DNA from: Escherichia coli | Lineage (GTDB): Bacteria > Pseudomonadota > Gammaproteobacteria > Enterobacterales > Enterobacteriaceae | Length of the DNA stretch: 10,459 nucleotides | Assembly (NCBI RefSeq): GCF_003334765.1 | Contig: NZ_QOWT01000058.1 | Strand: one strand, 5' to 3' | In this document: piece by piece, positions 1 through 10,459 of the stretch | Layout of the letters: every line of letters begins with the position of its first letter | How positions within the stretch are numbered: the first letter of the stretch is position 1 | Translations under genes and position numbers: made by a program | The notes under the pieces: model-generated | What the model was told of the DNA's origin: nothing | The model's input: only the letters and a program-made list of their open reading frames with translations | The model's database searches: none

Positions 1-1016
1 ACCGAGAAAGACACTGAAGTTCAAAACACCGAAAGAGATAATTGAAAGGGGTGTTGCATTGACAGATTGAATCTACAACAGCGTATTTTGCACAGGAGTC
101 GCTGAAAAATACGCGTTAATCGAACAATGGCGACAACAATTTCCCATTGAAGCGATGTGTCAGGTATTTGGTGTATCCAGGAGCGGTTATTACAACTGGG
201 TACAGCATGAACCCTCAGACAGAAAACAAAGTGATGAGCGGCTAAAACTGGAGATTAAGGTGGCACATATCCGCACTCGCGAAACATATGGAACCCGGCG
301 GCTCCAGACGGAGCTGGCAGAGAATGGCATCATCGTTGGTCGTGACCGACTGGCACGTCTTCGTAAGGAGCTAAGGCTACGCTGTAAGCAGAAACGCAAG
401 TTCAGAGCGACTACGAACTCGAACCACAATCTGCCAGTTGCGCCAAATCTGCTGAACCAGACGTTCGCTCCTACAGCACCAAATCAGGTCTGGGTGGCGG
501 ACCTGACGTATGTTGCCACACAGGAGGGATGGTTGTACCTCGCTGGCATCAAAGATGTTTATACGTGCGAAATTGTCGGCTACGCCATGGGAGAGCGCAT
601 GACAAAAGAGCTGACAGGTAAAGCCCTGTTTATGGCGCTCAGGAGCCAGCGCCCACCTGCCGGGCTAATCCACCACTCTGATCGAGGTTCACAGTACTGC
701 GCATACGATTACCGGGTCATACAGGAGCAGTTTGGTCTGAAAACATCAATGTCGCGTAAAGGTAACTGTTACGACAACGCTCCGATGGAAAGCTTCTGGG
801 GAACGCTGAAAAATGAGAGCCTGAGCCACTATCGTTTTAATAACCGGGATGAAGCCATCTCAGTAATACGGGAATACATTGAGATTTTCTACAATCGTCA
901 GCGTCGTCACTCTCGTCTGGGGAATATCTCCCCGGCAGCCTTCAGGGAAAAATATCATCAGATGGCTGCTTAAAAAAAGAACAAATGGTAGTGTCCGCTA
1001 TTGCCAGTACACCTCA
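1..1016 (+). mobile_element. IS3-family insertion sequence (possibly IS600-like), 3' ~1 kb; left end lies outside the window
   Basis: OrfB frame is open from 71 and contains the 272-aa ORF 155..973. An OrfA-like C-terminal tail (QIESTTAYFAQESLKNTR, 63..119) sits in the frame that is -1-shifted relative to OrfB, the usual IS3-family arrangement. The proposed right end CCAGTACACCTCA (1004..1016) ends in CA; its reverse complement TGAGGTGTACTGGCAATAGCGGACAC resembles IS3-type terminal repeats as I recall them. The right boundary is an estimate. Confidence 0.7.
155..973 (+). CDS. IS3-family transposase OrfB (DDE integrase-core domain)
   Basis: 272-aa ORF with typical IS3 OrfB features: N-terminal VSRSGYY motif, WLYLA...D, HSDRGSQY and CYDNAPMESFWGTLK motifs. 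In IS3 elements this frame is normally expressed as an OrfAB fusion by -1 frameshifting; the frame is open upstream to 71. The specific IS name is from memory only. Confidence 0.9.
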   Translation: MCQVFGVSRSGYYNWVQHEPSDRKQSDERLKLEIKVAHIRTRETYGTRRLQTELAENGIIVGRDRLARLRKELRLRCKQKRKFRATTNSNHNLPVAPNLLNQTFAPTAPNQVWVADLTYVATQEGWLYLAGIKDVYTCEIVGYAMGERMTKELTGKALFMALRSQRPPAGLIHHSDRGSQYCAYDYRVIQEQFGLKTSMSRKGNCYDNAPMESFWGTLKNESLSHYRFNNRDEAISVIREYIEIFYNRQRRHSRLGNISPAAFREKYHQMAA

Positions 1017-1447
1017 CGCTTCCAGTCTTCGCGGTCGTTGTCGATAACTTCTTTTTTTGCCCAGCGATGGATGCTGCCGTCAATGTTTCCGGCATCCACA
1101 TCACTAGGCCAGAGAGCGTAGGCCAGTTCGTCATCCAGTGTTTTCCATGTCTGCTTGTATTCGCGATGAATGGCAGCAATGACCGGGCTGATTTTTCCTG
1201 TTGAATTTTCAGTGTACTGTTGATTGGCTCTGGCGCGGGCGAGATCAACAACAGACGTGTATTTTCCGGTTTCCTTGCGTTCACCTTCGCGACGTTTTTT
1301 CCAGATGCGCATCTCTGCCTGAATTTCGGGCCATTTAGCACCAGGAATACATTTATGCTTAACCCACCCAATGGCGTGCAACTTAAGCTCCGGATACGGG
1401 TTATTCCCCTCTGAACAGGCGCGTAAGGACTGGCAAAACGCCCGCAA
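998..1447 (-). CDS. hypothetical protein (phage-like), 3' end runs into the IS3-family element
   Basis: 149-codon ORF with protein-like composition, but the first codon is TTG and the first ATG is 46 codons in. The last 5 codons plus stop (998..1016) lie inside the proposed IS terminal sequence, so the native C-terminus may have been replaced by the insertion. A second minus-strand frame (970..1464) has low-complexity translation and is considered spurious. Confidence 0.3.
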   Translation of the reverse strand: MRAFCQSLRACSEGNNPYPELKLHAIGWVKHKCIPGAKWPEIQAEMRIWKKRREGERKETGKYTSVVDLARARANQQYTENSTGKISPVIAAIHREYKQTWKTLDDELAYALWPSDVDAGNIDGSIHRWAKKEVIDNDREDWKREVYWQ

Positions 1448-1466
1448 AAAACTCTCGAGGGCAAAG

Positions 1467-1637
1467 GTGAAGAAACCTGCTGTGGTTGATCCGGACCTTA
1501 TCTGGTCATCACCTGACGGAGAAATACGTCGCTACGACAGTCGCCTAAACATAATCTGTCGCGAGTGCCGGAAGAGCGAAGTTATGCAGCGCATACTGGC
1601 TTTCTATCAGGGTAATTTTCAGGACGTGGCGCAGTGA
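1467..1637 (+). CDS. small hypothetical ORF, translationally coupled (GTGA overlap) to the downstream methyltransferase-like gene
   Basis: The track ORF starts at 1371, but that would overlap the divergent minus-strand ORF. GTG at 1467 is preceded by GAGGG (1457..1461). Its stop TGA (1635..1637) overlaps the GTG start at 1634 of the next ORF. No recognised domain. Confidence 0.25.
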   Translation: MKKPAVVDPDLIWSSPDGEIRRYDSRLNIICRECRKSEVMQRILAFYQGNFQDVAQ

Positions 1638-2080
1638 GTGCACCGGCAACCATTCTTGATATGTGCTGTGGCAGCCGCATGTTCTGGTTCGATAAGTCTG
1701 ACGAACGGGCGATATTCAGCGATATCAGAAAAGAAGGATACACATTACGCAATGGGAGACGCTTGATTATCAGCCCTGACATTATCGCAGATTTTCGTGC
1801 ATTATCATTTGCAGACGCATCTTTTTCGATGGTTGTATTAGACCCTCCGCATCTTGAGAGTGTTGGTGATAACGCCTGGATGGGAAAGAAATATGGACGG
1901 CTGAATAAAGATGCCTGGCGTGATGATTCGCGACAGAGATTTAAAGAAGCCTTTCGGGTGTTGAGGCCGCACGGCGTTCTGATTTTTTAATGGAATGAAA
2001 CGCAAATACCGGTAAGCCAGATTCTGGCACTGACAGACAGAAAACCTGTTATCTGTCAACGAACAGGGAAAAAACGATAA
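1634..2080 (+). pseudogene. SAM-dependent (DNA) methyltransferase-like gene interrupted by an in-frame TAA at 1988..1990
   Basis: Translation contains a motif-I-like DMCCGSR and a motif-IV-like VVLDPPH (DPPY/NPPY class), then LRPHGVLIF before the TAA. The same frame stays open for 29 more codons (WNETQIPVSQILALTDRKPVICQRTGKKR) to TAA 2078..2080. Assignment to the N6-adenine/N4-cytosine methyltransferase class is by motif only. Confidence 0.45.
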
Positions 2081-2252
2081 AACCCACTGGATTATTTTTA
2101 TGAAAGAGGCATCCAGTGAGTAGATTCGTAAGGCTACAGATACGTATATCTGAATAATTAAATTCAGTTCTGTAAATAAAATTTAATCCTTAACCGGATG
2201 GATTTCTGCACCCTCAGAACATCAGGAGGCCGCCCGAAAGGGCGGTAGTGAA

Positions 2253-2363
2253 ATGCGAAAGTTCAAAATTATTATTGAAACGGGAATAGCTGGTGGAGAT
2301 TTTGAGGATGTATTCGAAGTGGACGATGACGCAACACCTGAGGAAATTCATGACGGAGCATAA
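2253..2363 (+). CDS. small acidic hypothetical ORF (36 aa)
   Basis: ATG 2253 to TAA 2361..2363, translation MRKFKIIIETGIAGGDFEDVFEVDDDATPEEIHDGA. AGGAGG lies at 2224..2229, separated from the ATG by a GAAA-capped hairpin (2229..2246). Below the ORF-track length cutoff and unverified. Confidence 0.2.
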   Translation: MRKFKIIIETGIAGGDFEDVFEVDDDATPEEIHDGA

Positions 2364-2412
2364 GAAATTTTCTTTAACTACTGCAATTACTCATACCACG
2401 AAATAAAAGACG

Positions 2413-2604
2413 ATGAGGAAGAACAAAGTGGCTGATTTTTGTTCAGCTAAATATAACATCAGTTTTGAAGAGCGGGATGAACTATTAATGGACTATGGTG
2501 AGTTACGCGGTGGAAGTGCTGCTGATGTCGAATCCTAGCGTGATGACTATGAAGCGGGAAAAACTCCGGTCGAAGCATATTGTGATGAGTGGGGCGATGA
2601 ATGA
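2413..2604 (+). pseudogene. short ORF interrupted by in-frame TAG (2536..2538); probable decayed prophage gene
   Basis: ATG 2413, 41 codons, TAG, then 21 more open codons to TGA 2602..2604. The alternative frame is also open, which fits decayed coding DNA. Confidence 0.2.
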
Positions 2605-2888
2605 GCGAGATTAATTATCAGGAAGGGCATGAAACGGCGGGGCAAGCAAAACCAGTGGCATGGCGATATCGCTACGTGAAAAAAGGCGTTACGGACTTTC
2701 AGGGGAAGTAGTGGTCTGGTGACTGGAAATATGTACCGAAAAAAGAGGATTGTAACGACAGGCCGAACTATCAAATTCAGGCCTTATTCACTGCCTCACC
2801 AGTCCCAGTTACATCAGAAGAACTGGTTAAAGCTGTGCACTTTTATGAACAACTAAAACGCGAAAATCCACCAACATCCGGCAACTAG
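2601..2888 (+). pseudogene. short ORF interrupted by in-frame TAG (2709..2711); probable decayed prophage gene
   Basis: ATG 2601 overlaps the upstream stop (ATGA). 36 codons, TAG, then 58 further open codons (WSGDWKYVPKKEDCNDRPNYQIQALFTASPVPVTSEELVKAVHFYEQLKRENPPTSGN) to TAG 2886..2888. Confidence 0.25.
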
Positions 2889-3142
2889 ATTAATGGATTA
2901 ACTATGTCGGTTAAACGACCAGCCAACTGAAAAAGCGGAAACCTGATTACAGGTTGCCAGATAAGGCAATGAGCTACCTGGCGCGGAACGGACTGATAAG
3001 TATGGGGAATGTTTTACGATGAACCTTTAGACTAAAGAGTTTGTAACGCTATGTAAGTGATTTTTTCTGGTTTAGATATTTATATGTCCGGCCAAATTGA
3101 GGTGTGTTTAAATGTAATTGCACATTGATTGTAGGAGGAATA

Positions 3143-3322
3143 ATGAAAAACGCATTGCAGTTTTTGTTTGTTGCGTTCTGGTTGTTCGCATCATGTATGC
3201 CCATCATCTTCACAGCAAGGTATATGGAAAAAGTTGATGTTTTGATATTAATATTTGGATATATAAATGCCCTTTTTTTAGGGGTGTTCATGGCGGTCAT
3301 GTGCATTGAATACTGGCGGTAA
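3143..3322 (+). CDS. small predicted membrane protein (59 aa, two hydrophobic helices) in an AT-rich islet
   Basis: Strong Shine-Dalgarno AGGAGG (3133..3138) 4 nt before ATG 3143. Translation MKNALQFLFVAFWLFASCMPIIFTARYMEKVDVLILIFGYINALFLGVFMAVMCIEYWR has two hydrophobic segments. Local GC content is low. The track lists a longer 3104 start with no ribosome-binding site. Confidence 0.4.
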   Translation: MKNALQFLFVAFWLFASCMPIIFTARYMEKVDVLILIFGYINALFLGVFMAVMCIEYWR

Positions 3323-3508
3323 ATACAGCGAACTCCATTGGTTTAGTTGGATATTTACTGTGCTGGACAAAAACGGTTTGCGGGGAAATCTTAGTTAAGT
3401 AGAATGACTGCGGGTGCTTGAGGCTATCTGCCTCGGGCATGGACACCAACGGCAGATAGAGAAAAGCCCCAGTTAACATTACGCGTCCTGCAAGACGCTT
3501 AACATTAA

Positions 3509-3590
3509 TCTGAGGCCAATTTCATGCTAGACACATGTAGGTTAGCCTCTTACGTGCCGAAAGGCACGGAGAAGCAGGCTATTGTTAACA
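3509..3590 (+). other. degenerate relE-3'end/hok-leader-like segment (paralogous remnant of the hokD translation-initiation region), no intact toxin ORF
   Basis: 3568..3582 GGAGAAGCAGGCTAT is identical to the hokD ribosome-binding site and start region at 6857..6871. The upstream hairpin CGTGCC-GAAA-GGCACG (3553..3568) parallels CACC-GAA-GGTG (6824..6834) with compensatory changes. 3509..3537 weakly resembles 6794..6818. The start position reads ATT and only 6 codons follow before TAA. Confidence 0.4.
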
Positions 3591-3627
3591 CCAAGCTGTA
3601 ATGTCCCCTTTGAACCATTCTAAAATG

Positions 3628-3654
3628 TCCCCAGACAATTCTCTGGGGGATTTT
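3628..3654 (+). other. stem-loop CCCCAGA-caattc-TCTGGGG plus T-run directly upstream of the transposase start
   Basis: 7-bp perfect stem followed by GATTTTTC, ending 2 nt before ATG 3657. It is terminator-like; it may insulate the transposase gene from read-in transcription or be part of the IS end. Confidence 0.4.
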
Positions 3655-3656
3655 TC

Positions 3657-4970
3657 ATGATCAAAGAGACTGTTACGATGAGTCATAAGGAACTCCACCG
3701 ACTTCAGATTATTCAGGAACAAGCTGCGGCACGCATTGGCATTTCTATTCGGCAGGTTAAACGTCTGGTGCAACGGTATAGAAATGAAGGGCCTTCTGGT
3801 CTGGTTTCCCACCGACGTGGAAAGCGTCCTAATAATTCCTTTTCTACTGAATTCAGAGCAACAGTAATTTCACTCCTCAAAGGCCGTTACGCTGATTTTG
3901 GACCTACGTTTGCGTGCGAAAAATTGCGCGAGATACACGGTTTATCTTTATCCGTTGAAACTCTCAGAAAGTGGATGATAGAAGAGGGGTTATGGCGTGA
4001 ACGCCGTCGTAAAATTGCCCGTATATATCAACGCCGCATGCGACGACCATCTTACGGTGAACTGATCCAGATTGATGGCTCACCTCATGACTGGTTTGAA
4101 AATCGAGGCCCCAGATGTACACTGATCGTTTTCATTGATGATGCCACCAGTGCGTTGATGGCGTTGCGTTTTGTGCCTGCTGAAACAACCCGGGCTTACA
4201 TGGAAACCCTCCGGGGTTACCTTAATGATCATGGCGTACCGCTCGCTCTCTACTCTGATAGACACAGTATATTCAGGGTAAATAACCCAGAGCGGGAAGG
4301 TGAGCTGACCCAGTTCACTCGTGCGATAAAGACACTGGGCATCGAGCCAATCCATGCCAACAGCCCGCAGGCAAAAGGGCGGGTAGAGCGCGCCAATCAG
4401 ACACTACAGGACAGGCTGGTCAAAGAAATGCGGCTTCAGAATATCAGTGATATTGAAACAGCAAATGCATGGTTGCCGACCTTTATTGAAGCCTATAACA
4501 ACCGGTTCGCTACGTCGCCTCGTACTACTGATAATGCTCATCTTGATGTGCACCATTCTGAAGAGGAACTGGGTTATATCTTCAGCCTACAGGCGAAGCG
4601 CGTTCTGTCTAAAAATCTCACTTTCCAGTACAAAAGCAGTGCGTTTCAGGTACGCAGTGAGGGCCGGGGATATCGACTTAGGCATTCGGTTGTTACTGTA
4701 TGCGAGAACTTTGACGGTGAAATTAACGTTCTGTATGACGGGAAAGCGCTGGGCTGGGAAAAGTATGTTGATGGCCCGGAGCCTATACCACTGGATGATG
4801 AAAAGAGTGTCCATGAACGAGTGGATAATGCCCGTATTGATTTACGCTCAAAATACTATGTTAAACCTAAAGCTGACCATCCCTGGCTTACGCGCCGAAC
4901 GCAAAGTCATCAGCAAGTTAAGCCCCCGAAGTTACCTAAAAAGAAGCCTGATCCCGATAAAAAAGATTGA
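3657..4970 (+). CDS. DDE transposase with N-terminal helix-turn-helix and integrase-core domain (ISNCY/IS1202-group or IS481-like)
   Basis: 437-aa ORF. The N-terminus (RIGISIRQVKRLVQRYRNEG) looks like a helix-turn-helix. Candidate catalytic residues are D in IQIDGSPHDW, D in ALYSDRHSIF and E in KGRVERANQTL. The basic lysine/proline-rich C-terminus is typical of transposases. GGGGGA precedes the ATG by 7 nt. Family assignment is from memory. Confidence 0.85.
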   Translation: MIKETVTMSHKELHRLQIIQEQAAARIGISIRQVKRLVQRYRNEGPSGLVSHRRGKRPNNSFSTEFRATVISLLKGRYADFGPTFACEKLREIHGLSLSVETLRKWMIEEGLWRERRRKIARIYQRRMRRPSYGELIQIDGSPHDWFENRGPRCTLIVFIDDATSALMALRFVPAETTRAYMETLRGYLNDHGVPLALYSDRHSIFRVNNPEREGELTQFTRAIKTLGIEPIHANSPQAKGRVERANQTLQDRLVKEMRLQNISDIETANAWLPTFIEAYNNRFATSPRTTDNAHLDVHHSEEELGYIFSLQAKRVLSKNLTFQYKSSAFQVRSEGRGYRLRHSVVTVCENFDGEINVLYDGKALGWEKYVDGPEPIPLDDEKSVHERVDNARIDLRSKYYVKPKADHPWLTRRTQSHQQVKPPKLPKKKPDPDKKD

Positions 4971-5366
4971 AACCAAGATCGATTCGGTTGAGTGCATATC
5001 CATTCATAGGGTAGATTCTTAAGTCGCGTTTCTGGTGTTCATTTTCGGGTGGTTTGTTACTTGTTTTACCGGGGATATGCCAGAAACGCGCTGAGTCAGT
5101 CTGGGCGGTGCGCGTAATGAGGCGTTATGGTAAATAGCCTATGCTAATGTCCGCTAAGAGCAAGAAGCGGAAGTTGGCAGTTTTGTGGACTGTCCCCACA
5201 AAAGTGACTACAGAAATAGTTGCAATTCATAATTGATCATGGGTTGTCAGTTAAACTCGTGGCGATTTAAATAGACTAATTGGGAGTGCGTCCATTACTT
5301 ATATCTTGTAATGTTAACTATCAGAAATGATACAAAGATAATATGTCTTTAAAGAAAAGGCTGATG

Positions 5367-5392
5367 GCGAAAAGTGGCCCGATGAGGGCCAC
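5367..5392 (-). terminator. rho-independent terminator of flxA
   Basis: Hairpin GTGGCCC-gatga-GGGCCAC (5374..5392). On the minus strand it is followed by TTTTCGCC, 14 nt downstream of the flxA stop. Confidence 0.5.
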
Positions 5393-5406
5393 AATACGGC
5401 TGTCAC

Positions 5407-5739
5407 TTAGACGTAAATATCAATGGTGCCAGCGGTATTTGTATCGTCTTTTTTCTCTTCTTTTTTATCAGGCTGAACTGTCGCGTCTTCATTCTTTTTC
5501 TCTGCCTGCTGCCTTAACAACTGCTCCAGTTGAGCCCAGAGGCTTTCAATTTGCTTCTGTACCAATGCAGCCATTTCTTTTTTCTGCTGTGTCGTCATCC
5601 CCTCTTCCGATGAGATTTTCCCAAGCTTTTCAGTCAGCACCTGAATTTGTCTTGTGATTTTGGCTATTTCTGATGTTCCTTCCGGGGCGGAGTTGTTTGA
5701 AATAACGGTTGAGGTATTTCCCTGAATTGTGACAGACAT
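5407..5739 (-). CDS. flxA: FlxA (FliA-regulated prophage protein)
   Basis: 110-aa ORF (MSVTIQGNTSTVISNNSAPEG...QQKKEMAALVQKQIESLWAQLEQLL...) recognised from memory as E. coli FlxA. GGAG lies 7 nt upstream of the ATG on the minus strand, and a sigma-28 promoter lies just upstream. Confidence 0.85.
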   Translation of the reverse strand: MSVTIQGNTSTVISNNSAPEGTSEIAKITRQIQVLTEKLGKISSEEGMTTQQKKEMAALVQKQIESLWAQLEQLLRQQAEKKNEDATVQPDKKEEKKDDTNTAGTIDIYV

Positions 5740-5762
5740 AGATTTCTCCTTTTAAAAAAGCA

Positions 5763-5789
5763 CTATCGGCATGCACAAAAAAATCTTTA
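5763..5789 (-). promoter_or_regulatory. sigma-28 (FliA) promoter for flxA
   Basis: Minus strand reads TAAAGATT-N11-GCCGATAG against the class-3 flagellar consensus TAAAGTTT-N11-GCCGATAA (14/16). The -10 element ends about 24 nt upstream of the flxA ATG. Confidence 0.6.
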
Positions 5790-5941
5790 ATCGTATTTCT
5801 TGTGTCATTAATTGTTTGATGTTCAGATTGTTTTCCTCGCGGGCTGGCGCGCCTCAGAAAGTAAAGCTTGTTGACAGGGGTAAACGTTCGGCAATAATTT
5901 TCTGCCGCATGCGGGTGTTGCATAAAACGTGTTACGTTCCT

Positions 5942-6247
5942 TTATCGACAGGTCAGGTCACCGCTCACCCGCCGACGAGAAAGCAACACTGACATGCTAA
6001 AGCAAAAAATAGATGAATAAGTTGAGTTGTGCATATGTAGCCTGACCGTCACAAAGTATATGGTGTCTGTACCAGTAAGATGATGGCCGGACTCTTTAAA
6101 AACGAGCTGACCTGCACAATACAGGATGGACTTAGCAATGGCTGCTCCTGGCACAAAGCGGACAGTGATCACCGTTCTTACGACTACTTTCTGACTTCCT
6201 TCGTGACTTGCCCTAAGCATGTTGTAGTGCGATACTTGTAATGACAT
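5942..6247 (-). CDS. ydfV: YdfV-like hypothetical ORF (doubtful coding status)
   Basis: 101-codon ORF at the position where K-12 annotates ydfV, as I recall. Its ATG (6245..6247) lies inside the relBE operator repeats and the translation is S/T/C-rich and poorly protein-like, so it is kept at low confidence. Confidence 0.4.
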   Translation of the reverse strand: MSLQVSHYNMLRASHEGSQKVVVRTVITVRFVPGAAIAKSILYCAGQLVFKESGHHLTGTDTIYFVTVRLHMHNSTYSSIFCFSMSVLLSRRRVSGDLTCR

Positions 6248-6259
6248 TTGTAATTACAA
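6208..6259 (+). promoter_or_regulatory. relBE promoter and operator (relO)
   Basis: -35 TTGCCC (6208..6213), 17-nt spacer, -10 GATACT (6231..6236). TTGTAAT repeats at 6236..6242 and 6248..6254, and the palindrome TTGTAATTACAA (6248..6259), lie between the promoter and the relB ATG at 6272. This is the classic RelB-RelE autoregulation site. Confidence 0.65.
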
Positions 6260-6271
6260 GAGGTGTAAGAC

Positions 6272-6511
6272 ATGGGTAGCATTAACCTGCGTATTGACGA
6301 TGAACTTAAAGCGCGTTCTTACGCCGCGCTTGAAAAAATGGGTGTAACTCCTTCTGAAGCGCTTCGTCTCATGCTCGAGTATATCGCTGACAATGAACGC
6401 TTGCCGTTCAAACAGACACTCCTGAGTGATGAAGATGCTGAACTTGTGGAGATAGTGAAAGAACGGCTTCGTAATCCTAAGCCAGTACGTGTGACGCTGG
6501 ATGAACTCTGA
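6272..6511 (+). CDS. relB: RelB antitoxin
   Basis: 79-aa ORF MGSINLRIDDELKARSYAALEKMGVTPSEALRLMLEYIADNERLPFKQTLLSDEDAELVEIVKERLRNPKPVRVTLDEL, near-identical to E. coli RelB from memory. Its stop overlaps the relE start (TGATG). Confidence 0.93.
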   Translation: MGSINLRIDDELKARSYAALEKMGVTPSEALRLMLEYIADNERLPFKQTLLSDEDAELVEIVKERLRNPKPVRVTLDEL

Positions 6512-6798
6512 TGGCGTATTTTCTGGATTTTGACGAGCGGGCACTAAAGGAATGGCGAAAGCTGGGCTCGACGGTACGTGAACAGTTGAAAAAGAAGCTG
6601 GTTGAAGTACTTGAGTCACCCCGGATTGAAGCAAACAAGCTCCGTGGTATGCCTGATTGTTACAAGATTAAGCTCCGGTCTTCAGGCTATCGCCTTGTAT
6701 ACCAGGTTATAGACGAGAAAGTTGTCGTTTTCGTGATTTCTGTTGGGAAAAGAGAACGCTCGGAAGTATATAGCGAGGCGGTCAAACGCATTCTCTGA
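6511..6798 (+). CDS. relE: RelE mRNA interferase toxin
   Basis: 95-aa ORF MAYFLDFDERALKEWRKLGSTVREQLKKKLVEVLESPRIEANKLRGMPDCYKIKLRSSGYRLVYQVIDEKVVVFVISVGKRERSEVYSEAVKRIL, recognised as RelE. It is translationally coupled to relB. Confidence 0.93.
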   Translation: MAYFLDFDERALKEWRKLGSTVREQLKKKLVEVLESPRIEANKLRGMPDCYKIKLRSSGYRLVYQVIDEKVVVFVISVGKRERSEVYSEAVKRIL

Positions 6799-6869
6799 AC
6801 CAAAGCATGACATCTCTGTTTCGCACCGAAGGTGACACTTCTGCTTTGCGTTGACAGGAGAAGCAGGCT

Positions 6870-7025
6870 ATGAAGCAGCAAAAGGCGATGTTAATCGCCC
6901 TGATCGTCATCTGTTTAACCGTCATAGTGACGGCACTGGTAACGAGGAAAGACCTCTGCGAGGTACGAATCCGAACCGGCCAGACGGAGGTCGCTGTCTT
7001 CACAGCTTACGAACCTGAGGAGTAA
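6870..7025 (+). CDS. hokD: HokD (RelF) Hok-family type I membrane toxin
   Basis: 51-aa ORF MKQQKAMLIALIVICLTVIVTALVTRKDLCEVRIRTGQTEVAVFTAYEPEE, not in the ORF track because it is short. It has a ribosome-binding site GGAG at 6857..6860. The Hok family signature is a transmembrane helix followed by LCE. Confidence 0.9.
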   Translation: MKQQKAMLIALIVICLTVIVTALVTRKDLCEVRIRTGQTEVAVFTAYEPEE

Positions 7026-7083
7026 GAGACCCGGCGGGGGAGAAATCCCTCGCCACCTCTGATGTGGCAGGCATCCTCAACGC

Positions 7084-7115
7084 ACCCGCACTTAACCCGC
7101 TTCGGCGGGTTTTTG
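7084..7115 (+). terminator. rho-independent terminator after the relB-relE-hokD operon
   Basis: Hairpin CCCGC-ttcg-GCGGG (7086..7099) followed by TTTTTGTTTTTATTTT (7100..7115). Confidence 0.6.
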
Positions 7116-7241
7116 TTTTTATTTTCAACGCGTTTGAAGTTCTGGACGGTGCCGGAATAGAATCAAAAATACTTAAGTAGCGCGCAGGGATAAGAGGGAT
7201 GGTCCCTTAAAGGGGAGAGCTAATTATCCGGAAGGATTCTG

Positions 7242-7493
7242 ATGATGAACATCGAAGAACTGCGTAAAATTTTTTGTGAAGATGGCCTCTATGCTGTGTG
7301 CGTTGAAAATGGAAATCTTGTTAGTCATTACCGCATTATGTGTTTGCGAAAGAATGGGGCTGCGTTAATTAATTTTGTGGATGCTCGGGTCACGGACGGA
7401 TTTATCTTGCGCGAAGGTGAGTTTGTCACTTCATTACAGGCATTGAAAGAGATCGGAATAAAAGCTGGCTTTTCTGCTTTTTCAGGAGAATAA
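7242..7493 (+). CDS. rem: Rem-like prophage protein
   Basis: 83-aa ORF MMNIEELRKIFCEDGLYAVCVENGNLVSHYRIMCLRKNGAALINFVDARVTDGFILREGEF..., matching Qin prophage Rem by memory and by its position between hokD and ydfU. Confidence 0.8.
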   Translation: MMNIEELRKIFCEDGLYAVCVENGNLVSHYRIMCLRKNGAALINFVDARVTDGFILREGEFVTSLQALKEIGIKAGFSAFSGE

Positions 7494-7559
7494 ACTCATC
7501 TACAATCTTGCGCGGGGCTGAACTCCCGCTGAGTAACACCGTGCCACCGGAGAAAACCG

Positions 7560-7838
7560 ATGGCACGCAACGCAAAATATTACAATTCTGATAATTCGCC
7601 CGTTCTTGCCTGCACGCACGGGCGGTATTCTCACGCATTCAAGTCTGAATGGTTCCAGCACCCTCCATGCACTGCAGAACAGGCCGAATGGCTGATTCAT
7701 TCTTACCGCAGGCGCGGGTTCGAGGTTAAGAAAGCTCTCAGTCTCGACTATCGGCACTGGATAATCTCTGTCAGGCTGCCTTATTCCGAACGCCCACCAC
7801 GTGCGTCCCGCACTTTCCAGCAACGGATCTGGAGGTAA
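7560..7838 (+). CDS. hypothetical prophage protein (92 aa), tightly coupled to ydfU
   Basis: GGAG sits 7 nt upstream of the ATG. Its stop at 7836..7838 is followed 1 nt later by the ydfU GTG start, whose ribosome-binding site GGAGG (7831..7835) lies inside this ORF. No recognised domain. Confidence 0.45.
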   Translation: MARNAKYYNSDNSPVLACTHGRYSHAFKSEWFQHPPCTAEQAEWLIHSYRRRGFEVKKALSLDYRHWIISVRLPYSERPPRASRTFQQRIWR

Positions 7839-7839
7839 C

Positions 7840-8889
7840 GTGCGGGTATTACTTAGACCTGTTCTGGTGCCTGAGCTTGGGCTGGTGGTCCTTAAGCCGG
7901 GCCGTGAATCCATACAGATATTTCATAATCCTCGAGTGCTGGTGGAACCGGAACCAAAAAGCATGCGTAATCTGCCATCCGGAGTCGTTCCTGCCGTTCG
8001 CCAGCCGCTGGCGGAAGACAAAACATTGCTGCCGTTTTTTAGTAACGAACGGGTGATTCGTGCTGCTGGCGGCGTTGGCGCATTGTCCGACTGGCTATTA
8101 CGTCATGTTACATCCTGCCAGTGGCCTAATGGCGATTACCATCACACTGAAACAGTCATTCACCGTTATGGTACCGGCGCAATGGTGTTGTGCTGGCACT
8201 GCGACAACCAACTGCGTGACCAGACATCGGAATCACTGGAGCTGCTTGCTCAACAAAATCTGACAGCATGGGTGATTGACGTCATCCGTCACGCAATAAG
8301 CGGTACGCAGGAGCGGGAATTATCTTTGGCTGAATTATCCTGGTGGGCGGTCTGCAATCAGGTGGTGGATGCACTACCTGAGGCTGTATCGCGTCGTTCG
8401 CTGGGATTACCAGCGGAAAAAATCTGCTCGGTGTACCGCGAAAGCGACATCGTACCGGGAGAGCAGACCGCCACCAGCATATTGAAACAACGCACAAAAA
8501 ATCTTGCACCGTTGCCTTACGCCCACCAGCAACAAAAATCACCACAGGAAAAGACGGTGGTAAGCATCACCGTTGATCCAGAGTCTCCGGAATCTTTCAT
8601 GAAGCTGCCTAAACGTCGCCGCTGGGTTAAGGAGAAATACACACGTTGGGTTAAGACACAGCCGTGTGCTTGCTGCGGTATGCCAGCCGACGATCCGCAT
8701 CATCTGATTGGTCACGGGCAGGGCGGAATGGGAACAAAAGCACATGATCTCTTTGTGTTGCCTTTGTGCAGAAAGCATCACAACGAGCTGCATACGGATA
8801 CAGTGGCATTTGAAGATAAGTATGGCTCCCAACTGGAGCTGATATTTCGTTTTATCGATCGCGCGCTGGCAATTGGCGTACTGGCGTAA
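7840..8889 (+). CDS. ydfU: YdfU-like DUF968 protein (HNH-like C-terminal motif)
   Basis: The track ORF 7801..8889 is trimmed to GTG 7840, which is preceded by GGAGG, giving 349 aa. The C-terminus CACCGMPADDPHHLIGHGQGGMGTKAHDLFVLPLCRKHHNELH has a Cys/His pattern like HNH/zinc-binding nucleases. Identity is from memory. Confidence 0.8.
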   Translation: MRVLLRPVLVPELGLVVLKPGRESIQIFHNPRVLVEPEPKSMRNLPSGVVPAVRQPLAEDKTLLPFFSNERVIRAAGGVGALSDWLLRHVTSCQWPNGDYHHTETVIHRYGTGAMVLCWHCDNQLRDQTSESLELLAQQNLTAWVIDVIRHAISGTQERELSLAELSWWAVCNQVVDALPEAVSRRSLGLPAEKICSVYRESDIVPGEQTATSILKQRTKNLAPLPYAHQQQKSPQEKTVVSITVDPESPESFMKLPKRRRWVKEKYTRWVKTQPCACCGMPADDPHHLIGHGQGGMGTKAHDLFVLPLCRKHHNELHTDTVAFEDKYGSQLELIFRFIDRALAIGVLA

Positions 8890-8902
8890 GTGGAGAACGA
8901 GC

Positions 8903-9655
8903 ATGAACCTTGAAGCCTTACCAAAATATTACTCCCCAAAATCTCCAAAATTGAGCGATGACGCTCCAGCGACAGGCACCGGTTGTTTAACAATTACGGA
9001 TGTAATGGCAGCGCAGGGGATGGTGCAGTCGAAAGCACCACTTGGGTTGGCCTTATTTCTGGCAAAAGTTGGTGTTCAGGACCCTCAGTTTGCGATTGAA
9101 GGCCTGCTAAATTACGCGATGGCACTGGATAACCCGACATTGAACAAATTGAGTGAAGAAATCCGGTTACAGATTATTCCTTACCTCGTGAGTTTTGCCT
9201 TTGCTGATTACTCCAGGTCTGCGGCAAGTAAGGCTCGCTGTGAGCATTGTTCAGGTACGGGATTTTATAATGTATTGCGCGAAGTGGTGAAACACTACAG
9301 ACGCGGGGAATCTGTAATCAAGGAAGAATGGGTGAAGGAACTATGTCAGCATTGCCATGGTAAGGGCGAAGCCAGCACAGCGTGCAGAGGGTGTAAGGGT
9401 AAAGGGATTGTTCTGGATGAAAAAAGAACCCGGTTTCATGGCGTACCGGTATATAAGATTTGTGGGCGTTGTAATGGAAACCGGTTTAGTCGTTTACCGA
9501 CCACGCTGGCACGACGTCATGTCCAGAAGCTGGTACCAGACCTGACCGATTATCAGTGGTATAAGGGGTATGCGGACGTCATTGGTAAACTGGTAACAAA
9601 GTGCTGGCAGGAAGAAGCATACGCGGAAGCGCAATTGAGGAAGGTGACGAGATAA
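8903..9655 (+). CDS. quuQ: Q-family late-gene antiterminator (QuuQ-like)
   Basis: 250 aa from ATG 8903, which has GGAG 6 nt upstream; the track ORF starts 10 codons earlier. Contains several CxxC pairs (CEHCSGTG, CQHCHGKG, CRGCKGKG, CGRCNGN) and is followed by a promoter-terminator pair arranged like lambdoid P_R'-tR'. Confidence 0.85.
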   Translation: MNLEALPKYYSPKSPKLSDDAPATGTGCLTITDVMAAQGMVQSKAPLGLALFLAKVGVQDPQFAIEGLLNYAMALDNPTLNKLSEEIRLQIIPYLVSFAFADYSRSAASKARCEHCSGTGFYNVLREVVKHYRRGESVIKEEWVKELCQHCHGKGEASTACRGCKGKGIVLDEKRTRFHGVPVYKICGRCNGNRFSRLPTTLARRHVQKLVPDLTDYQWYKGYADVIGKLVTKCWQEEAYAEAQLRKVTR

Positions 9656-9686
9656 ATGATTTTTGCTGAAGATGGCGACATGATGT

Positions 9687-9715
9687 TTGCATTTTTCAAA
9701 AAATATGGATAAAAT
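9687..9715 (+). promoter_or_regulatory. putative late promoter (P_R'-like sigma-70 promoter) downstream of quuQ
   Basis: -35 TTGCAT (9687..9692), 17-nt spacer, -10 TAAAAT (9710..9715), beginning 32 nt after the quuQ stop. Confidence 0.5.
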
Positions 9716-9760
9716 TTTTTCAACGATGGGCTTTGTATACCCGACGTTAAGAAAAAGTAG

Positions 9761-9790
9761 AAAACCCGCTGATGAGCGGGTTTTGTGCTT
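9761..9790 (+). terminator. rho-independent terminator (tR'-like, possibly bidirectional)
   Basis: Hairpin CCCGCT-gatg-AGCGGG (9765..9780) followed by TTTTGTGCTTT. An A-run precedes it, so it could also act on the minus strand. It lies about 50-60 nt downstream of the predicted start of the putative late promoter. Confidence 0.55.
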
Positions 9791-10076
9791 TAAATGGGGC
9801 AATGGTAATGTTGAATCTCATCCCGGGACTCATGTCTGTTAACTTATTATTTAGCTGGTGACTTGGTTATTTGCCTGATGTTTAAAATGTTTTCTTCCAG
9901 TACAATGTCCCTAAACACAATGAGTCTGCTTATTATATTATTAGCAGAGCTATTACGGCCAAAGTACAGCATAAGCTTTTAAAGCCAATCAACCAGTCAT
10001 CAAGACAGACGGGGTTATTCATAAAAACTCTCCATGTGTGATCCGATGGGGCCTGAAATTAAAGCTTTAATATAGC

Positions 10077-10289
10077 TCATGAAAGGTAAACATTGGCAGC
10101 TGAAGGGCCACGCAGACCATTTATCCGGCAAAATTCCACGCGTAATCCGGTGGTAATTTCTTCTGCATCGCGGAGATTGAGCGCTGAAACATGAAGCTGG
10201 ACATCGATACGACCATCGGATGGGGTGATAAGACCCTTGCCGCTTTTGCCGTCAAAGGTTTTGACAATTCCTGTCATTTTACGGGACAA
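10077..10289 (-). CDS. cspF: cold-shock-domain protein, CspF/CspH family
   Basis: 70-aa [73 protein letters not shown] with CspA-family motifs. It is convergent with quuQ. The first codon is TTG, with AAGGA 6 nt upstream. Confidence 0.8.
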
Positions 10290-10459
10290 AAAAATTCCTT
10301 AATACTGATAACTTGGCGCACTATACACACGTTCCTGAAGAAAGCTATAGTTTTTTGATGGGGTTGAAGATGGCTGGATGTCTAAGGAAGGTGCGAATAA
10401 GCGGGGAAATACTTCTCGGCTGACTCAGTCATTTCATTTCTTCATGTTTGAGCCGATTT

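Follow-up and report, generated by a model that had tools for sequence, protein, structure and literature searches.

IS30 nested in IS600 within a decayed Qin-type lambdoid prophage of Escherichia coli

Genes and insertion sequences at the left end of the prophage

The DNA analysed here is a stretch of 10,459 nucleotides from Escherichia coli (contig NZ_QOWT01000058.1), which we refer to as the window. It holds a Qin-type cryptic prophage adjoining rspB, with the genes ydfW, flxA, ydfV, relBE, hokD, rem, ydfU, ydfT and cspF. Gene order is the same as in Qin-type prophages and in phage PhiR42_1 (PV340562), and the exonuclease, lygF and methyltransferase segments are 99-100% identical to those of the phage; the window prophage differs from PhiR42_1 in that it is without the ∼4.6 kb between exonuclease codon 167 and lygF and in that IS insertions have been added. 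The best match, the locus of strain FORC 064 (L001, in which a window position is the L001 position minus 4000), is identical to the window through position 10385. The first 1,500 positions of the window are 100% identical in 47 complete E. coli genomes, in which RefSeq/PGAP annotates, in this order, an IS30 transposase, an IS600 transposase ‘missing N-terminus’, a fragment of a hypothetical protein tagged ‘missing N-terminus and C-terminus’ and a DUF977 fragment tagged ‘missing N-terminus’. The features that we assign to this left end are listed in Table 1.

Table 1. Features at the left end of the window, with positions counted from its first nucleotide
Feature	Positions	Strand	Description
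IS30 right end	1..77	+	Last 22 transposase codons and stop (68-70), then right inverted repeat
IS600 (IS3 family), right part	78..1016	+	Positions 326-1264 of the reconstructed 1,264-bp element; 939 bp in the window
Right copy of the 2-bp IS30 target duplication, AC	78..79		Left copy at L001 2855-2856, upstream of the window
Severed 3' tail of orfA	78..119	+	Codons T89-R100, stop 117-119; peptide TAYFAQESLKNTR and stop
Hairpin	81..114	+	9-bp stem GCGUAUUUU/AAAAUACGC
IS600 orfB, integrase-core/DDE catalytic part	155..973	+	Intact ORF, 272 aa; frame open from 71
IS600 right inverted repeat	985..1016	+	Ends ...CACCTCA; 5'-TG...CA-3' termini; from comparison of both ends
Right copy of the 3-bp IS600 target duplication, CGC	1017..1019		Left copy at L001 2527-2529
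Internal fragment of exonuclease gene	1017..1397	-	Codons 167-290 of an 823-aa lambdoid-phage protein; phrog_2082, BLASTP
Old deletion junction	1388..1397		10-bp imperfect microhomology CTCCGGATAC; three-way alignment
DUF977/LygF gene, 3' fragment	1388..1637	+	Pfam PF06163, 1.3e-14, profile positions 62-134 of 134

Three further parts of the window drew our attention. Positions 3657-4970 form a single ORF of 437 aa, in which an ISNCY-family transposase ‘missing C-terminus’ (3678-4700) is annotated over the initial ∼340 residues and the last 49 codons are annotated separately, in the same frame, as YdfW (4821-4970); YdfW may be the tail of a transposase-derived fusion ORF. The toxin-antitoxin genes relB-relE and hokD (6272-7025) lie intact and adjacent in this heavily decayed prophage, as they do in the Qin prophage of K-12. 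At the other end of the window, an IS5 terminus (GGAAGGTGCGAATAAGCGGGG...) occupies 10386-10459, following CTAA, beyond the start of the minus-strand cspF (10077-10289); the junction at 10386 is found in no complete E. coli genome of the collection that we searched.

The window opens inside an IS30 element. In frame 2, positions 1-77 encode the C-terminal end of the IS30 transposase, PRKTLKFKTPKEIIERGVALTD followed by a stop; the right inverted repeat ends in ...GATTGAATCTACA at 77; PGAP labels the gene at this edge ‘IS30-like element IS30 family transposase’. The remainder of the element lies upstream of the window, and the complete element is found in FORC 064 at L001 2857-4077, where it reads TGTAGATTCAATTGG...GATTGAATCTACA. 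It measures 1,221 bp, 77 bp of which are in the window, and has the inverted repeats TGTAGATTCAAT...ATTGAATCTACA, a 2-bp duplication (AC/AC) and one ORF of 383 aa that encodes an IS30-family transposase, scoring 277 bits on NF033563 (NCBIfam transpos_IS30) against a cut-off of 80. The insertion junctions read ...AAAAAAAGCAAC/IS30/ACAGCG..., and IS30 is known to make 2-bp target duplications and to insert at hot spots (PMC9333248). Compared with the IS30 of E. coli (1,221 bp), the element has the same length, a 383-aa transposase, the inverted repeats and the 2-bp duplication, with nothing unusual.

The sequence that follows is the right part of IS600, a member of the IS3 family that was first described in Shigella sonnei. 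The left 327 bp of this IS600, comprising the left inverted repeat, orfA codons 1-88 and the slippery run of seven A residues (A7), lie upstream of IS30 and outside the window. In FORC 064 we find, in order, the IS600 left end TGAGGTAGCC..., an orfA that runs from its ATG to ...GAT ATA TTA AAA AAA GCA AC, the complete IS30, which begins at this point, and then AC AGC GTA TTT..., the sequence found from window position 78 on. The same upstream arrangement, with the IS600 left end, orfA codons 1-88, ATTAAAAAAAGCAAC and a full IS30, is present in the 47 genomes that are identical over window 1-1500, and it is from these genomes that we infer the full IS30 and the left part of IS600 in the strain studied here.

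To reconstruct IS600, we removed IS30 and one AC from the sequence. The resulting element has 1,264 bp, TG...CA termini, a complete OrfA of 100 aa that ends in ...ERDILKKATAYFAQESLKNTR and a stop, and an OrfAB of 385 aa upon a -1 shift. Over reconstructed positions 56-1264, it differs from a PGAP-annotated IS600 with programmed frameshift by 4 mismatches and no indels in 1,209 nt (99.7% identity). PGAP names intact relatives ‘IS3-like element IS600 family transposase’ and annotates the programmed frameshift. The ends are imperfect inverted repeats, TGAGGTAGCC... and TGAGGTGTAC..., with 5'-TG...CA-3', and at the right end, position 1016, the minus strand reads TGAGGTGTACTGGCAATAG.... OrfB carries the Pfam domains rve (5.2e-26) and HTH_21 and scores 334.7 bits on NF033516 (IS3 family transposase; cut-off 160) over profile positions 106-369. 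The upstream sequence also supplies the target-site duplication, a CGC on each side of IS600 (gagataCGC/IS600...IS600/CGCttccag), while the allele without the insertion sequences has a single CGC (gagataCGCttccag). The element resembles IS600 in its 1,264 bp without IS30, its TG...CA ends, A7 run, rve/DDE OrfB and 3-bp duplication, and differs from IS600 in that IS30 has split the present copy, with the slippery run on one side and the hairpin on the other; we base the names IS600 and IS30 on PGAP labels, NCBIfam models and the lengths of the elements.

IS600 makes its transposase only when a -1 frameshift at the slippery run joins OrfA and OrfB into one protein. In the reconstructed element, the slippery sequence A AAA AAA G is found at 316-323, with the A7 run at 316-322, and 5 nt lie between the A7 run and the IS30 insertion, with 1 nt between the insertion and a hairpin. 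The hairpin has a minimum free energy of -12.5 kcal/mol (z = -2.84), and 2 of 200 shuffled sequences fold as well; when the 121 nt around the frameshift site are folded whole, the result is not significant (z = -0.98), and only the local hairpin stands out. By the reconstruction, the hairpin starts 6 nt after the A7 run in intact IS600, and it is therefore likely, from its position, to be the frameshift stimulator. Because of IS30, 1.2 kb now lie between orfA with its slippery site on one side and the hairpin with orfB on the other, and the phasing of orfA and orfB (0/-1) with a slippery A-run is found only once IS30 has been removed. With orfA and its slippery site uncoupled from orfB in this way, the present IS600 copy would be unable to make OrfAB, judging from how IS3-family elements are expressed. 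Both ends of IS600, orfB and the whole of IS30 are otherwise undamaged.

The first-pass annotation of the window had described stops in all three forward frames ahead of the orfA tail and the absence of a canonical slippery heptamer from the overlap. Both observations are accurate: stops occur at 43-45 in frame 1, at 68-70 in frame 2 and at 15-17 and later in frame 3, and no AAAAAAR run exists on the plus strand of the window before 972. They follow from the fact that the window begins inside IS30. The suggestions that the copy might be defective and that the window edge might be hiding the true junction were both borne out, as IS600 is cut by an intact IS30 just past the slippery run, and the body of orfA lies with the slippery site ∼1.2 kb upstream, outside the window. 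The orfA tail itself, which had been placed at 63-119, does exist, but from 78 on, the preceding 63-77 being inverted-repeat sequence of IS30. The apparent disruption of orfA is not decay, and the heptamer has not been lost; an intact IS30 has been inserted between the slippery run and the hairpin.

The minus-strand reading frame and an older deletion

The minus-strand ORF at 998-1447, which spans the right end of IS600, had been read as a neighbouring gene whose C-terminus was replaced by the insertion. The IS right end does fall within this ORF, and its last five codons and stop (EVYWQ and stop) are encoded by the IS600 right inverted repeat. By BLASTP, residues 4-144 of the ORF align with residues 150-290 of XSB42569.1 from Escherichia phage PhiR42_1, an exonuclease of 823 aa, but identity is complete only from residue 167 onward. 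The TTG start and the first 17 codons of the ORF are antisense to DUF977/lygF (1398-1447). Thus, neither end of the ORF is native: homology to the 823-aa exonuclease begins at residue 167, and the stop lies inside the IS600 inverted repeat. Composed of 17 antisense lygF codons, 124 exonuclease codons and 5 IS-encoded codons, ORF 998-1447 joins three unrelated pieces in a mechanical chimera and is no gene.

The exonuclease frame can be restored by joining the flanks without the IS pair, which yields a continuous minus-strand frame, ...DNDREDWKRISASMRKQ..., that does not end naturally before 1016 and runs 533 codons further. The restored frame matches phrog_2082 over profile positions 161-822 of 823, has a C-terminal Rv2179c-like 3'-5' exonuclease domain (Pfam PF16473) and is 99.7% identical to XSB42569.1. 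Indeed, codons 291-823 are intact upstream of IS600::IS30, beyond the IS pair, while codons 1-166 are deleted. The reading of a replaced C-terminus was therefore right in that IS600 ends the frame at 1016, but what occurred is a simple insertion, in which CGC was duplicated and the frame was split, and the 533 C-terminal codons still exist. The ORF was never a gene in its present form, and the 166 N-terminal codons had gone earlier, in a deletion that IS-free alleles share.

The deletion joins the minus-strand exonuclease fragment to the plus-strand 3' part of lygF/DUF977. Homology to the exonuclease breaks at window 1397/1398, and the two homologies overlap at 1388-1397. From 1388 on, identity to PhiR42_1 is 99.8%, across the 3' part of its lygF/DUF977 and its methyltransferase gene, and PGAP marks the DUF977 fragment as missing its N-terminus. 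Compared with PhiR42_1, ∼4.6 kb of the immunity/replication region is missing, including ydfD-like genes, cI, cro, cII and O. The IS-free allele (L002) has an identical deletion junction and is annotated as a pseudogene; therefore, the exonuclease gene was dead before IS600 arrived.

Allelic states of the site and the order of the insertions

The site occurs in three allelic states: empty, with IS600, and with IS600::IS30. In the empty state, the flanks joined with a single CGC (800 bp) are contiguous, at a coverage of at least 80%, in 3,543 of the 5,426 complete E. coli genomes searched, many of them 100% identical. Strain AST198 (L016) has, at exactly this position and with CGC likewise duplicated, an intact IS600 with an annotated programmed frameshift and no IS30; the flanks agree at 1,500 of 1,500 bases on each side, and its IS600 differs from our reconstructed element by 2 mismatches in 1,264 nt. 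A second genome also has an IS30-free IS600 here, again between two copies of CGC and with flanks that are identical. The existence of three states that include an intact IS600 supports the order in which IS600 came first and IS30 second, in situ.

We consider it nearly certain that this is a nested IS pair, with IS30 inside IS600, in a decayed Qin-type lambdoid prophage, and that the insertions were sequential. By this account, an old deletion would first have fused an N-terminally truncated exonuclease gene on the minus strand to a truncated lygF/DUF977 on the plus strand, killing both; IS600 (1,264 bp) would then have inserted by transposition at codon 290 of the dead exonuclease gene, duplicating CGC; and IS30 (1,221 bp) would finally have transposed into the resident IS600, duplicating AC.

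A different history, in which the 2,487-bp IS600::IS30 composite arrived as one unit, mobilised in trans by the transposase of another IS600 copy, strikes us as very improbable. Both ends of the composite's IS600 are intact, and other loci have complete composites in which IS30 is positioned and oriented as it is here, each with its own 3-bp duplication, GAC near galF and AAC near sat. These composites are sufficiently explained by independent IS30 insertions at the same dinucleotide, which occur in both orientations and in IS911, and homologous exchange between IS600 copies is a further possible way to move the IS30 insert. Arrival as a unit is opposed by the IS30-free IS600 at the exact site in AST198 and the second genome, with CGC and identical flanks. 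A SNP comparison of composite copies at three loci had too few informative sites to separate unit transposition from repeated insertion. Finally, there is next to no chance that this is an IS3-family copy in which orfA and the frameshift site have decayed by mutation, beside a real gene whose C-terminus the IS replaced: the stops at 15-70, the missing heptamer and the IS-encoded final codons of ORF 998-1447 gave that impression, but window 1-77 is IS30 rather than decayed IS600, orfA and the heptamer are intact 1.2 kb upstream, the ORF starts with 17 codons antisense to DUF977, and the exonuclease C-terminus still exists.

The sequential nesting of IS30 in IS600 at this locus is made up of known elements in an arrangement that RefSeq has already annotated, and it is a routine case, in a cryptic prophage, of gene decay and of one insertion sequence nested in another, with little biological weight of its own. 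It does provide two cautions: a transposase gene looks ‘decayed’ when the window opens within a nested element, and a mechanical ORF beside an IS end can be a three-part chimera.

IS30 insertions in the frameshift window of IS600 and IS911

The insertion point of IS30 is not confined to this locus. We find IS30 at the same AC dinucleotide, 5 nt past the slippery A-run, in both IS600 and IS911 and in both orientations, representing at least four independent events; the shared AC is found at L001 2855-2856 (window 78-79), L015 2699-2700, L008 1978-1979 and L012 1478-1479. FORC 064 itself has a second IS600, near hchA, in which IS30 lies in reverse orientation at the same AC. In IS911, IS30 occupies the homologous AC (...AAAAAAGGCTAC/CGCG...) in the forward orientation in CP4-6 of K-12 and in the reverse orientation in E. 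coli 042. Among 5,426 complete E. coli genomes, and with recombinant hybrids included in the counts, the forward junction between the IS600 left part and IS30 is present in 1,275 genomes, the forward junction between IS30 and the IS600 right part in 1,070 and the reverse junction between the IS600 left part and IS30 in 355, while IS600 is uninterrupted at the site in 1,638.

The K-12 example is already known: PMC9333248 describes IS30A as lying within K-12 IS911, and IS30 as favouring hot spots that are nearly palindromic. IS911A::IS30A in the CP4-6 prophage is similar to the pair in the window in that IS30 lies at the homologous AC, just past the slippery AAAAAAG of orfA, in the same orientation; it differs in its host element, which is IS911, not IS600, and which in K-12 has also been truncated. 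In the open-access literature, we found nothing usable on an IS600::IS30 hot spot or on the 24-bp IS30 consensus. Palindromic symmetry was considered as an explanation of the IS30 target and rejected, with 7 of 11 symmetric positions in IS600 and 6 of 11 in IS911, which are local maxima but not unique. Similarly, a comparison with the lambda LHS hot spot (lambda 33240-33340) was dropped, as its register depends on which 2 bp are taken as central.

Several rearranged copies were also noted. The fec region of K-12 MG1655 (L004 2874-4700) has an IS600 left part, IS30 and an inverted IS911 left part, and an ETEC plasmid has, near the heat-labile enterotoxin genes eltAB (L007 1621-4138), an inverted IS911 right part, IS30 and an IS600 right part; these two hybrids look as though they arose when copies of IS600::IS30 and IS911::IS30 recombined or underwent inversion with each other. 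An IS600 right part with no more of IS30 before it than the final ∼26 nt, the right inverted repeat, occurs in O157:H7, O145:H28 and some plasmids (for example, NZ_CP006262.1 1221129-1221354), and these solo inverted repeats suggest IS30-associated deletions. The bases next to IS30 vary as well, from gcaAC/IS30/ACAgcg at the locus studied here to gccGC/IS30 at L005 1975-1979, where the duplication is therefore imperfect, and IS30/ACCgcg at L006 3201-3206; point mutation, or conversion with IS911::IS30 copies, is a possible cause of these differences.

The use of the same dinucleotide in IS600 and in IS911, in both orientations, indicates an IS30 hot spot, and we are inclined to think, with some reservation, that the short stretch separating slippery run from hairpin in IS600 and IS911 is a natural, recurrent target of this kind. 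If this is true, IS30 would be a major site-specific inactivator of the transposase expression signal of another family. Recurrent landing of IS30 in the IS600/IS911 frameshift window would then disable a large share of E. coli IS600 copies, which bears on the population dynamics of insertion sequences.

What the first reader, a model, noticed from the sequence alone, without database searches (positions are those of the whole stretch)
1634..2080. Methyltransferase-like gene interrupted by one in-frame TAA
The ORF has a SAM-binding-like DMCCGSR and a catalytic-like VVLDPPH motif, then stops at TAA 1988..1990 inside GVLIF-stop-WNETQ. The same frame continues for 29 codons. This looks like a nonsense-inactivated prophage orphan methyltransferase; read-through or suppression would restore about 148 aa. 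The upstream small ORF is coupled to it by a GTGA overlap, so the unit may once have been a larger gene or operon.
Basis: partly seen in the sequence, partly recalled or inferred. Interest (0 to 1): 0.45.

Follow-up and report, generated by a model that had tools for sequence, protein, structure and literature searches.

The report
Dead methyltransferase gene in Qin prophage
This is an ordinary broken gene: a small phage methyltransferase in the decaying Qin prophage of E. coli, cut short by a stop codon and then further damaged by a one-base insertion, so it almost certainly does nothing.

Summary
A GTG-started ORF at 1634..1990 (118 codons) ends at TAA 1988..1990, and the same frame runs 29 more codons to TAA 2078..2080. 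The window is the E. coli Qin-type defective prophage.

- **Family:** a small (157-162 aa) phage class I SAM-dependent methyltransferase, phrog_954. The DMCCG and DPPH motifs are conserved across the family.
- **First lesion:** intact relatives have AAA (Lys119) where the window has TAA. Lys119-Trp120 are invariant in 40 diverse homologues.
a +1 G at 2066..2068 puts the native C-terminus (GKNDKTHWIIFMK...) out of frame. Read-through would therefore not restore the protein.
- **Structure:** the stop falls inside strand beta-5 of a high-confidence model and removes beta-6 and beta-7.
- **Upstream gene:** the DUF977 partner is cut at a deletion junction (1387/1388), so the pair has lost its native upstream region.
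- **Neighbours:** they are also pseudogenes or IS elements.
- **Population:** the TAA allele is identical in 473 complete genomes. None has the same allele with AAA. One strain has TAA without the +G, so the nonsense mutation came first.

Verdict: a fixed, decaying pseudogene. DNA as the substrate is predicted, not shown. Low interest.

The parts
1634..1990 (+). Truncated methyltransferase ORF (GTG start, 118 codons plus TAA). It equals RefSeq WP_001310834.1 'class I SAM-dependent methyltransferase'. It carries motif I (ILDMCCGSR) and motif IV (VVLDPPH).
   Evidence: sequence, ORF, translation. (annotation in E92 and FORC 064). (an 87%-identical full-length relative matches phrog_954, E 3.5e-85). 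(motifs invariant or nearly invariant).
1988..1990 (+). Nonsense codon TAA replacing AAA (Lys119, invariant in the family). It arose by an A-to-T substitution at 1988.
   Evidence: DNA alignment: three relatives have AAA; E92 shares TAA. (K119 and W120 invariant in 40 sequences). (473 complete genomes have the exact TAA allele; none has the same background with AAA).
1991..2065 (+). Untranslated remnant of the gene after the stop, still in the original frame (WNETQIPVSQILALTDRKPVICQRT). It carries Cys at position 141, where the family has a nearly invariant Gly.
2066..2068 (+). Second lesion: GGG where intact relatives, and strain VE-V11-M, have GG. This is a +1 insertion that shifts the frame.
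   Evidence: alignment gap. (VE-V11-M has TAA with GG; all other fetched Qin alleles have GGG).
2067..2123 (+). Native C-terminal coding remnant, now in the +1 frame (GKNDKTHWIIFMKEASSE, stop TAG 2121..2123). It corresponds to strand beta-7 of the fold.
   Evidence: translation. (relatives end ...GKNDKTHWIIFMK). (beta-7 at residues 150-156).
1388..1637 (+). 3' remnant of the upstream DUF977 gene (stop TGA 1635..1637, overlapping the GTG start as GTGA). Its N-terminal part is deleted.
   Evidence: PGAP: DUF977, missing N-terminus, at window 1386..1637. (homology to genomes with an intact DUF977 starts at 1388). (intact DUF977 of 140 and 138 aa with the same 4-base overlap).
1016..1387 (-). Fragment of a recE-like exonuclease gene on the opposite strand, abutting the deletion junction at 1387/1388. 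It replaces the native upstream region of the DUF977-methyltransferase pair.
   Evidence: partial 'hypothetical protein' at window 1016..1405, minus strand. (K-12 records match window 1300..1397 under a feature named 'exonuclease')..

Best explanation
The feature is a pseudogene: the relic of a small (about 160 aa) phage class I SAM-dependent methyltransferase inside the E. coli Qin-type defective prophage.

**In intact lambdoid prophages.** The gene lies just downstream of a DUF977 gene and overlaps it by 4 bases (shown). That arrangement suggests the two are translated together from the phage early transcript (inferred). By inference, the protein would methylate an exocyclic amino group of a nucleic-acid base. 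Phage or host DNA is the most likely target, protecting the phage against restriction. This rests on the DPPH motif IV, on the gene's position among early and replication genes in some phages, and on phage annotation.

**In the Qin lineage.**
- An A-to-T change turned the invariant Lys119 codon into TAA.
- A G was later inserted 78 bases downstream, shifting the frame of the C-terminus.
- A deletion removed the 5' half of DUF977 and everything upstream of it.
- The Shine-Dalgarno sequence reads GGACG instead of GGAGG.

The remaining 118-codon ORF would give a protein lacking the end of beta-5 and all of beta-6 and beta-7 of the Rossmann-like sheet. It is very unlikely to fold or to act as a methyltransferase.

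**Shown:** the lesions, their order, the family, the fold, and the fixation of the allele. **Inferred:** loss of function, lack of expression, and the DNA substrate of the intact family.
For: **Locus identity**
- 100% match to the Qin region (rspB-side integrase ... ydfW, flxA, relBE, hokD, ydfU, ydfT, cspF) in many genomes.

**Family**
- phrog_954 'DNA methyltransferase', E 3.5e-85.
- 7717 homologues at E<=1e-5, of which the best 120 listed are 155-259 aa.
- 2080 representative clusters at E<=0.001.

**Lesions**
- AAA to TAA, and a +1 G.
- K119, W120 and P138 are invariant. G141, T150, F155 and K157 are at least 90% conserved. All of these lie at or after the stop.

**Fold**
Beta-5 spans 110-121, beta-6 140-144, beta-7 150-156.

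**Decay context**
- DUF977 is truncated at 1387/1388.
- No convincing promoter lies upstream of the ORF: the only plus-strand promoter-like sites are 9-of-12 matches at 1776..1805 (inside the ORF) and 2248..2275 (downstream of it).
- Neighbouring features are flagged as pseudogenes.
- An IS1 sits inside the same ORF in strain AH21, where PGAP annotates the downstream fragment as 'frameshifted; internal stop'.
- The repaired window allele departs from 3 of 39 strongly conserved columns (F69L, G102R, G141C). Its closest intact relatives depart from 0.

**Population**
- The exact TAA allele is in 473 complete genomes, one copy each, all chromosomal.
- No genome has the AAA version of the same background.
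- VE-V11-M has TAA without the +G, so the nonsense mutation preceded the frameshift.

**No suppressor**
- No tRNA gene in the window.
Against: - PGAP annotates the 118-aa product as an intact protein in most genomes.
- The ORF sequence is identical between the window and a strain that differs at 9 nearby positions. This could in principle reflect constraint, but the sample is far too small to tell.
- Pairwise dN/dS of the window allele against intact alleles (0.17-0.22) is no higher than intact against intact (0.15-0.37). Most of the divergence therefore predates inactivation, and there is no strong drift signal.
- No expression or methylome data were available.
- The substrate of the intact family is untested.
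Confidence: 0.9

Rival explanations
1. The stop is leaky or suppressed (read-through, or a suppressor tRNA), so a functional full-length methyltransferase is still made.
For: The reading frame stays open for 29 codons after the TAA. In one strain (VE-V11-M) the downstream frame is intact to the native end.
Against: - In the window, and in every other fetched Qin allele, a +1 G at 2066..2068 breaks the frame. Read-through would give ...QRTGKKR* without the conserved THWIIFMK strand.
- Intact relatives encode Lys here. The stop is not a conserved recoding site.
- No tRNA gene lies in the window.
- The stop is TAA followed by T. From established knowledge of E. coli termination (not tested here), this is among the most efficient termination contexts.
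- The native upstream region is deleted.
Confidence: 0.02
2. The 118-aa N-terminal fragment is kept because it has a function of its own, for example binding SAM or interacting with another protein, without methyltransferase activity.
For: - The allele is fixed and identical around the stop in 473 genomes.
- PGAP treats it as a normal CDS.
- The fragment retains motifs I-IV.
- Short versions of the family exist as separate PHROGs (phrog_11564 and phrog_6151).
Against: - Fixation is expected for any neutral mutation in a vertically inherited prophage remnant.
- The fragment ends inside beta-5 and lacks beta-6 and beta-7.
- The upstream gene and native upstream region are deleted, and the Shine-Dalgarno sequence is weakened.
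- IS1 disrupts the ORF in AH21.
- All neighbouring features are decayed.
- Split or short PHROG families are equally expected from pseudogenes.
Confidence: 0.05
3. The stop is a sequencing or assembly error at the T-run (TTTTTTAA).
For: The change lies at the boundary of a T5/T6 homopolymer.
Against: It is a substitution, not a length change. It is identical in 473 independently assembled complete genomes.
Confidence: 0.01

Closest known systems
phrog_954 / RefSeq 'class I SAM-dependent methyltransferase' of lambdoid prophages (for example WP_001275735.1, 157 aa, E. coli 2014C-3655; WP_063075093.1, 161 aa)
   Same: About 88% nucleotide identity (row H4), and 87% protein identity over residues 1-118 for the 118-aa cluster representative P0137. 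Same GTG start overlapping the stop of the upstream gene. Same motifs (DMCCGSR, DPPH, RVLRP.GVLIF). Same DUF977 partner in L003.
   Different: The window copy has TAA for Lys119 and a +1 G near the 3' end. It has substitutions at three strongly conserved positions (F69L, G102R, G141C). Its upstream partner is truncated.
Beta-class N6-adenine/N4-cytosine DNA methyltransferases (Pfam N6_N4_Mtase PF01555; for example YhdJ, M.RsrI, CcrM)
   Same: A (D/N/S)PP(Y/F/H)-type motif IV, followed by a similar ...RVL.P.G... segment. There is sub-threshold Pfam similarity of residues 65-157 to model positions 2-82 (E 0.025; 12 of 40 family members at E<=0.1), and a weak NCBIfam PRK13699 match (E 0.13).
   Different: No match reaches Pfam or NCBIfam thresholds. 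Motif I lies N-terminal to motif IV, which is the reverse of the beta-class order. The protein is only the about 155-aa Rossmann core, with no recognisable target-recognition domain. No activity data exist.
Amino-methyltransferases of RNA with a (D/N)PP(Y/F) motif (Trm11, TrmN/Trm14, TrmM, RsmC) and M.TaqI
E. coli K-12 YfdM (CPS-53 prophage 'putative methyltransferase')
   Same: Also a truncated prophage methyltransferase remnant.
   Different: A different family. YfdM is a Dam-like fragment ending in NPPY, with no similarity to this protein. This lead came from memory and was rejected.

Membership tests
Small phage class I SAM-dependent methyltransferase family (phrog_954) | Significant profile or sequence match over the domain | tested here: met
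   The full-length relative, about 88% identical at the nucleotide level, matches phrog_954 at E 3.5e-85. The 118-aa Qin allele cluster is recovered at E 1.4e-62 with 87% identity (P0137).
Small phage class I SAM-dependent methyltransferase family (phrog_954) | Motif I (L-D-x-C/x-C-G) and motif IV (D-P-P-H) | tested here: met
   L8, D9, C12 and G13 are at least 90% conserved. D70, P71, P72 and H73 are invariant. All are present in the window ORF.
Small phage class I SAM-dependent methyltransferase family (phrog_954) | Complete domain through F-K-W (118-120), P138, G141 and the T-H-W..F.K strand (150-157) | tested here: not met
   There is a stop at codon 119. G141 is replaced by C. The last strand is out of frame after the +1 G. 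It is a member by descent, but not an intact one.
Class I (Rossmann-like) SAM-dependent methyltransferase fold | Seven-stranded sheet with the SAM-binding loop after beta-1 and the catalytic motif after beta-4 | tested here: met
N6-adenine/N4-cytosine DNA methyltransferases (Pfam PF01555 N6_N4_Mtase, PF02086 MethyltransfD12) | Match to the family profile above threshold | tested here: not met
The best of 40 members scores 1.6e-3, and none reaches <=0.001. PF02086 gives no hit.
N6-adenine/N4-cytosine DNA methyltransferases (Pfam PF01555 N6_N4_Mtase, PF02086 MethyltransfD12) | (D/N/S)PP(Y/F/W/H) catalytic motif | tested here: met
   DPPH at residues 70-73, invariant in the family.
N6-adenine/N4-cytosine DNA methyltransferases (Pfam PF01555 N6_N4_Mtase, PF02086 MethyltransfD12) | A target-recognition domain and sequence-specific DNA methylation | not testable with these tools
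   The model shows only the catalytic core, apart from a small hairpin at 34-46. No literature on a tested member was found.
Programmed stop-codon read-through (recoding) | The stop codon is conserved among homologues, with a conserved in-frame downstream ORF | tested here: not met
   Homologues have Lys (AAA) at this position. The downstream frame is broken by the +1 G in the window.

The most novel reading that the evidence does not exclude
The 118-aa fragment, fixed in roughly 9% of complete E. coli genomes, is expressed from an adventitious promoter and keeps a non-catalytic role. It might, for example, bind SAM or interfere with related methyltransferases of incoming lambdoid phages. Separately, and not specific to this window, the intact family is a minimal DPPH methyltransferase with no target-recognition domain. 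It has no Pfam model above threshold, no close solved structure and no tested member found here, so its substrate is open.
Probability: 0.04. Interest if true: 0.4.

Novelty: already known. Interest (0 to 1): 0.08.

Why it matters
It matters little biologically. It is one more decayed gene in a cryptic prophage that is already known to be a mosaic of IS elements and pseudogenes.

The practical value is for annotation:
- RefSeq lists WP_001310834.1 as an intact 'class I SAM-dependent methyltransferase' in hundreds of genomes, although it is a truncated relic with two lesions.
- It should not be counted as a candidate active methyltransferase in methylome or restriction-modification surveys of strains such as E. 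coli W or ATCC 8739.
- The two lesions, and the single strain that has only the first, give a small, clean example of ordered pseudogene decay.

Tried and rejected
- **Pfam and NCBIfam scans** of the full-length relative and of the 118-aa ORF gave only sub-threshold generic methyltransferase hits. They therefore cannot assign a subfamily or substrate.
- **PDB sequence and profile searches** found only PH0226 weakly.
- **K-12 YfdM** as a known relative, a lead from memory, was rejected. It belongs to a different, Dam-like family. YfdT, at the syntenic position, is also unrelated.
- **Pairwise dN/dS** as a test of relaxed selection was uninformative: 0.17-0.22 against 0.15-0.37 for intact pairs.
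- **Literature searches** for a characterised member (yfdM; Qin prophage methyltransferase; orphan methyltransferase in lambdoid phages; 'DPPH motif') found nothing relevant.
- **The terminator-like hairpin** at 1956..1979, just before the T-run, was considered and dismissed. It is a weak consensus match, and the region holds 4 such matches against 1.4 +/- 1.6 expected.
- **Programmed frameshifting** at GGGAAAAAAC was considered. It is moot, because the site lies downstream of the stop, and intact relatives simply lack the extra G.

Full report
**Observation.** The sequence is as described.
- GTG at 1634 opens a 118-codon ORF that ends at TAA 1988..1990 within ...RPHGVLIF*WNETQ...
- The same frame continues for 29 codons to TAA 2078..2080.
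- The upstream ORF stops at TGA 1635..1637, which gives the GTGA overlap.

**Where the window comes from.**
- The whole window (1..10385) is 100% identical to the Qin-type defective prophage of many E. coli strains, including FORC 064, O157:H16 98-3133 and NCTC9087. The TAA allele is also present in E. coli W and ATCC 8739.
- In FORC 064 the region reads as follows:
  - IS30 and an IS600 remnant
  - a partial recE-like gene on the minus strand
  - a DUF977 remnant
  - the methyltransferase ORF (WP_001310834.1)
  - DUF7167 with an internal stop
  - a frameshifted hypothetical gene
  - a partial ISNCY transposase
  - ydfW, flxA, ydfV, relBE, hokD, rem, ydfU, ydfT and cspF
- Every feature from window 77 to about 4700 is flagged as a pseudogene, except the ORF in question.

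**What the gene is.**
- Full-length relatives in other lambdoid prophages are 157-162 aa. One is about 88% identical at the nucleotide level in strain 2014C-3655, and others are in HB6 and UTME-3.
- Such a relative matches phrog_954 'DNA methyltransferase' at E 3.5e-85.
- The family is large. There are 7717 homologues at E<=1e-5, and the best 120 listed are 155-259 aa. There are 2080 representative clusters at E<=0.001.
- It occurs in temperate phages of Streptococcus, Vibrio, Acinetobacter, Listeria, Enterococcus, Gordonia and Porphyromonas. Of 254 phage matches, 245 cover at least 80% of the 157-aa query.
- Pfam and NCBIfam give only sub-threshold hits: Methyltransf_11/25, and N6_N4_Mtase at E 0.025.
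- In a 40-sequence alignment reaching down to 36% identity:
  - DPPH (70-73) is invariant.
  - K119 and W120 are also invariant, and the stop replaces K119.
  - P138 is invariant, and G141, T150, F155 and K157 are nearly invariant.

**Structure.**
The model has pLDDT 94.4 and pTM 0.89.
- Strands lie at 7-11, 26-30, 34-37, 43-46, 64-70, 110-121, 140-144 and 150-156. Helices lie at 82-87, 95-109 and 127-131.
- Fold searches return class I SAM-dependent methyltransferases and no specific nearest family.
  - Foldseek hits include Trm11, M.TaqI, TrmM and an N4-cytosine methyltransferase at E 1e-5 to 5e-4.
- The stop therefore falls inside beta-5 and removes beta-6 and beta-7.
- The fold and motifs support 'methyltransferase'. 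The substrate is not established. DNA is the annotated and most plausible target, given the DPPH motif and the gene's position among early and replication genes in some phages.

**The lesions.** The DNA alignment shows two.
- **Nonsense codon.** AAA has become TAA at 1988.
- **Frameshift.** An extra G is present at 2066..2068 (GGG against GG). After it, the native C-terminus GKNDKTHWIIFMKEASSE* lies in the +1 frame at 2067..2123.
- Read-through of the TAA would therefore give ...QRTGKKR*, not the native end.
- The Shine-Dalgarno sequence also reads GGACG where relatives have GGAGG.
- The repaired allele departs from 3 of 39 strongly conserved columns (F69L, G102R, G141C). Its closest intact relatives depart from none.
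- Pairwise dN/dS (0.17-0.22) is not elevated compared with intact pairs, so most divergence predates inactivation.

**Upstream gene.**
- The 88-codon ORF at 1371..1637 is a chance ATG fused to the 3' part of a DUF977 gene.
- Homology to genomes with an intact DUF977 (138-140 aa) begins at 1388.
- Upstream of the junction is a recE-like fragment on the other strand.
- In intact prophages DUF977 and the methyltransferase overlap by the same 4 bases (L003: 2328..2744 and 2741..3214). In other phages a different upstream gene overlaps in the same way.
- The arrangement is therefore a two-gene unit with overlapping stop and start, not a former larger gene.
- The native upstream region is gone in the window. 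No convincing promoter lies upstream of the ORF: the only plus-strand promoter-like sites are 9-of-12 matches at 1776..1805 (inside the ORF) and 2248..2275 (downstream of it).

**Population.**
- A 57-base probe centred on the stop matches exactly in 473 complete genomes, one chromosomal copy each.
- The same probe carrying AAA has no full-length exact match. Its best full-length hits are the TAA allele at 98.2%.
- A probe for the un-inserted GG version, in the Qin-allele background, matches exactly in one genome only, VE-V11-M. That genome also has TAA.
- The nonsense mutation therefore came first, and the frameshift followed in a gene that was already dead.
- In strain AH21 an IS1 sits inside the ORF, and PGAP annotates the downstream fragment as 'frameshifted; internal stop'.
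- The 90%-identity protein cluster of the 118-aa product has 385 member sequences. All 15 listed members are 118 aa or shorter, and the product was seen on at least 1000 contigs.

**Rivals.**
- **Read-through or suppression.**
  - It is excluded as a route to a functional enzyme by the frameshift and by the non-conservation of the stop.
  - The stop is TAA followed by T, an efficient termination context in E. coli. This is established knowledge, not tested here.
  - No tRNA gene lies in the window.
- **A function for the fragment.** This cannot be formally excluded. It has no positive support beyond fixation, which neutral inheritance explains.
- **Sequencing error.** This is excluded.

**Comparison with known families.**
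- By descent it belongs to the phrog_954 family, but it is not an intact member.
- It resembles N6/N4 amino-methyltransferases in motif IV and, weakly, in the segment after it.
- It fails the Pfam threshold, has the reverse motif order from the beta class, and has no recognisable target-recognition domain.
- K-12 YfdM, which I recalled as a possible relative, is an unrelated Dam-like fragment.

**Verdict.**
It is wrong on restorability and on the meaning of the upstream ORF.
- This is an ordinary, fixed, progressively decaying prophage pseudogene.
- Its only practical consequence is that RefSeq's 'intact' annotation of WP_001310834.1 is misleading.

Noticed in passing
window 10386..10459: The last 74 bases depart from all best-matching genomes, which continue with cspF-cspB intergenic sequence. 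Their first 17 bases (GGAAGGTGCGAATAAGC) equal the terminal inverted repeat of the IS5-family element in locus L002. The source strain therefore appears to carry an IS5-family insertion at 10385/10386.
   Followed up: partly
window 77..4700: This is a run of decayed features. Those flagged by PGAP in the identical FORC 064 region are an IS600 remnant (77..973), a recE-like fragment (1016..1405, minus strand), a DUF977 remnant, DUF7167 with an internal stop (2253..2435), a frameshifted hypothetical gene (2601..3022) and a partial ISNCY transposase (3678..4700). The ORF listing nevertheless shows an open 437-aa ORF at 3657..4970 that runs through the position annotated as ydfW (window 4821..4970).
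   Followed up: no
L007 (E. coli VE-V11-M) 3592 and 3673: This is the only complete genome found with the TAA allele but without the +1 G. It is an intermediate stage of decay, or possibly a reversion or a homopolymer sequencing error.
   Followed up: partly
family-wide (proteins P0011, P0081 and other members of about 248 aa): Many enterobacterial members carry a conserved C-terminal extension of about 90 aa (…LRYATKRIVELESLLL…HHQRRLKHHINRMWLEKMP…) of unknown function. Many members from other phyla instead carry N-terminal extensions of 50-80 aa. One member matched DUF6291 at E 1.7e-15.
   Followed up: no
L003 3537..5172 (E. coli 2014C-3655): Directly downstream of the intact methyltransferase in this prophage lie an 'sce7726 family protein' and a convergent 'beta family protein'. 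This gene pair might be a defence-type cargo. It is absent from the window.
   Followed up: no
L004 2503..2976 (E. coli HB6): A second, independent nonsense allele of the same family. TGG has become TAG at codon 95 in a CPS-53-like prophage, and PGAP flags it 'internal stop'. Together with the split families phrog_11564 and phrog_6151, this suggests the gene is often inactivated in resident prophages.
   Followed up: partly

What the first reader, a model, noticed from the sequence alone, without database searches (positions are those of the whole stretch)
2250..2890. Run of short overlapping ORFs, two broken by a single in-frame TAG each
Between 2253 and 2888 there are at least three short ORFs in a row on the plus strand. 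Two (2413..2604 and 2601..2888) are each broken by exactly one amber codon (2536..2538 and 2709..2711) with the frame otherwise open, and starts overlap upstream stops (ATGA). With the TAA-broken methyltransferase just upstream, this looks like decayed prophage genes. Recurrent single in-frame stops could in principle reflect suppressor-dependent genes, which I consider unlikely but testable.
Basis: seen in the sequence. Interest (0 to 1): 0.4.

Follow-up and report, generated by a model that had tools for sequence, protein, structure and literature searches.

The report
Decayed genes in Qin cryptic prophage
The run of short, stop-broken reading frames is a row of dead phage genes inside the well-known Qin cryptic prophage of E. 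coli, already marked as pseudogenes in public annotation, so it is ordinary.

Summary
The window is the E. coli cryptic prophage Qin, non-K-12 form, 100% identical over 1-10385 to many complete genomes. The picture was incomplete, though.

- **Lesions.** Four neighbouring genes are broken:
  - methyltransferase: AAA>TAA at 1988, plus a +1 G frameshift;
  - DUF7167 gene 2253-2435: AAA>TAA at 2361;
  - phrog_519 gene 2428-2604: TGG>TAG at 2536;
  - phrog_660 gene 2601-3022: CAG>TAG at 2709, a 90-nt deletion, CAG>TAG at 2886 and a 4-nt deletion.
- **Intact relatives.** Intact alleles carry sense codons at every stop position and evolve under purifying selection (dN/dS 0.07-0.15).
- **History.** The lesions are nested among alleles, so they arose at different times.
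- **Chance.** Random substitutions in these frames create a stop 5-6% of the time, so three to five stops are not clearly more than chance.
- **Suppression.** It is not supported. The stops are a mix of TAA and TAG, frameshifts are also present, and the window has no tRNA. supE, the one suppressor allele checked, turned up only in K-12 laboratory or derived strains among the rows I could read.

One unexplained detail remains: the first stop in each of the three small genes falls at codon 37 (post-hoc P about 1e-4). I take this as coincidence.

The parts
1634..2123 (+). SAM-dependent DNA methyltransferase pseudogene. TAA at 1988-1990 where an intact homologue has AAA, and one extra G in the run 2066-2068 (frameshift).
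   Evidence: Alignment to an intact 157-aa homologue of an O111 strain. phrog_954 covers only profile positions 52-165 of 229. Annotated 'frameshifted; internal stop' in IAI1 and KMi029.
2253..2435 (+). DUF7167-family gene (60 codons), pseudogene. Codon 37 is TAA (2361-2363); intact alleles have AAA (Lys).
   Evidence: Pfam PF23768 at 1.3e-13. phrog_1997 at 1.6e-29. Allele alignment. Annotated 'internal stop'.
2428..2604 (+). 58-codon phage gene (phrog_519), pseudogene. Codon 37 is TAG (2536-2538); all intact relatives have TGG (Trp). The start is GTG here and ATG in relatives. The in-frame ATG at 2413 is specific to the window lineage.
   Evidence: Trp is invariant at this position across the intact homologues read. 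The inferred ancestral context TCC TGG forms a CCTGG Dcm site, read from the sequence.
2601..3022 (+). Gene of the phrog_660 family (119-171 codons when intact), pseudogene with four lesions: TAG 2709-2711 (CAG in intact alleles), a 90-nt in-frame deletion after 2860, TAG 2886-2888 (CAG in L010 and L012), and a 4-nt deletion after 2919.
   Evidence: Annotated 'frameshifted; internal stop'.
2361..2363 (+). Nonsense codon TAA (from AAA).
2536..2538 (+). Nonsense codon TAG (from TGG; a G>A change at an inferred CCTGG Dcm site).
2709..2711 (+). Nonsense codon TAG (from CAG). It is shared with prophage alleles whose two upstream genes are intact.
   Evidence: The exact 81-mer around it occurs in 877 records, including CFT073 and O104:H4.
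2886..2888 (+). Second nonsense codon TAG in the third gene (CAG in L010 and L012).

Best explanation
**What it is.** These are ordinary pseudogenes. A row of small accessory genes of a lambdoid phage sits between the replication genes and the hok / Q-antiterminator region, and it is decaying inside the immobilised (cryptic) prophage Qin of E. coli.

**How it came about (inferred).**
- Once the prophage could no longer grow as a phage, selection on these genes lapsed.
- Independent point mutations then turned sense codons into stops: AAA>TAA twice, TGG>TAG once and CAG>TAG twice.
- Small indels and a repeat-mediated 90-nt deletion accumulated alongside them.
- The lesions arose at different times and were reshuffled among prophages by recombination.
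- The stops terminate translation normally. Nothing reads through them.

**Shown:** the identity of the locus, the ancestral codons, the extra lesions, the nested distribution of lesions among alleles, and purifying selection on intact alleles.

**Inferred:** that the loss was neutral rather than selected, and that the TGG>TAG change came from deamination of 5-methylcytosine at a Dcm site.
For: - **Locus is Qin.** The window is 100% identical over 1-10385 to many complete E. coli chromosomes. Its gene neighbourhood is Qin's, and it is surrounded by IS fragments and truncated genes.
- **The frames are real genes.** All three repaired frames hit phage families.
- **Intact alleles exist.** They occur in prophages and phage records, with Lys, Trp and Gln at the three stop positions.
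- **Selection.** Among intact alleles dN/dS is mostly 0.07-0.15. For the window allele against intact ones it is 0.14-0.20. Most of the divergence therefore predates inactivation.
- **Extra lesions in the same genes or their neighbours.** A frameshift in the methyltransferase; a 90-nt deletion, a 4-nt deletion and a second TAG in the third gene.
- **Decay continues in sister alleles.** Examples are single-base deletions in L009, an 8-nt deletion in L010 and A-run lengths of 6, 7 or 8.
- **Nested distribution.**
  - TAG 2709 is present in alleles whose two upstream genes are intact (L003, L010, L011, L015).
  - L010 lacks TAG 2886.
  - L017 and L019 have TAA 2361 but TGG at 2536.
- **No repaired allele of this lineage.** None was found in 5426 complete genomes; the best match to a repaired query is 99.5%, that is, exactly the three stops.
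- **Chance.** The expected nonsense fraction is 5-6%, which is compatible with the count observed.
Against: - The first stop of each of the three small genes lies at codon 37, and the four stops are spaced 175, 173 and 177 nt apart. A random-placement model gives P about 1e-4 to 5e-4. That figure is post hoc and uncorrected for the many patterns one might have noticed.
- If only about 10-16 substitutions postdate inactivation, three stops would be a mild excess (P 0.01-0.08).
- No expression data were available, so complete silence of the products is not shown.
Confidence: 0.93

Rival explanations
1. Adaptive inactivation. The genes were knocked out because their products harm the host (many small early phage proteins are toxic), so the nonsense mutations were favoured by selection rather than drifting to fixation.
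For: - Each of three or four adjacent genes carries its own stop.
- dN/dS of the window allele is only slightly raised. That implies few neutral changes since inactivation, and hence a possible mild excess of stops.
- The triple-stop allele is present, at 99% identity or more, in about 410 complete-genome records.
Against: - The stop count is within chance for plausible numbers of neutral changes.
- The same genes also carry frameshifts and deletions, and sister alleles keep decaying.
- The whole neighbourhood is degraded by IS elements and truncations, so no gene-specific selection is needed.
- Wide distribution is explained by vertical inheritance of a fixed chromosomal prophage.
- The toxicity of the products is untested.
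Confidence: 0.05
2. Suppressor-dependent or recoded genes. The in-frame stops are read through (an amber or ochre suppressor tRNA, or TAG read as an amino acid), giving full-length proteins.
For: - Three in-frame TAGs leave otherwise open frames.
- An automated gene caller translated a 1.2-kb metagenomic copy with TAG read as Gln, which put 'Q' versions of these proteins into a public database.
Against: - The stops are of two kinds (TAA at 1988 and 2361; TAG at 2536, 2709 and 2886) and are accompanied by frameshifts and deletions that no suppressor can mend.
- Relatives carry three different sense codons (Lys, Trp, Gln) rather than a conserved stop.
- The window has no tRNA gene.
- An exact supE44 allele occurs in only 155 records. 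The 40 listed are nearly all named K-12 laboratory strains or derivatives, and K-12's Qin lacks this segment.
- The 'Q' proteins come from DNA that has TAG.
- The host is E. coli, which uses the standard code (established knowledge).
Confidence: 0.01
3. Truncated but functional mini-proteins. The 36-residue N-terminal fragments, all ending at codon 37, are themselves the selected products.
For: All three first stops lie at codon 37 (post-hoc P about 1e-4).
Against: - The three proteins are unrelated in sequence and belong to different families.
- The stops arose at different times in different backgrounds.
- In the alignment, sequence downstream and upstream of the stops varies between sister alleles without visible constraint.
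- No mechanism is known that would favour a common length.
Confidence: 0.01

Closest known systems
Pseudogenes of E. coli cryptic ('grounded') prophages such as Qin, Rac and DLP12
   Same: - Same element (Qin) and same kind of decay: nonsense codons, frameshifts, deletions and IS insertions in genes that are intact in related phages.
- The literature describes Qin as highly variable and degraded (PMC6379469).
   Different: - K-12's own Qin has lost this segment altogether: nothing lies between ydfX and ydfW. These particular pseudogenes are therefore seen only in non-K-12 forms.
- Nothing is mechanistically different.
Amber mutation hotspots at Dcm (CCWGG) sites, as in the classic lacI studies (recalled from memory, not looked up here)
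   Same: The 2536 stop is TGG>TAG within an inferred ancestral TCC TGG (CCTGG). This is the change expected from deamination of 5-methylcytosine on the opposite strand.
   Different: - Only one of the five stops sits in such a site.
- The ancestral TGG is inferred from family-wide conservation of Trp, not observed in a window-type allele.
Phages with TAG reassigned to an amino acid (genetic code 15 type)
   Same: Superficially similar: several in-frame TAGs, and a gene caller treated a short contig of this locus that way.
   Different: - TAA stops and frameshifts are also present.
- Relatives have ordinary sense codons.
- The host is E. coli.
- No suppressor tRNA is present in the window.

Membership tests
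Pfam DUF7167 (PF23768), first gene 2253-2435 | Significant match to the family profile over its full length | tested here: met
   The repaired translation matches at 1.3e-13, model positions 1-60 of 60. phrog_1997 matches at 1.6e-29.
PHROG 519, second gene 2428-2604 | Significant match to the family profile | tested here: met
   1.6e-13 over residues 1-58. There is no Pfam family. 166 phage records hold tblastn homologues.
PHROG 660, third gene 2601-3022 | Significant match to the family profile | tested here: met
   5.7e-29 for the window read-through and 2.9e-45 for an intact 119-aa allele. There is no significant Pfam match.
Pseudogene in cryptic prophage Qin | Lies in the Qin prophage at its chromosomal site | tested here: met
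   rspB and an integrase/excisionase lie on one side; ydfW, flxA, ydfV, relBE, hokD, rem, ydfU, ydfT and cspF lie on the other. The order matches the K-12 Qin feature.
Pseudogene in cryptic prophage Qin | Intact homologues exist with sense codons at the stop positions and evolve under purifying selection | tested here: met
   The ancestral codons are AAA, TGG, CAG and CAG. dN/dS among intact alleles is mostly 0.07-0.15.
Pseudogene in cryptic prophage Qin | Other disabling lesions in the same or adjacent genes, varying between sister alleles | tested here: met
   +1 G in the methyltransferase. 90-nt and 4-nt deletions in the third gene. Further indels in L009, L010, L003 and L015.
Pseudogene in cryptic prophage Qin | No full-length protein is made | not testable with these tools
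   Needs proteomics or ribosome profiling.
Suppressor-dependent or stop-codon-recoded genes | A single stop codon type used in frame | tested here: not met
   TAA at 1988 and 2361; TAG at 2536, 2709 and 2886.
Suppressor-dependent or stop-codon-recoded genes | A cognate suppressor tRNA in the element or host | tested here: inconclusive
   The window has no tRNA. An exact supE44 allele occurs in only 155 of 5424 records, and the 40 listed are nearly all named K-12 laboratory strains or derivatives. Other suppressor alleles and whole carrier genomes were not scanned.
Suppressor-dependent or stop-codon-recoded genes | In-frame stops conserved at the same positions in diverged, otherwise intact relatives | tested here: not met
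   Diverged relatives carry sense codons. TAG 2709 is shared only among near-identical copies that also carry deletions and frameshifts.

The most novel reading that the evidence does not exclude
The positions of the stops may not be random. The first stop of each of the three small genes is at codon 37, and the four stops are spaced 173-177 nt apart. That could reflect a constraint on where a translationally coupled phage operon tolerates premature termination, for example one that leaves too short a ribosome-free gap for Rho-dependent polarity on useful downstream genes. It could also reflect selection for knock-outs of toxic genes.
Probability: 0.03. Interest if true: 0.4.

Novelty: already known. 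Interest (0 to 1): 0.08.

Why it matters
It matters little for biology. It is one more documented example of how a grounded prophage decays.

It has some practical value for annotation:
- The 118-aa methyltransferase product is called intact in some RefSeq records although it is truncated.
- The 2428-2604 pseudogene is not annotated at all.
- Gene callers that allow TAG recoding have put spurious 'Gln' read-through versions of these pseudogenes into public protein collections.

Tried and rejected
- **Programmed frameshift or transcriptional slippage at the A-run 2679-2684.** Rejected. The intact allele has the same A6 and the same frame as the window. The A7 and A8 variants shift into a frame with no homology.
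- **Real CAG (Gln) alleles at 2536.** The database proteins P0003, P0004, P0026 and P0032 suggested this. For P0004 it is rejected: its DNA (L020) has TAG, and the gene caller read TAG as Gln. I assume the same for the other three and did not check their DNA.
- **A 29-nt hypermutated or converted patch around 2528-2556.** Rejected. The whole first two thirds of the window-type second gene is similarly diverged from the common allele. L017-L019 are better read as recombinants.
- **A common mutational mechanism for all the stops (deaminase, DGR-type adenine mutagenesis).** Rejected. The changes are A>T twice, G>A once and C>T twice, in unrelated contexts, and they arose at different times.
- **Sequencing error.** Rejected. 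The identical sequence occurs in hundreds of independent complete genomes.
- **NCBIfam search.** It gave no hits for any of the products.
- **Closest intact window-type allele in the large protein database.** Only recombinant alleles turned up.

Full report
**Where the window comes from**

The window matches many complete E. coli chromosomes at 100% over positions 1-10385. The annotated neighbourhood in strain FORC 064 and in strain 300709 is the cryptic prophage Qin. An integrase and excisionase lie next to rspB on one side. On the other side lie ydfW, flxA, ydfV, relBE, hokD, rem, ydfU, ydfT and cspF. This is the same order as the 'cryptic prophage Qin' feature of K-12 MG1655.

K-12 itself has lost the segment under study: nothing lies between ydfX and ydfW. 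Around the finding the prophage is visibly wrecked. There are a partial IS600 with IS30 just upstream, a truncated exonuclease gene, a truncated DUF977 gene and a transposase downstream.

**Checking the observation**

The ATGA overlap at 2601-2604 is real. The upstream methyltransferase has TAA at 1988-1990. The description needs four corrections.

1. The ORF 2253..2363 is the front of a 60-codon DUF7167 gene (2253-2435). TAA at 2361-2363 cuts it, where intact alleles have AAA.
2. The family start of the second gene is at 2428, overlapping the DUF7167 stop by 8 nt. Relatives have ATG there and the window has GTG. The ATG at 2413 arises from a window-lineage substitution.
3. The third gene has four lesions, not one. 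A 171-codon intact allele (L012) and the alleles L010 and L013 show this.
   - Its apparent stop, TAG 2886-2888, is a mutated CAG.
   - 90 nt are missing after 2860, between two AATCC(A/G)CCA repeats.
   - 4 nt are missing after 2919.
   - The remnant runs on to the TGA at 3020-3022.
4. The methyltransferase also has an extra G in the run 2066-2068, which shifts the frame.

RefSeq already annotates 2253-2435 as 'DUF7167 family protein, internal stop' and 2601-3022 as 'hypothetical protein, frameshifted; internal stop'.

**Are they real genes?**

Yes. The repaired translations match phage protein families:

| Gene | Match |
|---|---|
| 2253-2435 | phrog_1997, 1.6e-29; Pfam DUF7167, 1.3e-13 |
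| 2428-2604 | phrog_519, 1.6e-13 |
| 2601-3022 | phrog_660, 5.7e-29 |
| methyltransferase (truncated product) | phrog_954, 6.7e-58, covering only profile positions 52-165 of 229 |

Intact copies of all three small genes sit in the same order, with the same overlapping starts, in Escherichia phage vB_EcoS-689R5. The same is true of several E. coli prophages. At the stop positions they carry Lys (AAA), Trp (TGG) and Gln (CAG). Trp at the second position is invariant in all the intact homologues I read.

Among intact alleles dN/dS is mostly 0.07-0.15, so these are protein-coding genes under purifying selection. For the window allele against intact alleles it is 0.14-0.20. Most of its divergence (dS about 0.4) therefore accumulated while it was still functional.

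**History of the lesions**

The lesions are nested among alleles, so they did not arise together.

- TAG 2709, the 90-nt deletion and the 4-nt deletion occur in prophage alleles whose DUF7167 and second genes are intact (L003, L010, L011, L015). Of these, L010 still has CAG at 2886.
- The exact 81-mer around TAG 2709 is present in 877 records, including CFT073 and an O104:H4 strain.
- TAA 2361 and TAG 2536 are confined to the Qin-type allele, which is found at 99% identity or more in about 410 records.
- Two metagenomic contigs (L017, L019) have TAA 2361 but an intact TGG. They are best read as recombinants with the common allele.
- A query with the three stops repaired finds nothing closer than 99.5%, that is, the three stops themselves, in 5426 complete genomes.
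- Sister alleles show continuing decay: single-base deletions in L009, an 8-nt deletion in L010, and A-run lengths of 6, 7 or 8.

**Mutation types**

The five stops come from AAA>TAA twice, TGG>TAG once and CAG>TAG twice. The TGG>TAG change lies in an inferred ancestral TCC TGG, a CCTGG Dcm site. That is the context in which deamination of 5-methylcytosine is known to create amber codons. The Dcm hotspot itself is established knowledge that I recalled rather than looked up. The other four stops are not in such sites. No single mechanism links them.

**Is the number of stops more than chance?**

In these frames 5-6% of random single-base substitutions create a stop. The window differs from the consensus of intact alleles at about 69 positions in the three genes, three of which are stops. 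If all the differences were neutral, three stops would be expected. If only 10-16 postdate inactivation, as the modest rise in dN/dS suggests, P(>=3) is 0.01-0.08. This is at most a weak hint of excess.

**An unexplained coincidence**

The first stop in each of the three small genes is at codon 37. With TAG 2886, the four stops are spaced 175, 173 and 177 nt apart. Random placement over the codons that can mutate to a stop gives P = 1.1e-4 for the shared codon index and 4.5e-4 for the even spacing.

These probabilities are post hoc. The stops have different mutational origins and different ages, the three proteins are unrelated, and independent lesions in sister alleles are scattered. I therefore treat it as coincidence, but I record it.

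**The suppressor idea**

Several results count against it.

- The stops are of two kinds, and frameshifts and deletions sit beside them.
- Relatives carry sense codons rather than conserved stops.
- The window has no tRNA gene.
- The supE44 allele of glnV has an exact copy in only 155 of 5424 records. The 40 listed are nearly all named K-12 laboratory strains or derivatives, and K-12's Qin lacks this segment.

The protein database does contain versions of the second gene with Gln at the stop position (P0003, P0004, P0026, P0032). I checked the DNA behind P0004 (L020). It has TAG, and on that contig the neighbouring third gene was read through both of its TAGs. A gene caller evidently applied a TAG=Gln code to a short contig, so P0004 is an annotation artefact rather than an allele. 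I assume the same for the other three without having checked their DNA.

**Verdict**

This is an ordinary row of pseudogenes in a cryptic prophage, already flagged in public annotation.

**Surroundings**

- A hok/sok regulatory region (Rfam sok, 104 bits, 3412-3583) is separated from the hokD coding sequence at 6870 by a 3,274-bp insertion (3583-6856).
  - The insertion carries an ISNCY-type transposase ORF, flxA, ydfV and relBE.
  - It is flanked by a 15-bp direct duplication, GGAGAAGCAGGCTAT, and has imperfect terminal inverted repeats.
  - That the relBE integration truncated hokD is already in the literature (PMC6379469).
- A 59-codon membrane-like ORF at 3143-3322, behind a strong ribosome-binding site, is intact in every copy that was picked up by its exact ribosome-binding-site motif. 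It is unannotated in the RefSeq records.

Noticed in passing
window 3412-3583, 3583-6856 and 6857-7025: The hok/sok locus is split. Its regulatory part (Rfam sok, 104 bits) sits at 3412-3583 and the hokD coding sequence at 6870-7025. A 3,274-bp insertion lies between them, carrying an ISNCY-type transposase, flxA, ydfV and relBE. The insertion is flanked by a 15-bp direct duplication, GGAGAAGCAGGCTAT (3568-3582 and 6857-6871), and has imperfect terminal inverted repeats (19 of 26 by eye). An uninterrupted hok locus in strain Ecol_545 is colinear with the two halves. It looks like a transposon that brought relBE in as cargo. Truncation of hokD by the relBE integration is already noted in PMC6379469; I did not check whether the transposon ends and the target duplication have been described.
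   Followed up: partly
window 3657-4970: This is one continuous 437-codon ORF, and phrog_8463 (transposase) matches it over the full profile (3.3e-137). RefSeq splits it into a 'partial ISNCY transposase' (3678-4700) and the 49-codon gene ydfW (4821-4970). So ydfW appears to be the tail of the transposase frame.
   Followed up: partly
window 3143-3322: An unannotated 59-codon ORF sits behind a strong ribosome-binding site (GGAGGAATAATG). Its product, MKNALQFLFVAFWLF..., is hydrophobic and looks like a small protein with two membrane helices. It is intact, with at most one amino-acid change, in all 10 copies examined, but those copies were selected by an exact match to its ribosome-binding-site motif. 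It has no PHROG match.
   Followed up: partly
window 2361, 2536, 2709, 2886: The first nonsense codon of each of the three small genes is at codon 37, and the four stops are spaced 175, 173 and 177 nt apart. The post-hoc random-placement P is 1e-4 to 5e-4. It is probably coincidence, given the different mutation types and ages.
   Followed up: partly
L020 205-399 and 396-725 (copy of window about 2410-2930): A public protein collection holds read-through versions of these pseudogenes with Gln at the TAG positions (P0003, P0004, P0026, P0032). For P0004 I confirmed that a gene caller applied a TAG=Gln code to a short metagenomic contig, because the underlying DNA has TAG. I did not check the DNA behind the other three.
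   Followed up: yes
window 2224-2255: The sequence AGGAGG is followed by a GC-rich GAAA-loop hairpin (2229-2246, GCCGCCC GAAA GGGCGGU; centroid fold -15.5 kcal/mol for the 71-nt stretch, z-score only -1.7) and then the DUF7167 start at 2253. The hairpin could bring the ribosome-binding site close to the ATG. Some alleles (L010, L011, L012) carry uncompensated changes in the stem, so conservation is imperfect.
   Followed up: partly
window 1634-1990: The truncated 118-aa methyltransferase product is annotated as an intact protein (WP_001310834.1) in some RefSeq records and as a frameshifted pseudogene with an internal stop in others.
   Followed up: yes
window 2528-2537: The window-type second gene reads GTC GAA TCC TAG where all other alleles read GCT GAA GCA TGG. 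The Ser codon TCC next to the inferred TGG creates a CCTGG Dcm site that the common allele lacks, which may explain why this lineage acquired the amber codon.
   Followed up: partly

What the first reader, a model, noticed from the sequence alone, without database searches (positions are those of the whole stretch)
2224..2255. Shine-Dalgarno, hairpin and start-codon arrangement at a small ORF
AGGAGG (2224..2229) lies 23 nt before ATG 2253, with a GAAA-capped hairpin (stem 2229..2235 and 2240..2246) in between. The hairpin could bring the ribosome-binding site close to the start, or it could simply end an upstream transcript.
Basis: seen in the sequence. Interest (0 to 1): 0.2.

Follow-up and report, generated by a model that had tools for sequence, protein, structure and literature searches.

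The report
Hairpin-split ribosome-binding site, portable phage cassette
The Shine-Dalgarno, hairpin and start-codon arrangement is real and is a conserved start-of-gene cassette that E. coli lambdoid prophages place in front of several unrelated small genes; it most likely works like the hairpin-bridged ribosome-binding sites of phage T4, but in this window the gene behind it is dead.

Summary

The window is a decaying Qin-like lambdoid prophage in an E. coli chromosome. The 36-codon ORF is the front part of a 60-aa DUF7167 gene cut short by a TAA at 2361. Its neighbours are pseudogenes too.

Comparison of about 370 copies shows that SD, hairpin and a 5-8 nt A-rich spacer form a portable unit:
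- It precedes at least three unrelated gene families (DUF7167, DUF4014, an MTELTK... family).
- It follows two unrelated upstream contexts.
- It is never found without the hairpin.

Distant DUF7167 genes and some DUF4014 genes instead have an ordinary SD 6-8 nt from ATG. Removing the hairpin from the window's leader recreates such an RBS (AGGAGG-AGTGAA-ATG).

All 27 hairpin variants still fold, and a few carry compensatory changes. Formal covariation is only suggestive, because divergence is low.

There is no U-tract, so it is not an intrinsic terminator.

Best reading: a T4 gene 38/25-type split RBS that also sits at mosaic junctions. Function is inferred, not shown. Interest is modest.

The parts
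2150..2252 (+). Conserved non-coding leader that travels as a module in front of different genes
   Evidence: Homology with phages 640R1 and pPE4 starts at about 2150 although the upstream genes differ. The same leader precedes unrelated genes in L223, L225 and L226.
2185..2197 (+). Nearly invariant leader segment AATCCTTAACCGG; its UCCU can pair with AGGA of the SD
   Evidence: Per-site diversity is about 0.02, against 0.144 at third codon positions. The pairing appears in the MFE fold but is weak in the centroid. Its role is unknown.
2197..2215 (+). Upstream hairpin H1 (GAGGG/CCCTC in relatives); in this window T2199 replaces G and breaks one pair
   Evidence: 97% of cells are paired, there are no double-sided changes, and the loop is variable.
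2224..2229 (+). Shine-Dalgarno AGGAGG, abutting the hairpin (G2229 is shared with the stem)
   Evidence: Diversity is 0.013. The hexamer is AGGAGG in 77 of 97 distinct contexts; the others differ by one base, except two IS-disrupted contexts. The anti-SD duplex is -10.3 kcal/mol.
2229..2246 (+). 7-bp stem with a GAAA (GNRA) tetraloop lying between the SD and the start codon
   Evidence: All 27 natural variants fold at the same place (-4.4 to -14.4 kcal/mol). No U-tract follows.
2247..2252 (+). A-rich unpaired spacer AGUGAA
   Evidence: The sequence varies (diversity 0.146) but the length is fixed at 5-8 nt in all copies.
2253..2435 (+). DUF7167 (PF23768, phrog_1997) gene, a pseudogene here: TAA at 2361-2363 replaces Lys codon 37
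   Evidence: PGAP annotation 'internal stop', translation and intact 60-aa homologues. The family N-terminus aligns from Met1, which fixes ATG 2253 as the start.
2428..2604 (+). Next gene of the cassette (phrog_519), also dead: GTG start and TAG at 2536-2538
1634..2120 (+). Upstream SAM-dependent methyltransferase gene, truncated by TAA at codon 119 and frameshifted

Best explanation
The feature is the translation-initiation region of the first gene of an accessory-gene cassette in the rightward early operon of a Qin/Rac-like lambdoid prophage.

A strong SD (AGGAGG) is separated from AUG by 23 nt. Eighteen of those nucleotides fold into a very stable GNRA-capped hairpin. With the hairpin looped out, 5-8 unpaired A-rich nucleotides remain between the SD and AUG, which is the normal working distance. 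The 30S subunit can therefore use the distant SD. This is a 'split' or hairpin-bridged RBS, as shown experimentally for phage T4 genes 38 and 25.

The SD-hairpin-spacer unit is portable. It sits at mosaic junctions and is re-used in front of at least three unrelated gene families.

In this window the unit is a relic, because the DUF7167 gene behind it carries a nonsense codon.

Shown: the anatomy, the conservation, the portability, the fixed geometry and the absence of terminator features. Inferred: that the hairpin forms in vivo and that translation depends on it.
For: 1. Geometry: 23 nt reduce to 6 nt once the hairpin folds. T4 gene 38 goes from 22 to 5 nt and gene 25 from 27 to 11 nt (PMC3014915).
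2. The block stays with the start codon. In ArgO145-type phages the homology begins 2-4 nt before AGGAGG.
3. The same block precedes DUF7167, DUF4014 and an M[TA]ELTKEQ... family, and follows two different upstream contexts.
4. The spacer is 5-8 nt in all copies, variable in sequence and free of any SD. The hexamer at the stem base is AGGAGG or a one-base variant in every context that is not disrupted by an IS.
5. Natural swaps exist. DUF7167 relatives at 45-68% identity, and about 11 DUF4014 loci, lack the hairpin and carry a conventional SD 6-8 nt from the start. Removing the hairpin from the window's leader gives AGGAGG-AGTGAA-ATG, close to the conventional AAGGAG-AGTGAT-ATG.
6. Diversity is 0.013 at the SD and 0.043 in the 3' arm, against 0.144 at third codon positions. 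The 5' arm changes mostly C to U, which keeps G.U pairs.
7. All 27 hairpin variants still fold. L388 has five substitutions with 7 of 7 pairs kept, and pairs 4 and 7 show G-C or C-G to A-U swaps.
8. AGGAGG is the only good anti-SD partner: -10.3 kcal/mol, against -6.7 for the 3' arm.
Against: - There are no experimental data on translation, structure or transcript ends for this element.
- Formal covariation is not significant. On 37 leaders, 293 of 500 shuffles match the observed values. On 27 hairpins, the score is 0.208 against 0.182 in shuffles, reached by 34 of 500.
- Several common variants carry an uncompensated mismatch, for example GCCACCC, TGGCGGT and GGGCAGT.
- The element is confined to E. 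coli phages, so divergence is low. Conservation could partly reflect recent spread and recombination and not selection.
- The 3' arm GGGCGGU is a weak SD-like sequence at an ideal distance and could serve when the hairpin opens.
- L224 has the leader and hairpin with no downstream same-strand gene.
Confidence: 0.55

Rival explanations
1. The block is mainly a recombination linker. It would be a short conserved sequence at gene boundaries that promotes module exchange between lambdoid phages, comparable to PeSL cassettes of T4-type phages. The hairpin would have no specific role in translation, and the genes would be translated poorly or through the weak SD-like 3' arm.
For: - Mosaic breakpoints fall immediately on both sides of the block.
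- Some phages carry two copies about 1.1 kb apart.
- An IS inserted into the 5' arm in L015, L020 and L048.
- The covariation tests are not significant.
- PeSL precedent: PMC2839356 and PMC4122927.
Against: - A pure linker would not need a fixed 5-8 nt distance to each new start codon, nor an SD-like hexamer at the stem base in every context that is not disrupted by an IS.
- The two roles are not exclusive. PeSLs are themselves regulatory elements.
Confidence: 0.2
2. The hairpin is an RNA-level control or stability element and not a bridge. It could be a shared operator bound by a phage or host RNA-binding protein that co-regulates the accessory genes. Alternatively it could be a 5'-proximal stem-loop that protects the downstream mRNA after cleavage in the AU-rich leader.
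For: - One near-identical hairpin sits next to the RBS of several unrelated genes.
- The loop is GNRA in most variants (GAAA, GGCA, GAGA, GGAA).
- An AU-rich segment lies upstream at 2160-2190.
- The nearly invariant leader segment has no assigned role.
Against: - No candidate binding protein was identified.
- Loop variants GUCA, UAAA and AAAA exist.
- ArgO145-type copies lack the AU-rich leader entirely.
- There is no Rfam family match.
Confidence: 0.15
3. The hairpin is an intrinsic terminator, or 3'-end-forming structure, for the upstream transcript.
For: It is a G+C-rich stable stem-loop downstream of a gene. In L224 it lies between convergent genes.
Against: - No U-run follows the stem on either strand, and the terminator scan did not report it.
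- It sits within a co-directional operon and in a 33-nt intercistronic gap in ArgO145.
- It segregates with the downstream gene, not the upstream one.
Confidence: 0.04
4. The leader is a nut- or put-like antitermination site, with a boxA-like AATCCTTAAC segment and boxB-like hairpins.
For: - The GCCC-GAAA-GGGC core resembles lambda boxB (GCCCU-GAAAA-AGGGC; from memory).
- A conserved CCTTAAC segment lies upstream.
Against: - The location is wrong: it lies after the replication genes, more than 2.5 kb from cro.
- The boxA match is poor and 38 nt from the hairpin.
- The loop is a tetraloop, not a pentaloop.
- The ArgO145 context lacks the boxA-like part.
- There is no Rfam hit.
Confidence: 0.03

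Closest known systems
Split (hairpin-bridged) translation initiation regions of phage T4 genes 38 and 25 (Nivinskas et al. 1999 J Mol Biol 288:291; Malys & Nivinskas 2009 Mol Microbiol 73:1115; reviewed in PMC3014915)
   Same: - The SD is too far from AUG to work directly (22-27 nt there, 23 nt here).
- A local hairpin lies between them and restores a 5-11 nt working distance (6 nt here).
- Close relatives have the structure, while distant relatives have an ordinary RBS.
   Different: - The host is a temperate lambdoid prophage, not a T-even phage.
- The block is not tied to one gene. It is re-used in front of at least three unrelated gene families and coincides with mosaic junctions.
- The function has not been tested experimentally.
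PeSL (promoter-early stem-loop) mobile regulatory cassettes of T4-type phages (PMC2839356, PMC4122927)
   Same: It is a short conserved intergenic cassette containing a stem-loop. It flanks variable accessory genes and marks the points where unrelated modules are exchanged.
   Different: - PeSLs combine a terminator-like stem-loop with an early promoter.
- Here no promoter or U-tract is detected, and the conserved parts are an SD and a hairpin at a start codon.
Rho-independent terminators
   Same: It has a G+C-rich stem with a tetraloop.
   Different: There is no U-tract, and it lies within an operon directly in front of a start codon.
Lambda nut boxB
   Same: It is a small GCCC/GGGC stem with a purine-rich GNRA-type loop in an early phage transcript.
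   Different: - The position in the operon is wrong.
- No adjacent boxA consensus is present.
- The loop is a tetraloop, not a pentaloop.

Membership tests
Split / hairpin-bridged RBS (T4 gene 38/25 type) | The SD is separated from the start codon by a distance too long for direct use (>15 nt) | tested here: met
   23 nt lie between AGGAGG (2224-2229) and ATG 2253.
Split / hairpin-bridged RBS (T4 gene 38/25 type) | The intervening sequence forms a stable local hairpin that leaves 5-11 unpaired nt between the SD and AUG | tested here: met
   A 7-bp GNRA hairpin folds at -14.4 kcal/mol, with a 6-nt spacer here and 5-8 nt in all copies.
Split / hairpin-bridged RBS (T4 gene 38/25 type) | The structure is conserved in close relatives, and distant relatives use a conventional RBS | tested here: met
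Split / hairpin-bridged RBS (T4 gene 38/25 type) | Base-pair covariation supports the stem | tested here: inconclusive
   Two pairs show double-sided changes, and L388 keeps 7 of 7 pairs after five substitutions. The shuffle controls are not exceeded convincingly: 293/500 and 34/500.
Split / hairpin-bridged RBS (T4 gene 38/25 type) | Stem-destabilising mutations lower translation and compensatory mutations restore it | not testable with these tools
   This needs reporter fusions, toeprinting or structure probing.
Intrinsic (Rho-independent) terminator | A run of U immediately 3' of a G+C-rich stem | tested here: not met
   The 3' flank is AGUGAAAUGCG, and on the minus strand it is CCUCCUGAUG. 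The terminator scan did not list the site.
Intrinsic (Rho-independent) terminator | It lies at the end of a transcription unit | tested here: not met
   It is flanked by same-strand genes of the rightward operon, and it fills a 33-nt intercistronic gap in ArgO145.
PeSL-like mobile regulatory cassette | A conserved intergenic stem-loop motif at junctions between unrelated gene modules | tested here: met
   There are three downstream gene families and two upstream contexts.
PeSL-like mobile regulatory cassette | It contains an early promoter | tested here: not met
   No sigma-70-like site was found in 2121-2247 on the + strand.
Lambdoid nut site (boxA + boxB) | A boxA consensus a few nt upstream of boxB, in a promoter-proximal position after pL or pR | tested here: not met
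   The boxA-like segment is a poor match and lies 38 nt from the hairpin. The element lies after the O, LygF and methyltransferase genes.
DUF7167 (PF23768) protein family, for the ORF | A full-length ~55-60 aa protein matching the family profile from Met1 | tested here: not met
   The homology is clear, but the window copy has an internal TAA at codon 37. It is a pseudogene of the family.

The most novel reading that the evidence does not exclude
The SD-hairpin unit may be a lambdoid counterpart of T4 PeSLs combined with a split RBS. On this reading it is a portable, self-contained translation-start cassette. It lets any newly acquired accessory gene be expressed once its ATG lands 5-8 nt after the stem. 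The identical hairpin in front of several genes would also serve as a common operator for one RNA-binding regulator. It would then act both as an expression adaptor and as the recombination point that drives gene shuffling in prophages, and it is found in about half of complete E. coli genomes.
Probability: 0.15. Interest if true: 0.55.

Novelty: new member of a known kind. Interest (0 to 1): 0.3.

Why it matters
Hairpin-bridged RBSs are known from only a few T4 genes. A conserved, re-usable version in temperate coliphages would matter for three reasons:
- It would show that the arrangement is a general solution. DNA matching the leader plus DUF7167 gene (window 2150-2440) is found in 2,562 of 5,426 complete E. 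coli genomes.
- It would affect start-site and expression prediction for prophage accessory genes, because RBS calculators penalise a 23-nt spacing.
- It would give a concrete sequence at which lambdoid mosaic junctions form.

For this particular window the practical message is plainer. The ORF is a truncated pseudogene in a decaying prophage, and the hairpin is not a terminator.

Tried and rejected
- Rfam: gathering threshold over the window and E<=10 over 2000-2500 gave no family for the leader or hairpin. The only real hit in the window is sok at 3412-3583.
- Terminator and promoter scan: nothing at the hairpin and no promoter in the leader.
- Cross-species search for the leader in 100,044 species genomes: only a coliphage fragment inside a Collinsella MAG and two chance hits, so no deep covariation is available.
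- Search for 'empty-site' alleles (leader and SD without the hairpin): none. The hits were hairpin variants that contain an internal ATG.
- Covariation statistics on 37 leaders and on 27 hairpins: not significant.
- E. coli K-12 Rac region: no copy, so K-12 transcriptome and Ribo-seq resources do not apply.
- Literature: no paper contains the hairpin sequence or 'DUF7167'.
- Protein function: AlphaFold model (beta-beta-alpha, pLDDT 84) with no significant PDB match; PHROG 1997 has unknown function.
- N-terminally extended gene calls (87-93 aa) read through the leader only in alleles that lack the TAA before the ATG. They are not conserved and were rejected as real starts.
- The L015, L020 and L048 'alternative leader' is an IS insertion into the stem, not a natural variant.

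Full report
**1. What is in the sequence**

- AGGAGG at 2224-2229.
- A stem GCCGCCC (2229-2235) paired with GGGCGGT (2240-2246), giving six G-C pairs plus a terminal G.U.
- A GAAA tetraloop at 2236-2239.
- A spacer AGUGAA at 2247-2252.
- ATG at 2253.

RNAfold puts the hairpin in both the MFE and the centroid structure. The isolated 18-mer folds at -14.4 kcal/mol.

A stem of this class is not rare by itself. About 0.6 are expected per strand in shuffles of the window, and AGGAGG is expected about 2.3 times per strand. The exact 18-mer is unique in the window and absent from 200 shuffles. The conjunction with an abutting SD and a start codon is inherited across hundreds of phage genomes, as shown below.

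**2. Context**

The window is a decaying Qin-like lambdoid prophage in an E. coli chromosome.
- It is 100% identical over 1-10385 to several genomes, for example FORC 064.
- Window 1388-10385 is 99.9% identical to phage PhiR42_1 from ECOR13.

All genes around the feature lie on the + strand in the rightward early operon: replication gene, LygF/DUF977, methyltransferase, then small accessory genes and further downstream the Q antiterminator.

PGAP annotates 2253-2435 as a DUF7167-family pseudogene with an internal stop. Translation confirms a TAA at codon 37, at 2361-2363, where intact relatives have Lys.

The neighbouring genes are also dead:
- The methyltransferase upstream (1634-2120) has a TAA at codon 119 and a frameshift.
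- The next gene (2428-2604) has a GTG start and a TAG at 2536.

**3. The start codon is the right one**

DUF7167 (PF23768, phrog_1997) is a real family. There are 228 representative clusters at 50% identity, nearly all 50-60 aa. They align from Met1 with a conserved M-R-K-F/I-K-V N-terminus. Longer gene calls (87-93 aa) simply read through the leader in alleles that lack a stop there, and they are not conserved.

**4. The block belongs to the downstream start, not to the upstream gene**

In phages 640R1, pPE4 and ArgO145 the stretch TCAGGAGGCCGCCCGAAAGGGCGGTA is identical to the window. In ArgO145 the homology begins only 2-4 nt before AGGAGG. There the block fills a 33-nt gap after an unrelated upstream ORF.

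A BLAST of 2150-2440 against complete E. coli genomes finds it in 2,562 of 5,426 genomes. Some genomes match only up to the ATG. Reading those shows the same leader, SD and hairpin directly in front of unrelated genes.

A scan anchored on the hairpin, and a second scan anchored on the 3' coding end of DUF4014 that is unbiased with respect to the hairpin, show the following:
- The block sits in front of at least three families: DUF7167, DUF4014 (72 aa) and an M[TA]ELTKEQLIEE... family.
- It follows two upstream contexts: the long leader, or the end of an ORF (...GATTAATGTC).

Over 97 distinct contexts (371 copies), two things hold:
- The hexamer abutting the stem is AGGAGG in 77 contexts. In the others it is a one-base variant, except for two IS-disrupted contexts.
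- The distance from the stem to the start codon is always 5-8 nt. This spacer is A-rich, variable in sequence and has no SD of its own.

**5. Natural swaps**

DUF7167 genes at 45-68% identity have no hairpin. They are coupled to an upstream gene and carry an ordinary SD 6-8 nt from the start.

Among DUF4014 loci, 96-98 have the hairpin block and about 11 have a conventional AAGGAG-AGTGAT-ATG.

Removing the hairpin (2230-2246) from the window's leader leaves AGGAGG-AGTGAA-ATG, which is essentially that conventional RBS. The arrangement therefore looks like a normal RBS with a hairpin lodged between the SD and the spacer.

No allele with the leader and SD but without the hairpin was found.

**6. 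Is the stem under selection?**

Per-site diversity among 64 haplotypes:

| Region | Diversity |
|---|---|
| SD | 0.013 |
| 3' arm | 0.043 |
| 5' arm | 0.165 |
| Loop | 0.138 |
| Spacer | 0.146 |
| Third codon positions | 0.144 |

The 5'-arm changes are mostly C to U, which keep G.U pairs. That asymmetry fits an RNA stem on the + strand.

All 27 distinct hairpins still fold at the same place, from -4.4 to -14.4 kcal/mol. Informative variants are:
- Pair 4 shows G-C to A-U (L102).
- The loop-closing pair shows C-G to A-U (L386, L388).
- L388 carries five substitutions with all seven pairs kept.

There are also fairly common uncompensated mismatches (GCCACCC, TGGCGGT, GGGCAGT). The formal tests are not significant: 293 of 500 shuffles reach the observed values on 37 leaders, and 34 of 500 reach the covariation score on 27 hairpins.

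The leader is confined to E. coli phage DNA, so deeper covariation cannot be obtained. Many copies also sit in defective prophages under relaxed selection. I treat the structural evidence as suggestive only.

**7. Mechanism**

The best-supported reading is a split, hairpin-bridged RBS. The 23-nt SD-to-AUG distance shrinks to about 6 nt when the hairpin forms. In T4 gene 38 it shrinks from 22 to 5 nt, and in gene 25 from 27 to 11 nt. In those cases stem mutations lower translation, and only close relatives have the structure (PMC3014915).

AGGAGG is the only strong anti-SD partner, at -10.3 kcal/mol. The 3' arm GGGCGGU pairs at -6.7 kcal/mol and is available only if a stem of about -15 kcal/mol opens.

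I put this reading at about 0.55, because nothing here measures translation.

**8. Rivals**

- *Intrinsic terminator.* Rejected. There is no U-tract on either strand, the terminator scan did not find it, the position is intra-operonic, and the block is linked to the downstream gene.
- *Pure recombination linker.* This is comparable to the PeSL cassettes of T4-type phages (PMC2839356, PMC4122927). The breakpoints hugging the block support it, as do the two copies about 1.1 kb apart in some phages. It does not explain the fixed 5-8 nt geometry, and it is compatible with the RBS role.
- *Shared operator or stability element.* This remains possible, but no partner protein was identified.
- *nut-like site.* This fails on position and on boxA.

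**9. Novelty and verdict**

The element is best filed as a new, experimentally untested member of the hairpin-bridged RBS kind. The unusual property is that it is a portable cassette at mosaic junctions of lambdoid prophages. No paper in the searchable library contains the sequence or the family name.

In this window the cassette fronts a pseudogene, so it has no likely current function here. Interest is modest (0.3).

Noticed in passing
window 3412-3583 (+): Strong Rfam match to the hok/sok antisense RNA family (RF01794, 104 bits, against a gathering score of 59). It lies immediately upstream of a 437-aa ISNCY-type transposase ORF (3657-4970). No intact hok ORF is listed there, so the toxin gene may be disrupted by the IS.
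   Followed up: no
window 2185-2197 (+): The leader segment AATCCTTAACCGG is almost invariant (diversity about 0.02), more conserved than the coding sequence. Its UCCU can pair with AGGA of the SD and enclose hairpin H1 in the MFE fold, which makes it a possible anti-SD. It also loosely resembles boxA. Its role is unknown.
   Followed up: partly
window 1634-2120, 2253-2435, 2428-2604: Three consecutive genes are pseudogenes: a methyltransferase, the DUF7167 gene and a phrog_519 gene. The last two each have a nonsense codon at codon 37. The same alleles are present in PhiR42_1, which is deposited as a complete phage.
   Followed up: partly
window 1-1397: The left end is rearranged relative to PhiR42_1. 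An IS600 transposase fragment lies at 155-973. Window 1016-1397 matches part of the phage's exonuclease VIII (recE) gene, which in PhiR42_1 lies about 5 kb away. Both point to deletion or rearrangement of the immunity and replication region.
   Followed up: partly
window 10386-10459: The last 74 bases do not align to any of the best-matching genomes or to PhiR42_1; all of those matches stop at 10385.
   Followed up: no
L027, L109, L157, L174, L207 (relatives), position equivalent to window 2199-2210: In some phages the H1 loop is replaced by a G-run of variable length (about 7-10 G), for example CCGGAGGGGGGGGGAGGCGCCCTC. This could be a slippage-prone tract or an assembly artefact. The same copies carry the GCTGTCC-GGCA hairpin variant.
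   Followed up: no
L015, L020, L048 around 1440-1500: An IS element has inserted into the 5' arm of the hairpin (…GGGGATCCCTCAG|GCCCGAAAGGGCGGT), removing the SD. The DUF7167 ORF downstream is still intact.
   Followed up: partly
L004 (PP818812.1) and L342 (JAIHTM010000290.1): A record named Actinobacillus phage vB_Apl-pPE4 is about 90% identical to this E. coli prophage cassette. A 3-kb scaffold in a Collinsella MAG carries the coliphage leader and gene. Both look like misattributed or contaminating coliphage DNA.
   Followed up: no
L112, L127, L133, L160 (relatives): These phages carry two direct copies of the SD-hairpin block about 1.1 kb apart, one before DUF4014 and one before DUF7167. 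That arrangement could mediate deletion or duplication of the intervening genes.
   Followed up: partly
L086/L087 and L097 upstream of the DUF7167 start: Hairpin-less relatives have GGCCGCC or CGCCGCC about 25-35 nt upstream of the ATG, inside the preceding gene, and an SD where the window has the 3' arm. This hints that the stem may have evolved from such a sequence. This is speculative.
   Followed up: no

Follow-up and report, generated by a model that had tools for sequence, protein, structure and literature searches.

Phage morons can encode small inner-membrane exclusion proteins, as exemplified by HK97 gp15 and T4 Imm. An AT-rich islet in a stretch of 10,459 nucleotides of Escherichia coli DNA (contig NZ_QOWT01000058.1 of assembly GCF_003334765.1; hereafter the window) resembles these morons in being a compositionally distinct and apparently dispensable temperate-phage insert between conserved genes, in being found in some relatives while others are without it, and in carrying an open reading frame (ORF) for a short, predicted inner-membrane protein. 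It differs from them in that no sequence or profile similarity was found (PHROGs), that no promoter or terminator of the cassette's own was detected and that exclusion is only putative here. A second point of comparison is provided by GhoT and OrtT, two-span E. coli membrane toxins of 57 amino acids: the product of the islet ORF (59 amino acids) is of nearly equal length and is likewise a predicted inner-membrane two-helix hairpin, but it has no Pfam or NCBIfam match to this family, no GhoS-like partner lies beside the ORF and its conserved motifs (SCxPII, FGxxNALxxGV and IExWR) are unrelated. The Hok/Gef type I toxins, which include the neighbour hokD, are also small hydrophobic prophage-borne peptides with a strong Shine-Dalgarno (SD) sequence, and physical linkage of the ORF to hok is seen in each of the two lineages described below; however, its product has two predicted spans instead of one and no Hok Pfam match, and the ORF has no mok-type overlapping frame and no detected fold-back leader or antisense RNA. 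Finally, YdfD, the 63-amino-acid lysis protein of Qin, is a small membrane protein that belongs to this prophage type and is annotated in this region, but it is single-span, lies at a separate locus beside dicB and has an NCBI product name, whereas the 59-aa ORF has none.

Some of the Qin/Rac-type lambdoid prophages of E. coli and Shigella carry the islet (approximately positions 3023–3364; 342 nt) as an optional, moron-like cassette, which occupies the slot between the stop codon of the last nin-region gene and the hok/sok promoter. In a phage that lacks it (L160), window position 3022 is joined to position 3365 via 75 unrelated nucleotides, which sets both junctions (3022/3023 and 3364/3365). 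Two lineages of the cassette were distinguished, that of the window (lineage 1) and a diverged one (lineage 2; Nissle 1917, L154) which is homologous to the window from about position 3009 to 3365. The initial annotation was right about the sharply lower GC content (approximately 0.35; 0.35–0.375 over positions 3001–3400 versus 0.41–0.50 in the flanks), with comparable dips elsewhere in the window (2001–2200, 5201–5500 and 9701–10100), so that composition is not unique to the islet. Nucleotide diversity is 0.01–0.025 in the islet versus 0.05–0.17 in its flanks. About 16 of the 120 phage loci anchored on hok carry the islet, most hokD-type loci being without it. Two typical moron features were thus found for the cassette, its presence or absence among otherwise collinear phages and its distinct composition, and a third, an own promoter and terminator, was not. 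A consensus scan gave no sigma-70 site and matches to position weight matrices (PWM) were weak and not positionally conserved, a weak negative given the insensitivity of such scans; a terminator scan, also of low sensitivity, found none on the plus strand between the ORF stop and the hok promoter.

The left part of the cassette (positions 3023–3132, plus strand) is a conserved untranslated leader which travels with the ORF and aligns between lineages with several indels. Its predicted RNA fold is not better than that of shuffled sequences (z = +0.42, and −1.66 for the other strand). The cassette has at its left edge a 13-nt palindrome, CTTTAG-A-CTAAAG (positions 3025–3037), which reads CTTCAG-T-CTGAAG in lineage 2; one compensatory change preserves it, a hint, drawn from two lineages only, that the palindrome is conserved. 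A structured leader RNA or antisense sRNA was considered and rejected in view of the unremarkable folding z-scores and the single compensatory pair.

The ORF itself occupies positions 3143–3322 of the plus strand (ATG at 3143, TAA at 3320–3322), a length of 180 nt with 59 sense codons and a stop as read directly from the sequence, and encodes MKNALQFLFVAFWLFASCMPIIFTARYMEKVDVLILIFGYINALFLGVFMAVMCIEYWR. As the initial annotation had noted, its start is a near-ideal AGGAGG-N4-ATG: the SD sequence AGGAGG (positions 3133–3138, plus strand) is followed by the 4-nt spacer AATA. An SD sequence precedes the ORF in both lineages, and among 137 copies from IMG/VR (a flank-anchored, unbiased set) it reads AGGAGG in 73, AGGGGG (3136A>G) in 62 and is otherwise G-rich in 2. 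Initiation at a GTG codon at position 3104, which would give a 72-aa product, was rejected; lineage 2 has an in-frame TAA five codons upstream of the ATG, and the conserved start is therefore ATG 3143. Rare alleles of the ORF are frameshifted, truncated or fused. The place of the frameshift alleles is a homopolymer tract inside the coding sequence, CCCTTTTTTTAGGGG (positions 3270–3284, plus strand), at which the protein variants P0019, P0022, P0024 and P0025 diverge and where deletion of one nucleotide (3270C>-) leads to a 45-aa product in two IMG/VR loci. Programmed frameshifting at the T7 run of the coding sequence was rejected because the homopolymer tract is missing from lineage 2.

The two transmembrane helices predicted in the initial annotation were recovered by both approaches used. 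The protein is hydrophobic (GRAVY = 1.27), with Kyte-Doolittle peaks at residues 4–25 (maximum 2.14) and 31–55 (maximum 2.39) separated by the segment RYMEKVD, and the AlphaFold2 model has helices at residues 2–24 and 30–58 (mean pLDDT 71.5). Judging from sequence and model, the strong SD would drive translation of a 59-residue helical hairpin, which would span the inner membrane twice, with its two termini (K2 on the N-terminal side, R59 on the C-terminal side) facing the cytoplasm and with RYMEKVD as a periplasmic turn of 5–7 residues. The residues invariant in both lineages are W13, S17-C18, P20-I21-I22, T24, Y27, F38-G39, N42-A43-L44, G47-V48 and the C-terminal IExWR; they may form a G39xxxA43xxxG47 face with a membrane-buried Asn, which suggests helix packing or self-association.

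The product could instead be a lipoprotein, with a signal peptide at residues 1–17 and LspA cleavage yielding an N-acylated peptide of 42 residues whose only transmembrane helix would be C-terminal. A lipobox can be read in both lineages (L14-F15-A16-S17-C18 in lineage 1, I14-V15-I16-S17-C18 in lineage 2), with S17 and C18 invariant at 41% overall identity. When applied by eye, and not as a predictor, the PROSITE rule PS51257 is satisfied by both: there is a K or R in the first seven residues (K2 in one, R2K3 in the other), none of the six residues ahead of the box is charged, [AGS]-C is present and the Cys is residue 18. However, conservation of two particular columns at this level of identity has a probability of about 0.17 by chance, F is unusual at position −3 of a lipobox, and the Pfam lipid-attachment model does not match the protein. 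Moreover, where the hydrophobic core would be expected to stop at the lipobox and give way to a polar mature N-terminus, the hydrophobic run goes seven residues beyond the Cys (MPIIFTA in one lineage, VPIILTS in the other) to residue 25, a 22-residue stretch more typical of a membrane span than of a signal peptide, and the helix of the model is continuous over residues 2–24. A lipoprotein is unlikely on these grounds, and a membrane hairpin is the preferred reading.

Evidence for a coding gene comes in part from lineage 2. An exhaustive search of 1.84 billion representative proteins returned a sole distant homologue (P0109/P0114) of 59 amino acids, with 41% identity, no indels and E = 1.2e-8, encoded by the remnant of a prophage at the Rac site in Nissle 1917 and ST131. 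Conservation of the ORF in related sequences, on which the initial annotation had made its proposal depend, was thus observed, at identical length. The coding sequences of the two lineages align without gaps over 180 nt at 59% nucleotide identity, so that frame, start and stop are kept in a diverged relative, and they differ at 25, 18 and 31 first, second and third codon positions, respectively. The Nei-Gojobori dN/dS ratio is approximately 0.24, a value from one pair only and near saturation (pS approximately 0.70). In column shuffles, the conditional probability that lineage 2 is open given that lineage 1 is open was 0.026, and that of an amino acid identity at least as high as observed was 0.02. 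The plus frame has the highest amino acid identity of the six, the other five being less conserved or closed.

Intactness within lineages was also analysed. The ORF is intact in 135 of the 137 IMG/VR copies, where low diversity leaves little statistical power, and none of the five complete genomes read has a broken lineage-2 ORF; in a prophage remnant at the ttcA site it is the only unbroken gene. One locus with fragmented genes (L151) had been considered as an endosymbiont genome, an assignment rejected on finding the exact protein in E. coli 83972 and the locus at the ttcA site of B2 strains; it is probably a frameshift-rich assembly. On the other hand, the 13 within-lineage substitutions (11 in lineage 1 and 2 in lineage 2) are all nonsynonymous (13:0, with approximately 22% synonymous expected) and hence give no short-range sign of purifying selection.

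That last result speaks for an untranslated ORF, with the islet serving as an AT-rich spacer upstream of the hok promoter, for example H-NS-bound or regulatory, and the hydrophobic open frame being an accident of T-rich DNA. The leader is conserved to the same degree as the coding sequence, PGAP never calls the ORF and no promoter was found, all of which also speaks for such a spacer. Against it stand the start, stop and length that the lineages share although 41% of their nucleotides differ, the best amino acid identity of the plus frame and the SD sequence in both lineages noted above, together with the distribution of indels (several in leader and trailer, none in the coding sequence) and a codon structure in which T is enriched at position 2 (0.52, versus 0.23 at position 3) and GC3 exceeds GC1 and GC2. 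Taken jointly, the spacer and the accidental frame appear rather unlikely. From sequence comparison, the plus-strand ORF at 3143–3322 is probably a real protein-coding gene, whose product would be a membrane hairpin and a dispensable prophage accessory factor.

The function of this putative protein was approached through family and fold searches. Pfam, PHROGs, NCBIfam and PADLOC gave no family for the product of either strand. For the 59-aa protein, Pfam returned nothing even at E ≤ 10, including Hok/Gef (PF01848), PHROGs gave no holin family, the PADLOC profiles of known anti-phage defence families did not match, a profile search of the PDB found nothing and Foldseek against BFVD gave no hit at E ≤ 0.001 (the best, at 0.41, was a generic helical hairpin). 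Since no family or fold was matched, the function proposed here is drawn from analogy only, and the toxin, exclusion and holin roles listed in the initial annotation stand as options only. A holin would be expected in the lysis cassette, beside an endolysin gene; the ORF is part of the nin region, with the Q antiterminator (positions 8873–9655) downstream of it, and has no adjoining annotated lysis gene. The position and behaviour of the cassette are consistent with a dispensable moron-type prophage accessory factor that may act on the cell envelope. Superinfection exclusion, or else defence against other phages, is our single best guess, closely followed by a small membrane toxin that inhibits growth; regulation of hok is probably not its role.

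A more specific proposal is that the ORF encodes a type I toxin repressed by an antisense RNA that is transcribed from the conserved leader or within the coding sequence. Its size, hydrophobicity and strong SD fit such a small hydrophobic ORF, it neighbours hok/sok, and a conserved leader of 120 nt travels with it. Both lineages have a candidate antisense promoter at aligned positions (3273 to 3245 in the window; 7314 to 7286 in L154) and a weak minus-strand terminator-like hairpin is present at 2955–2940. However, promoter-like and terminator-like sites occur at chance frequency, and no antisense RNA was identified from signals exceeding chance or kept in both lineages; the hairpin is outside the conserved cassette and has no lineage-2 counterpart, neither leader strand folds better than shuffles, there is no Rfam match inside the islet, and known type I toxins are usually single-span. 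We consider a type I toxin quite improbable. As for the minus strand, where the initial annotation had pointed to an overlapping frame as a potential rival (positions 3049–3306, 85 aa), it holds the longer open frame at the islet, annotated 'hornerin' or 'hypothetical' in phage records ON470612, ON470619 and PV340562 and with a protein cluster of 157 members, but this frame is effectively refuted as a gene, with hardly any probability left to it: it has no SD and no family matches, its composition is N/K/T-rich as in a shadow ORF, it shares third codon positions with the plus ORF, it is cut in many loci by common nonsense SNPs (3116A>T, leaving 63 aa, and 3069G>A, leaving 79 aa) and all minus-strand frames carry stops in lineage 2.

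The initial annotation saw no recognizable partner gene, which passes over the genomic context: the islet is directly upstream of a hok/sok leader, a relation seen as physical adjacency only. A probable hok promoter (TTGCGG-16-TAGAAT; positions 3378–3405, plus strand; PWM scan) lies directly 3′ of the cassette, and its position fits the Rfam hok/sok model, which begins at 3412. The hok mRNA leader/sok region (positions 3412–3583, plus strand; RF01794, 104.1 bits versus a gathering threshold of 59, E = 2.4e-23) is orphaned from the hok coding sequence in the window. In IS-free phages, position 3582 runs straight into the hok ATG, which corresponds to window positions 6870–6872; in the window a 3.27-kb ISNCY transposon, with relBE, flxA and ydfV as its cargo, interrupts the hok/sok locus. 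The classic relB-relE-hokD (relF) arrangement is thereby explained by a transposon having inserted in the hok/sok locus of a prophage.

In other lambdoid prophages, among them many of the hokD-type phage loci that are without the islet, the same slot holds small hydrophobic ORFs, which include two families, A (MTWPEAFTTVGIAMAVALVVYSICRWG) and B (VLVLKCALAIAAVMAIYCLAVVLMDRLSD), which vary mostly at third codon positions. Like the 59-aa ORF, these have no further plus-strand ORF between them and the hok promoter and are hydrophobic, unannotated and uncharacterized; they differ in being single-span, in their length (27–31 aa) and in having no sequence similarity to the 59-aa protein, and in family A the start overlaps the stop codon of the preceding gene (ATGA) whereas the 59-aa ORF has its own leader. 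An obligatory coupling of slot peptides to hok was considered and is weakened by 39 of 90 family-A loci having no hok leader within 350 nt downstream. The slot upstream of hok/sok could conceivably be a swap site in which the 59-aa hairpin and the single-span peptides of 27 aa and approximately 30 aa are functional analogues, forming a new class of phage envelope effectors (e.g. injection blockers or modulators of Hok-type pores), one of them domesticated by E. coli B2 after prophage decay; we hold this to be a speculative and improbable idea.

Both lineages are widespread in E. coli. Lineage 1 was found in 1584 of 5426 complete genomes (29%) and lineage 2 in 1045 of 5426 (19%); carriers include the probiotic Nissle 1917, pandemic ST131 and, for lineage 1, the reference strains ATCC 8739 and ATCC 25922. 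A word-indexed protein search gave close relatives in E. coli and Shigella only, tblastn of phages and plasmids found no third lineage, and distant blastn of E. coli genomes with either lineage returned nothing between 60% and 95% identity. A scan of genome contigs revealed a single copy, 100% identical, on a contig of a 'Collinsella' MAG, which probably reflects contamination by E. coli. In the papers and supplements searched, the small-gene supplements for O157:H7 Sakai included, no match was obtained for either peptide, or for UniProt or locus tags.

The islet is missing from K-12 MG1655, and the K-12 small-protein surveys therefore could not have caught the ORF. PGAP/RefSeq annotates neither lineage and the phage GenBank records use the wrong strand, a gap that is easily closed. 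If the ORF is expressed, a conserved inner-membrane peptide belonging to no described family would join the prophage accessory factors, as a candidate for exclusion or toxicity that is simple to test.

The plus-strand ORF at 3143–3322 runs for 59 codons from an ATG at 3143 to a TAA at 3320–3322 and is preceded by AGGAGG (3133–3138) and the spacer AATA. The near-ideal start and the low-GC segment described in the initial annotation were thus both recovered; GC content is 0.35–0.375 across 3001–3400, compared with 0.41–0.50 on either side. Three further GC dips of similar depth occur elsewhere in the window. T content is 0.52 at the second codon position versus 0.23 at the third, and GC3 (0.50) is above GC1 and GC2. 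The prediction of two membrane helices also held: the product has hydrophobic segments at residues 4–25 and 31–55, with the linker RYMEKVD, and an AlphaFold2 model based on a shallow alignment places helices at 2–24 and 30–58 (pLDDT 71.5).

When 1.84 billion representative proteins were searched exhaustively with phmmer, a single protein was returned beyond close variants, also of 59 amino acids: HMPREF0358_2809 of E. coli 83972 (41% identity, E = 1.2e-8; lineage 2 hereafter, the ORF of the window belonging to lineage 1). As far as sequence comparison goes, we regard this homologue as the decisive evidence for a gene. Lack of conservation in related sequences, raised as a possible objection in the initial annotation, is not what was observed, since the two coding sequences align without gaps (59% nucleotide identity); several indels are found in the leader and trailer and none in the CDS. 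Differences between the lineages number 25, 18 and 31 at codon positions 1, 2 and 3, respectively, and Nei-Gojobori dN/dS is ~0.24, a rough figure because pS is ~0.70. Amino acid identity (24/59) exceeds that of column shuffles (18.3 ± 2.6, P = 0.02), just 2.6% of shuffles leave lineage 2 open when conditioned on an open lineage 1, and the frame of the plus ORF is the best conserved of the six. A 72-aa version starting at a GTG, found in some GenBank entries, is not conserved, because lineage 2 carries an in-frame TAA 5 codons ahead of its ATG.

The third codon positions of the plus ORF coincide with those of the antisense frame at 3049–3306 (85 codons), so one of the two must be the shadow of the other. 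Search patterns placed in the sequence flanking the ORF, and not at its start, were used to sample IMG/VR. The resulting 141 full copies, 137 of them from IMG/VR, represent 32 haplotypes; in all but two of the copies the plus ORF has a length of 59 aa, and both exceptions carry a 1-nt deletion at 3270. The minus ORF, whose product is rich in Asn, Lys and Thr, is cut to 63 aa by 3116A>T in more than 50 loci and to 79 aa by 3069G>A; no Shine-Dalgarno sequence was found upstream of it, and lineage 2 has stops in every minus frame. The alternative that the minus strand holds the real gene was therefore discarded. Three GenBank phages with the islet (ON470612.1, ON470619.1 and PV340562.1; records L004 and L002) all annotate the non-conserved minus shadow ORF, under the product name ‘hornerin’ in two of them. 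RefSeq/PGAP annotates neither strand, so that the ~560 nt from the last nin gene to hokD carry no annotation.

Diversity within lineage 1 is 0.01–0.025 over 3020–3400, as low as in the hok CDS (flanks, 0.05–0.17), and is too low to settle coding status. All 11 substitutions in the lineage 1 ORF are nonsynonymous, with ~22% synonymous expected; pooling of both lineages gives a within-lineage ratio of 13 nonsynonymous to 0 synonymous (same expectation, P ~0.04), a pattern that could reflect relaxed selection, diversifying selection or merely small numbers. In rare lineage 1 alleles the first 22–41 residues are fused to unrelated sequence. Overall, the plus ORF is very probably translated, and we consider it a real, conserved gene for a small membrane protein that has escaped annotation and sits in a moron-like cassette.

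Lineage 1 is present in 1584 of 5426 complete genomes and lineage 2 (at least 95% identity) in 1045, including Nissle 1917 and ST131, in none of which it is annotated. Some genomes carry both: O25b:H4/ST131 records appear in both match lists. Lineage 2 occupies the Rac attachment site, with ttcA on one side and uspF on the other, in the order integrase fragment, DUF1627 fragment, leader and ORF, hokD-like fragment, frameshifted metal-transporter (sit) permease. Since the hokD-like fragment, 55 nt past the ORF, matches the 3′ half of hokD at 80% identity, the ORF-then-hok adjacency is common to both lineages. The ORF (7190–7369 in the Nissle 1917 locus, L154; also in JJ1887, PA45B and GF130) is the sole unbroken gene of this ~1.3-kb prophage remnant. 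Each of the five complete genomes read has it intact; two polymorphisms, V6M and R33I, both nonsynonymous, were seen. The remnant may be a domesticated relic. In strain EH01-18-04-A (L158, 2294–2991), IS1A lies ~15 nt upstream of the ORF start and the leader is removed.

Residues invariant across both lineages are L8, W13, S17, C18, P20, I21, I22, T24, Y27, L36, F38, G39, N42, A43, L44, G47, V48 and the terminal IExWR; G39xxxA43xxxG47, together with a buried Asn, resembles a face for helix packing. Lipoprotein processing at C18 seems improbable: S17–C18 follows L-F-A (I-V-I in lineage 2) and a basic N-terminus, in agreement, by eye, with the PROSITE lipobox rule, but the hydrophobic run extends 7 residues beyond the Cys and the AlphaFold2 model has a single continuous helix across the lipobox.

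Consensus scans detected no sigma-70 site in 2800–3700 and no plus-strand terminator between the stop codon and the hok promoter. A PWM promoter scan gave weak hits only, at non-conserved positions, and promoter-like sites in lineage 2 occur at chance frequency. The leader RNA folds no better than shuffles; a 13-nt palindrome (3025–3037) keeps its symmetry in lineage 2 through one compensatory change. Among the copies, 73 have AGGAGG as Shine-Dalgarno sequence and 62 have AGGGGG; in lineage 2 it is AGGGA, 7 nt upstream of the start. Because all neighbouring genes are on the plus strand, transcription of the ORF may simply come from the early rightward operon and would then continue into the region of the hok promoter.

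A scan of IMG/VR with a hokD pattern yielded 120 loci, of which only ~16 contain the islet; the hok/sok leader occurs without it in 97 of 110 new loci. Homology of islet-less loci to the window starts at ~3365–3370 or ~3393–3400. One islet-less phage (L160) matches the window through the TGA (3020–3022) of the upstream gene and resumes at 3365, with 75 unrelated nt between, and the homology between lineages 1 and 2 likewise stops at ~3365. These limits define the islet as a ~342-nt cassette (3023–3364) in a slot that follows the last nin-region gene and precedes the hok promoter. The 75 nt of L160 code for a hydrophobic peptide of 26 aa, its ATG and the upstream stop overlapping as ATGA, and in 57 of 96 hok-anchored loci a small TM-like ORF ends at most 140 nt from the hok transcript start. 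Besides the 59-aa protein, the slot holds family A (27 aa, MTWPEAFTTVGIAMAVALVVYSICRWG, ATG overlapping the upstream stop; 31 of 110 new loci by motif search), family B (~30 aa, VLVLKCALAIAAVMAIYCLAVVLMDRLSD; 20/110) and a B-like variant. In families A and B most of the variation is at third codon positions, and neither has a match above noise in PHROG or NCBIfam. ORFs of these two families, small, hydrophobic and unannotated, occupy the slot in L160, L159, L161, L180 and ~60 other IMG/VR loci. At 3019–3030 the window has a three-codon relic, ATGAACCTTTAG, its ATG overlapping the stop of the upstream gene, which appears to be what remains of a family A ORF displaced by the islet. Family A does not depend on the presence of hok: among 90 additional loci anchored on this family, 39 have no hok leader in the 350 nt downstream. 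The slot is part of the nin operon end, and any functional link of the 59-aa protein with Hok is hypothetical.

The window belongs to a Qin-type lambdoid prophage of E. coli, whose genes here include relB (6272–6511), relE (6511–6798), hokD (6870–7025), flxA (5407–5739, minus strand), ydfV, rem, ydfU, a Q-type antiterminator gene and cspF. DNA identical to that around the plus ORF occurs in ATCC 8739 and many other strains and is absent in K-12 MG1655, where a deletion spans ydfX to ydfW. The full non-K-12 Qin region, missing in MG1655, is present in a 4.83-Mb record labelled E. coli DH5alpha (NZ_CP026085.1, L001), which may not derive from K-12. In 2413–3022, just before the islet, two genes of the nin region are decayed, encoding a DUF7167 protein and a 171-aa hypothetical protein (unbroken in other phages, a pseudogene here); in the identical DNA of ATCC 8739, PGAP marks them with an internal stop and a frameshift. 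At the left end (155–973 and 998–1640), an IS3-family, orfB-like transposase ORF (272 aa) adjoins a seemingly truncated DUF977-type gene (88 aa, versus 140 aa in ATCC 8739); an IS has likely inserted into the replication/nin region there.

The relB-relE-hokD (relF) arrangement is a textbook ‘operon’. Rfam places a full hok/sok leader at 3412–3583 (104 bits), 3.3 kb away from its hok CDS, and in IS-free phages position 3582 runs straight into the hok ATG (6870–6872). The intervening unit (3274 nt, 3583–6856) carries an intact ISNCY transposase gene (3657–4970; NF033594, 456 bits), ydfW, flxA, ydfV, relB and relE. It is bordered by a perfect 15-bp direct repeat, GGAGAAGCAGGCTAT (3568–3582 and 6857–6871), and ends in imperfect inverted repeats of ~26 bp, with only two copies in the window; target duplications of 16–28 bp are known in part of the IS1202/ISNCY group (PMC10132070). 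Given these repeats, the IS-free junction and the long duplications of that group, the arrangement looks like a cargo-bearing transposon inserted into a prophage hok, downstream of its SD and upstream of its ATG, an event not visible in K-12 because the left end is deleted there. Such an insertion, if true, would explain the relBE-hokD ‘operon’.

Nothing resembling the 59-aa protein was found in Pfam, PHROGs, NCBIfam, PADLOC, PDB sequences or BFVD folds, and a search of literature and supplements found no mention of the peptide of either lineage. Functions were ranked on size, topology, cassette behaviour and neighbourhood. An accessory factor acting on the envelope to block or abort other phages is our tentative first choice, followed by a growth-inhibiting small membrane toxin or lysis-timing factor, which is possible though rather unlikely; a modulator of a host membrane protein is doubtful, as is an ORF that is untranslated or functionless, and the remainder falls to functions outside these four readings. 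The ORF is widespread and overlooked; it adds a member to a familiar kind and does not represent a new type of system.

What the first reader, a model, noticed from the sequence alone, without database searches (positions are those of the whole stretch)
3509..3600. Degenerate second copy of the hokD leader next to the transposase gene
The 15-mer GGAGAAGCAGGCTAT (3568..3582) is identical to the hokD ribosome-binding site and start region (6857..6871). The hairpin just upstream is conserved through compensatory changes (CGTGCC-GAAA-GGCACG here, CACC-GAA-GGTG at hokD), and sequence further upstream loosely matches the relE 3' end. No toxin ORF follows: the start position is ATT and a stop comes 6 codons later. 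It may be a relic of a paralogous relE-hok or hok/sok-type locus, perhaps truncated by the adjacent IS. Chromosomal hok loci are often inactivated by IS insertion, so this fits a known pattern.
Basis: partly seen in the sequence, partly recalled or inferred. Interest (0 to 1): 0.55.

Follow-up and report, generated by a model that had tools for sequence, protein, structure and literature searches.

The report
hokD leader split off by relBE transposon
The "second copy" of the hokD leader is the original front half of the hokD toxin locus, cut off from the toxin gene by a 3.3-kb transposon that carries the relBE toxin-antitoxin genes and that repeatedly inserts at this same spot in hok-type loci on phages and plasmids.

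Summary
The 15-mer GGAGAAGCAGGCTAT (3568-3582 and 6857-6871) is real and not chance. It is not a relic of a paralogous locus. It is the 15-bp target-site duplication of a 3,274-bp IS1202-family (ISEsa1-like) transposon at 3583-6856. The transposon has 22/30 matching terminal inverted repeats and carries a transposase, flxA, ydfV and relBE. Many E. coli genomes have the empty site, where window 3582 joins 6872 through a single copy of the 15-mer. That gives an intact hok/sok locus of the hokW-sokW type.

Window 3412-3582 is therefore the authentic hokD mRNA leader (Rfam RF01794, 104 bits, full length). It keeps a mok start (3524) and an apparently intact Sok antisense gene (3462-3532, minus strand). 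Its 5' end pairs best with the hokD 3' UTR.

The same transposon type, with varying cargo (3.3 to 12.8 kb), sits at the same position and in the same orientation in at least 12 other hok-family loci. Each has its own 15-16-bp duplication starting at the hok Shine-Dalgarno GGAG. This explains how the classic relBE-hokD operon arose. It also suggests a hok-targeting transposon that I did not find described in the literature.

The parts
3378..3405 (+). Putative hokD promoter (TTGCGG, 16 nt, TAGAAT), 6-7 nt before the leader's 5' end
   Evidence: Read from the sequence. Conserved in the VT2-Sakai hokW locus. The consensus promoter scan did not call it, so this is inferred only.
3412..3582 (+). hokD mRNA leader, with 5' tac-type stem, Sok target region, mok start and hok Shine-Dalgarno, now cut off from the hokD coding sequence
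   Evidence: Rfam RF01794 at 104.1 bits (gathering score 59), model positions 1-157 of 157, E=2.4e-23. Fold -64.5 kcal/mol, z -4.56. Contiguous with the hokD coding sequence in empty-site genomes.
3409..3432 (+). 5' end of the hok mRNA (tac-type element), complementary to the hokD 3' UTR
   Evidence: Its best duplex partner on the + strand of the window is 7062-7091 at -36.9 kcal/mol. The next best is -28.5.
3462..3532 (-). sokD antisense RNA gene (orphaned antitoxin), with its presumed promoter at about 3536-3566, all to the left of the insertion point
   Evidence: Mapped from the annotated sokW misc_RNA of phage VT2-Sakai through alignment A1. Folds as a 15-nt 5' tail plus a long hairpin plus a U tail, -28.7 kcal/mol, z -5.12. 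The promoter position is inferred by analogy with R1 sok (own knowledge).
3524..3601 (+). Truncated mokD' ORF: 19 native codons, 6 transposon-encoded codons, then a stop
   Evidence: Translation. mokW starts at the homologous ATG in VT2-Sakai and is in frame with hokW.
3553..3568 (+). hok-leader hairpin CGTGCC-GAAA-GGCACG, directly next to the duplicated target
   Evidence: Sequence. Paired in the Rfam alignment and in the minimum-free-energy fold. Present, with variants, in all hok targets of the transposon.
3568..3582 (+). Left copy of the 15-bp target-site duplication (hok Shine-Dalgarno GGAG through the AT of ATG)
3583..6856 (+). 3,274-bp IS1202-family (ISEsa1-like) transposon with passenger genes
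   Evidence: Absent from empty-site alleles. The same unit occurs at about 99.6-99.8% identity on Enterobacter, Salmonella and E. coli plasmids, in other hok loci with different duplications.
3583..3612 (+). Left terminal inverted repeat (IRL), TGTTAACACCAAGCTGTAATGTCCCC...
   Evidence: 22 of 30 positions match the reverse complement of 6827-6856. Identical IRL in 53 junctions from other sources.
3628..3649 (+). Terminator-like hairpin plus T run between IRL and the transposase start
   Evidence: Its role as a shield against outside transcription is inferred.
3657..4970 (+). Transposase, 437 aa. It equals the 446-aa plasmid ISEsa1-family transposase minus an in-frame 9-aa deletion in the HTH region. 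Its last 49 aa are K-12 'YdfW'.
   Evidence: NCBIfam NF033594 ISNCY_2 at 456 bits (cut-off 250). Pfam HTH and rve_3 domains. Alignment. YdfW identity.
5407..5739 (-). flxA (passenger gene)
   Evidence: ORF. Annotation of the identical locus in ATCC 8739 and K-12.
5942..6247 (-). ydfV (passenger gene)
6272..6798 (+). relB (6272-6511) and relE (6511-6798), part of the conserved right-end module of the transposon (about 6130-6856)
   Evidence: The right module is conserved in units with different cargo.
6827..6856 (+). Right terminal inverted repeat (IRR), ...CTTCTGCTTTGCGTTGACA, containing the CACCGAAGGTG hairpin
   Evidence: Found next to the duplication in 7 complete units.
6857..6871 (+). Right copy of the 15-bp target-site duplication. 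It restores the Shine-Dalgarno and, with G6872, the ATG of hokD.
6870..7025 (+). hokD coding sequence (51 aa)
7062..7091 (+). fbi-type 3' element of the hok mRNA, complementary to 3409-3432

Best explanation
Window 3412-3582, which includes the reported 3509-3600, is the original 5' half of the hokD type I toxin-antitoxin locus. It holds the hok mRNA leader with its 5' tac-type stem, the mok start, the hok Shine-Dalgarno and, on the opposite strand, the Sok antisense RNA gene.

A 3,274-bp IS1202-family (ISEsa1-like) DDE transposon inserted between the T and G of the hokD ATG. It carries a transposase, flxA, ydfV and relBE. The insertion duplicated 15 bp (GGAGAAGCAGGCTAT).

Because the duplication regenerates the Shine-Dalgarno and start codon on the right side, hokD stays translatable. 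It is now downstream of relBE, forming the relBE-hokD operon, and it has lost its Sok-controlled leader. The left side is an orphan: a promoter, leader and Sok gene whose sense transcript runs into the transposon end.

Shown here:
- the insertion, its inverted repeats and its duplication;
- empty sites in other genomes;
- the same unit in other hok loci;
- leader and Sok homology and folds;
- 5'-3' complementarity of the two halves.

Inferred:
- SokD is still transcribed;
- the leader transcript stops at the hairpin at 3628-3649;
- hokD is expressed only from the relBE promoter, free of Sok control;
- the transposase itself, rather than selection, chooses the hok site.
For: 1. The 15-mer occurs twice, with 0 of 200 shuffles matching that.

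2. A chimeric query made of 3330-3582 plus 6872-7130 matches as one ungapped piece at 98.4-99.2% in many E. coli genomes, where it is annotated hokD. In L002, window 1388-3582 and 6856-8889 abut with a single copy of the 15-mer, in a syntenic Qin-like prophage.

3. The ends are inverted repeats matching at 22 of 30 positions, TGT...ACA. The transposase is an ISNCY/IS1202-type protein, 456 bits against a cut-off of 250. PGAP names the plasmid copy an IS1202-like ISEsa1 family transposase.

4. Complete units in other hok-family loci each have their own duplication:
- IncI pnd locus: TGGAGGGGCTATGAT
- IncF hok locus: GGAGAAGAAGGCCAT
- Phytobacter plasmid: GGAGAAGTCAGCTAT, 12,843-bp unit
- metagenome units of 3304, 4237 and 4600 bp: 16-bp duplications

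5. The Rfam hok-leader model ends exactly at IRL here and in at least 10 other distinct loci.

6. The reconstructed locus is 92% identical to the annotated mokW/hokW/sokW locus of VT2-Sakai and 98.9% identical to phages mEp460 and HannyBb. hokW-sokW is an experimentally shown toxin-antitoxin system (PMC8621323).

7. The 5' end at 3409-3432 pairs best in the whole window with the hokD 3' UTR at 7062-7091, at -36.9 kcal/mol.

8. The predicted SokD has the canonical tail, hairpin and U-tail shape, z -5.1.

9. K-12 retains only window 4786 onward. This fits the known lack of a leader at K-12 hokD and co-transcription as relBEF (Gotfredsen and Gerdes 1998, as cited in PMC5120126).

10. PMC6379469 (citing Ramisetty and Santhosh 2016) already states that relBE integrated into an ancestral hokD of about 70 codons.
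Against: - No expression data were available. Transcription of Sok and of the leader, and termination at 3628-3649, are inferred.
- The simple promoter scan found no sigma-70 consensus in 3300-3700.
- The window's transposase has a 9-aa in-frame deletion in its DNA-binding region, so this copy may be immobile.
- ISEsa1 is listed in the literature as 1,609 bp with no detectable duplication (PMC10132070). My reading that the real mobile unit extends to the relBE-side repeat departs from the curated definition.
- Six of about 30 distinct IRL flanks are not hok-like.
- IRR-15bp-IRL tandem junctions (L007, L023) are not fully explained.
Confidence: 0.9

Rival explanations
1. First reader's view. 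The segment is a degenerate relic of a second, paralogous hok (or relE-hok) locus. Its toxin gene was lost when an adjacent IS truncated it, and it is unrelated to the hokD gene 3.3 kb downstream.
For: There is hok-leader similarity and no toxin ORF follows. Chromosomal hok loci disrupted by IS elements are known in E. coli K-12 (own knowledge: Pedersen and Gerdes 1999).
Against: The leader and the hokD coding sequence are contiguous, through a single copy of the 15-mer, in many genomes and phages. The leader's 5' end is complementary to the hokD 3' UTR. No other leader precedes hokD. The leader is not degenerate (104 bits, full-length model).
Confidence: 0.03
2. The two 15-mers arose by homologous or illegitimate recombination (a segmental rearrangement within the prophage), not by transposition. 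The relBE block is not a mobile unit.
For: Qin-like prophages are mosaic and heavily rearranged. The window itself has an IS3 element and a 4.6-kb deletion relative to ATCC 8739.
Against: The block has terminal inverted repeats and encodes a DDE transposase. The same block lies in unrelated hok loci on IncI and IncF plasmids, flanked by repeats of the local sequence, always 15-16 bp and starting at the same base.
Confidence: 0.03
3. The insertion is a transposition event, but the enrichment at hok loci reflects selection rather than target choice. Insertions that detach a toxic hok gene from its leader, or that land on plasmids and phages, survive and spread.
For: An unrelated IS481-like element also sits in a hok Shine-Dalgarno with a 5-bp repeat (L056). 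IS elements next to chromosomal hok genes are common (own knowledge). Six IRL flanks are not hok.
Against: At least 12 distinct hok, pnd or hokD targets are hit at the same nucleotide (duplication starting at GGAG, ending at AT or ATG) and always in the same orientation. Selection for inactivation alone would scatter insertions over about 400 bp and both orientations. Relatives in the IS1202 family are proven to be site- and orientation-specific (PMC10132070; bioRxiv 10.1101/2022.12.17.520857).
Confidence: 0.12
4. The 15-mer repeat is a chance match or simply the conserved Shine-Dalgarno and start region shared by two independent hok-family genes.
For: hok Shine-Dalgarno regions are similar across the family (GGAGAAG.AGGC.ATG).
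Against: 0 of 200 shuffles gave two matches. There is only one hok coding sequence and one leader in the window. Empty sites have one copy.
Confidence: 0.01

Closest known systems
hokW-sokW of Sakai prophage 5 / phage VT2-Sakai (hok/sok family, type I toxin-antitoxin; PMC8621323)
   Same: The reconstructed uninterrupted locus (3330-3582 plus 6872-7130) is 92% identical to the annotated mokW/hokW/sokW locus. It lies in the same position in a lambdoid prophage and has the same Sok gene, the same mok start in frame with hok, and the same leader.
   Different: Here the locus is split at the start codon by 3.3 kb. The leader and Sok are separated from the toxin gene, which is now driven from relBE.
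relBE-hokD (relBEF) operon of the E. coli K-12 Qin prophage
   Same: Window 4786-10385 is 99.98% identical to K-12, with the same IRR-duplication-hokD junction.
   Different: K-12 has lost IRL, most of the transposase gene (only 'ydfW' is left) and the whole hok leader and Sok gene. The transposon origin cannot be seen in K-12, but this window preserves both junctions.
Site-specific IS1202-family elements (ISAjo2 / ISAba32 subgroup, which target dif/pdif/xrs sites)
   Same: A related DDE transposase family, imperfect terminal repeats of about 24-30 bp, orientation-specific insertion next to a short palindromic site, and occasional passenger genes (PMC10132070; bioRxiv 10.1101/2022.12.17.520857).
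   Different: The target is the Shine-Dalgarno and start codon of hok-family genes, not Xer sites. The duplication is 15-16 bp, not 5-6 bp. A relBE module is fixed at the right end and cargo reaches about 11 kb. ISEsa1 itself was reported as 1,609 bp with no duplication.
IS-associated chromosomal hok loci of E. coli K-12 (hokA/IS150, hokC and hokE/IS186; Pedersen and Gerdes 1999, own knowledge)
   Same: A hok locus disrupted by a mobile element.
   Different: Those IS elements lie beside the hok genes and carry no cargo. Here the insertion is at one exact nucleotide in the translation-initiation region and brings a type II toxin-antitoxin system.

Membership tests
[quoted passage not shown] | Structured hok mRNA leader | tested here: met
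   RF01794 at 104.1 bits against a gathering score of 59, covering the full model, at 3412-3583. Fold z -4.56.
[quoted passage not shown] | Short antisense Sok RNA gene overlapping the mok translation-initiation region | tested here: met
   Homologous to the annotated sokW. The fold is a tail, hairpin and U tail, z -5.12. Transcription was not tested.
[quoted passage not shown] | mok reading frame starting in the leader and overlapping hok | tested here: met
   ATG at 3524, homologous to the mokW start. It is truncated after 19 native codons by the insertion.
[quoted passage not shown] | Long-range 5'-3' (tac-fbi) pairing of the full-length mRNA | tested here: met
   3409-3432 pairs with 7062-7091 at -36.9 kcal/mol, the best partner in the window.
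[quoted passage not shown] | Hok toxin ORF of about 50 aa directly following its leader on one transcript | tested here: not met
   The leader ends at 3582 and hokD starts at 6870, with 3,274 bp of transposon between them. The locus is a split, not an intact, family member.
IS1202 family (ISNCY group) transposable element | Single DDE transposase of 400-500 aa of the family | tested here: met
   NF033594 transpos_ISNCY_2 at 456 bits (cut-off 250). The identical plasmid protein is named an IS1202-like ISEsa1 family transposase by PGAP. The window copy is 437 aa with a 9-aa deletion.
IS1202 family (ISNCY group) transposable element | Imperfect terminal inverted repeats of about 24-30 bp | tested here: met
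   22 of 30 positions match, 3583-3612 against 6827-6856.
IS1202 family (ISNCY group) transposable element | Direct target repeats of a subgroup-specific length (5-6, 16-17 or 27-28 bp) | tested here: inconclusive
   The repeats are 15 bp here and in 3 other units, and 16 bp in 3 units. This is close to the 16-17-bp class, but ISEsa1 was reported with no duplication and placed in a separate subgroup (PMC10132070).
IS1202 family (ISNCY group) transposable element | Length 1.3-2.0 kb (longer only with passenger genes) | tested here: met
   3,274 bp with four passenger genes. This counts as a transporter IS or unit transposon. Relatives measure 4.2, 4.6 and 12.8 kb.
IS1202 family (ISNCY group) transposable element | Demonstrated transposition activity | not testable with these tools
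   Supported only by comparative evidence: at least 7 complete units with target-derived repeats.

The most novel reading that the evidence does not exclude
A family of IS1202-type transposons has an ISEsa1 transposase module at the left end, a relBE plus IRR module at the right end, and variable cargo in between (flxA-ydfV, metal-efflux genes, the ncr/chr nickel and chromate resistance cluster).

These transposons insert site- and orientation-specifically at the Shine-Dalgarno and start codon of hok-family type I toxin genes on phages and plasmids. They make 15-16-bp duplications. Each insertion cuts the toxin gene off from its Sok-controlled leader and places it behind a type II toxin-antitoxin system.

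This would be the origin of the textbook relBEF operon. It would also mean that 'ISEsa1', listed as 1,609 bp with no duplication, is only the left part of the real mobile unit. I found no description of this in the searchable literature.
Probability: 0.5. Interest if true: 0.72.

Novelty: new variant of a known kind. Interest (0 to 1): 0.6.

Why it matters
relBE of E. coli K-12 is the model type II toxin-antitoxin system, and hokD (relF) is the odd hok gene without a leader. This window shows how the two came together. relBE is the right-end module of a transposon that landed in the hokD start codon, and the missing hokD leader and Sok gene still sit 3.3 kb upstream in many strains.

It also points to something more general.
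- A transposon appears to use hok loci as a landing pad. These loci are typical of plasmids and prophages, which makes them a 'safe haven' that guarantees a mobile vehicle.
- The insertion swaps one addiction system for another.
- The transposon can carry metal-resistance genes among Enterobacteriaceae plasmids.

For annotation:
- K-12 'ydfW' is a transposase fragment.
- The orphan Sok gene is unannotated in every genome I looked at.

Tried and rejected
- **Exact search for the fbi element.** I searched for the reverse complement of the leader 5' end with up to 3 mismatches and found nothing downstream of hokD. The element has a one-base bulge and was found only by duplex folding.
- **Promoter scan of 3300-3700.** It found no promoter. 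The hok and sok promoters are placed by homology only.
- **Inverted-repeat search within 3300-5420.** It gave a 12-nt match (3471-3482 with 5308-5319) that I first took for a possible internal right end. Comparison of many copies shows that the left module ends at different points (5135-5175) with no constant internal repeat, so I dropped it.
- **Species-representative genome scan with the IRL.** It gave only 5 loci. The metagenome scan was more useful, with 45 loci.
- **Non-hok left flanks.** Six flanks (L008, L012, L025/L041, L028, L034, L038) were not resolved. No matching repeat was found within the DNA held. They may be rearranged copies or other targets.
- **Literature.** Ramisetty and Santhosh 2016 could not be read. 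Searches for ISEsa1, IS1202 plus hok, ISNCY plus hok plus relE, and relBE plus hok plus transposon plus target site duplication found no description of this element.

Full report
**Observation**

The 15-mer GGAGAAGCAGGCTAT occurs exactly twice in the window, at 3568-3582 and 6857-6871. None of 200 dinucleotide-preserving shuffles gave two matches.

- A stringent local alignment of the two neighbourhoods returns only the 15-mer.
- The 100 nt upstream of each copy align no better than shuffles: score 8 against a mean of 8.4, with 694 of 1000 shuffles at least as good.
- Rfam finds no hok-leader signal upstream of the hokD coding sequence even at E<=10.

**What the left segment is**

Rfam family RF01794 is named 'sok'. 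Its model is matched here in the hok mRNA orientation and ends at the hok AUG. It matches window 3412-3583 on the + strand over its full length at 104 bits, against a gathering score of 59. This is the only such match in the window.

The segment folds much better than shuffles, at -64.5 kcal/mol with z -4.56. So it is a complete, well-preserved hok leader, not a degenerate one.

**The key test**

I joined 3330-3582 to 6872-7130, that is, the leader to the hokD coding sequence through a single 15-mer, and searched complete E. coli genomes. The chimera matches as one ungapped piece at 98.4-99.2% identity in many genomes, where the coding sequence is annotated hokD.

In strain SW071618 (L002), window 1388-3582 and 6856-8889 abut. 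The 15-mer is present once, and the neighbours are the same Qin-type prophage genes. Strain CP53 gives the same result.

So 3583-6856 is an insertion in the hokD locus, and the 15-mer is a direct repeat of the target.

The reconstructed locus is 92% identical to the annotated mokW/hokW/sokW locus of phage VT2-Sakai and 98.9% identical to phages mEp460 and HannyBb. hokW-sokW is an experimentally characterised type I toxin-antitoxin system (PMC8621323).

**The inserted element**

Its ends are inverted repeats. IRL is TGTTAACACCAAGCTGTAATGTCCCCTTTG. The reverse complement of the right end is TGTCAACGCAAAGCAGAAGTGTCACCTTCG. They match at 22 of 30 positions.

The ORF at 3657-4970 is an ISNCY/IS1202-type DDE transposase: NCBIfam NF033594 at 456 bits against a cut-off of 250, with Pfam HTH and rve_3 domains. 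It is identical to the 446-aa 'IS1202-like element ISEsa1 family transposase' of plasmid copies, except for an in-frame 9-aa deletion in the N-terminal HTH region.

Between the transposase and the right end lie flxA, ydfV, relB and relE.

It moves with the element.

**The same unit elsewhere**

The whole 3.3-kb unit occurs at about 99.6-99.8% identity on Enterobacter, Salmonella, E. coli and Citrobacter plasmids. Scans of genome and metagenome collections with the IRL gave further junctions, for a total of 53 junctions with 30 distinct left flanks.

Complete units, with both ends seen:

| Locus | Context | Unit length | Direct repeat |
|---|---|---|---|
| window | Qin-type hokD | 3,274 bp | GGAGAAGCAGGCTAT (15 bp) |
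| L033 | hokD-type (metagenome), a separate event | 3,304 bp | GGAGAAGCAGGCTATG (16 bp) |
| L005 | Salmonella IncI plasmid, pnd-type locus next to trbA | 3,301 bp | TGGAGGGGCTATGAT (15 bp) |
| L006 | Enterobacter asburiae IncF plasmid, hok | 3,301 bp | GGAGAAGAAGGCCAT (15 bp) |
| L016 | metagenome | 4,237 bp | 16 bp |
| L045 | metagenome | 4,600 bp | 16 bp |
| L059 | Phytobacter IncF plasmid, carrying ncrABCY, chrBA and others | 12,843 bp | GGAGAAGTCAGCTAT (15 bp) |

The repeat sequence differs with the local hok gene, so the mobile unit is IRL to IRR and excludes hok.

In every case:
- IRL faces the leader and IRR faces the toxin gene.
- The repeat begins at the GGAG of the hok Shine-Dalgarno (TGGAG in the pnd-type locus), directly after the leader hairpin.
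- The repeat ends at AT or ATG of the start codon.

The Rfam leader model ends exactly at IRL in at least 10 distinct loci.

**Architecture**

Copies share two modules:
- a left module of about 1.6 kb (window 3583 to about 5135-5175);
- a right module of about 0.72 kb (about 6130-6856: the relBE promoter, relB, relE and IRR).

The cargo between the two differs from copy to copy.

The left module matches the published size of ISEsa1, 1,609 bp. [quoted passage not shown] My inference is that the functional unit ends at the relBE-side repeat, which would explain that negative result.

The IS1202 family is known for subgroup-specific repeat lengths (5-6, 16-17 and 27-28 bp), for occasional passenger genes, and for one subgroup that targets Xer sites in a fixed orientation (bioRxiv 10.1101/2022.12.17.520857; PMC10132070).

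**Anatomy of the orphan half**

I mapped features from the annotated VT2-Sakai locus.
- The Sok gene is at 3462-3532 on the minus strand. It folds as a 15-nt 5' tail, a long hairpin and a U tail, z -5.12.
- mok starts at 3524 and is in frame with hok. This is consistent with the 'about 70-codon ancestral hokD' mentioned in PMC6379469.
- hok would start at 3581.

The 5' end of the leader (3409-3432) has its best duplex partner in the whole window at 7062-7091, in the hokD 3' UTR, at -36.9 kcal/mol against -28.5 for the runner-up. This is the 5'-3' pairing typical of hok mRNAs (own knowledge of the R1 system). It independently ties the two halves to one former transcript.

The presumed Sok promoter lies at about 3536-3566, to the left of the insertion, so Sok is probably still made.

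A terminator-like hairpin at 3628-3649 precedes the transposase start. It may stop leader transcripts.

**Consequences for hokD**

The duplication restores GGAG plus spacer plus ATG in front of hokD. The Sok target and mok start are now 3.3 kb away, on a different transcript.

hokD is known to be co-transcribed with relBE in K-12 (Gotfredsen and Gerdes 1998, cited in PMC5120126).

K-12 matches the window only from 4786 onward, at 99.98%. It has lost IRL, most of the transposase gene and the whole leader. Its 'YdfW' is exactly the last 49 residues of the transposase.

Among 5,426 complete E. coli genomes:
- 784 have the leader-IRL junction;
- 1,168 have the IRR-hokD junction;
- most carry uninterrupted hokD-type loci.

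**Rivals**

- A separate paralogous relic is excluded by the empty sites and the 5'-3' complementarity.
- Rearrangement without transposition is excluded by the inverted repeats, the transposase and the target-specific repeats at unrelated loci.
- Selection rather than target choice could contribute to the hok bias. An unrelated IS481-like element also sits in a hok Shine-Dalgarno in L056, with a 5-bp repeat, and six flanks are not hok. However, single-nucleotide precision and a constant orientation in at least 12 distinct targets argue for real site specificity.

**Prior knowledge and novelty**

It is published that relBE integrated into hokD and came from plasmids (PMC6379469, citing Ramisetty and Santhosh 2016, which I could not read). 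It is also known that IS elements disrupt chromosomal hok loci.

I found no paper that describes the following:
- the transposon;
- its repeats;
- the 15-16-bp duplication;
- the surviving leader and Sok gene;
- the hok targeting.

I therefore rate the feature as a new variant of a known kind, with moderate to good interest.

Noticed in passing
window 4821-4970: The K-12 'protein YdfW' (49 aa) is exactly the C-terminal 49 residues of the ISEsa1-like transposase. K-12 homology to the window begins at 4786, so ydfW is a transposase remnant and not a gene of its own.
   Followed up: yes
window about 3714-3720 (transposase codon 19/20): The chromosomal transposase copy, here and in ATCC 8739, lacks 27 bp (9 aa, QESINRHIT) in the HTH region compared with plasmid copies. 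This copy may be immobile.
   Followed up: partly
L056 5678-6765: A different IS of about 1.09 kb sits inside a hok Shine-Dalgarno with a 5-bp repeat GGAGA. It has an rve/IS481-like transposase on the minus strand and ends TGTATGGGTCC... and ...CTTACACA. An ISEsa1-like IRL is inserted 15 bp beyond it. The hok Shine-Dalgarno is therefore hit by at least two IS types.
   Followed up: partly
L007 3212-3228; L023 about 11715-11730: These loci have tandem junctions of IRR, a 15-bp GGAG... segment and IRL, between two different element variants. This could be a second insertion into the regenerated target or recombination between copies. It was not resolved.
   Followed up: no
L047 (metagenome contig): The IRL side lies in the hokD leader, but the IRR side is followed by GGAGTTGTATGGGTCC instead of the matching repeat. 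This is an apparent recombinant between two copies of the transposon at different sites.
   Followed up: no
L059 1016-13858 (Phytobacter plasmid NZ_AP018757); L045; L016: Cargo varies between copies: the ncrABCY plus chrBA metal-resistance cluster (12.8-kb unit), a cation-diffusion-facilitator-like transporter plus a membrane protein (4.6 kb), and a P-loop kinase-like ORF and others (4.2 kb). Matches to the element occur in 983 plasmid records, mostly Klebsiella and Enterobacter.
   Followed up: partly
window 1-1397: Compared with ATCC 8739, the window lacks about 4.6 kb (ydfD, dicB, ydfC/B/A, dicA, dicC, a ydaT-like gene and most of the DUF977 gene). It has an IS3-family orfB at 155-973 abutting the exonuclease gene remnant.
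   Followed up: partly
window 3628-3649: A terminator-like hairpin TCCCCAGACAATTCTCTGGGGG followed by ATTTTTC lies just inside the IRL and ends 8 nt before the transposase ATG. It may shield the transposase gene from outside transcription.
   Followed up: no
window 7034-7115: A weak Rfam match to isrK (25 bits, below the gathering score of 50, E 0.003) covers the hokD 3' UTR and terminator. It is probably just the terminator hairpins.
   Followed up: no
window 1634-1990 and 2263-2900: The methyltransferase-like ORF ends prematurely, and the small ORFs downstream carry internal stops. PGAP marks the same genes as pseudogenes in ATCC 8739, so this prophage region is decaying.
   Followed up: no
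L008, L012, L025/L041, L028, L034, L038: Six IRL junctions have left flanks that are not hok leaders. One follows a GC-rich hairpin, and one follows a GAGG plus spacer plus AT that looks like another gene start. No matching repeat was found in the DNA held.
   Followed up: partly

What the first reader, a model, noticed from the sequence alone, without database searches (positions are those of the whole stretch)
3600..5320. Boundaries of the second transposase element are unresolved; unusual flanking structures
The 437-aa transposase gene is preceded by a terminator-like hairpin ending 2 nt before its ATG. It is followed 55 nt after its stop by an 11-bp inverted repeat, CGCGTTTCTGG at 5025..5035 and CCAGAAACGCG at 5080..5090, with a 44-nt spacer. 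I could not find convincing terminal inverted repeats by eye. An 8-bp direct repeat TGTAATGT at 3597..3604 and 5307..5314 would bracket a 1.7 kb unit, but a match of that length is expected by chance.
Basis: seen in the sequence. Interest (0 to 1): 0.35.

Follow-up and report, generated by a model that had tools for sequence, protein, structure and literature searches.

The report
Transposon that homes into hok genes
The transposase gene is the left end of a 3.3 kb transposon (window 3583-6856) that also carries a cer-like site, flxA, ydfV and the relBE toxin-antitoxin genes, and that sits exactly at the start codon of the hokD toxin gene, as its relatives do in other small-toxin genes.

Summary
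An uninterrupted hokD locus (empty site) shows a 3,274 bp insertion at window 3583-6856. It starts 5'-TGT and ends ACA-3', its 30 bp terminal inverted repeats match at 22 of 30 positions, and it is flanked by an exact 15 bp target duplication, GGAGAAGCAGGCTAT, which is the hokD Shine-Dalgarno sequence through the AT of the ATG. The element runs IRL, an IS1202-family (ISEsa1-type) transposase, a cer-like XerCD site, variable cargo (flxA, ydfV), relBE, IRR. The same two arms flank 6.1 kb and 12.8 kb metal-resistance cargoes in plasmids, inserted at the same nucleotide of different hok genes, each with its own 15-16 bp duplication. Reconstructed empty sites for these occur intact in real plasmids. 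A 1,448 bp relative in Salmonella sits on the start codon of an Ldr toxin gene. The "terminator" is a conserved hairpin that covers the transposase ribosome-binding site. The 8 bp repeat is chance. The papers I could read list ISEsa1 without a duplication or a target. This insertion also explains the relBE-hokD operon of E. coli K-12.

The parts
3412..3582 (+). Orphaned hok/sok leader, which is the target DNA left of the insertion
   Evidence: Rfam RF01794 (sok) gives 104 bits against a gathering score of 59, with the full model matched at 3412-3583. Window 2936-3582 is colinear with the uninterrupted hokD locus L005 at 1557-2203.
3568..3582 (+). Left copy of the 15 bp target-site duplication GGAGAAGCAGGCTAT
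   Evidence: There are only two copies in the window, at 3568 and 6857, and none of 200 shuffles gives two. The empty sites L005 and L006 have a single copy.
3583..3612 (+). IRL, the left terminal inverted repeat: TGTTAACACCAAGCTGTAATGTCCCCTTTG
   Evidence: It matches the reverse complement of 6827-6856 at 22/30, the best match in the whole window. It is identical in all plasmid, metagenome and viral copies examined.
3614..3632 (+). Inner subterminal repeat (...AAAATGTCCCC), the presumed second transposase-binding site
   Evidence: It forms direct repeat D6 with 3590-3608 at 79%. The TGTC core lies at element positions 20-23 and 44-47 on the left and 20-23 and 45-48 on the right.
3628..3649 (+). 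Hairpin that pairs the inner repeat (UCCCC) with the purine-rich ribosome-binding site of tnp.
   Evidence: An equivalent hairpin with different loops and stem extensions is present in four relatives whose transposases are 62-87% identical.
3657..4970 (+). tnp, an IS1202-family (ISEsa1-type) DDE transposase of 437 aa, carrying an in-frame 9 aa deletion
   Evidence: NCBIfam NF033594 scores 456 bits against a cut-off of 250. Pfam finds HTH and rve_3 domains. The protein is identical to the 446 aa plasmid protein except that QESINRHIT is missing.
4993..5135 (+). cer-like Xer recombination site. The ARG-box-like TGCATATCCATTCATA is at 4993-5008. The core GGTGCGCGTAA-TGAGGCG-TTATGGTAAAT is at 5107-5135.
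   Evidence: The core pattern is unique in the window and absent from 200 shuffles. The region is colinear with ColE1 cer from the ARG box to the XerD arm (97/146 identities, E 1e-14). The repeat is kept with different arm sequences in ColE1 and in a small Citrobacter plasmid.
5149..5172 (+). Hairpin GTCCGCT-N10-AGCGGAA at the end of the conserved left arm (3583-5175)
   Evidence: Homology between the window and the plasmid copies stops at 5175.
5176..6138 (.). Copy-specific cargo, which includes flxA (5407-5739, minus strand) and most of ydfV (5942-6247, minus strand)
   Evidence: RefSeq annotation of an identical E. coli locus. Other copies carry unrelated genes in this position.
6272..6798 (+). 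relB (6272-6511) and relE (6511-6798), in the conserved right arm (about 6139-6856), reading outward towards hokD
   Evidence: The right arm is 98.9-99.0% identical in the 12.8 kb and 6.1 kb plasmid transposons.
6799..6856 (+). Right end with two transposase-site repeats. The IRR proper is 6827-6856 and ends ...GCGTTGACA-3'.
6857..6871 (+). Right copy of the target-site duplication. It supplies the Shine-Dalgarno sequence and the AT of the hokD start codon.
6870..7025 (+). hokD coding sequence, the target gene, now downstream of relBE
   Evidence: Window 6856-7120 equals L005 2188-2450.

Best explanation
Window 3583-6856 is one unit transposon of the IS1202 family, in the ISEsa1 lineage. Shown: it has TGT/ACA termini and 30 bp imperfect inverted repeats with a second repeat inside each end. 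It carries one DDE transposase with the family signatures. It is flanked by a 15 bp target duplication at the hokD translation start, and it is absent from otherwise colinear hokD loci. The same left arm (IRL, tnp, cer-like site) and right arm (relBE, IRR) enclose different cargoes elsewhere: flxA/ydfV here, nickel and chromate resistance in a 12.8 kb copy, and a cation-diffusion transporter in a 6.1 kb copy. Nearly all insertions are at the same nucleotide and in the same orientation in different hok genes. A cargo-free 1,448 bp relative sits at the start codon of an ldr type I toxin gene. Inferred: the transposase binds the paired repeats, cuts at TGT/ACA and joins to a target cut with a 15-16 bp stagger. 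It chooses the translation-initiation region of type I toxin genes, and the determinant it recognises is unknown. The hairpin at 3628-3649 hides the tnp ribosome-binding site from transcripts that read in from the hok promoter. The cer-like site lets host XerCD, with ArgR and PepA, resolve transposition cointegrates or plasmid multimers. relBE stabilises the carrier replicon, and its outward transcription turns the captured hok gene into the third gene of a relBE-hok operon. The window copy is probably immobile because of the 9 aa deletion next to the helix-turn-helix. The E. coli K-12 copy is a remnant that lacks everything left of window 4786.
For: Empty sites: window 2936-3582 and 6856-7120 abut in L005, and L006 agrees, with a single GGAGAAGCAGGCTAT. 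Ends: the match is 22/30, the best in the window. The duplication is exact and unique. Other copies each have their own duplication: L007 has GGAGAAGTCAGCTAT, L009 has GGAGAAGAAGGCCAT, L028 has a 16 bp repeat, and L008 has a 16 bp repeat at a non-hok site. Of 45 loci with both ends, 38 have an exact 15 bp flanking repeat and 3 an exact 16 bp repeat. Most of these 45 are the same hokD insertion, inherited. Reconstructed empty sites for L007 and L009 occur uninterrupted in plasmids, at 99.7% and 100% over 300/300 nt, and 454 records match the L009-type site at 99% or better. Right flanks encode at least 7 different Hok proteins, and the left flank is always the hok leader. Relatives: L102 in Salmonella is 1,448 bp with the 15 bp duplication CAAGGCGGCTATATG at an Ldr toxin start. 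L098 in Kosakonia is a 9.9 kb arsenic-resistance transposon at a hok start. Family: NF033594, Q at E+7 in VERANQTLQ and the DD pair, compared with the signatures given in PMC10132070 and in preprint 10.1101/2022.12.17.520857. The cer-like site is supported. The hairpin is conserved in relatives.
Against: Nothing was tested experimentally. Targeting is not absolute. One non-hok site recurs in 7 loci, and further non-hok flanks are seen in L011, L014, L029 and L053. L053 has only a 6 bp flanking repeat. Two copies (L026, L087) lack a duplication and look like recombinants between copies. Most database copies are the same inherited hokD insertion, so the number of independent events is about 6-10, not dozens. 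The cer-like central region is 7 bp, against 8 in ColE1 cer, and Xer activity on it is unproven. The transposase-only 1,448 bp relative does without a cer site, so such a site is not required for transposition. A Vibrio relative with a 62% identical transposase is not at a toxin gene.
Confidence: 0.85

Rival explanations
1. A roughly 1.7 kb insertion sequence spans 3597-5314 and is bracketed by the 8 bp direct repeat TGTAATGT.
For: The repeat exists at 3597 and 5307.
Against: Two copies of an 8-mer arise by chance in 13 of 200 shuffles. The left copy lies inside the IRL, at element positions 15-22. No inverted repeat ends near 5306. Homology among independent copies ends at 3583 and at 5175 or 6856, not at these points.
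Confidence: 0.01
2. The mobile unit is the 1.6 kb ISEsa1 as catalogued (1,609 bp, inverted repeats 15/22, no target duplication). On this view flxA, ydfV and relBE are unrelated neighbours.
For: Harmer and Hall list ISEsa1 as 1,609 bp with a 439 aa transposase and no duplication (PMC10132070). The conserved left arm is 1,593-1,620 bp. PGAP names the plasmid protein 'ISEsa1 family'.
Against: No sequence resembling the IRL ends anywhere near 5100-5260 in three copies; the best ungapped match is 12-14 of 22. No duplication flanks the left arm, whereas an exact 15-16 bp duplication flanks IRL...IRR in every cargo class. The 12.8 kb unit has moved as a whole to a non-hok site with a 16 bp duplication (L008). 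In IncHI2 copies the left arm stops at element position 1,610, where ISEsa2 is inserted. That would explain a catalogued length of 1,609 bp. Starting the 446 aa ORF at Met8 gives 439 aa.
Confidence: 0.05
3. The link with hok is not target choice. One ancestral insertion spread among hok loci by homologous recombination in the flanking hok sequences.
For: hok leaders and coding regions are similar enough to recombine. Recombinant copies without matching flanks exist (L026, L087).
Against: Recombination in the flanks would carry the donor's duplication along. Instead, both copies of the duplication match each other and the local hok allele in each context, with five sequence variants. Exact empty sites exist for three contexts. 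Relatives with 76% and 80% identical transposases and diverged ends are also at ldr and hok starts.
Confidence: 0.07
4. relBE entered hokD as a minimal toxin-antitoxin cassette by some mechanism that does not involve a transposase. This view is attributed to Ramisetty and Santhosh 2016 in PMC6379469 and PMC5120126. On this view the transposase gene is a separate, decayed or domesticated gene.
For: In E. coli K-12 only fragments of the transposase gene remain (ydfW) and relBE-hokD is intact. The earlier literature describes relBE as integrated into hokD.
Against: In genomes with the full locus, relBE lies inside IRL...IRR, the duplication is at the outer ends, and relE stops exactly where the right-end repeats begin. 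relBE travels with the same transposase gene in plasmids.
Confidence: 0.02

Closest known systems
ISEsa1 (ISfinder; IS1202 group of ISNCY; Cronobacter sakazakii)
   Same: The transposase lineage is the same. PGAP names the 446 aa plasmid protein 'IS1202-like element ISEsa1 family transposase'. That ORF started at Met8 gives the catalogued 439 aa.
   Different: ISEsa1 is catalogued as 1,609 bp with 15/22 inverted repeats, no target duplication and no target. Here the unit is 3.3-12.8 kb, the right end lies beyond relBE, the duplication is 15-16 bp and the target is specific. The catalogued entry probably corresponds to the left arm only.
ISAjo2 / ISAba32 subgroup of the IS1202 family (targets pdif and dif)
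   Same: Both have a single TnsB-like DDE transposase with Q at E+7, TGT/ACA ends, a second internal binding site at each end, and insertion in a fixed orientation next to a specific short site, with no accessory targeting proteins.
   Different: Those elements make 5-6 bp duplications 5 bp from a XerC arm. This lineage makes 15-16 bp duplications at type I toxin start codons and carries its own Xer site rather than inserting next to one.
ISTde1 subgroup of the IS1202 family
   Same: The duplication is 15-17 bp and the termini are TGT.
   Different: No target specificity or large cargo is reported for that subgroup. Whether this transposase has the subgroup's 5-10 aa indel was not checked.
Passenger-carrying IS1202 members (ISKpn21, ISKpn65, ISRel10)
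   Same: They are IS1202-family elements that carry extra genes.
   Different: Those carry one hypothetical gene and belong to the ISAba32 group. Here there is a fixed maintenance backbone (cer-like site plus relBE) with exchangeable multi-gene cargo.
ColE1 cer and other plasmid Xer multimer-resolution sites
   Same: The XerD arm is identical (TTATGGTAAAT), the XerC arm is close, and there is an ARG-box-like sequence at the same distance, followed by colinear accessory sequence.
   Different: The central region is 7 bp rather than 8, and the site lies inside a transposon. Its function is untested.
Tn7 (attTn7 targeting)
   Same: Both insert at a specific site and in a fixed orientation into a harmless position, using a TnsB-type transposase with several end-binding sites. 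The Tn7 properties are from my own knowledge.
   Different: No TnsA, TnsC or TnsD/TniQ genes are present, so selection must be made by the transposase itself or by a host factor.
IS150 and IS186 next to chromosomal hok loci of E. coli K-12 (Pedersen and Gerdes 1999, from my own knowledge)
   Same: Insertion elements are associated with hok loci and inactivate them.
   Different: Those are unrelated IS families inserted near the loci, not at one fixed nucleotide.

Membership tests
IS1202 family | Transposase matches the family profile | tested here: met
   NF033594 (ISNCY_2) scores 456 bits against a cut-off of 250. The next best model, IS481, is below its cut-off.
IS1202 family | DDE triad with Q (not K/R) seven residues after the E, and a conserved DD pair between the first two D residues | tested here: met
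   The sequence reads IQIDGSPHD ... FIDDATS ... YSDRH ... GRVERANQTLQ. The signatures are as described in PMC10132070 and the Siguier preprint.
IS1202 family | Ends 5'-TGT ... ACA-3' with imperfect inverted repeats of about 22-30 bp | tested here: met
   TGTTAAC... at 3583 and ...GTTGACA at 6856, matching at 22/30.
IS1202 family | An additional internal transposase-binding repeat near each end | tested here: met
   The TGTC core lies at positions 20-23 and 44-48 from both ends. It is clearest in the Salmonella relative, which has GGGGACAYTTCTGCTTTG twice.
IS1202 family | Target duplication in one of the family's length classes (5-6, 15-17 or 27-28 bp) | tested here: met
   The duplication is 15 bp here. 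Of 45 loci with both ends, 38 have 15 bp and 3 have 16 bp.
IS1202 family | Compact IS of 1.3-2.0 kb with a single ORF | tested here: not met
   This copy is 3,274 bp and carries four annotated passenger genes (flxA, ydfV, relB, relE) besides tnp; others are up to 12,843 bp. It is therefore a transposon built on the IS. A 1,448 bp relative with only the transposase gene does exist (L102).
ISEsa1 as catalogued (1,609 bp, no duplication) | Right inverted repeat about 1.6 kb from the left end | tested here: not met
   The best ungapped match near that position is 12-14 of 22 in three copies.
ISEsa1 as catalogued (1,609 bp, no duplication) | Identity to the ISfinder reference sequence | not testable with these tools
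   ISfinder could not be reached. Cronobacter pESA2 and the first 50 kb of pESA3 hold no copy.
cer-type Xer site | An 11 bp XerC arm, a 6-8 bp central region and an 11 bp XerD arm | tested here: met
   GGTGCGCGTAA-TGAGGCG-TTATGGTAAAT at 5107-5135, with no match in 200 shuffles.
cer-type Xer site | Accessory sequence with an ArgR box about 100 bp to the XerC side | tested here: inconclusive
   The region is colinear with ColE1 cer starting at TGCATAGGTATTCATA, against TGCATATCCATTCATA here. Binding was not tested.
cer-type Xer site | Recombination that depends on XerCD, ArgR and PepA | not testable with these tools
   This needs genetics.
Tn7-like targeted transposons | Separate target-selector and regulator proteins (TnsC, TnsD/TniQ, TnsE) | tested here: not met
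   No such genes are annotated in the element here (tnp, flxA, ydfV, relB, relE) or in the plasmid copies, whose other genes are metal-resistance, transporter and hypothetical genes.
[quoted passage not shown] | Leader and antisense region, plus a Hok coding sequence | tested here: met
   RF01794 is above its gathering score at 3412-3583. hokD lies at 6870-7025. The two are contiguous in L005 and L006.

The most novel reading that the evidence does not exclude
The ISEsa1 lineage of the IS1202 family homes, in one orientation and to the nucleotide, into the translation-initiation region of type I toxin genes (hok and ldr). It cuts the toxin gene off from its own promoter and antisense control and places it behind the transposon's own type II toxin-antitoxin genes. 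It uses a built-in cer-type site and the host Xer system to resolve the products of transposition. If so, one addiction system is taken over by another, and the hok loci of conjugative plasmids and prophages are a dedicated landing pad for metal-resistance cargo.
Probability: 0.55. Interest if true: 0.78.

Novelty: new variant of a known kind. Interest (0 to 1): 0.65.

Why it matters
First, it gives true ends, a target duplication and a target to an IS1202 lineage that the 2023 family descriptions list as having none. It also suggests the catalogued ISEsa1 is only half of the element. Second, it identifies a new class of specific transposon target, the start region of type I toxin genes, chosen without any Tn7-like selector proteins. 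That makes the recognition mechanism directly testable. Third, it explains a textbook E. coli K-12 locus. relBE-hokD ("relBEF"), flxA, ydfV and ydfW are the remains of one transposon, so deletions or measurements of relBE expression also concern a captured hok gene. Fourth, the same backbone carries nickel, chromate, arsenic and cation-efflux genes in Klebsiella, Enterobacter, Salmonella and Serratia plasmids. The hok locus in the leading region of IncF and IncHI2 plasmids is therefore an entry point for resistance cargo. Fifth, annotation pipelines split the intact gene into a pseudogene plus ydfW, which hides the element.

Tried and rejected
- I searched for a right inverted repeat close to the transposase stop codon (5000-5400, and element positions 1560-1680 in three copies). 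Nothing better than 12-14 of 22 turned up.
- I first read TGTAATG at 3598 as the left end and ACA at 5213 as the right end, but the two match at only about 9 of 22 positions, and the flank comparisons rule these ends out.
- I looked for the ISEsa1 reference in Cronobacter sakazakii BAA-894 plasmids. pESA2 and the first 50 kb of pESA3 have no copy, so I stopped.
- A Klebsiella relative with an 80% identical transposase (H189/L016) has a different N-terminus and no recognisable ends. It was not informative, although it also sits next to a ParE toxin-antitoxin pair.
- A Vibrio relative at 62% identity (L105) is a 3,054 bp element with only a 9 bp flanking repeat, and it is not at a toxin gene. 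hok/ldr targeting may therefore be limited to the enterobacterial clade with about 76% identity or more.
- Literature searches for a described transposon with this structure found nothing. The Ramisetty and Santhosh 2016 paper is not held.
- No sigma-70-like promoter for tnp was found inside the left end.
- Rfam has no family matching the cer-like region.
Full report
**What the window is.** The region is 100% identical to the Qin prophage of many E. coli chromosomes. Of 5,426 complete genomes, 774 hold at least 80% of window 3300-5600. RefSeq annotation of an identical locus gives an ISNCY transposase "pseudogene", then ydfW, flxA, ydfV, relB, relE and hokD.

**Checking the observation.**
- The 437 aa ORF lies at 3657-4970.
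- The hairpin stem is at 3628-3649 and is followed by ATTTTTC and the ATG.
- The 11 bp inverted repeat is at 5025-5035 and 5080-5090. It extends to a -30.1 kcal/mol stem with z = -4.7.
- TGTAATGT occurs at 3597 and 5307. Two copies of that 8-mer arise by chance in 13 of 200 shuffles.

**What the transposase is.** It matches NCBIfam NF033594 (ISNCY_2) at 456 bits against a cut-off of 250. Pfam finds N-terminal HTH domains and an rve_3 core. PGAP calls near-identical plasmid proteins "IS1202-like element ISEsa1 family transposase". The sequence has the IS1202-family signatures: Q seven residues after the catalytic E (VERANQTLQ) and a DD pair between the first two D residues (signatures). Harmer and Hall (PMC10132070) list ISEsa1 as 1,609 bp with 15/22 inverted repeats, a 439 aa transposase and no target duplication. 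They report no target for that subgroup.

**Finding the ends.**
- Left end. Plasmid and phage records that carry hok but no transposase match the window up to 3582 and then diverge. Other records match only from 3583 onward. Rfam places a full-length hok/sok leader (RF01794, 104 bits) at 3412-3583.
- Empty site. Locus L005 has an uninterrupted leader plus hokD. Window 2936-3582 equals L005 1557-2203, and window 6856-7120 equals L005 2188-2450. The two matches overlap by about 15 bases in L005. L006 gives the same picture.
- Result. The window therefore carries a 3,274 bp insertion at 3583-6856. It starts TGTTAAC and ends GTTGACA. It is flanked by GGAGAAGCAGGCTAT at 3568-3582 and at 6857-6871. 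That 15-mer occurs nowhere else in the window and is not expected by chance.
- Inverted repeats. The 30 nt ending at 6856 are the best inverted match to the left end in the whole window, at 22/30. Each end has a second inner repeat about 24-25 nt in from the first.

**The same unit elsewhere.**
- Phytobacter IncF plasmid (L007). Identical ends enclose 12,843 bp: tnp, ncrYCBA, chrBA, other genes and relBE. The insertion is in the plasmid's hok gene, with the duplication GGAGAAGTCAGCTAT.
- IncHI2 plasmids (L009). The ends enclose 6,093 bp: tnp, ISEsa2, a cytochrome b gene, a cation-diffusion transporter gene and relBE. The duplication is GGAGAAGAAGGCCAT, in another hok gene.
- Serratia plasmid (L008). 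The 12.8 kb unit sits at a non-hok site with a 16 bp duplication.
- Conserved arms. The left arm is window 3583-5175 and the right arm is about 6139-6856. Everything between them varies.
- Wider scans. Scans of genome, metagenome and viral collections with the end sequences gave 45 loci holding both ends, including the window. Of these, 38 have an exact 15 bp flanking repeat and 3 an exact 16 bp repeat. Most are the same inherited hokD insertion.
- Right and left flanks. Right flanks encode at least seven different Hok proteins, with five variants of the duplicated sequence. The left flank is always the hok leader.
- Reconstructed empty sites. I rebuilt the empty sites for L007 and L009 by joining the flanks and removing one repeat copy. 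They occur uninterrupted in real plasmids, at 99.7% and 100% over 300/300 nt. 454 records match the IncHI2-type site at 99% or better.

**Relatives.**
- Salmonella chromosome (L102). A transposase 76% identical lies in a plain 1,448 bp IS whose ends match at 24/30. Its 15 bp duplication, CAAGGCGGCTATATG, is the Shine-Dalgarno sequence and start codon of an Ldr type I toxin gene.
- Kosakonia chromosome (L098). A relative at 80% identity lies in a 9.9 kb unit with a ParE toxin-antitoxin pair and an ars operon, again ending at a hok start.
- Klebsiella (L106). A relative at 87% identity has a hok leader on its left.
- Vibrio (L105). A relative at 62% identity is not at a toxin gene.

**The two "unusual structures".**
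- The inverted repeat at 5025-5090 lies in a cer-type Xer site. The core GGTGCGCGTAA-TGAGGCG-TTATGGTAAAT at 5107-5135 is unique in the window. Window 4993-5135 aligns colinearly with ColE1 cer from its ARG box to its XerD arm (E 1e-14). ColE1 and a small Citrobacter plasmid keep an inverted repeat at the same place with different arm sequences. Small ColE1-like plasmids, and transposon copies truncated by IS26, match this segment alone.
- The hairpin before the ATG pairs the inner end repeat (UCCCC) with the purine-rich ribosome-binding site. An equivalent hairpin with different loops is present in four relatives down to 62% identity. Two of them lack the U-run. The conserved role is therefore more likely occlusion of the ribosome-binding site than termination. 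Because the element always enters hok in the sense orientation, read-through from the hok promoter is the obvious thing to guard against. That last point is inference.

**State of this copy.**
- The transposase lacks nine residues (QESINRHIT), removed by a 27 nt deletion between ATTAYTCAGGA repeats, just before the helix-turn-helix.
- Of the 45 loci with both ends, 17 are exactly 3,274 bp, the length of this deleted form, and 18 are 3,301-3,302 bp, the length expected with the full transposase gene.
- E. coli K-12 keeps only window 4786-6856. Its ydfW is the last 49 codons of tnp.
- PGAP splits the intact ORF into a "pseudogene" plus ydfW.

**Mechanism.**
- Shown: the ends, the duplication, the precise and oriented target, the modular backbone, and movement of the whole unit.
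- Inferred from the family: a TnsB-like DDE transposase binds two sites per end and joins them to a target cut with a 15-16 bp stagger.
- Inferred from anatomy: the duplication rebuilds the Shine-Dalgarno sequence and ATG in front of the hok coding sequence. hok loses its promoter, mok and the Sok target, and becomes the distal gene of the relBE operon. Co-transcription of relBE with hokD (relF) is reported in the literature, as cited in PMC5120126. The leader and sok region is left orphaned upstream.
- Unknown: what the transposase recognises. All hok and ldr targets share an outer palindrome (TAGCC...GGCTA) and a small inner hairpin that ends just before the duplicated segment. Three non-hok targets also have a short hairpin there. 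This is weak and untested.
- Speculative: that the cer-like site resolves cointegrates. The transposase-only Salmonella IS has no such site.

**Prior knowledge.** Two papers cite Ramisetty and Santhosh 2016 for the observation that relBE integrated into and truncated the ancestral hokD. I could not read that paper. The two IS1202-family papers report no duplication or target for ISEsa1 and no target for the 15-17 bp subgroup. Searches found no description of this transposon or of hok targeting. The catalogued 1,609 bp matches the left arm up to the point where ISEsa2 is inserted in IncHI2 copies (element position 1,610). The catalogued 439 aa equals the 446 aa ORF started at Met8. The ISfinder entry is therefore probably the left arm only, but this is unverified.

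**Verdict.** The element is an IS1202-family transposon with a new, specific target and a toxin-antitoxin plus cer backbone. I rate it a new variant of a known kind, with interest 0.65.

Noticed in passing
window 5149-5172 and about 6139-6165; L007 3109 and 13642; L009 21455; L004 2138 and 3676: The variable cargo is bracketed in every copy by two 24 bp hairpin motifs in inverted orientation, GTCCGCT-N10-AGCGGAC (20 of 24 identical). In IncHI2 copies, ISEsa2 (IS110 family) sits inside the loop of the left one. They may be recombination sites or terminators; their role is unexplained.
   Followed up: partly
window 6108-6137: A 30-mer at the right edge of the window-specific cargo is the second-best inverted match to the IRL (18/30, 16/22). 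It may be a relic of an older right end.
   Followed up: no
window 3715-3720 (deletion point) compared with L007 1650-1676: An in-frame 27 nt deletion between ATTAYTCAGGA direct repeats removes QESINRHIT from the transposase. About half of the hokD-borne copies in metagenome and viral data have the 3,274 bp length of this deleted form.
   Followed up: yes
window 3678-4970: RefSeq/PGAP annotates the intact 437 aa ORF as an incomplete pseudogene (3678-4700) plus a separate 'ydfW' gene (4821-4970). ydfW of E. coli K-12 is simply the C-terminal 49 codons of this transposase.
   Followed up: yes
window 412-2379: An IS66-family element (ISEc22-like transposase with frameshifts, plus tnpB and tnpA fragments) lies upstream.
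   Followed up: no
window 7034-7115: There is a weak Rfam match to isrK (25 bits against a gathering score of 50, E 0.043) just downstream of hokD. It is below threshold and probably chance.
   Followed up: no
L053 1345-4645: A complete 3,301 bp copy at a non-hok site is flanked only by a 6 bp repeat (CGCCTT). This is either a second insertion mode or a rearranged copy.
   Followed up: no
L026 and L087: These copies have a left flank from one target and a right flank from another, with no duplication. That is the pattern expected from recombination between two resident copies.
   Followed up: partly
L098 11360-11882; L016 10156-10678: Relatives with about 80% identical transposases carry a ParE-family toxin-antitoxin pair directly after tnp instead of relBE at the far end. 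Carrying a type II toxin-antitoxin module seems to be a recurrent trait of this lineage.
   Followed up: partly
L102 9860-9926 compared with window 3520-3582: The leader of the Salmonella ldr locus resembles hok leaders (ACAYCATCAAGGATAGCC ... GGCTAT). Either the two type I toxin families share leader architecture, or this locus is a hybrid.
   Followed up: no
L004 1232-2165: In one plasmid, IS26 has removed the transposase gene and the left end. That leaves the cer-like segment, a different cargo and relB, so it is a stranded right part of the transposon.
   Followed up: partly

What the first reader, a model, noticed from the sequence alone, without database searches (positions are those of the whole stretch)
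5740..5800. Near-consensus sigma-28 (FliA) promoter driving flxA inside the prophage
The minus strand reads TAAAGATT-N11-GCCGATAG immediately upstream of flxA, a 14/16 match to the flagellar class-3 consensus. This ties a prophage gene to the host flagellar regulon, which is known for flxA in K-12. It also gives confidence in the direction and start of flxA here.
Basis: partly seen in the sequence, partly recalled or inferred. Interest (0 to 1): 0.3.

Follow-up and report, generated by a model that had tools for sequence, protein, structure and literature searches.

The report
Known FliA promoter of prophage flxA

Summary
The minus strand reads TAAAGATT (5789..5782), 11 nt, GCCGATAG (5770..5763), a 14/16 match to TAAAGTTT-N11-GCCGATAA. 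An AGGAG ribosome-binding site follows at 5750..5746, and the flxA ATG is at 5739. Such a match is expected about 0.01 times per window. It is the top hit of a FliA weight matrix built without flxA, and no random window out of 300 reaches its score.

Window 4786..10385 is 100% identical to the Qin prophage of E. coli K-12 MG1655. The same 28-mer is listed as the flxA FliA site in the ChIP-seq study of Fitzgerald et al. 2014, where flxA RNA falls from 280 to 2 in a fliA deletion. Microarray data show a 28-fold drop, and genomic SELEX gives a peak in the same ydfV/flxA spacer. The original description is Ide & Kutsukake 1997.

One result goes a little further. In 10 of 11 loci encoding FlxA-family proteins (30-85% identity), the best sigma-28 match of the whole locus lies 22-47 nt upstream of the gene. 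The loci include an Enterobacter integrase islet and chromosomal gltX/yfeR loci whose proteins cluster with Pantoea and Erwinia proteins. The promoter looks like a family-wide feature carried with the gene, not a Qin peculiarity. FlxA's function remains unknown.

The parts
5782..5789 (-). sigma-28 -35 element TAAAGATT (7/8 to TAAAGTTT; the same octamer as the flgMN promoter)
5771..5781 (-). 11-nt spacer TTTTTGTGCAT. Its sequence varies among homologous loci while its length stays at 11-12 nt.
5763..5770 (-). sigma-28 -10 element GCCGATAG (7/8 to GCCGATAA). The core CGATA is invariant in the 9-locus alignment.
5756..5756 (-). Transcription start of flxAp as listed by RegulonDB (the capital T in the quoted promoter sequence). 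The evidence codes are inference only. It gives a 17-nt leader.
   Evidence: supplement S3 of PMC4183435
5746..5750 (-). Shine-Dalgarno AGGAG, 6 nt before the ATG
5407..5739 (-). flxA, 110 codons plus stop (Pfam PF14282 FlxA; phrog_11044). The protein has a Ser/Thr/Gly-rich N-terminus, a central coiled coil and a conserved C-terminal IDIYV motif. Function unknown.
5370..5392 (-). Intrinsic-terminator-like hairpin GUGGCCC-UCAUC-GGGCCAC followed by UUUU, 15 nt after the flxA stop. It closes a one-gene unit.
   Evidence: -18.3 kcal/mol, z = -3.1, 0 of 200 shuffles fold as well. It was not flagged by the simple scan, because only 4 U follow the stem.
5396..5877 (-). Promoter-plus-gene cassette shared at 88% identity with an Enterobacter integrase-associated islet (L003/L004). 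Homology starts 138 nt upstream of the ATG and ends 11 nt after the stop.

Best explanation
This is flxAp, the class-3-type flagellar promoter of the Qin-prophage gene flxA. RNA polymerase carrying FliA (sigma-28) recognises TAAAGATT-N11-GCCGATAG. It is inferred to start transcription about 7 nt downstream, at window 5756 on the minus strand, and to make a short monocistronic mRNA. That mRNA would have a 17-nt leader with AGGAG, the 110-codon flxA, and a hairpin terminator at 5392..5370. Expression therefore follows the host flagellar hierarchy: FlhDC activates fliA, and FliA is released when FlgM is exported. It does not follow the prophage's own lytic or lysogenic circuits. The gene sits as a self-contained, moron-like cassette in the region between the replication genes and Q. 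Shown by published experiments on the identical sequence: FliA binding at this site and near-total FliA dependence of flxA RNA. Shown here: the match is far above chance. Also shown here: the same promoter at the same distance precedes FlxA-family genes in other genera and other genomic contexts, so promoter and gene are inherited together. Inferred: the exact start site, termination at the hairpin, and what FlxA does. It is reported as dispensable for motility in the title of Ide & Kutsukake 1997.
For: Identity to K-12 Qin comes; 1,213 of 5,426 complete E. coli genomes carry the 801-bp region, and all but one of the 1,216 matching records are >=99% identical. The literature on the identical sequence is as follows. 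PMC4183435 Table 2 gives the exact 28-mer, a FAT score of 16, and RNA of 280 in wild type against 2 in the fliA deletion. PMC1935009 gives -28.4-fold and +8.2-fold. PMC5493296 gives a SELEX peak in the ydfV/flxA spacer. PMC9068703 shows flxA moving with flagellar genes in RNA-seq. Both deviations from consensus occur in other FliA-bound sites: the -35 TAAAGATT is the flgMN octamer, and the -10 GCCGATAG occurs at yrfF. For the comparative footprint, in 10 of 11 FlxA-family loci the best sigma-28 hit of the whole locus on both strands lies 22-47 nt upstream of the start codon. For the five strong loci whose upstream DNA BLAST does not align to the window (L007, L009, L012, L013, L015), the product of the chance fractions is about 1.6e-10. 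CGATA is invariant in alignment A2, while spacer and flanks diverge. BLAST homology to L007 stops at the Shine-Dalgarno, yet the promoter is present.
Against: No experiment was done on this strain, so everything functional is transferred from K-12, though the sequence is identical. The RegulonDB start site has inference-only evidence codes, and I could not read Ide & Kutsukake 1997 to see whether the start was mapped. Three of the eleven comparative loci have only weak matches: L010 at 7.3 bits, L014 at 4.1 and L016 at 8.7. Presence of fliA in the source genomes of the metagenomic loci was not checked.
Confidence: 0.96

Rival explanations
1. flxA is driven mainly by a sigma-70 promoter or by read-through from ydfV upstream on the same strand, and the sigma-28 match is incidental.
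For: ydfV (5942..6247, minus strand) lies upstream with no obvious terminator between it and flxA. GATAGT inside the -10 element matches TATAAT at 4 of 6 positions.
Against: flxA RNA falls from 280 to 2 in a fliA deletion on the identical sequence. The sigma-70 scan finds no minus-strand promoter in 5200..6300. The sigma-28 motif is kept in homologous loci that have no ydfV.
Confidence: 0.02
2. The motif is a chance match in AT-rich intergenic DNA with no function in this strain.
For: Short degenerate motifs do occur by chance. A second, weaker matrix hit exists at 1021..1048.
Against: The chance expectation is 0.01 per window, and 0 of 300 random windows reach the score. The position relative to the Shine-Dalgarno and ATG is canonical. 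The motif is conserved across genera and bound by FliA in vivo in K-12.
Confidence: 0.01
3. FliA binds here, but the site is a non-productive or noise-level promoter, like many of the weak intragenic FliA sites.
For: Fitzgerald et al. found many FliA sites with no change in a stable RNA. Most novel sites are not conserved between species (10.1101/188474).
Against: flxA is among the genes with the largest FliA-dependent change in both data sets. The site is intergenic, correctly placed and conserved with the gene family.
Confidence: 0.01

Closest known systems
flxAp of E. coli K-12 (Qin prophage, b1566; RegulonDB ECK120009886; Ide & Kutsukake 1997, Gene 199:19-23)
   Same: The sequence is identical over the promoter, the gene and 5.6 kb of surrounding prophage. 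The 28-mer is the one published in PMC4183435 Table 2.
   Different: Nothing differs at the promoter. The host strain is not K-12: to the left of 4786 the window carries an intact ISNCY-family transposase ORF, IS600 remnants and other DNA absent from MG1655, and it ends in another insertion-sequence end.
Canonical class-3 flagellar promoters (fliC, tar, motA, flgM, tsr; consensus TAAAGTTT-N11-GCCGATAA)
   Same: It has the same two elements, the same 11-nt spacer and the same sigma factor. The -35 octamer equals that of flgMN. Its matrix score ranks 10th-14th among the 52 in vivo sites.
   Different: It drives a gene reported as dispensable for motility, located in a prophage rather than in a flagellar or chemotaxis operon.
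Non-flagellar FliA-dependent promoters (modA, ves, ynjH, yhjH/pdeH, ycgR)
   Same: It belongs to the extended FliA regulon outside the structural flagellar genes.
   Different: Its FliA dependence is much stronger than that of modA, and it lies on a mobile element.
Prophage morons (autonomous promoter-gene-terminator cassettes in lambdoid phages)
   Same: It is a one-gene unit with its own promoter and terminator-like hairpin. It is inserted between the replication genes and Q, next to relBE and hokD. The cassette is also found in a different mobile context in Enterobacter.
   Different: The promoter depends on an alternative host sigma factor rather than on sigma-70. No fitness effect is known.

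Membership tests
sigma-28 (FliA) dependent promoter | -35 TAAAGTTT-like and -10 GCCGATAA-like elements separated by 11 (+/-1) nt | tested here: met
   14/16 match with an 11-nt spacer. Top matrix hit of the window, and 0 of 300 random windows reach it.
sigma-28 (FliA) dependent promoter | Correct placement and orientation upstream of a gene with a short leader | tested here: met
   The -10 element ends 23 nt before the ATG, with AGGAG in between, on the same strand as flxA. The distance is 22-31 nt in the strong homologous loci.
sigma-28 (FliA) dependent promoter | FliA occupancy in vivo or in vitro | not testable with these tools
   Published for the identical K-12 sequence: a ChIP-seq peak with FAT 16 (PMC4183435) and an RpoF SELEX peak (PMC5493296).
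sigma-28 (FliA) dependent promoter | Transcript abundance depends on fliA | not testable with these tools
   Published for K-12: 280 to 2, and -28.4-fold / +8.2-fold.
sigma-28 (FliA) dependent promoter | Transcription start about 6-8 nt downstream of the -10 element | tested here: inconclusive
   RegulonDB lists the start at window 5756, the 7th nt after GCCGATAG, but with inference-only codes HIPP/AIPP. No mapped 5' end was available to me.
sigma-28 (FliA) dependent promoter | Conservation of the elements in orthologous or homologous loci | tested here: met
   In 10 of 11 FlxA-family loci the locus-wide best hit is just upstream of the gene. CGATA is invariant in A2.
Qin-type defective lambdoid prophage | Gene order flxA-ydfV-relBE-hokD-rem-ydfU-Q(ydfT)-cspF/cspB | tested here: met
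   100% identity to MG1655 over 4786..10385, with the annotation transferred. The same order occurs in Escherichia phage PhiR42_1.
FlxA protein family (Pfam PF14282) | Sequence match to the family | tested here: met
   Precomputed PF14282 on all close homologues. phrog_11044 at E = 1.8e-71. The family alignment shares a coiled-coil core and a C-terminal IDIYV/I motif.

The most novel reading that the evidence does not exclude
FlxA is not a prophage oddity. It would be an old, conserved member of the sigma-28 regulon of Enterobacterales, chromosomal between gltX and yfeR in loci whose proteins cluster with Pantoea and Erwinia proteins. Its promoter-plus-gene cassette would then have been captured by mobile elements (the Qin-type phage in E. 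coli and Salmonella, an integrase islet in Enterobacter). That would imply a still-unknown flagellum-linked role for this small coiled-coil protein with a disordered N-terminus, for example as a late flagellar export substrate or a filament- or motor-associated factor.
Probability: 0.4. Interest if true: 0.35.

Novelty: already known. Interest (0 to 1): 0.1.

Why it matters
For the scan it matters little. The promoter, its sigma factor and its regulatory consequence have been in the literature since 1997 and are in RegulonDB. The small added point is that the sigma-28 promoter travels with FlxA-family genes across genera and genomic contexts. That argues selection keeps this protein under flagellar timing, which makes FlxA a reasonable candidate for a missing minor player in flagellar biology.

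Tried and rejected
1. An exact-consensus search with a 10-12 nt spacer found nothing. The site needs 2 mismatches.
2. The generic sigma-70 and terminator scan found no minus-strand sigma-70 promoter near flxA, and it missed the flxA terminator hairpin because only 4 U follow the stem. Folding confirmed the hairpin.
3. NCBIfam has no model for FlxA or YdfV. A PDB profile search gave only generic coiled-coil hits, so there is no structural lead on FlxA function.
4. The word-index protein search returned almost only >85% identical E. coli proteins. The exhaustive representative search was needed to reach 30-66% homologues.
5. tblastn against 50,697 phage records found flxA in a single record, PhiR42_1. 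flxA is therefore rare in that collection of deposited phage records.
7. I did not run the expensive genome contigs or metagenome-contig scans, because eleven loci already answered the conservation question.
8. The preprint 10.1101/188474 tested lacZ fusions of all FliA sites, but its text does not name flxA, so I do not cite it for flxA.

Full report
**Observation**

The minus strand of the window between 5800 and 5737 reads agaaatacgat-TAAAGATT-tttttgtgcat-GCCGATAG-tgcttttttaaa-AGGAG-aaatct-ATG.
- The -35-like octamer is at 5789..5782.
- The spacer is 11 nt.
- The -10-like octamer is at 5770..5763.
- The Shine-Dalgarno is at 5750..5746.
- The ATG at 5739 opens a 110-codon ORF ending at 5407.

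It is the only site in the window with three or fewer mismatches on either strand. A match with two or fewer mismatches is expected 0.01 times per window; it appeared in 1 of 200 dinucleotide-preserving shuffles.

I built a position-weight matrix from the in vivo FliA sites of Fitzgerald et al. 2014 (PMC4183435, Table 2) with flxA left out.
- The flxA site is the best hit in the window on both strands. It scores 18.8 bits with all 51 sites, 21.2 bits with the 24 strong sites, and 22.3 bits with the spacer ignored.
- No window out of 300 Markov-1 random windows reaches that score.
- Among the 52 published sites it would rank 10th to 14th.
- Both deviations from consensus occur in other bound sites. 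TAAAGATT is also the flgMN -35 element, and GCCGATAG occurs at yrfF.

**What the locus is**

The 801 bp around the site are 100% identical to E. coli K-12 MG1655. They occur in 1,213 of 5,426 complete E. coli genomes, and all but one of the 1,216 matching records are at least 99% identical. Window 4786..10385 is 100% identical to MG1655. It carries the Qin prophage genes in their K-12 order: ydfW, flxA, ydfV, relB, relE, hokD, rem, ydfU, ydfT (Q antiterminator) and cspF.

The left part of the window is not K-12. It holds IS600 remnants, a methyltransferase and an intact ISNCY-family transposase ORF. This arrangement matches strains such as FORC 064 at 100% over 1..10385. The prophage assignment is therefore correct, although the strain is not K-12.

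**Published evidence on this identical sequence**

- Fitzgerald et al. 2014 list a FliA ChIP-seq peak (fold-above-threshold 16) with the motif TAAAGATTTTTTTGTGCATGCCGATAGT assigned to flxA. Normalised flxA RNA is 280 in motile MG1655 and 2 in the fliA deletion, flagged significant.
- They cite flxA as a "well-characterized FliA-dependent promoter" after Ide & Kutsukake 1997, Gene 199:19-23. That paper's title says the gene is dispensable for motility development.
- Zhao et al. 2007 report -28.4-fold in a fliA deletion and +8.2-fold five minutes after FliA induction. This is the largest change in their table of additional regulon members.
- Shimada et al. 2017 find an RpoF-holoenzyme SELEX peak in the ydfV/flxA spacer.
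- In RNA-seq of LysR-regulator mutants, flxA moves together with flg, fli, che and tar genes.
- RegulonDB's flxAp entry, quoted in supplement S3 of Fitzgerald et al., marks the start at the T corresponding to window 5756. That is 7 nt after the -10 octamer and gives a 17-nt leader. Its evidence codes are inference only.

**Anatomy of the unit**

Fifteen nucleotides after the flxA stop lies the hairpin GUGGCCC-UCAUC-GGGCCAC followed by UUUU, at 5392..5370. It folds at -18.3 kcal/mol with z = -3.1, and none of 200 shuffles folds as well. Together with the promoter it delimits a one-gene transcription unit.

No sigma-70-like promoter is found on the minus strand near flxA. The near-complete loss of RNA in the fliA deletion rules out a meaningful contribution of read-through from ydfV in K-12.

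**Comparative evidence (new here)**

FlxA belongs to Pfam PF14282. An exhaustive search of 1.84 billion representative proteins found 48 relatives. The full-length ones share three features:
- a Ser/Thr/Gly-rich N-terminus;
- a coiled-coil core;
- a C-terminal IDIYV/I motif.

I fetched DNA for eleven loci spanning 30-85% protein identity. Taxon labels come from named NCBI proteins in the same 90%-identity clusters as the metagenomic query proteins, not from the contigs themselves. The genomic contexts differ:
- the Qin-type nin region in E. coli, which is also the context in the only phage record of 50,697 that carries flxA, PhiR42_1;
- an integrase/transposase islet in Enterobacter (L003-L005);
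- a chromosomal position between a glutamyl-tRNA-synthetase-type gene (gltX-like) and a LysR (yfeR-like) / SBF (yfeH-like) / DNA ligase cluster, in loci whose proteins cluster with Pantoea, [Erwinia] mediterraneensis and Enterobacteriaceae bacterium C34A.

In 10 of the 11 loci, the best sigma-28 matrix hit of the entire locus on both strands lies 22-47 nt upstream of the FlxA-like start codon. The stronger examples are:

| Locus | -35 element | Spacer | -10 element |
|---|---|---|---|
| L009 | TAAAGATT | N11 | GACGATAAT |
| L013 | TAAAGTCT | N12 | GCCGATAAC |
| L015 (Pantoea-like) | TCAAGTCG | N11 | GCCGATAAC |
| L007 | TAAATTTC | N11 | GCCGATATA |

For the five strong loci whose upstream DNA BLAST does not align to the window, the product of the chance fractions is about 1.6e-10. 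In a nine-locus alignment the only invariant block is CGATA of the -10 element.

BLAST homology between the window and L007 stops at the Shine-Dalgarno, yet the promoter is there. Homology with the Enterobacter islet covers just promoter plus gene, window 5396..5877. Three loci (L010, L014, L016) have only weak matches.

The promoter is thus a property of the gene family and moves with the gene. This supports its function independently of the K-12 literature. It also suggests that Qin carries a captured, or donated, flagellar-regulon cassette.

**Mechanism and confidence**

FliA holoenzyme binds the two elements and starts near 5756. The resulting monocistronic flxA mRNA is made only once FlhDC has switched on fliA and FlgM has been exported.
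- Shown in the literature for the identical sequence: FliA binding and FliA dependence.
- Inferred: the exact start site and the termination point.
- Unknown: FlxA's function. A PDB profile search gave only generic coiled-coil matches.

Confidence that this is a functional sigma-28 promoter of flxA is 0.96.

**Novelty and score**

Interest is 0.10. The most novel reading the evidence still allows is that FlxA is an ancestral, conserved class-3 regulon member of Enterobacterales with an undiscovered flagellar role. I rate that at probability about 0.4, with interest about 0.35 if true.

Noticed in passing
window 1021..1048, + strand: This is the second-best sigma-28 matrix hit in the window: TCCAGTCT-TCGCGGTCGTT-GTCGATAAC. 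It scores 18.3-19.7 bits with spacer columns and 14.7 bits without. It lies just after the IS600 transposase remnant and antisense to a pseudogene. The segment is absent from K-12, so it was never tested by the published ChIP-seq. It could be one of the weak intragenic or antisense FliA sites, or it could be chance.
   Followed up: partly
window 3657..4970, + strand: An intact 437-codon ORF matches the ISNCY-family transposase model NF033594 (E = 7e-137, 456 bits against a cutoff of 250). Its last 49 codons (4821..4970) are exactly the K-12 'ydfW' ORF. K-12 identity begins only at 4786, so K-12 ydfW looks like the C-terminal stump of this transposase. RefSeq annotates the same 100%-identical DNA in FORC 064 as a truncated pseudogene plus ydfW.
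   Followed up: partly
window ~10386..10459: Identity to K-12 and to the best-matching genomes stops at 10385. The remaining about 74 nt (GGAAGGTGCGAATAAGCGGGG...) match a multi-copy element at up to 42 places per genome, with 92-95% identity in the six listed hits. From memory this resembles the terminal inverted repeat of an IS5-family element inserted after CTAA. No complete E. coli genome in the collection has this junction.
   Followed up: partly
window 5871..5898, + strand: A near-consensus sigma-70-type promoter, TTGACA-16 nt-AATAAT (11/12), points away from flxA and antisense into ydfV, toward relB. Its TTGACA lies at the upstream edge of the block shared with Enterobacter. It is about 370 nt upstream of relB, so it is not the proximal relBE promoter.
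   Followed up: no
L010, L012, L015 (FlxA-family loci whose proteins cluster with [Erwinia] mediterraneensis, Enterobacteriaceae bacterium C34A and Pantoea proteins): Distant FlxA homologues sit at a conserved chromosomal position. They are convergent with a LysR regulator (yfeR-like), next to an SBF-family transporter (yfeH-like) and DNA ligase, with a glutamyl-tRNA-synthetase-type gene (gltX-like) upstream. This is a non-prophage home for the family.
   Followed up: partly
proteins P0131 (3361 aa) and P0147 (2729 aa): Two giant proteins carry 17 and 7 repeated stretches matching residues ~8-50 of FlxA, the N-terminal and early coiled-coil part. I did not examine them. They may be repetitive surface or coiled-coil proteins, or compositional matches.
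   Followed up: no
window 5942..6247, minus strand (ydfV): YdfV (101 aa) has no NCBIfam or PHROG family. It is present next to flxA only in the Qin-type context, not in the Enterobacter or chromosomal FlxA loci.
   Followed up: no

What the first reader, a model, noticed from the sequence alone, without database searches (positions are those of the whole stretch)
6200..6275. relBE operator overlaps the predicted ydfV start; ydfV coding status is doubtful
Only 24 nt separate the ydfV ATG from the relB ATG, and the ydfV start codon lies inside the TTGTAAT operator repeats. The ydfV translation has atypical composition. Either ydfV is a mis-called ORF over the long relB upstream region, or RelB-RelE binding directly occludes its start.
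Basis: partly seen in the sequence, partly recalled or inferred. Interest (0 to 1): 0.3.

Follow-up and report, generated by a model that had tools for sequence, protein, structure and literature searches.

The report
ydfV: chance ORF over relBE operator
The stretch is the well-studied promoter and operator of the relBE toxin-antitoxin genes, and the "ydfV gene" that starts inside it is almost certainly a chance open reading frame, not a protein-coding gene, so the finding is ordinary but corrects an annotation.

Summary
The ydfV ATG (6247-6245, minus strand) lies 24 nt from the relB ATG (6272). It is the first three bases of one of the four published RelB hexads [A/T]TGT[A/C]A of relO (6236-6259).

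The doubt about ydfV coding is strongly supported:
- In 37 relBE loci from other genera the antisense ORF ranges from 0 to 94 aa. Only E. coli-derived DNA gives 101 aa.
- 7 of 16 alignable loci carry +1 or +2 indels in the ydfV frame.
- Variable sites show no codon-position bias in the ydfV frame (18/24/20), against 13/8/51 in relB.
- All protein hits are near-identical mosaics that share only the N- or the C-terminal part.
- There is no Pfam, NCBIfam or PHROG match, no Shine-Dalgarno sequence, and codon usage looks like shuffled sequence.

The ORF crosses a module junction at about 6139. Only about 110 nt of it travels with relBE.

Side finding: window 3583-6856 is an ISEsa1-like (IS1202-family) transposon carrying flxA, "ydfV" and relBE. 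It sits in the hokD leader with a 15-bp target duplication, and 3,828 E. coli genomes have the empty site. Minus-strand transcription is reported in the literature, so a non-coding regulatory role remains possible.

The parts
6208..6213 (+). Predicted -35 hexamer of the relBE promoter (TTGCCC).
   Evidence: My scan gives TTGCCC-17-GATACT, 8/12 matches. A TTGC motif at the same spacing recurs in diverged relBE loci. This is a prediction, not a mapped promoter.
6231..6236 (+). Predicted -10 hexamer (GATACT). It implies a relB transcription start near 6243-6246.
   Evidence: It agrees with the published statement that relO spans -10 to +17 relative to the start site (PMC2812701).
6236..6259 (.). 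relO, the RelB2-RelE operator. Four hexads: 6236-6241 (+), 6242-6247 (-), 6248-6253 (+) and 6254-6259 (-).
   Evidence: Matches the published hexad [A/T]TGT[A/C]A and the half-site architecture. It is the best-conserved upstream segment across 30 relBE loci.
6260..6265 (+). Shine-Dalgarno sequence of relB (GAGGTG), 6 nt before the ATG.
   Evidence: Read directly from the sequence.
6272..6511 (+). relB antitoxin gene.
   Evidence: NCBIfam NF008412, 133 bits. Strong third-position bias, 13/8/51 variable columns.
6511..6798 (+). relE toxin gene.
   Evidence: TIGR02385.
5942..6247 (-). Annotated ydfV ORF (101 aa). Judged a chance ORF, not a protein-coding gene.
6139..6163 (.). Left edge of the relBE module. 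A hairpin-like IS-end sequence: TCCGCTTCTGGCACAAAGCGGA in other genomes, degenerate in this window. The ydfV ORF crosses it at codons 29-37.
   Evidence: Similarity to relBE loci in at least 12 genera and to 779 plasmid records stops at 6129-6151. A related hairpin lies at the IS right end, 5150-5172.
3583..6856 (+). ISEsa1-like (IS1202-family) transposon of 3,274 bp. It comprises the left inverted repeat, the transposase gene (3657-4970), flxA, the ydfV ORF, relBE and the right inverted repeat.
   Evidence: Ends are TGTTAACACCAAGC... and ...GCTTTGCGTTGACA, about 22/30 matches by my own alignment of the two ends printed; the outermost 14 bp match 11/14. Transposase is NF033594 ISNCY, 456 bits. 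RefSeq names plasmid copies IS1202-like ISEsa1. The empty site is contiguous in 3,828 genomes.
3568..3582 (.). Left copy of the 15-bp target-site duplication GGAGAAGCAGGCTAT.
6857..6871 (.). Right copy of the 15-bp target-site duplication. It contains the hokD Shine-Dalgarno sequence and the first two bases (AT) of the hokD ATG.
5407..5739 (-). flxA, a cargo gene with its own FliA-type promoter seen by eye at 5763-5789.
   Evidence: PHROG 11044. K-12 annotation.
6870..7025 (+). hokD, cut off from its own leader by the insertion.
   Evidence: PHROG 251..
3412..3583 (+). Orphaned hokD leader/sok region, the other side of the insertion.
   Evidence: Rfam RF01794 sok, 104 bits.

Best explanation
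Window 6200-6275 is the promoter, operator and ribosome-binding region of relBE. RelB2 and RelB2-RelE bind four hexads (6236-6259) that overlap the -10 element and the transcription start, and so repress relBE.

The ydfV reading frame on the opposite strand is a chance ORF. Its ATG is the [A]TG of one RelB hexad. Its first four codons are the left operator half-site. Codons 5-13 run back through the promoter (the predicted -35 ends at 6208), and codons 14-36 through the rest of the relBE module. At about codon 36 the ORF crosses the left edge of the mobile relBE module into unrelated DNA (the flxA cargo segment of an ISEsa1-like transposon).

No protein is under selection there. The apparent conservation of the N-terminus (MSLQ...) is conservation of the operator and promoter.

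Steps shown: the anatomy, the lack of ORF conservation, the lack of coding signatures, and the junction. Steps inferred: the exact transcription start, and the absence of translation in vivo.
For: **Operator anatomy.** It matches the published relO.

**ORF length in other relBE loci.** In 37 relBE loci from other genera the antisense ORF starting at the homologous position is 17-94 aa or absent. The ATG is replaced by ACG, TTG or ATT in about 15 loci, in part matching the [A/T] degeneracy of the hexad. Only K-12 and one identical E. coli-like contig give 101 aa.

**Frame and substitution pattern.** 7 of 16 alignable loci have net +1 or +2 indels in the ydfV frame inside otherwise 86-97% identical sequence. 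Variable columns by ydfV codon position are 18/24/20 (p=0.64), against 13/8/51 (p=1e-10) in relB from the same alignment. Divergence of 6150-6207 is similar to relB third positions, which suggests near-neutral change, while relO stays 96-100% identical in most loci.

**Protein hits.**
- All 31 relatives among 5.8 billion proteins are at least 70% identical mosaics.
- The first 33 residues are joined to at least 8 unrelated C-termini, and the C-terminal part to at least 5 unrelated N-termini.
- 779 plasmid records share only window 6129/6149-6280.
- An exhaustive phmmer search of 1.84 billion representatives found only those fragments plus repeat-protein noise.

**Family and sequence signals.** No Pfam, NCBIfam or PHROG family matches, whereas flxA, hokD and rem each match one. 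Codon-usage z is 0.47, against 2.7-4.8 for neighbouring genes and 1.2 for the obviously spurious 126-aa ORF antisense to relB. The 20 nt before the ATG are CACCTCTTGTAATTACAA, the complement of the relB Shine-Dalgarno region, with no SD of their own.

**Natural disruptions.** IS1, IS5 and IS21 insertions and frameshift variants occur within the ORF in natural strains.

**Expression and genetics.** One transcriptome-plus-proteome study saw the transcript rise but no protein. The phenotype of ydfV::Tn10 was attributed by its authors to reduced RelB expression. The 2025 paper adds that it was reversed by relB, not ydfV, overexpression.
Against: - The ORF is intact in more than 1,100 complete E. 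coli genomes. That region is at least 99% identical in nearly all of them, so this says nothing about selection.
- For the C-terminal two thirds (5942-6135) I found a single substitution among nine loci, so no dN/dS-type test was possible there.
- A 101-codon ORF is somewhat long for chance. However, four other non-genic ORFs of 104-191 aa lie within 3 kb.
- Minus-strand RNA over ydfV is detected and regulated.
- I had no ribosome-profiling data.
Confidence: 0.85

Rival explanations
1. The minus-strand transcript over ydfV is functional as RNA. Transcription that starts inside relB and runs leftward through relO collides with, or pairs against, relBE transcription (a divergent 'excludon'). The ORF is then irrelevant but the transcription unit is regulatory. 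This is compatible with ydfV being non-coding.
For: ExcludonFinder reports relBE down and ydfV up under four antibiotics and proposes this model (PMC12288877). The transcript is induced under microaerobic growth and lost after MNNG treatment. RNA polymerase holoenzyme binds the relB-ydfV spacer in genomic SELEX.
Against: - The pair is not in that paper's core set of 16 divergent excludons.
- No good sigma-70 promoter faces leftward. The best is 8/12, inside relB near 6378-6407.
- Nothing upstream of the relBE -35 is conserved beyond neutral expectation in other relBE loci.
- Inverse expression could equally come from changes in relBE autoregulation.
- The Tn10 and point-mutation phenotypes are explained by damage to the relBE promoter itself.
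Confidence: 0.25
2. ydfV is a young, lineage-specific protein-coding gene born in E. coli when the relBE module was joined to the flxA segment, and it is translated into a small functional protein.
For: The ORF is intact and annotated in about 1,160 complete E. coli genomes and in an intact phage, PhiR42_1. The RNA is present.
Against: It shows no coding signature of any kind. It has no Shine-Dalgarno sequence. It is frequently disrupted in natural strains. No protein was detected in one proteome study. Overexpressing ydfV did not reverse the Tn10 phenotype.
Confidence: 0.07
3. RelB2-RelE binding directly occludes the ydfV start codon and so controls its translation.
For: The start codon lies inside the operator.
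Against: RelB is a ribbon-helix-helix protein that reads double-stranded DNA (PMC2812701). No RNA binding is known for it. The overlap is a DNA-level coincidence. The only conceivable effect is a transcriptional roadblock, which is covered by the first rival.
Confidence: 0.02

Closest known systems
relO, the operator of the E. coli relBE toxin-antitoxin operon (Overgaard et al. 2009, PMC2812701)
   Same: It is this element. It has four hexads [A/T]TGT[A/C]A arranged as a pseudo-palindromic and a perfect palindromic 12-bp half-site with no spacing, overlapping the -10 element and the start site.
   Different: Nothing differs. The only addition is that the annotated ydfV ATG is part of one hexad.
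Spurious ('shadow' or orphan) ORFs kept from early genome annotations
   Same: Species-restricted, no homologues, no SD, random-like codon usage, and overlap with regulatory DNA.
   Different: This one is still named 'protein YdfV' in RefSeq and is listed as uncharacterised in the y-ome. A 2025 paper treats it as a functional partner of relBE.
Divergent excludons (overlapping 5' transcripts of neighbouring divergent genes)
   Same: Divergent arrangement, a 24-nt gap, and reported inverse RNA levels.
   Different: One partner is probably not a gene. No leftward promoter has been identified, and the pair is not in the core excludon set.
IS1202-family insertion sequences and transporter IS (ISEsa1, tISKpn21; Hall and co-workers, PMC10132070)
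   Same: A 437-aa transposase with N-terminal HTH regions, 5'-TGT...ACA-3' ends, imperfect terminal repeats, an unusually long target duplication, and passenger genes between the transposase gene and the right end.
   Different: ISEsa1 was listed there as having no detectable duplication and no target. Here a 15-bp duplication is seen, and insertion is at the same point of two different hok loci. relBE is the constant right-end passenger.

Membership tests
relO operator of relBE | Four hexads [A/T]TGT[A/C]A, two on each strand. | tested here: met
   TTGTAA at 6236 (+), ATGTCA at 6247 (-), TTGTAA at 6248 (+) and TTGTAA at 6259 (-). Definition taken from PMC2812701.
relO operator of relBE | Two abutting 12-bp half-sites, one pseudo-palindromic and one perfectly palindromic. 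| tested here: met
   TTGTAATGACAT (6236-6247) followed directly by TTGTAATTACAA (6248-6259).
relO operator of relBE | Spans about -10 to +17 of the relBE promoter. | tested here: inconclusive
   The predicted -10 GATACT at 6231-6236 fits, but the transcription start was not mapped here.
relO operator of relBE | Bound by RelB2 and RelB2-RelE. | not testable with these tools
   Published footprints are described for the E. coli relBE operator; the paper's text, as held here, does not print the sequence.
Protein-coding gene (ydfV) | Reading frame preserved in orthologous DNA. | tested here: not met
   ORF of 0-94 aa in 35 non-E. coli loci. Net +1 or +2 indels in 7 of 16 alignable loci.
Protein-coding gene (ydfV) | Excess of third-codon-position change (purifying selection). 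| tested here: not met
   18/24/20 variable columns for 6150-6235, against 13/8/51 in relB. For 5942-6135 the test is inconclusive, with only one substitution seen.
Protein-coding gene (ydfV) | Ribosome-binding site and host-like codon usage. | tested here: not met
   No purine-rich stretch upstream of the ATG. Codon score z = 0.47 (the codon table was entered from memory).
Protein-coding gene (ydfV) | Homologues or membership of a protein family. | tested here: not met
Protein-coding gene (ydfV) | Evidence of translation. | not testable with these tools
   Only one proteome study was found, and the protein was not detected.
Divergent excludon | Overlapping divergent transcripts with reciprocal expression. 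| not testable with these tools
   Reported from RNA-seq in PMC12288877, but the pair is absent from its core list.
IS1202-family (ISEsa1-like) transposon | Family transposase. | tested here: met
   NF033594, 456 bits against a cut-off of 250. RefSeq name on 99.7% identical plasmid copies.
IS1202-family (ISEsa1-like) transposon | 5'-TGT...ACA-3' ends with imperfect terminal inverted repeats. | tested here: met
   TGTTAACACCAAGC... at 3583 and ...GCTTTGCGTTGACA at 6856.
IS1202-family (ISEsa1-like) transposon | Target-site duplication and an empty site. | tested here: met
   A 15-bp repeat flanks the element. The joined flanks are contiguous in 3,828 genomes. A second element has its own 15-bp repeat in another hok locus.
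IS1202-family (ISEsa1-like) transposon | Transposition activity. | not testable with these tools
   Would need a mating-out or papillation assay.

The most novel reading that the evidence does not exclude
The model relBE toxin-antitoxin module of E. coli is the constant right-end passenger of a family of ISEsa1-type (IS1202-family) transposons. These insert, with a 15-bp duplication, precisely at the Shine-Dalgarno/start-codon region of hok toxin genes. The insertion silences the hok locus's own control region and creates the 'relBEF' operon. 'ydfV' is an ORF artefact across the junction between the relBE module and variable middle cargo (flxA here, cytochrome b and a CDF transporter on an IncHI2 plasmid).
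Probability: 0.7. Interest if true: 0.5.

Novelty: already known. Interest (0 to 1): 0.25.

Why it matters
ydfV is still annotated as 'protein YdfV' and counted among uncharacterised E. coli proteins. A 2025 paper calls it a functional component of the relBE system. If it is not a gene, several results need re-reading:
- ydfV::Tn10 and point mutations 'in ydfV' should be read as relBE promoter/operator mutations.
- 'ydfV expression' in RNA-seq should be read as antisense or read-through RNA.
- The entry should leave the y-ome list.

The transposon context explains why similarity to other relBE loci stops inside the ORF. It also explains how relBE came to sit in front of hokD.

Tried and rejected
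- **dN/dS on the whole ORF.** Not possible. The C-terminal two thirds are nearly invariant in all available copies, and distant searches of the phage collection found one identical record.
- **Rfam.** No known RNA lies under ydfV or the relB leader.
- **Promoter and terminator scan.** No terminator, and no leftward promoter at 9/12 or better. My lenient scan gave only an 8/12 site inside relB.
- **sigma-54 reading of TGGCAC at 6149.** Rejected by eye, because the GC of the -12 element is mis-spaced.
- **Integron attC or dif-like reading of the module ends.** Rejected. The sequences do not match the core sites, and the ends match an IS1202-family element instead.
- **First idea that the plus-strand promoter at 5871-5898 was the lost hokD promoter.** Rejected, because the real hok leader lies at 3412-3583.
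- **Large T9SS repeat proteins hit by phmmer (E down to 3e-14).** Rejected as relatives:
  - The score is the sum of 6-17 weak repeat matches.
  - The best single match is 32 bits, which is not significant at database scale.
  - The matched YdfV segment spans the module junction.
- **Literature.** A 'b1565' search returned only unrelated papers. Tamura et al. 2012 is not held. The supplements of the excludon paper are not held.

Full report
**What is there.**
From 4786 to 10385 the window is 99.98% identical to the reverse complement of the E. coli K-12 Qin prophage. In that stretch, window position w corresponds to NC_000913.3 position 1,652,144 - w.

| Feature | Window coordinates | Strand |
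|---|---|---|
| flxA | 5407-5739 | - |
| ydfV | 5942-6247 | - |
| relB | 6272-6511 | + |
| relE | 6511-6798 | + |
| hokD | 6870-7025 | + |
| rem | 7242-7493 | + |

**The observation.**
The ydfV ATG is at 6247-6245 on the minus strand and the relB ATG is at 6272, so 24 nt lie between them. TTGTAAT occurs at 6236 (+), 6248 (+) and 6253-6259 (-).

Overgaard et al. describe relO as follows (PMC2812701):
- It has four hexads [A/T]TGT[A/C]A.
- These form a pseudo-palindromic and a perfectly palindromic 12-bp half-site with no spacing.
- It spans about -10 to +17 of the promoter.

The window matches exactly. TTGTAATGACAT (6236-6247) is followed by TTGTAATTACAA (6248-6259). The ydfV ATG is therefore the first three bases of the bottom-strand hexad ATGTCA, and codons 1-4 (MSLQ) are the left half-site.

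A promoter TTGCCC-17-GATACT (6208-6236) fits this picture and puts the relB start near 6243-6246. That is a prediction, not a mapped start.

**Is ydfV a gene? Comparative test on the relBE side.**
A scan of one genome per species gave 37 relBE loci, with RelB 37-100% identical.
- The operator is the best-conserved upstream segment.
- The antisense ORF beginning at the homologous ATG is 17-94 aa or absent. Only K-12 and one identical E. coli-like contig reach 101 aa.
- The ATG itself becomes ACG, TTG or ATT in about 15 loci.

In an alignment of 16 loci that still share the upstream block, the results were:

| Measure | ydfV frame (6150-6235) | relB CDS |
|---|---|---|
| Variable columns at codon positions 1/2/3 | 18/24/20 | 13/8/51 |
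| Chi-square p | 0.64 | 1e-10 |
| Loci with net +1 or +2 indel | 7 of 16 | not counted |

The block 6150-6207 diverges about as fast as relB third positions. This is the signature of non-coding DNA next to a conserved operator.

**The ORF is a mosaic.**
- Of 779 plasmid records that carry this relB upstream region, all but 18 stop resembling the window at 6129-6149.
- Conversely, strain a7 and others keep 5147-6163 without relBE.
- All 31 protein hits among 5.8 billion sequences are at least 70% identical. They share either residues 1-33 (joined to at least 8 unrelated tails) or the C-terminal part (joined to at least 5 unrelated heads). Many of the altered heads are created by IS5 or IS21 insertions; an IS1 also lies inside the region in one genome.
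- An exhaustive phmmer search of 1.84 billion representatives found only these fragments. It also hit six giant T9SS repeat proteins whose scores are sums of weak repeat matches.
- No Pfam, NCBIfam or PHROG family matches, although flxA, hokD and rem each match a PHROG.

**Intrinsic signals.**

| ORF | Codon-usage z vs shuffles |
|---|---|
| ydfV | 0.47 |
| relB | 4.8 |
| flxA | 4.1 |
| rem | 3.1 |
| relE | 2.7 |
| 126-aa ORF antisense to relB (spurious) | 1.2 |

- The codon table for this score was entered from memory.
- GC by codon position is flat for ydfV.
- Acidic residues make up 4% of the predicted protein.
- The 20 nt before the ATG are the complement of the relB Shine-Dalgarno region and contain no SD of their own.

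**Limits.**
The C-terminal two thirds are almost invariant in all copies I could obtain, so no substitution test was possible there. The intact ORF in about 1,160 genomes reflects that near-identity rather than selection. I had no ribosome-profiling data.

**Literature.**
- Minus-strand RNA is real. It is induced by four antibiotics while relBE falls (PMC12288877) and under microaerobiosis, where no protein was detected. It is lost after MNNG treatment.
- The 2025 paper calls relBE-ydfV an excludon and ydfV a functional component of the toxin-antitoxin system. However, the pair is not in its core list.
- By that paper's own account, the Tn10 phenotype was reversed by relB, not ydfV.
- A non-coding regulatory role of leftward transcription therefore remains possible, at about 0.25, and does not conflict with the main conclusion.
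- RelB binds DNA, so 'occlusion of the start codon' is not a meaningful mechanism.

**Why similarity stops inside the ORF: the transposon context.**
- Rfam finds a complete hok leader/sok element at 3412-3583 that ends in GGAGAAGCAGGCTAT. The same 15 bp precede the final G of the hokD ATG, at 6857-6871.
- Joining 3342-3582 to 6872-7130 gives a sequence that is contiguous, in a single piece at 98.8-99.2% identity, in 3,828 of 5,426 complete E. coli genomes.
- The 3,274 bp in between begin TGTTAACACCAAGC and end GCTTTGCGTTGACA, about 22/30 inverted-repeat matches with TGT...ACA ends.
- This segment encodes a 437-aa ISNCY/IS1202-like ISEsa1 transposase.
- These features fit the IS1202 family as described in PMC10132070.
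- On IncHI2 plasmid pC45_001 a 6,093-bp element with the same ends carries the transposase gene, an ISEsa2 insertion, cytochrome b and CDF-transporter genes, and relBE. It lies at the same point of a different hok locus, flanked by its own 15-bp repeat GGAGAAGAAGGCCAT.
- A third hok variant follows the right end in a Lelliottia genome.

relBE is therefore the constant right-end passenger, and the middle cargo varies. The left edge of the relBE module (about 6139-6163) resembles the subterminal hairpin of the IS right end at 5150-5172. The ydfV ORF reads straight across it.

K-12 itself has lost the left 1.2 kb of the element. Its ydfW corresponds to the C-terminal end of the transposase gene; ydfX probably derives from the same gene, but I did not test that. 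That relBE integrated into hokD was already noted by Ramisetty and Santhosh 2016, as cited in PMC6379469. I did not find the transposon vehicle or its hok preference described, but my literature access is partial.

**Verdict.**
- The operator overlap is real and already known biology.
- ydfV is very probably an annotation artefact (confidence 0.85).
- Interest in the given finding is low to modest.
- The transposon context is the more interesting by-product.

Noticed in passing
window 3583-6856, with repeats at 3568-3582 and 6857-6871: A 3,274-bp ISEsa1-like (IS1202-family) transposon carrying flxA and relBE is inserted in the hokD leader with a 15-bp target duplication. The empty site is contiguous in 3,828 E. 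coli genomes.
   Followed up: yes
L052 (NZ_CP042552.1, IncHI2 plasmid pC45_001), reverse-complement coordinates 717-6839: A 6,093-bp element has the same ends and relBE at its right end, but different middle cargo (cytochrome b and a CDF transporter). It sits at the same position of a different hok locus with its own 15-bp repeat. This suggests target preference for the hok start region.
   Followed up: partly
window 3412-3583 (+): A full-length Rfam sok / hok-leader match (104 bits) has no hok gene after it. It is the orphaned 5' half of the hokD locus, and it is absent from K-12 MG1655.
   Followed up: yes
window 5871-5898 (+): A near-consensus sigma-70-like promoter, TTGACA-16-AATAAT (11/12), points towards relB and lies antisense to the ydfV ORF. 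No terminator or known RNA lies downstream. Its function is unexplained.
   Followed up: no
window 5150-5172 and 6141-6163: Two related hairpin sequences (TCCGCT...AGCGGA) lie in direct orientation. One is at the right end of the IS proper and one at the left edge of the relBE module. They may be alternative transposon right-end sequences that allowed cargo capture.
   Followed up: partly
window 5763-5789 (-): A FliA (sigma-28)-type promoter, TAAA-N15-GCCGATAG, lies just upstream of flxA. It was seen by eye. flxA therefore does not need read-through from ydfV.
   Followed up: no
window 6131-6166, in other strains (L042, L043, L045; H1): IS21 (L042) and IS5 (L043) insertions and an unidentified ~230-nt insertion (L045) cluster within about 35 nt, at the edge of the relBE module. 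An IS1 also interrupts the flxA-relB region in one genome (H1; position not resolved).
   Followed up: partly
window 4786-4970; K-12 ydfW and ydfX: K-12 'protein YdfW' corresponds to the C-terminal end of the ISEsa1-like transposase gene (tblastn residues 377-421). ydfX probably derives from the same gene; I inferred that from position only.
   Followed up: partly
window 7034-7115 (+): A sub-threshold Rfam match to isrK (25 bits against a gathering score of 50, E = 0.006) lies just downstream of hokD.
   Followed up: no
L005 (contig assigned to a Collinsella MAG): This contig is identical to the E. coli Qin region, including ydfV. It is probably a mis-binned E. coli contig.
   Followed up: no

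What the first reader, a model, noticed from the sequence alone, without database searches (positions are those of the whole stretch)
7560..8889. Tightly coupled 92-aa ORF and DUF968/HNH-like ydfU upstream of Q
The 92-aa ORF has its own ribosome-binding site and ends 1 nt before the ydfU GTG start, so the two look like an operon pair. YdfU ends with a Cys/His-rich motif typical of HNH or zinc-binding nucleases. Both sit in the nin-like region upstream of Q, where accessory nucleases and regulators often cluster.
Basis: partly seen in the sequence, partly recalled or inferred. Interest (0 to 1): 0.3.

Follow-up and report, generated by a model that had tools for sequence, protein, structure and literature searches.

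The report
Small phage gene coupled to YdfU nuclease
This is an ordinary piece of the defective Qin prophage of E. coli K-12: a real 92-residue gene that the MG1655 reference annotation omits, joined end to end with ydfU, a zinc-finger HNH nuclease gene of unknown role, just upstream of the late-gene antiterminator Q.

Summary
Window 4786-10385 matches K-12 MG1655 Qin with one mismatch. A 92-aa ORF (7560-7838, GGAG 7 nt upstream) stops 1 nt before the conserved GTG start of ydfU (7840-8889). The ydfU Shine-Dalgarno (GGAGG) lies in the last two codons of the small ORF.

The small ORF is a real gene. Its 66-aa core has dN/dS of 0.07-0.15, it belongs to PHROG 1212 (about 105 clusters at 50% identity), and its beta-alpha-beta-beta core is predicted confidently. 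It has no Pfam, PDB or lambda Nin relative. PGAP calls it hypothetical; NC_000913.3 does not annotate it.

The pair is fixed in Qin-type prophages but is not an obligate partnership. Most distant YdfU homologues lack the small gene. The small gene sits just upstream of NinG/Rap, YbcO/DUF1364, YdfU or RusA, and identical small proteins precede different nucleases.

Best reading: a co-translated recombination or DNA-processing module. The anatomy is shown; the biochemistry is inferred. The features are already known, so interest is low to moderate.

The parts
7549..7552 (+). Shine-Dalgarno (GGAG) of the 92-aa ORF, 7 nt before its ATG
   Evidence: Read directly from the sequence.
7560..7637 (+). 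N-terminal 26-codon extension of the small ORF. It is specific to Escherichia Qin-type prophages and supplies the only usable start codon.
   Evidence: It is absent from the 65-68 aa relatives. It is predicted to be disordered, with pLDDT below 50. Constraint is relaxed, with dN/dS of 0.4 or more. There is no in-frame ATG, GTG or TTG between 7563 and the start of the core.
7638..7838 (+). Conserved 66-aa core of the small protein (PHROG 1212 family) plus its stop codon. The fold is beta-alpha-beta-beta with a basic C-terminal tail, PRxSRxxQQRxW(R/G).
   Evidence: - phrog_1212 matches at E = 1.7e-35 over residues 27-92.
- About 105 clusters at 50% identity were found in an exhaustive search.
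- AF2 gives pLDDT above 90 for residues 28-75.
- dN/dS is 0.07-0.15.
7831..7842 (+). Coupling junction: GGAGG (SD for ydfU, formed by the Trp91-Arg92 codons), TAA stop, C, then the GTG start of ydfU.
   Evidence: Sequence. The same TGG-(A/G)GG-stop-N1-3-start layout recurs in nearly all related loci, whichever gene follows.
7840..8889 (+). ydfU: 349 aa, GTG start, a DUF968 family HNH (His-Me finger) protein.
   Evidence: - Pfam DUF968 at E = 2.5e-76 and HNHc_6 at E = 1.3e-5.
- phrog_96 'HNH endonuclease' at E = 2.8e-171.
- RefSeq WP_001265198.1.
- It differs from K-12 b1560 only at Q209 (L in K-12).
8101..8217 (+). Conserved motif of the YdfU N-terminal domain (residues 88-126): R88, C93, Q94, H101, C118, W119, C121, D122, N123. 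It is probably a second zinc site on a beta-hairpin plus helix.
   Evidence: - The columns are invariant or nearly invariant across 17 homologues, down to 27% identity.
- AF2 predicts strands 105-110 and 113-118 and helix 119-125, with pLDDT of about 80-93.
- Similarity to the C-terminal HNH is not significant: hhalign E = 0.25 and BLASTP HSP E = 0.4.
8665..8793 (+). Zinc-finger HNH catalytic core of YdfU (residues 276-318): C276-x2-C279, H287-H288, C310-x2-H313-H314, H318.
   Evidence: - Conservation is shown.
- AF2 predicts beta 285-288, beta 306-309 and helix 311-319.
- hhalign against YbcO-like proteins gives E = 7.7e-5.
- The region is 41% identical over 59 aa to PhiNM1 Gp16.
7242..7493 (+). 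rem, the upstream neighbour in Qin-type prophages (context).
   Evidence: Annotated. The hokD-rem-small-ydfU block is conserved in Qin-type loci. The small-ydfU pair also occurs without rem.
8903..9655 (+). ydfT/quuQ, the Q-type late antiterminator, starting 13 nt after the ydfU stop (context).
   Evidence: phrog_127 at E = 2.9e-105; annotation.

Best explanation
**What is shown**
- The region holds two real prophage genes from the nin-type (replication-to-Q) early operon of cryptic prophage Qin.
- The first is a small protein with a 66-aa beta-alpha-beta-beta core (PHROG 1212) behind a disordered, lineage-specific 26-aa leader.
- Its last two codons form the ribosome-binding site of the next gene, and its stop lies 1 nt before that gene's start. 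The two are therefore built to be translated together.
- The second gene, ydfU, encodes a two-domain protein. Its C-terminal 90 residues are an intact zinc-finger HNH (beta-beta-alpha-metal) nuclease domain of the DUF968/DUF1364 group.
- Across phages the small gene lies in the DNA recombination block. It is usually directly upstream of a nuclease (NinG/Rap, YbcO, YdfU, RusA, or a DnaQ-like exonuclease) and often directly downstream of a recombination mediator (NinB/Orf, YbcN, DUF1367, or an RdgC-like protein).

**What is inferred**
- YdfU nicks or cuts DNA recombination or replication intermediates, such as branched DNA or RecA-coated D-loops. This is what its nearest characterised relatives do: P1 Ref, PhiNM1 Gp16 and lambda Rap. 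It would act during early lytic development, before Q switches on late genes. I put this at about 50%, and RecA dependence specifically at about 25%.
- The small protein acts in the same pathway as a generic, co-expressed accessory, for example by binding DNA or a host factor through its basic, Trp-ending tail. It is not a partner tailored to one nuclease. I put this at about 45%.
- In K-12 itself the genes may be silent cargo of a defective prophage.
For: **The small ORF is a real gene**
- dN/dS of the core is 0.07-0.15 at pS of about 0.4.
- A family of about 105 clusters at 50% identity exists.
- The AF2 core is predicted confidently.
- PGAP annotates it as a gene.

**Coupling**
- The junction geometry is visible in the sequence.
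- It is conserved across loci regardless of the downstream gene.
- The start at 7840 is the conserved one.

**YdfU is an HNH protein**
- Pfam DUF968 matches at E = 2.5e-76.
- The motif residues are all present.
- AF2 predicts a beta-beta-alpha fold.
- YdfU was placed in His-Me finger group 7 together with YbcO (PMC5714182).

**Link to recombination nucleases**
- The HNH core is 41% identical to PhiNM1 Gp16. Gp16 is a RecA-dependent nickase (PMC12817073).
- Pfam hits cross reciprocally: Gp16 is HNHc_6 with a DUF968 side-hit, and YdfU is DUF968 with an HNHc_6 side-hit.
- RusA often follows ydfU.
- In locus L092 a phage recA and a lexA-like gene precede the small-DUF968 pair.

**Position of the small gene**
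- In 196 loci forming 12 clusters at 70% identity, a nuclease is immediately adjacent in 7 clusters and NinG lies 200-1200 nt downstream in 4.
- Additional lineages show the same pattern.
- NinB-family genes lie directly upstream in many loci.
Against: - No biochemical or genetic data exist for YdfU, for P1 PdcB (listed as function unknown in PMC10067587) or for the small protein.
- The Pfam match to the Ref family is not significant (E = 0.02).
- YdfU lacks the NinB-like N-terminal domain of Gp16.
- The small protein has no detectable relative of known function.
- Most YdfU homologues manage without the small protein.
- Identical small proteins precede different nucleases, and DNA homology breaks exactly at the small gene's stop. 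The adjacency may therefore reflect conserved gene order and a convenient recombination joint rather than joint function.
- Qin is a defective prophage, so present-day function in this host is uncertain.
Confidence: 0.55

Rival explanations
1. The small protein has a function of its own, unrelated to the nuclease. It sits next to ydfU only because nin-region gene order is conserved, and because the stop/SD/start junction at its 3' end is a favoured crossover point where nuclease cassettes are swapped.
For: - Identical small proteins are followed by NinG in L115 and by YbcO plus RusA in L114. DNA identity of 98% runs through ninB and the small gene and ends at the small gene's stop.
- In four lineages, one to four other genes separate it from NinG.
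- Most YdfU homologues lack it.
- In some lineages it overlaps the upstream NinB gene instead.
Against: - It is never found downstream of the nuclease.
- Immediate adjacency in 7 of 12 clusters is well above the roughly 1 in 10 expected for a random slot among nin genes.
- The coupling junction is maintained with every cassette type.
- AFDB holds two proteins in which the small domain is fused to DUF1364 (not verified).
Confidence: 0.3
2. The small protein is a cognate inhibitor or immunity factor (antitoxin-like) that holds the HNH nuclease in check. This would make the pair a toxin-antitoxin or defence-type module.
For: - The layout is a small upstream gene tightly coupled to a nuclease gene.
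- The neighbourhood is rich in toxin-antitoxin genes (relBE, hokD).
- One phage record labels the ORF 'toxin to Rem'.
- Overexpressed Gp16-type HNH proteins are toxic (PMC12817073).
Against: - There is no cognate specificity: the same small protein precedes NinG, YbcO or RusA.
- Most YdfU homologues have no such gene.
- No PADLOC defence model matches either protein.
- No NCBIfam model matches either.
Confidence: 0.06
3. The 92-aa ORF is a chance reading frame in the rem-ydfU spacer, as the MG1655 reference annotation implies by leaving it out.
For: - NC_000913.3 annotates nothing between rem and ydfU.
- The first 26 codons show no purifying selection and are predicted to be disordered.
- There is no Pfam or NCBIfam match.
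Against: - The core has dN/dS of 0.07-0.15.
- Homologues reach down to about 30% identity across Enterobacterales phages, with in-frame indels only.
- The predicted fold is confident.
- The RBS is good.
- PGAP and many phage records call it a gene.
Confidence: 0.02
4. YdfU is not a recombination enzyme. It is instead a selfish homing-type HNH or an HNH that assists the terminase in DNA packaging.
For: - HNH proteins of both kinds are common in phages (PMC12817073 introduction).
- In P1 the homologue pdcB lies two genes upstream of pacA and pacB.
Against: - In lambdoid phages ydfU always sits in the early nin region just before Q, or before RusA then Q, and far from the terminase genes.
- It is a stable syntenic gene, not an insertion.
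- Its closest relatives by structure and sequence are Ref, YbcO and Gp16, not the HK97 gp74 type.
Confidence: 0.07

Closest known systems
E. coli K-12 YdfU (b1560), Pfam DUF968 / His-Me finger group 7 (Jablonska et al. 2017, PMC5714182)
   Same: It is the same gene. Window 4786-10385 matches MG1655 Qin with one mismatch. The DUF968 match covers the full model.
   Different: One substitution, Q209 here versus L in K-12, in the poorly conserved linker. Upstream of 4786 the window carries IS elements that are not present at this place in MG1655.
DLP12 YbcO (DUF1364, PDB 3g27)
   Different: YbcO is a single domain of about 96 aa. YdfU has an additional N-terminal region of about 190 aa and a linker of about 65 aa.
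Bacteriophage P1 Ref (PDB 3plw), a RecA-dependent HNH endonuclease
   Different: - The Pfam RecA_dep_nuc match is not significant (E = 0.02).
- Ref has a disordered basic N-terminus (PMC4330346), whereas YdfU has a folded N-terminal domain.
- RecA dependence of YdfU is untested.
- P1 carries its own full-length YdfU homologue, PdcB, at 26% identity.
Staphylococcus phage PhiNM1 Gp16 (Pfam HNHc_6), a RecA-dependent nickase (PMC12817073)
   Same: It is 41% identical over the 59-residue HNH core, with the same CxxC..H..CxxHH..H spacing. The Pfam cross-hits are reciprocal.
   Different: Gp16 has a NinB-like N-terminal domain. The YdfU N-terminal region shows no similarity to NinB, YbcN or DUF1367. 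In enterobacterial phages the NinB-type protein is a separate gene, with the small gene lying between it and the nuclease.
Lambda NinG/Rap and the small lambda Nin proteins (NinD, NinE, NinF, NinH)
   Same: NinG occupies the same nin-region position, as a branch-specific endonuclease with a Cys/His motif. In many phages the small-protein family sits directly upstream of NinG, where lambda has NinE and NinF.
   Different: The YdfU C-domain is only marginally similar to NinG (hhalign probability 22%). The small protein shows no similarity to NinD, NinE, NinF, NinH or NinB (hhalign probability 0.5% or less).
PHROG 1212 (phage protein family of unknown function)
   Same: Residues 27-92 of the ORF match the whole 66-position profile at E = 1.7e-35.
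   Different: The Escherichia Qin-type members carry an extra, poorly conserved 26-residue N-terminus, which provides the start codon.

Membership tests
Pfam DUF968 (PF06147) | Significant match to the family profile over its full length | tested here: met
   E = 2.5e-76, model positions 1-171 of 171, residues 160-346.
His-Me finger / zinc-finger HNH nucleases | A beta-beta-alpha-metal fold carrying the general-base His, the helix Asn/His and the terminal metal-binding His, framed by CxxC and Cxx(C/H) zinc ligands | tested here: met
   - Residues C276, C279, H287, H288, C310, H313, H314 and H318 are conserved.
- AF2 predicts beta 285-288, beta 306-309 and helix 311-319.
His-Me finger / zinc-finger HNH nucleases | Metal-dependent nuclease activity | not testable with these tools
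   This requires purified protein. No published assay for YdfU was found.
RecA-dependent nucleases (P1 Ref, PF16786; PhiNM1 Gp16) | Significant sequence membership in the Ref family profile | tested here: inconclusive
RecA-dependent nucleases (P1 Ref, PF16786; PhiNM1 Gp16) | Cleavage only of RecA-bound DNA or D-loops | not testable with these tools
   This is a biochemical property (PMC3973344, PMC12817073).
Orf(NinB)-HNH fusion architecture, as described for Gram-positive DUF968/HNHc_6 proteins (Curtis et al. 2014, PMC4118853) | An N-terminal domain homologous to lambda Orf/NinB | tested here: not met
   - hhalign of YdfU residues 1-54 and 55-195 against NinB, YbcN and DUF1367 gives probability of 1% or less.
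- Pfam finds nothing in residues 1-159.
PHROG 1212 small phage protein | Significant full-length match to the profile | tested here: met
   E = 1.7e-35, profile positions 1-66 of 66.
Lambda NinD / NinE / NinF / NinH small nin proteins | Detectable sequence or profile similarity | tested here: not met
   hhalign probability is 0.5% or less for each. There is no Pfam hit even at E of 10 or less.
Translationally coupled operon pair | Same strand, a stop-start distance of a few bases, and the downstream Shine-Dalgarno inside the upstream ORF | tested here: met
   The junction reads TGG AGG TAA C GTG. The same layout recurs across related loci. Actual coupling of translation was not measured.
Toxin-antitoxin or nuclease-immunity pair | A cognate, co-varying partnership between the small protein and its nuclease | tested here: not met
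   Identical small proteins sit upstream of NinG, YbcO or RusA. Most YdfU homologues lack the small gene. There are no PADLOC hits.

The most novel reading that the evidence does not exclude
The 66-aa core protein is a universal accessory of the phage nin recombination module. It is always placed between the recombination mediator (NinB/Orf, YbcN, DUF1367 or RdgC-like) and whichever DNA nuclease the phage carries (NinG/Rap, YbcO, YdfU, RusA or a DnaQ-like exonuclease), and it is co-translated with that nuclease. It may hand substrates such as RecA- or SSB-coated or branched DNA from mediator to nuclease, using its basic, Trp-ending tail. YdfU itself would be a RecA-dependent HNH nickase whose conserved N-terminal C-H-C-C/D-N module is a degenerate second HNH-like zinc module used for targeting.
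Probability: 0.12. Interest if true: 0.5.

Novelty: already known. Interest (0 to 1): 0.25.

Why it matters
- The practical result is an annotation correction. A conserved 92-codon gene under purifying selection is missing from the MG1655 reference record, although automatic pipelines call it.
- YdfU is a K-12 gene of unknown function found in most E. coli genomes, often in several copies. Its nearest characterised relatives are both RecA-dependent nucleases, which gives a concrete and cheap biochemical hypothesis.
- The small protein recurs next to interchangeable nuclease cassettes. If that reflects joint function, it would add an unrecognised component to the lambdoid Orf/Rap/RusA recombination toolkit.
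- None of this overturns current understanding.

Tried and rejected
- **Orf/NinB-like N-terminus in YdfU**, as reported for Gram-positive DUF968 proteins. hhalign against NinB, YbcN, DUF1367 and lambda NinB found nothing.
- **Small protein as NinD, NinE, NinF or NinH.** No similarity.
- **P1 PdcA**, the 66-aa gene upstream of the YdfU homologue PdcB, as a relative of the small protein. The sequences are unrelated and fall in different PHROGs.
- **Remnant of a ninB gene** in the rem-small spacer or the N-terminal extension. tblastn and blastn found nothing.
- **Defence-system models.** None match.
- **NCBIfam.** None for either protein.
- **Internal duplication of the HNH module in YdfU.** hhalign aligns residues 92-129 with 278-321 in register, but at E = 0.25, which is not significant.
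- **Repeats, RNA families and promoter or terminator scans in 7400-9000.** Nothing notable.
- **Locus searches with diverse alignments.** Single-protein queries were used instead.
Full report
**What the window is.** The ORF list and sequence give the gene order flxA, ydfV, relB, relE, hokD, rem, a 92-aa ORF, ydfU, ydfT/quuQ, cspF. Window 4786-10385 is 99.98% identical to the cryptic prophage Qin of E. coli K-12 MG1655. The single mismatch is at 8465, giving YdfU Q209 where K-12 has L. Upstream of 4786 the window carries transposase ORFs that are not present at this place in MG1655.

**The observation.** It is correct to the base.
- The small ORF runs from ATG 7560 to TAA 7836-7838, with GGAG 7 nt upstream.
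- One base then separates its stop from GTG 7840, which opens ydfU (349 aa, ending at 8889).
- The mechanical ORF of ydfU reaches back to GTG 7801. In many related loci the longest ORF begins only at the 7840-equivalent position, and all 17 aligned homologues start there with M(R/K)xLL.
- The ydfU Shine-Dalgarno, GGAGG, is formed by the last two sense codons (Trp-Arg) of the small ORF.
- In related loci the junction reads TGG-(A/G)GG-stop, then 1-3 nt, then a start codon. This holds whatever gene follows.

**Is the 92-aa ORF a gene?** Yes.
- It matches PHROG 1212 at E = 1.7e-35, but only over residues 27-92.
- An exhaustive profile search found about 105 clusters at 50% identity, nearly all 65-68 aa long. 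Alignments show a conserved core and in-frame indels only.
- Against Qin-type relatives 82-90% identical in DNA, the core has pN of about 0.05, pS of about 0.4 and dN/dS of 0.07-0.15. The first 26 codons show no such constraint.
- AlphaFold2 with a 47-sequence alignment gives pLDDT above 90 for a beta-alpha-beta-beta core (residues 28-75) and a disordered N-terminus.
- The extension is confined to Escherichia Qin-type prophages. It supplies the only start codon, because there is no in-frame start at the point where the 66-aa forms begin.
- PGAP annotates the ORF as hypothetical protein WP_012304870.1. The curated MG1655 record leaves the 346-nt rem-ydfU interval empty, although the ORF there is identical.
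- The ORF occurs in 2391 of 5426 complete E. coli genomes.

**What YdfU is.**
- Pfam gives DUF968 at E = 2.5e-76 (residues 160-346), with weaker HNHc_6 (1.3e-5) and RecA_dep_nuc (0.02) hits. PHROG 96 'HNH endonuclease' covers the full length.
- The literature already places YdfU with YbcO (PDB 3g27) in His-Me finger group 7 (PMC5714182). No functional study was found.
- I aligned 17 homologues reaching down to 27% identity: E. coli, Klebsiella, Citrobacter, Yersinia, Serratia and Vibrio phages, and P1 PdcB.
- The C-terminal motif C276-x2-C279 ... H287-H288 ... C310-x2-H313-H314 ... H318 is intact in the window.
- The AF2 model (mean pLDDT 72.6) has two ordered parts, residues 55-190 and 260-349, joined by a disordered linker. 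The C-terminal part has beta 285-288, beta 306-309 and helix 311-319.
- A profile comparison with YbcO-like proteins gives E = 7.7e-5, and with NinG only a marginal score.
- A 2026 paper describes PhiNM1 Gp16 as a RecA-dependent HNH nickase with a NinB-like N-terminal domain (PMC12817073). I located Gp16 in the phage record by its published CVIC and CREH motifs. It is Pfam HNHc_6 with a DUF968 side-hit, and it shares 41% identity with YdfU over the 59-residue HNH core.
- YdfU's two nearest characterised relatives, Ref and Gp16, are therefore both RecA-dependent nucleases. That is a lead, not a demonstration.

**The YdfU N-terminal domain.**
- It is not Orf/NinB-like, unlike the Gram-positive proteins discussed by Curtis et al. 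(PMC4118853).
- It carries its own invariant set (R88, C93, Q94, C118, D122, N123, plus H101, W119 and C121) on a predicted hairpin plus helix.
- By eye this lines up with the C-terminal HNH motif, and hhalign aligns the two in register. The score is not significant, however (E = 0.25).

**Do the two genes belong together?**
- Within Qin-type prophages they do. In 80 viral contigs the block hokD-rem-small-ydfU recurs with the same 1-nt spacing. 78 of 80 loci in that cluster have ydfU adjacent. The pair also occurs without rem. This is shared ancestry, so it counts as one observation.
- Independent support comes from a metagenomic phage. There, a 67-aa relative (about 41% identical) overlaps the start of a 353-aa DUF968 gene, downstream of recA and a lexA-like gene and upstream of a Q-like gene. 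In Citrobacter phage Chris1 the order is small-RusA-YdfU.
- Most distant YdfU homologues have no such gene. These include cdtI, mEp390, Klebsiella LV-2017, YeP2, BZS1, Pm34, Vibrio Her and P1, whose upstream PdcA is unrelated.
- Conversely, the small family sits directly upstream of several other nucleases:
  - NinG/Rap in Gifsy-2 and GF-2, and a short NinG-type gene in L222;
  - YbcO/DUF1364 in mEp237, phiES15 and Klebsiella ST974;
  - RusA in L112;
  - a DnaQ-like exonuclease in L226.
  In other phages it lies one to four genes upstream of NinG.
- Over 196 loci with enough flank, forming 12 clusters at 70% identity, a nuclease is immediately adjacent in 7 clusters and NinG lies 200-1200 nt downstream in 4. 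The nuclease is never upstream.
- The gene directly upstream is often a recombination mediator: NinB-family STM1020, YbcN, DUF1367, NinB, or an RdgC-like protein.
- The partnership is not cognate. L114 and L115 encode identical small proteins followed by YbcO plus RusA and by NinG respectively. Their 98% DNA identity ends at the small gene's stop. A 92%-identical protein precedes RusA directly.

**Interpretation.**
- Shown: two real genes, a built-in coupling junction, an intact zinc-finger HNH domain, and a recombination-module neighbourhood.
- Inferred, at about 50%: YdfU cuts or nicks recombination or replication intermediates, as Ref, Gp16 and Rap do. RecA dependence specifically is about 25% likely.
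- Inferred, at about 45%: the small protein works in the same pathway as a generic accessory.
- The main rival, at about 30%, is that the small protein is functionally independent and adjacent only through conserved gene order and a reusable crossover joint.
- An immunity or antitoxin role is unlikely, given the lack of cognate specificity and the absence of defence-model hits.
- A spurious ORF is excluded as far as sequence evidence allows.
- A packaging or homing HNH role fits neither the position of ydfU nor its relatives.
- In K-12, Qin is defective, so present-day expression and function are open questions.

**Novelty and interest.** YdfU and its HNH assignment are published, and the small ORF is called by PGAP and belongs to a catalogued PHROG. 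New here are four points:
- evidence that the ORF missing from NC_000913.3 is a selected gene;
- the nuclease-independent coupling junction;
- the swap of nuclease cassettes behind identical small proteins;
- the link from YdfU to two RecA-dependent nucleases.

These are useful but incremental, so interest is about 0.25.

Noticed in passing
window 7560-7838 (MG1655 NC_000913.3 about 1,644,306-1,644,584, minus strand): The curated MG1655 reference record annotates nothing between rem and ydfU. The 92-codon ORF there is identical to the window's and is annotated by PGAP in other genomes as WP_012304870.1.
   Followed up: yes
window 8101-8217 (YdfU residues 88-126): The N-terminal domain has an invariant C93-Q94 ... 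H101 ... C118-W-x-C121-D122-N123 set on a predicted hairpin plus helix. This lines up in register with the C-terminal HNH motif. It is retained even in P1 PdcB, where the C-terminal catalytic histidines are degenerate. Similarity between the two modules is not statistically significant.
   Followed up: partly
loci L007-L010, L092 and L101-L103 (YdfU homologues): YdfU-family genes sit immediately upstream of the late-gene activator in every phage examined. The activators are Q proteins of several unrelated families, sometimes with RusA in between. In P1, pdcB directly precedes lpa, the late promoter activator.
   Followed up: partly
L092:375-3431: In a metagenomic phage contig, a phage-encoded RecA and a LexA-like repressor gene lie just upstream of the small-gene/DUF968 pair. 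This may bear on the RecA-dependent nuclease idea.
   Followed up: no
AFDB entries A0A2X2YPE4 (Citrobacter koseri, 166 aa) and A0A939NUB8 (Klebsiella pneumoniae, 177 aa): Foldseek found two database proteins in which the small-protein domain is fused to a YbcO/DUF1364 protein. They could be true fusions or frameshift or annotation artefacts of the 4-nt overlapping genes. The sequences were not inspected.
   Followed up: no
window 7560-7637: The 26-codon N-terminal extension of the small ORF differs from many relatives by 6-8 nonsynonymous and 0-1 synonymous changes. The region is too short for this to be significant, but it contrasts oddly with the core.
   Followed up: partly
window 3412-3583 (+): Rfam finds a full-length sok antitoxin RNA (RF01794, 104 bits). 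It lies just upstream of the 437-aa transposase ORF at 3657-4970, in the part of the window that does not match MG1655 Qin.
   Followed up: no
window 1-4785: This part of the window is not collinear with MG1655 Qin. It contains an IS3-family-like transposase ORF (155-973) and a 437-aa transposase-like ORF (3657-4970). The source strain therefore carries IS insertions or rearrangements upstream of flxA.
   Followed up: partly
window 7242-7493 (rem); L105:2501-2779: Rem has a weak, sub-threshold NCBIfam hit to the SocB replication-inhibitor toxin (E = 0.0099, 14.9 bits against a cut-off of 210). One phage record labels the small ORF 'toxin to Rem'. No evidence was found for either label.
   Followed up: no
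proteins P0096, P0097, P0123-P0126: Deletion or fusion variants exist in E. coli assemblies. In one, the first 54-60 residues of the small ORF are joined to a Q fragment (20 contigs) or to a DUF968 fragment. Others are 607-aa YdfU-Q fusions carrying a Pfam family, PF27659, that the Pfam scans run here did not report.
   Followed up: no
window 8465: This is the only difference from MG1655 in 5.6 kb: A here versus T in K-12. It changes YdfU codon 209 from Leu to Gln, in the disordered linker.
   Followed up: yes
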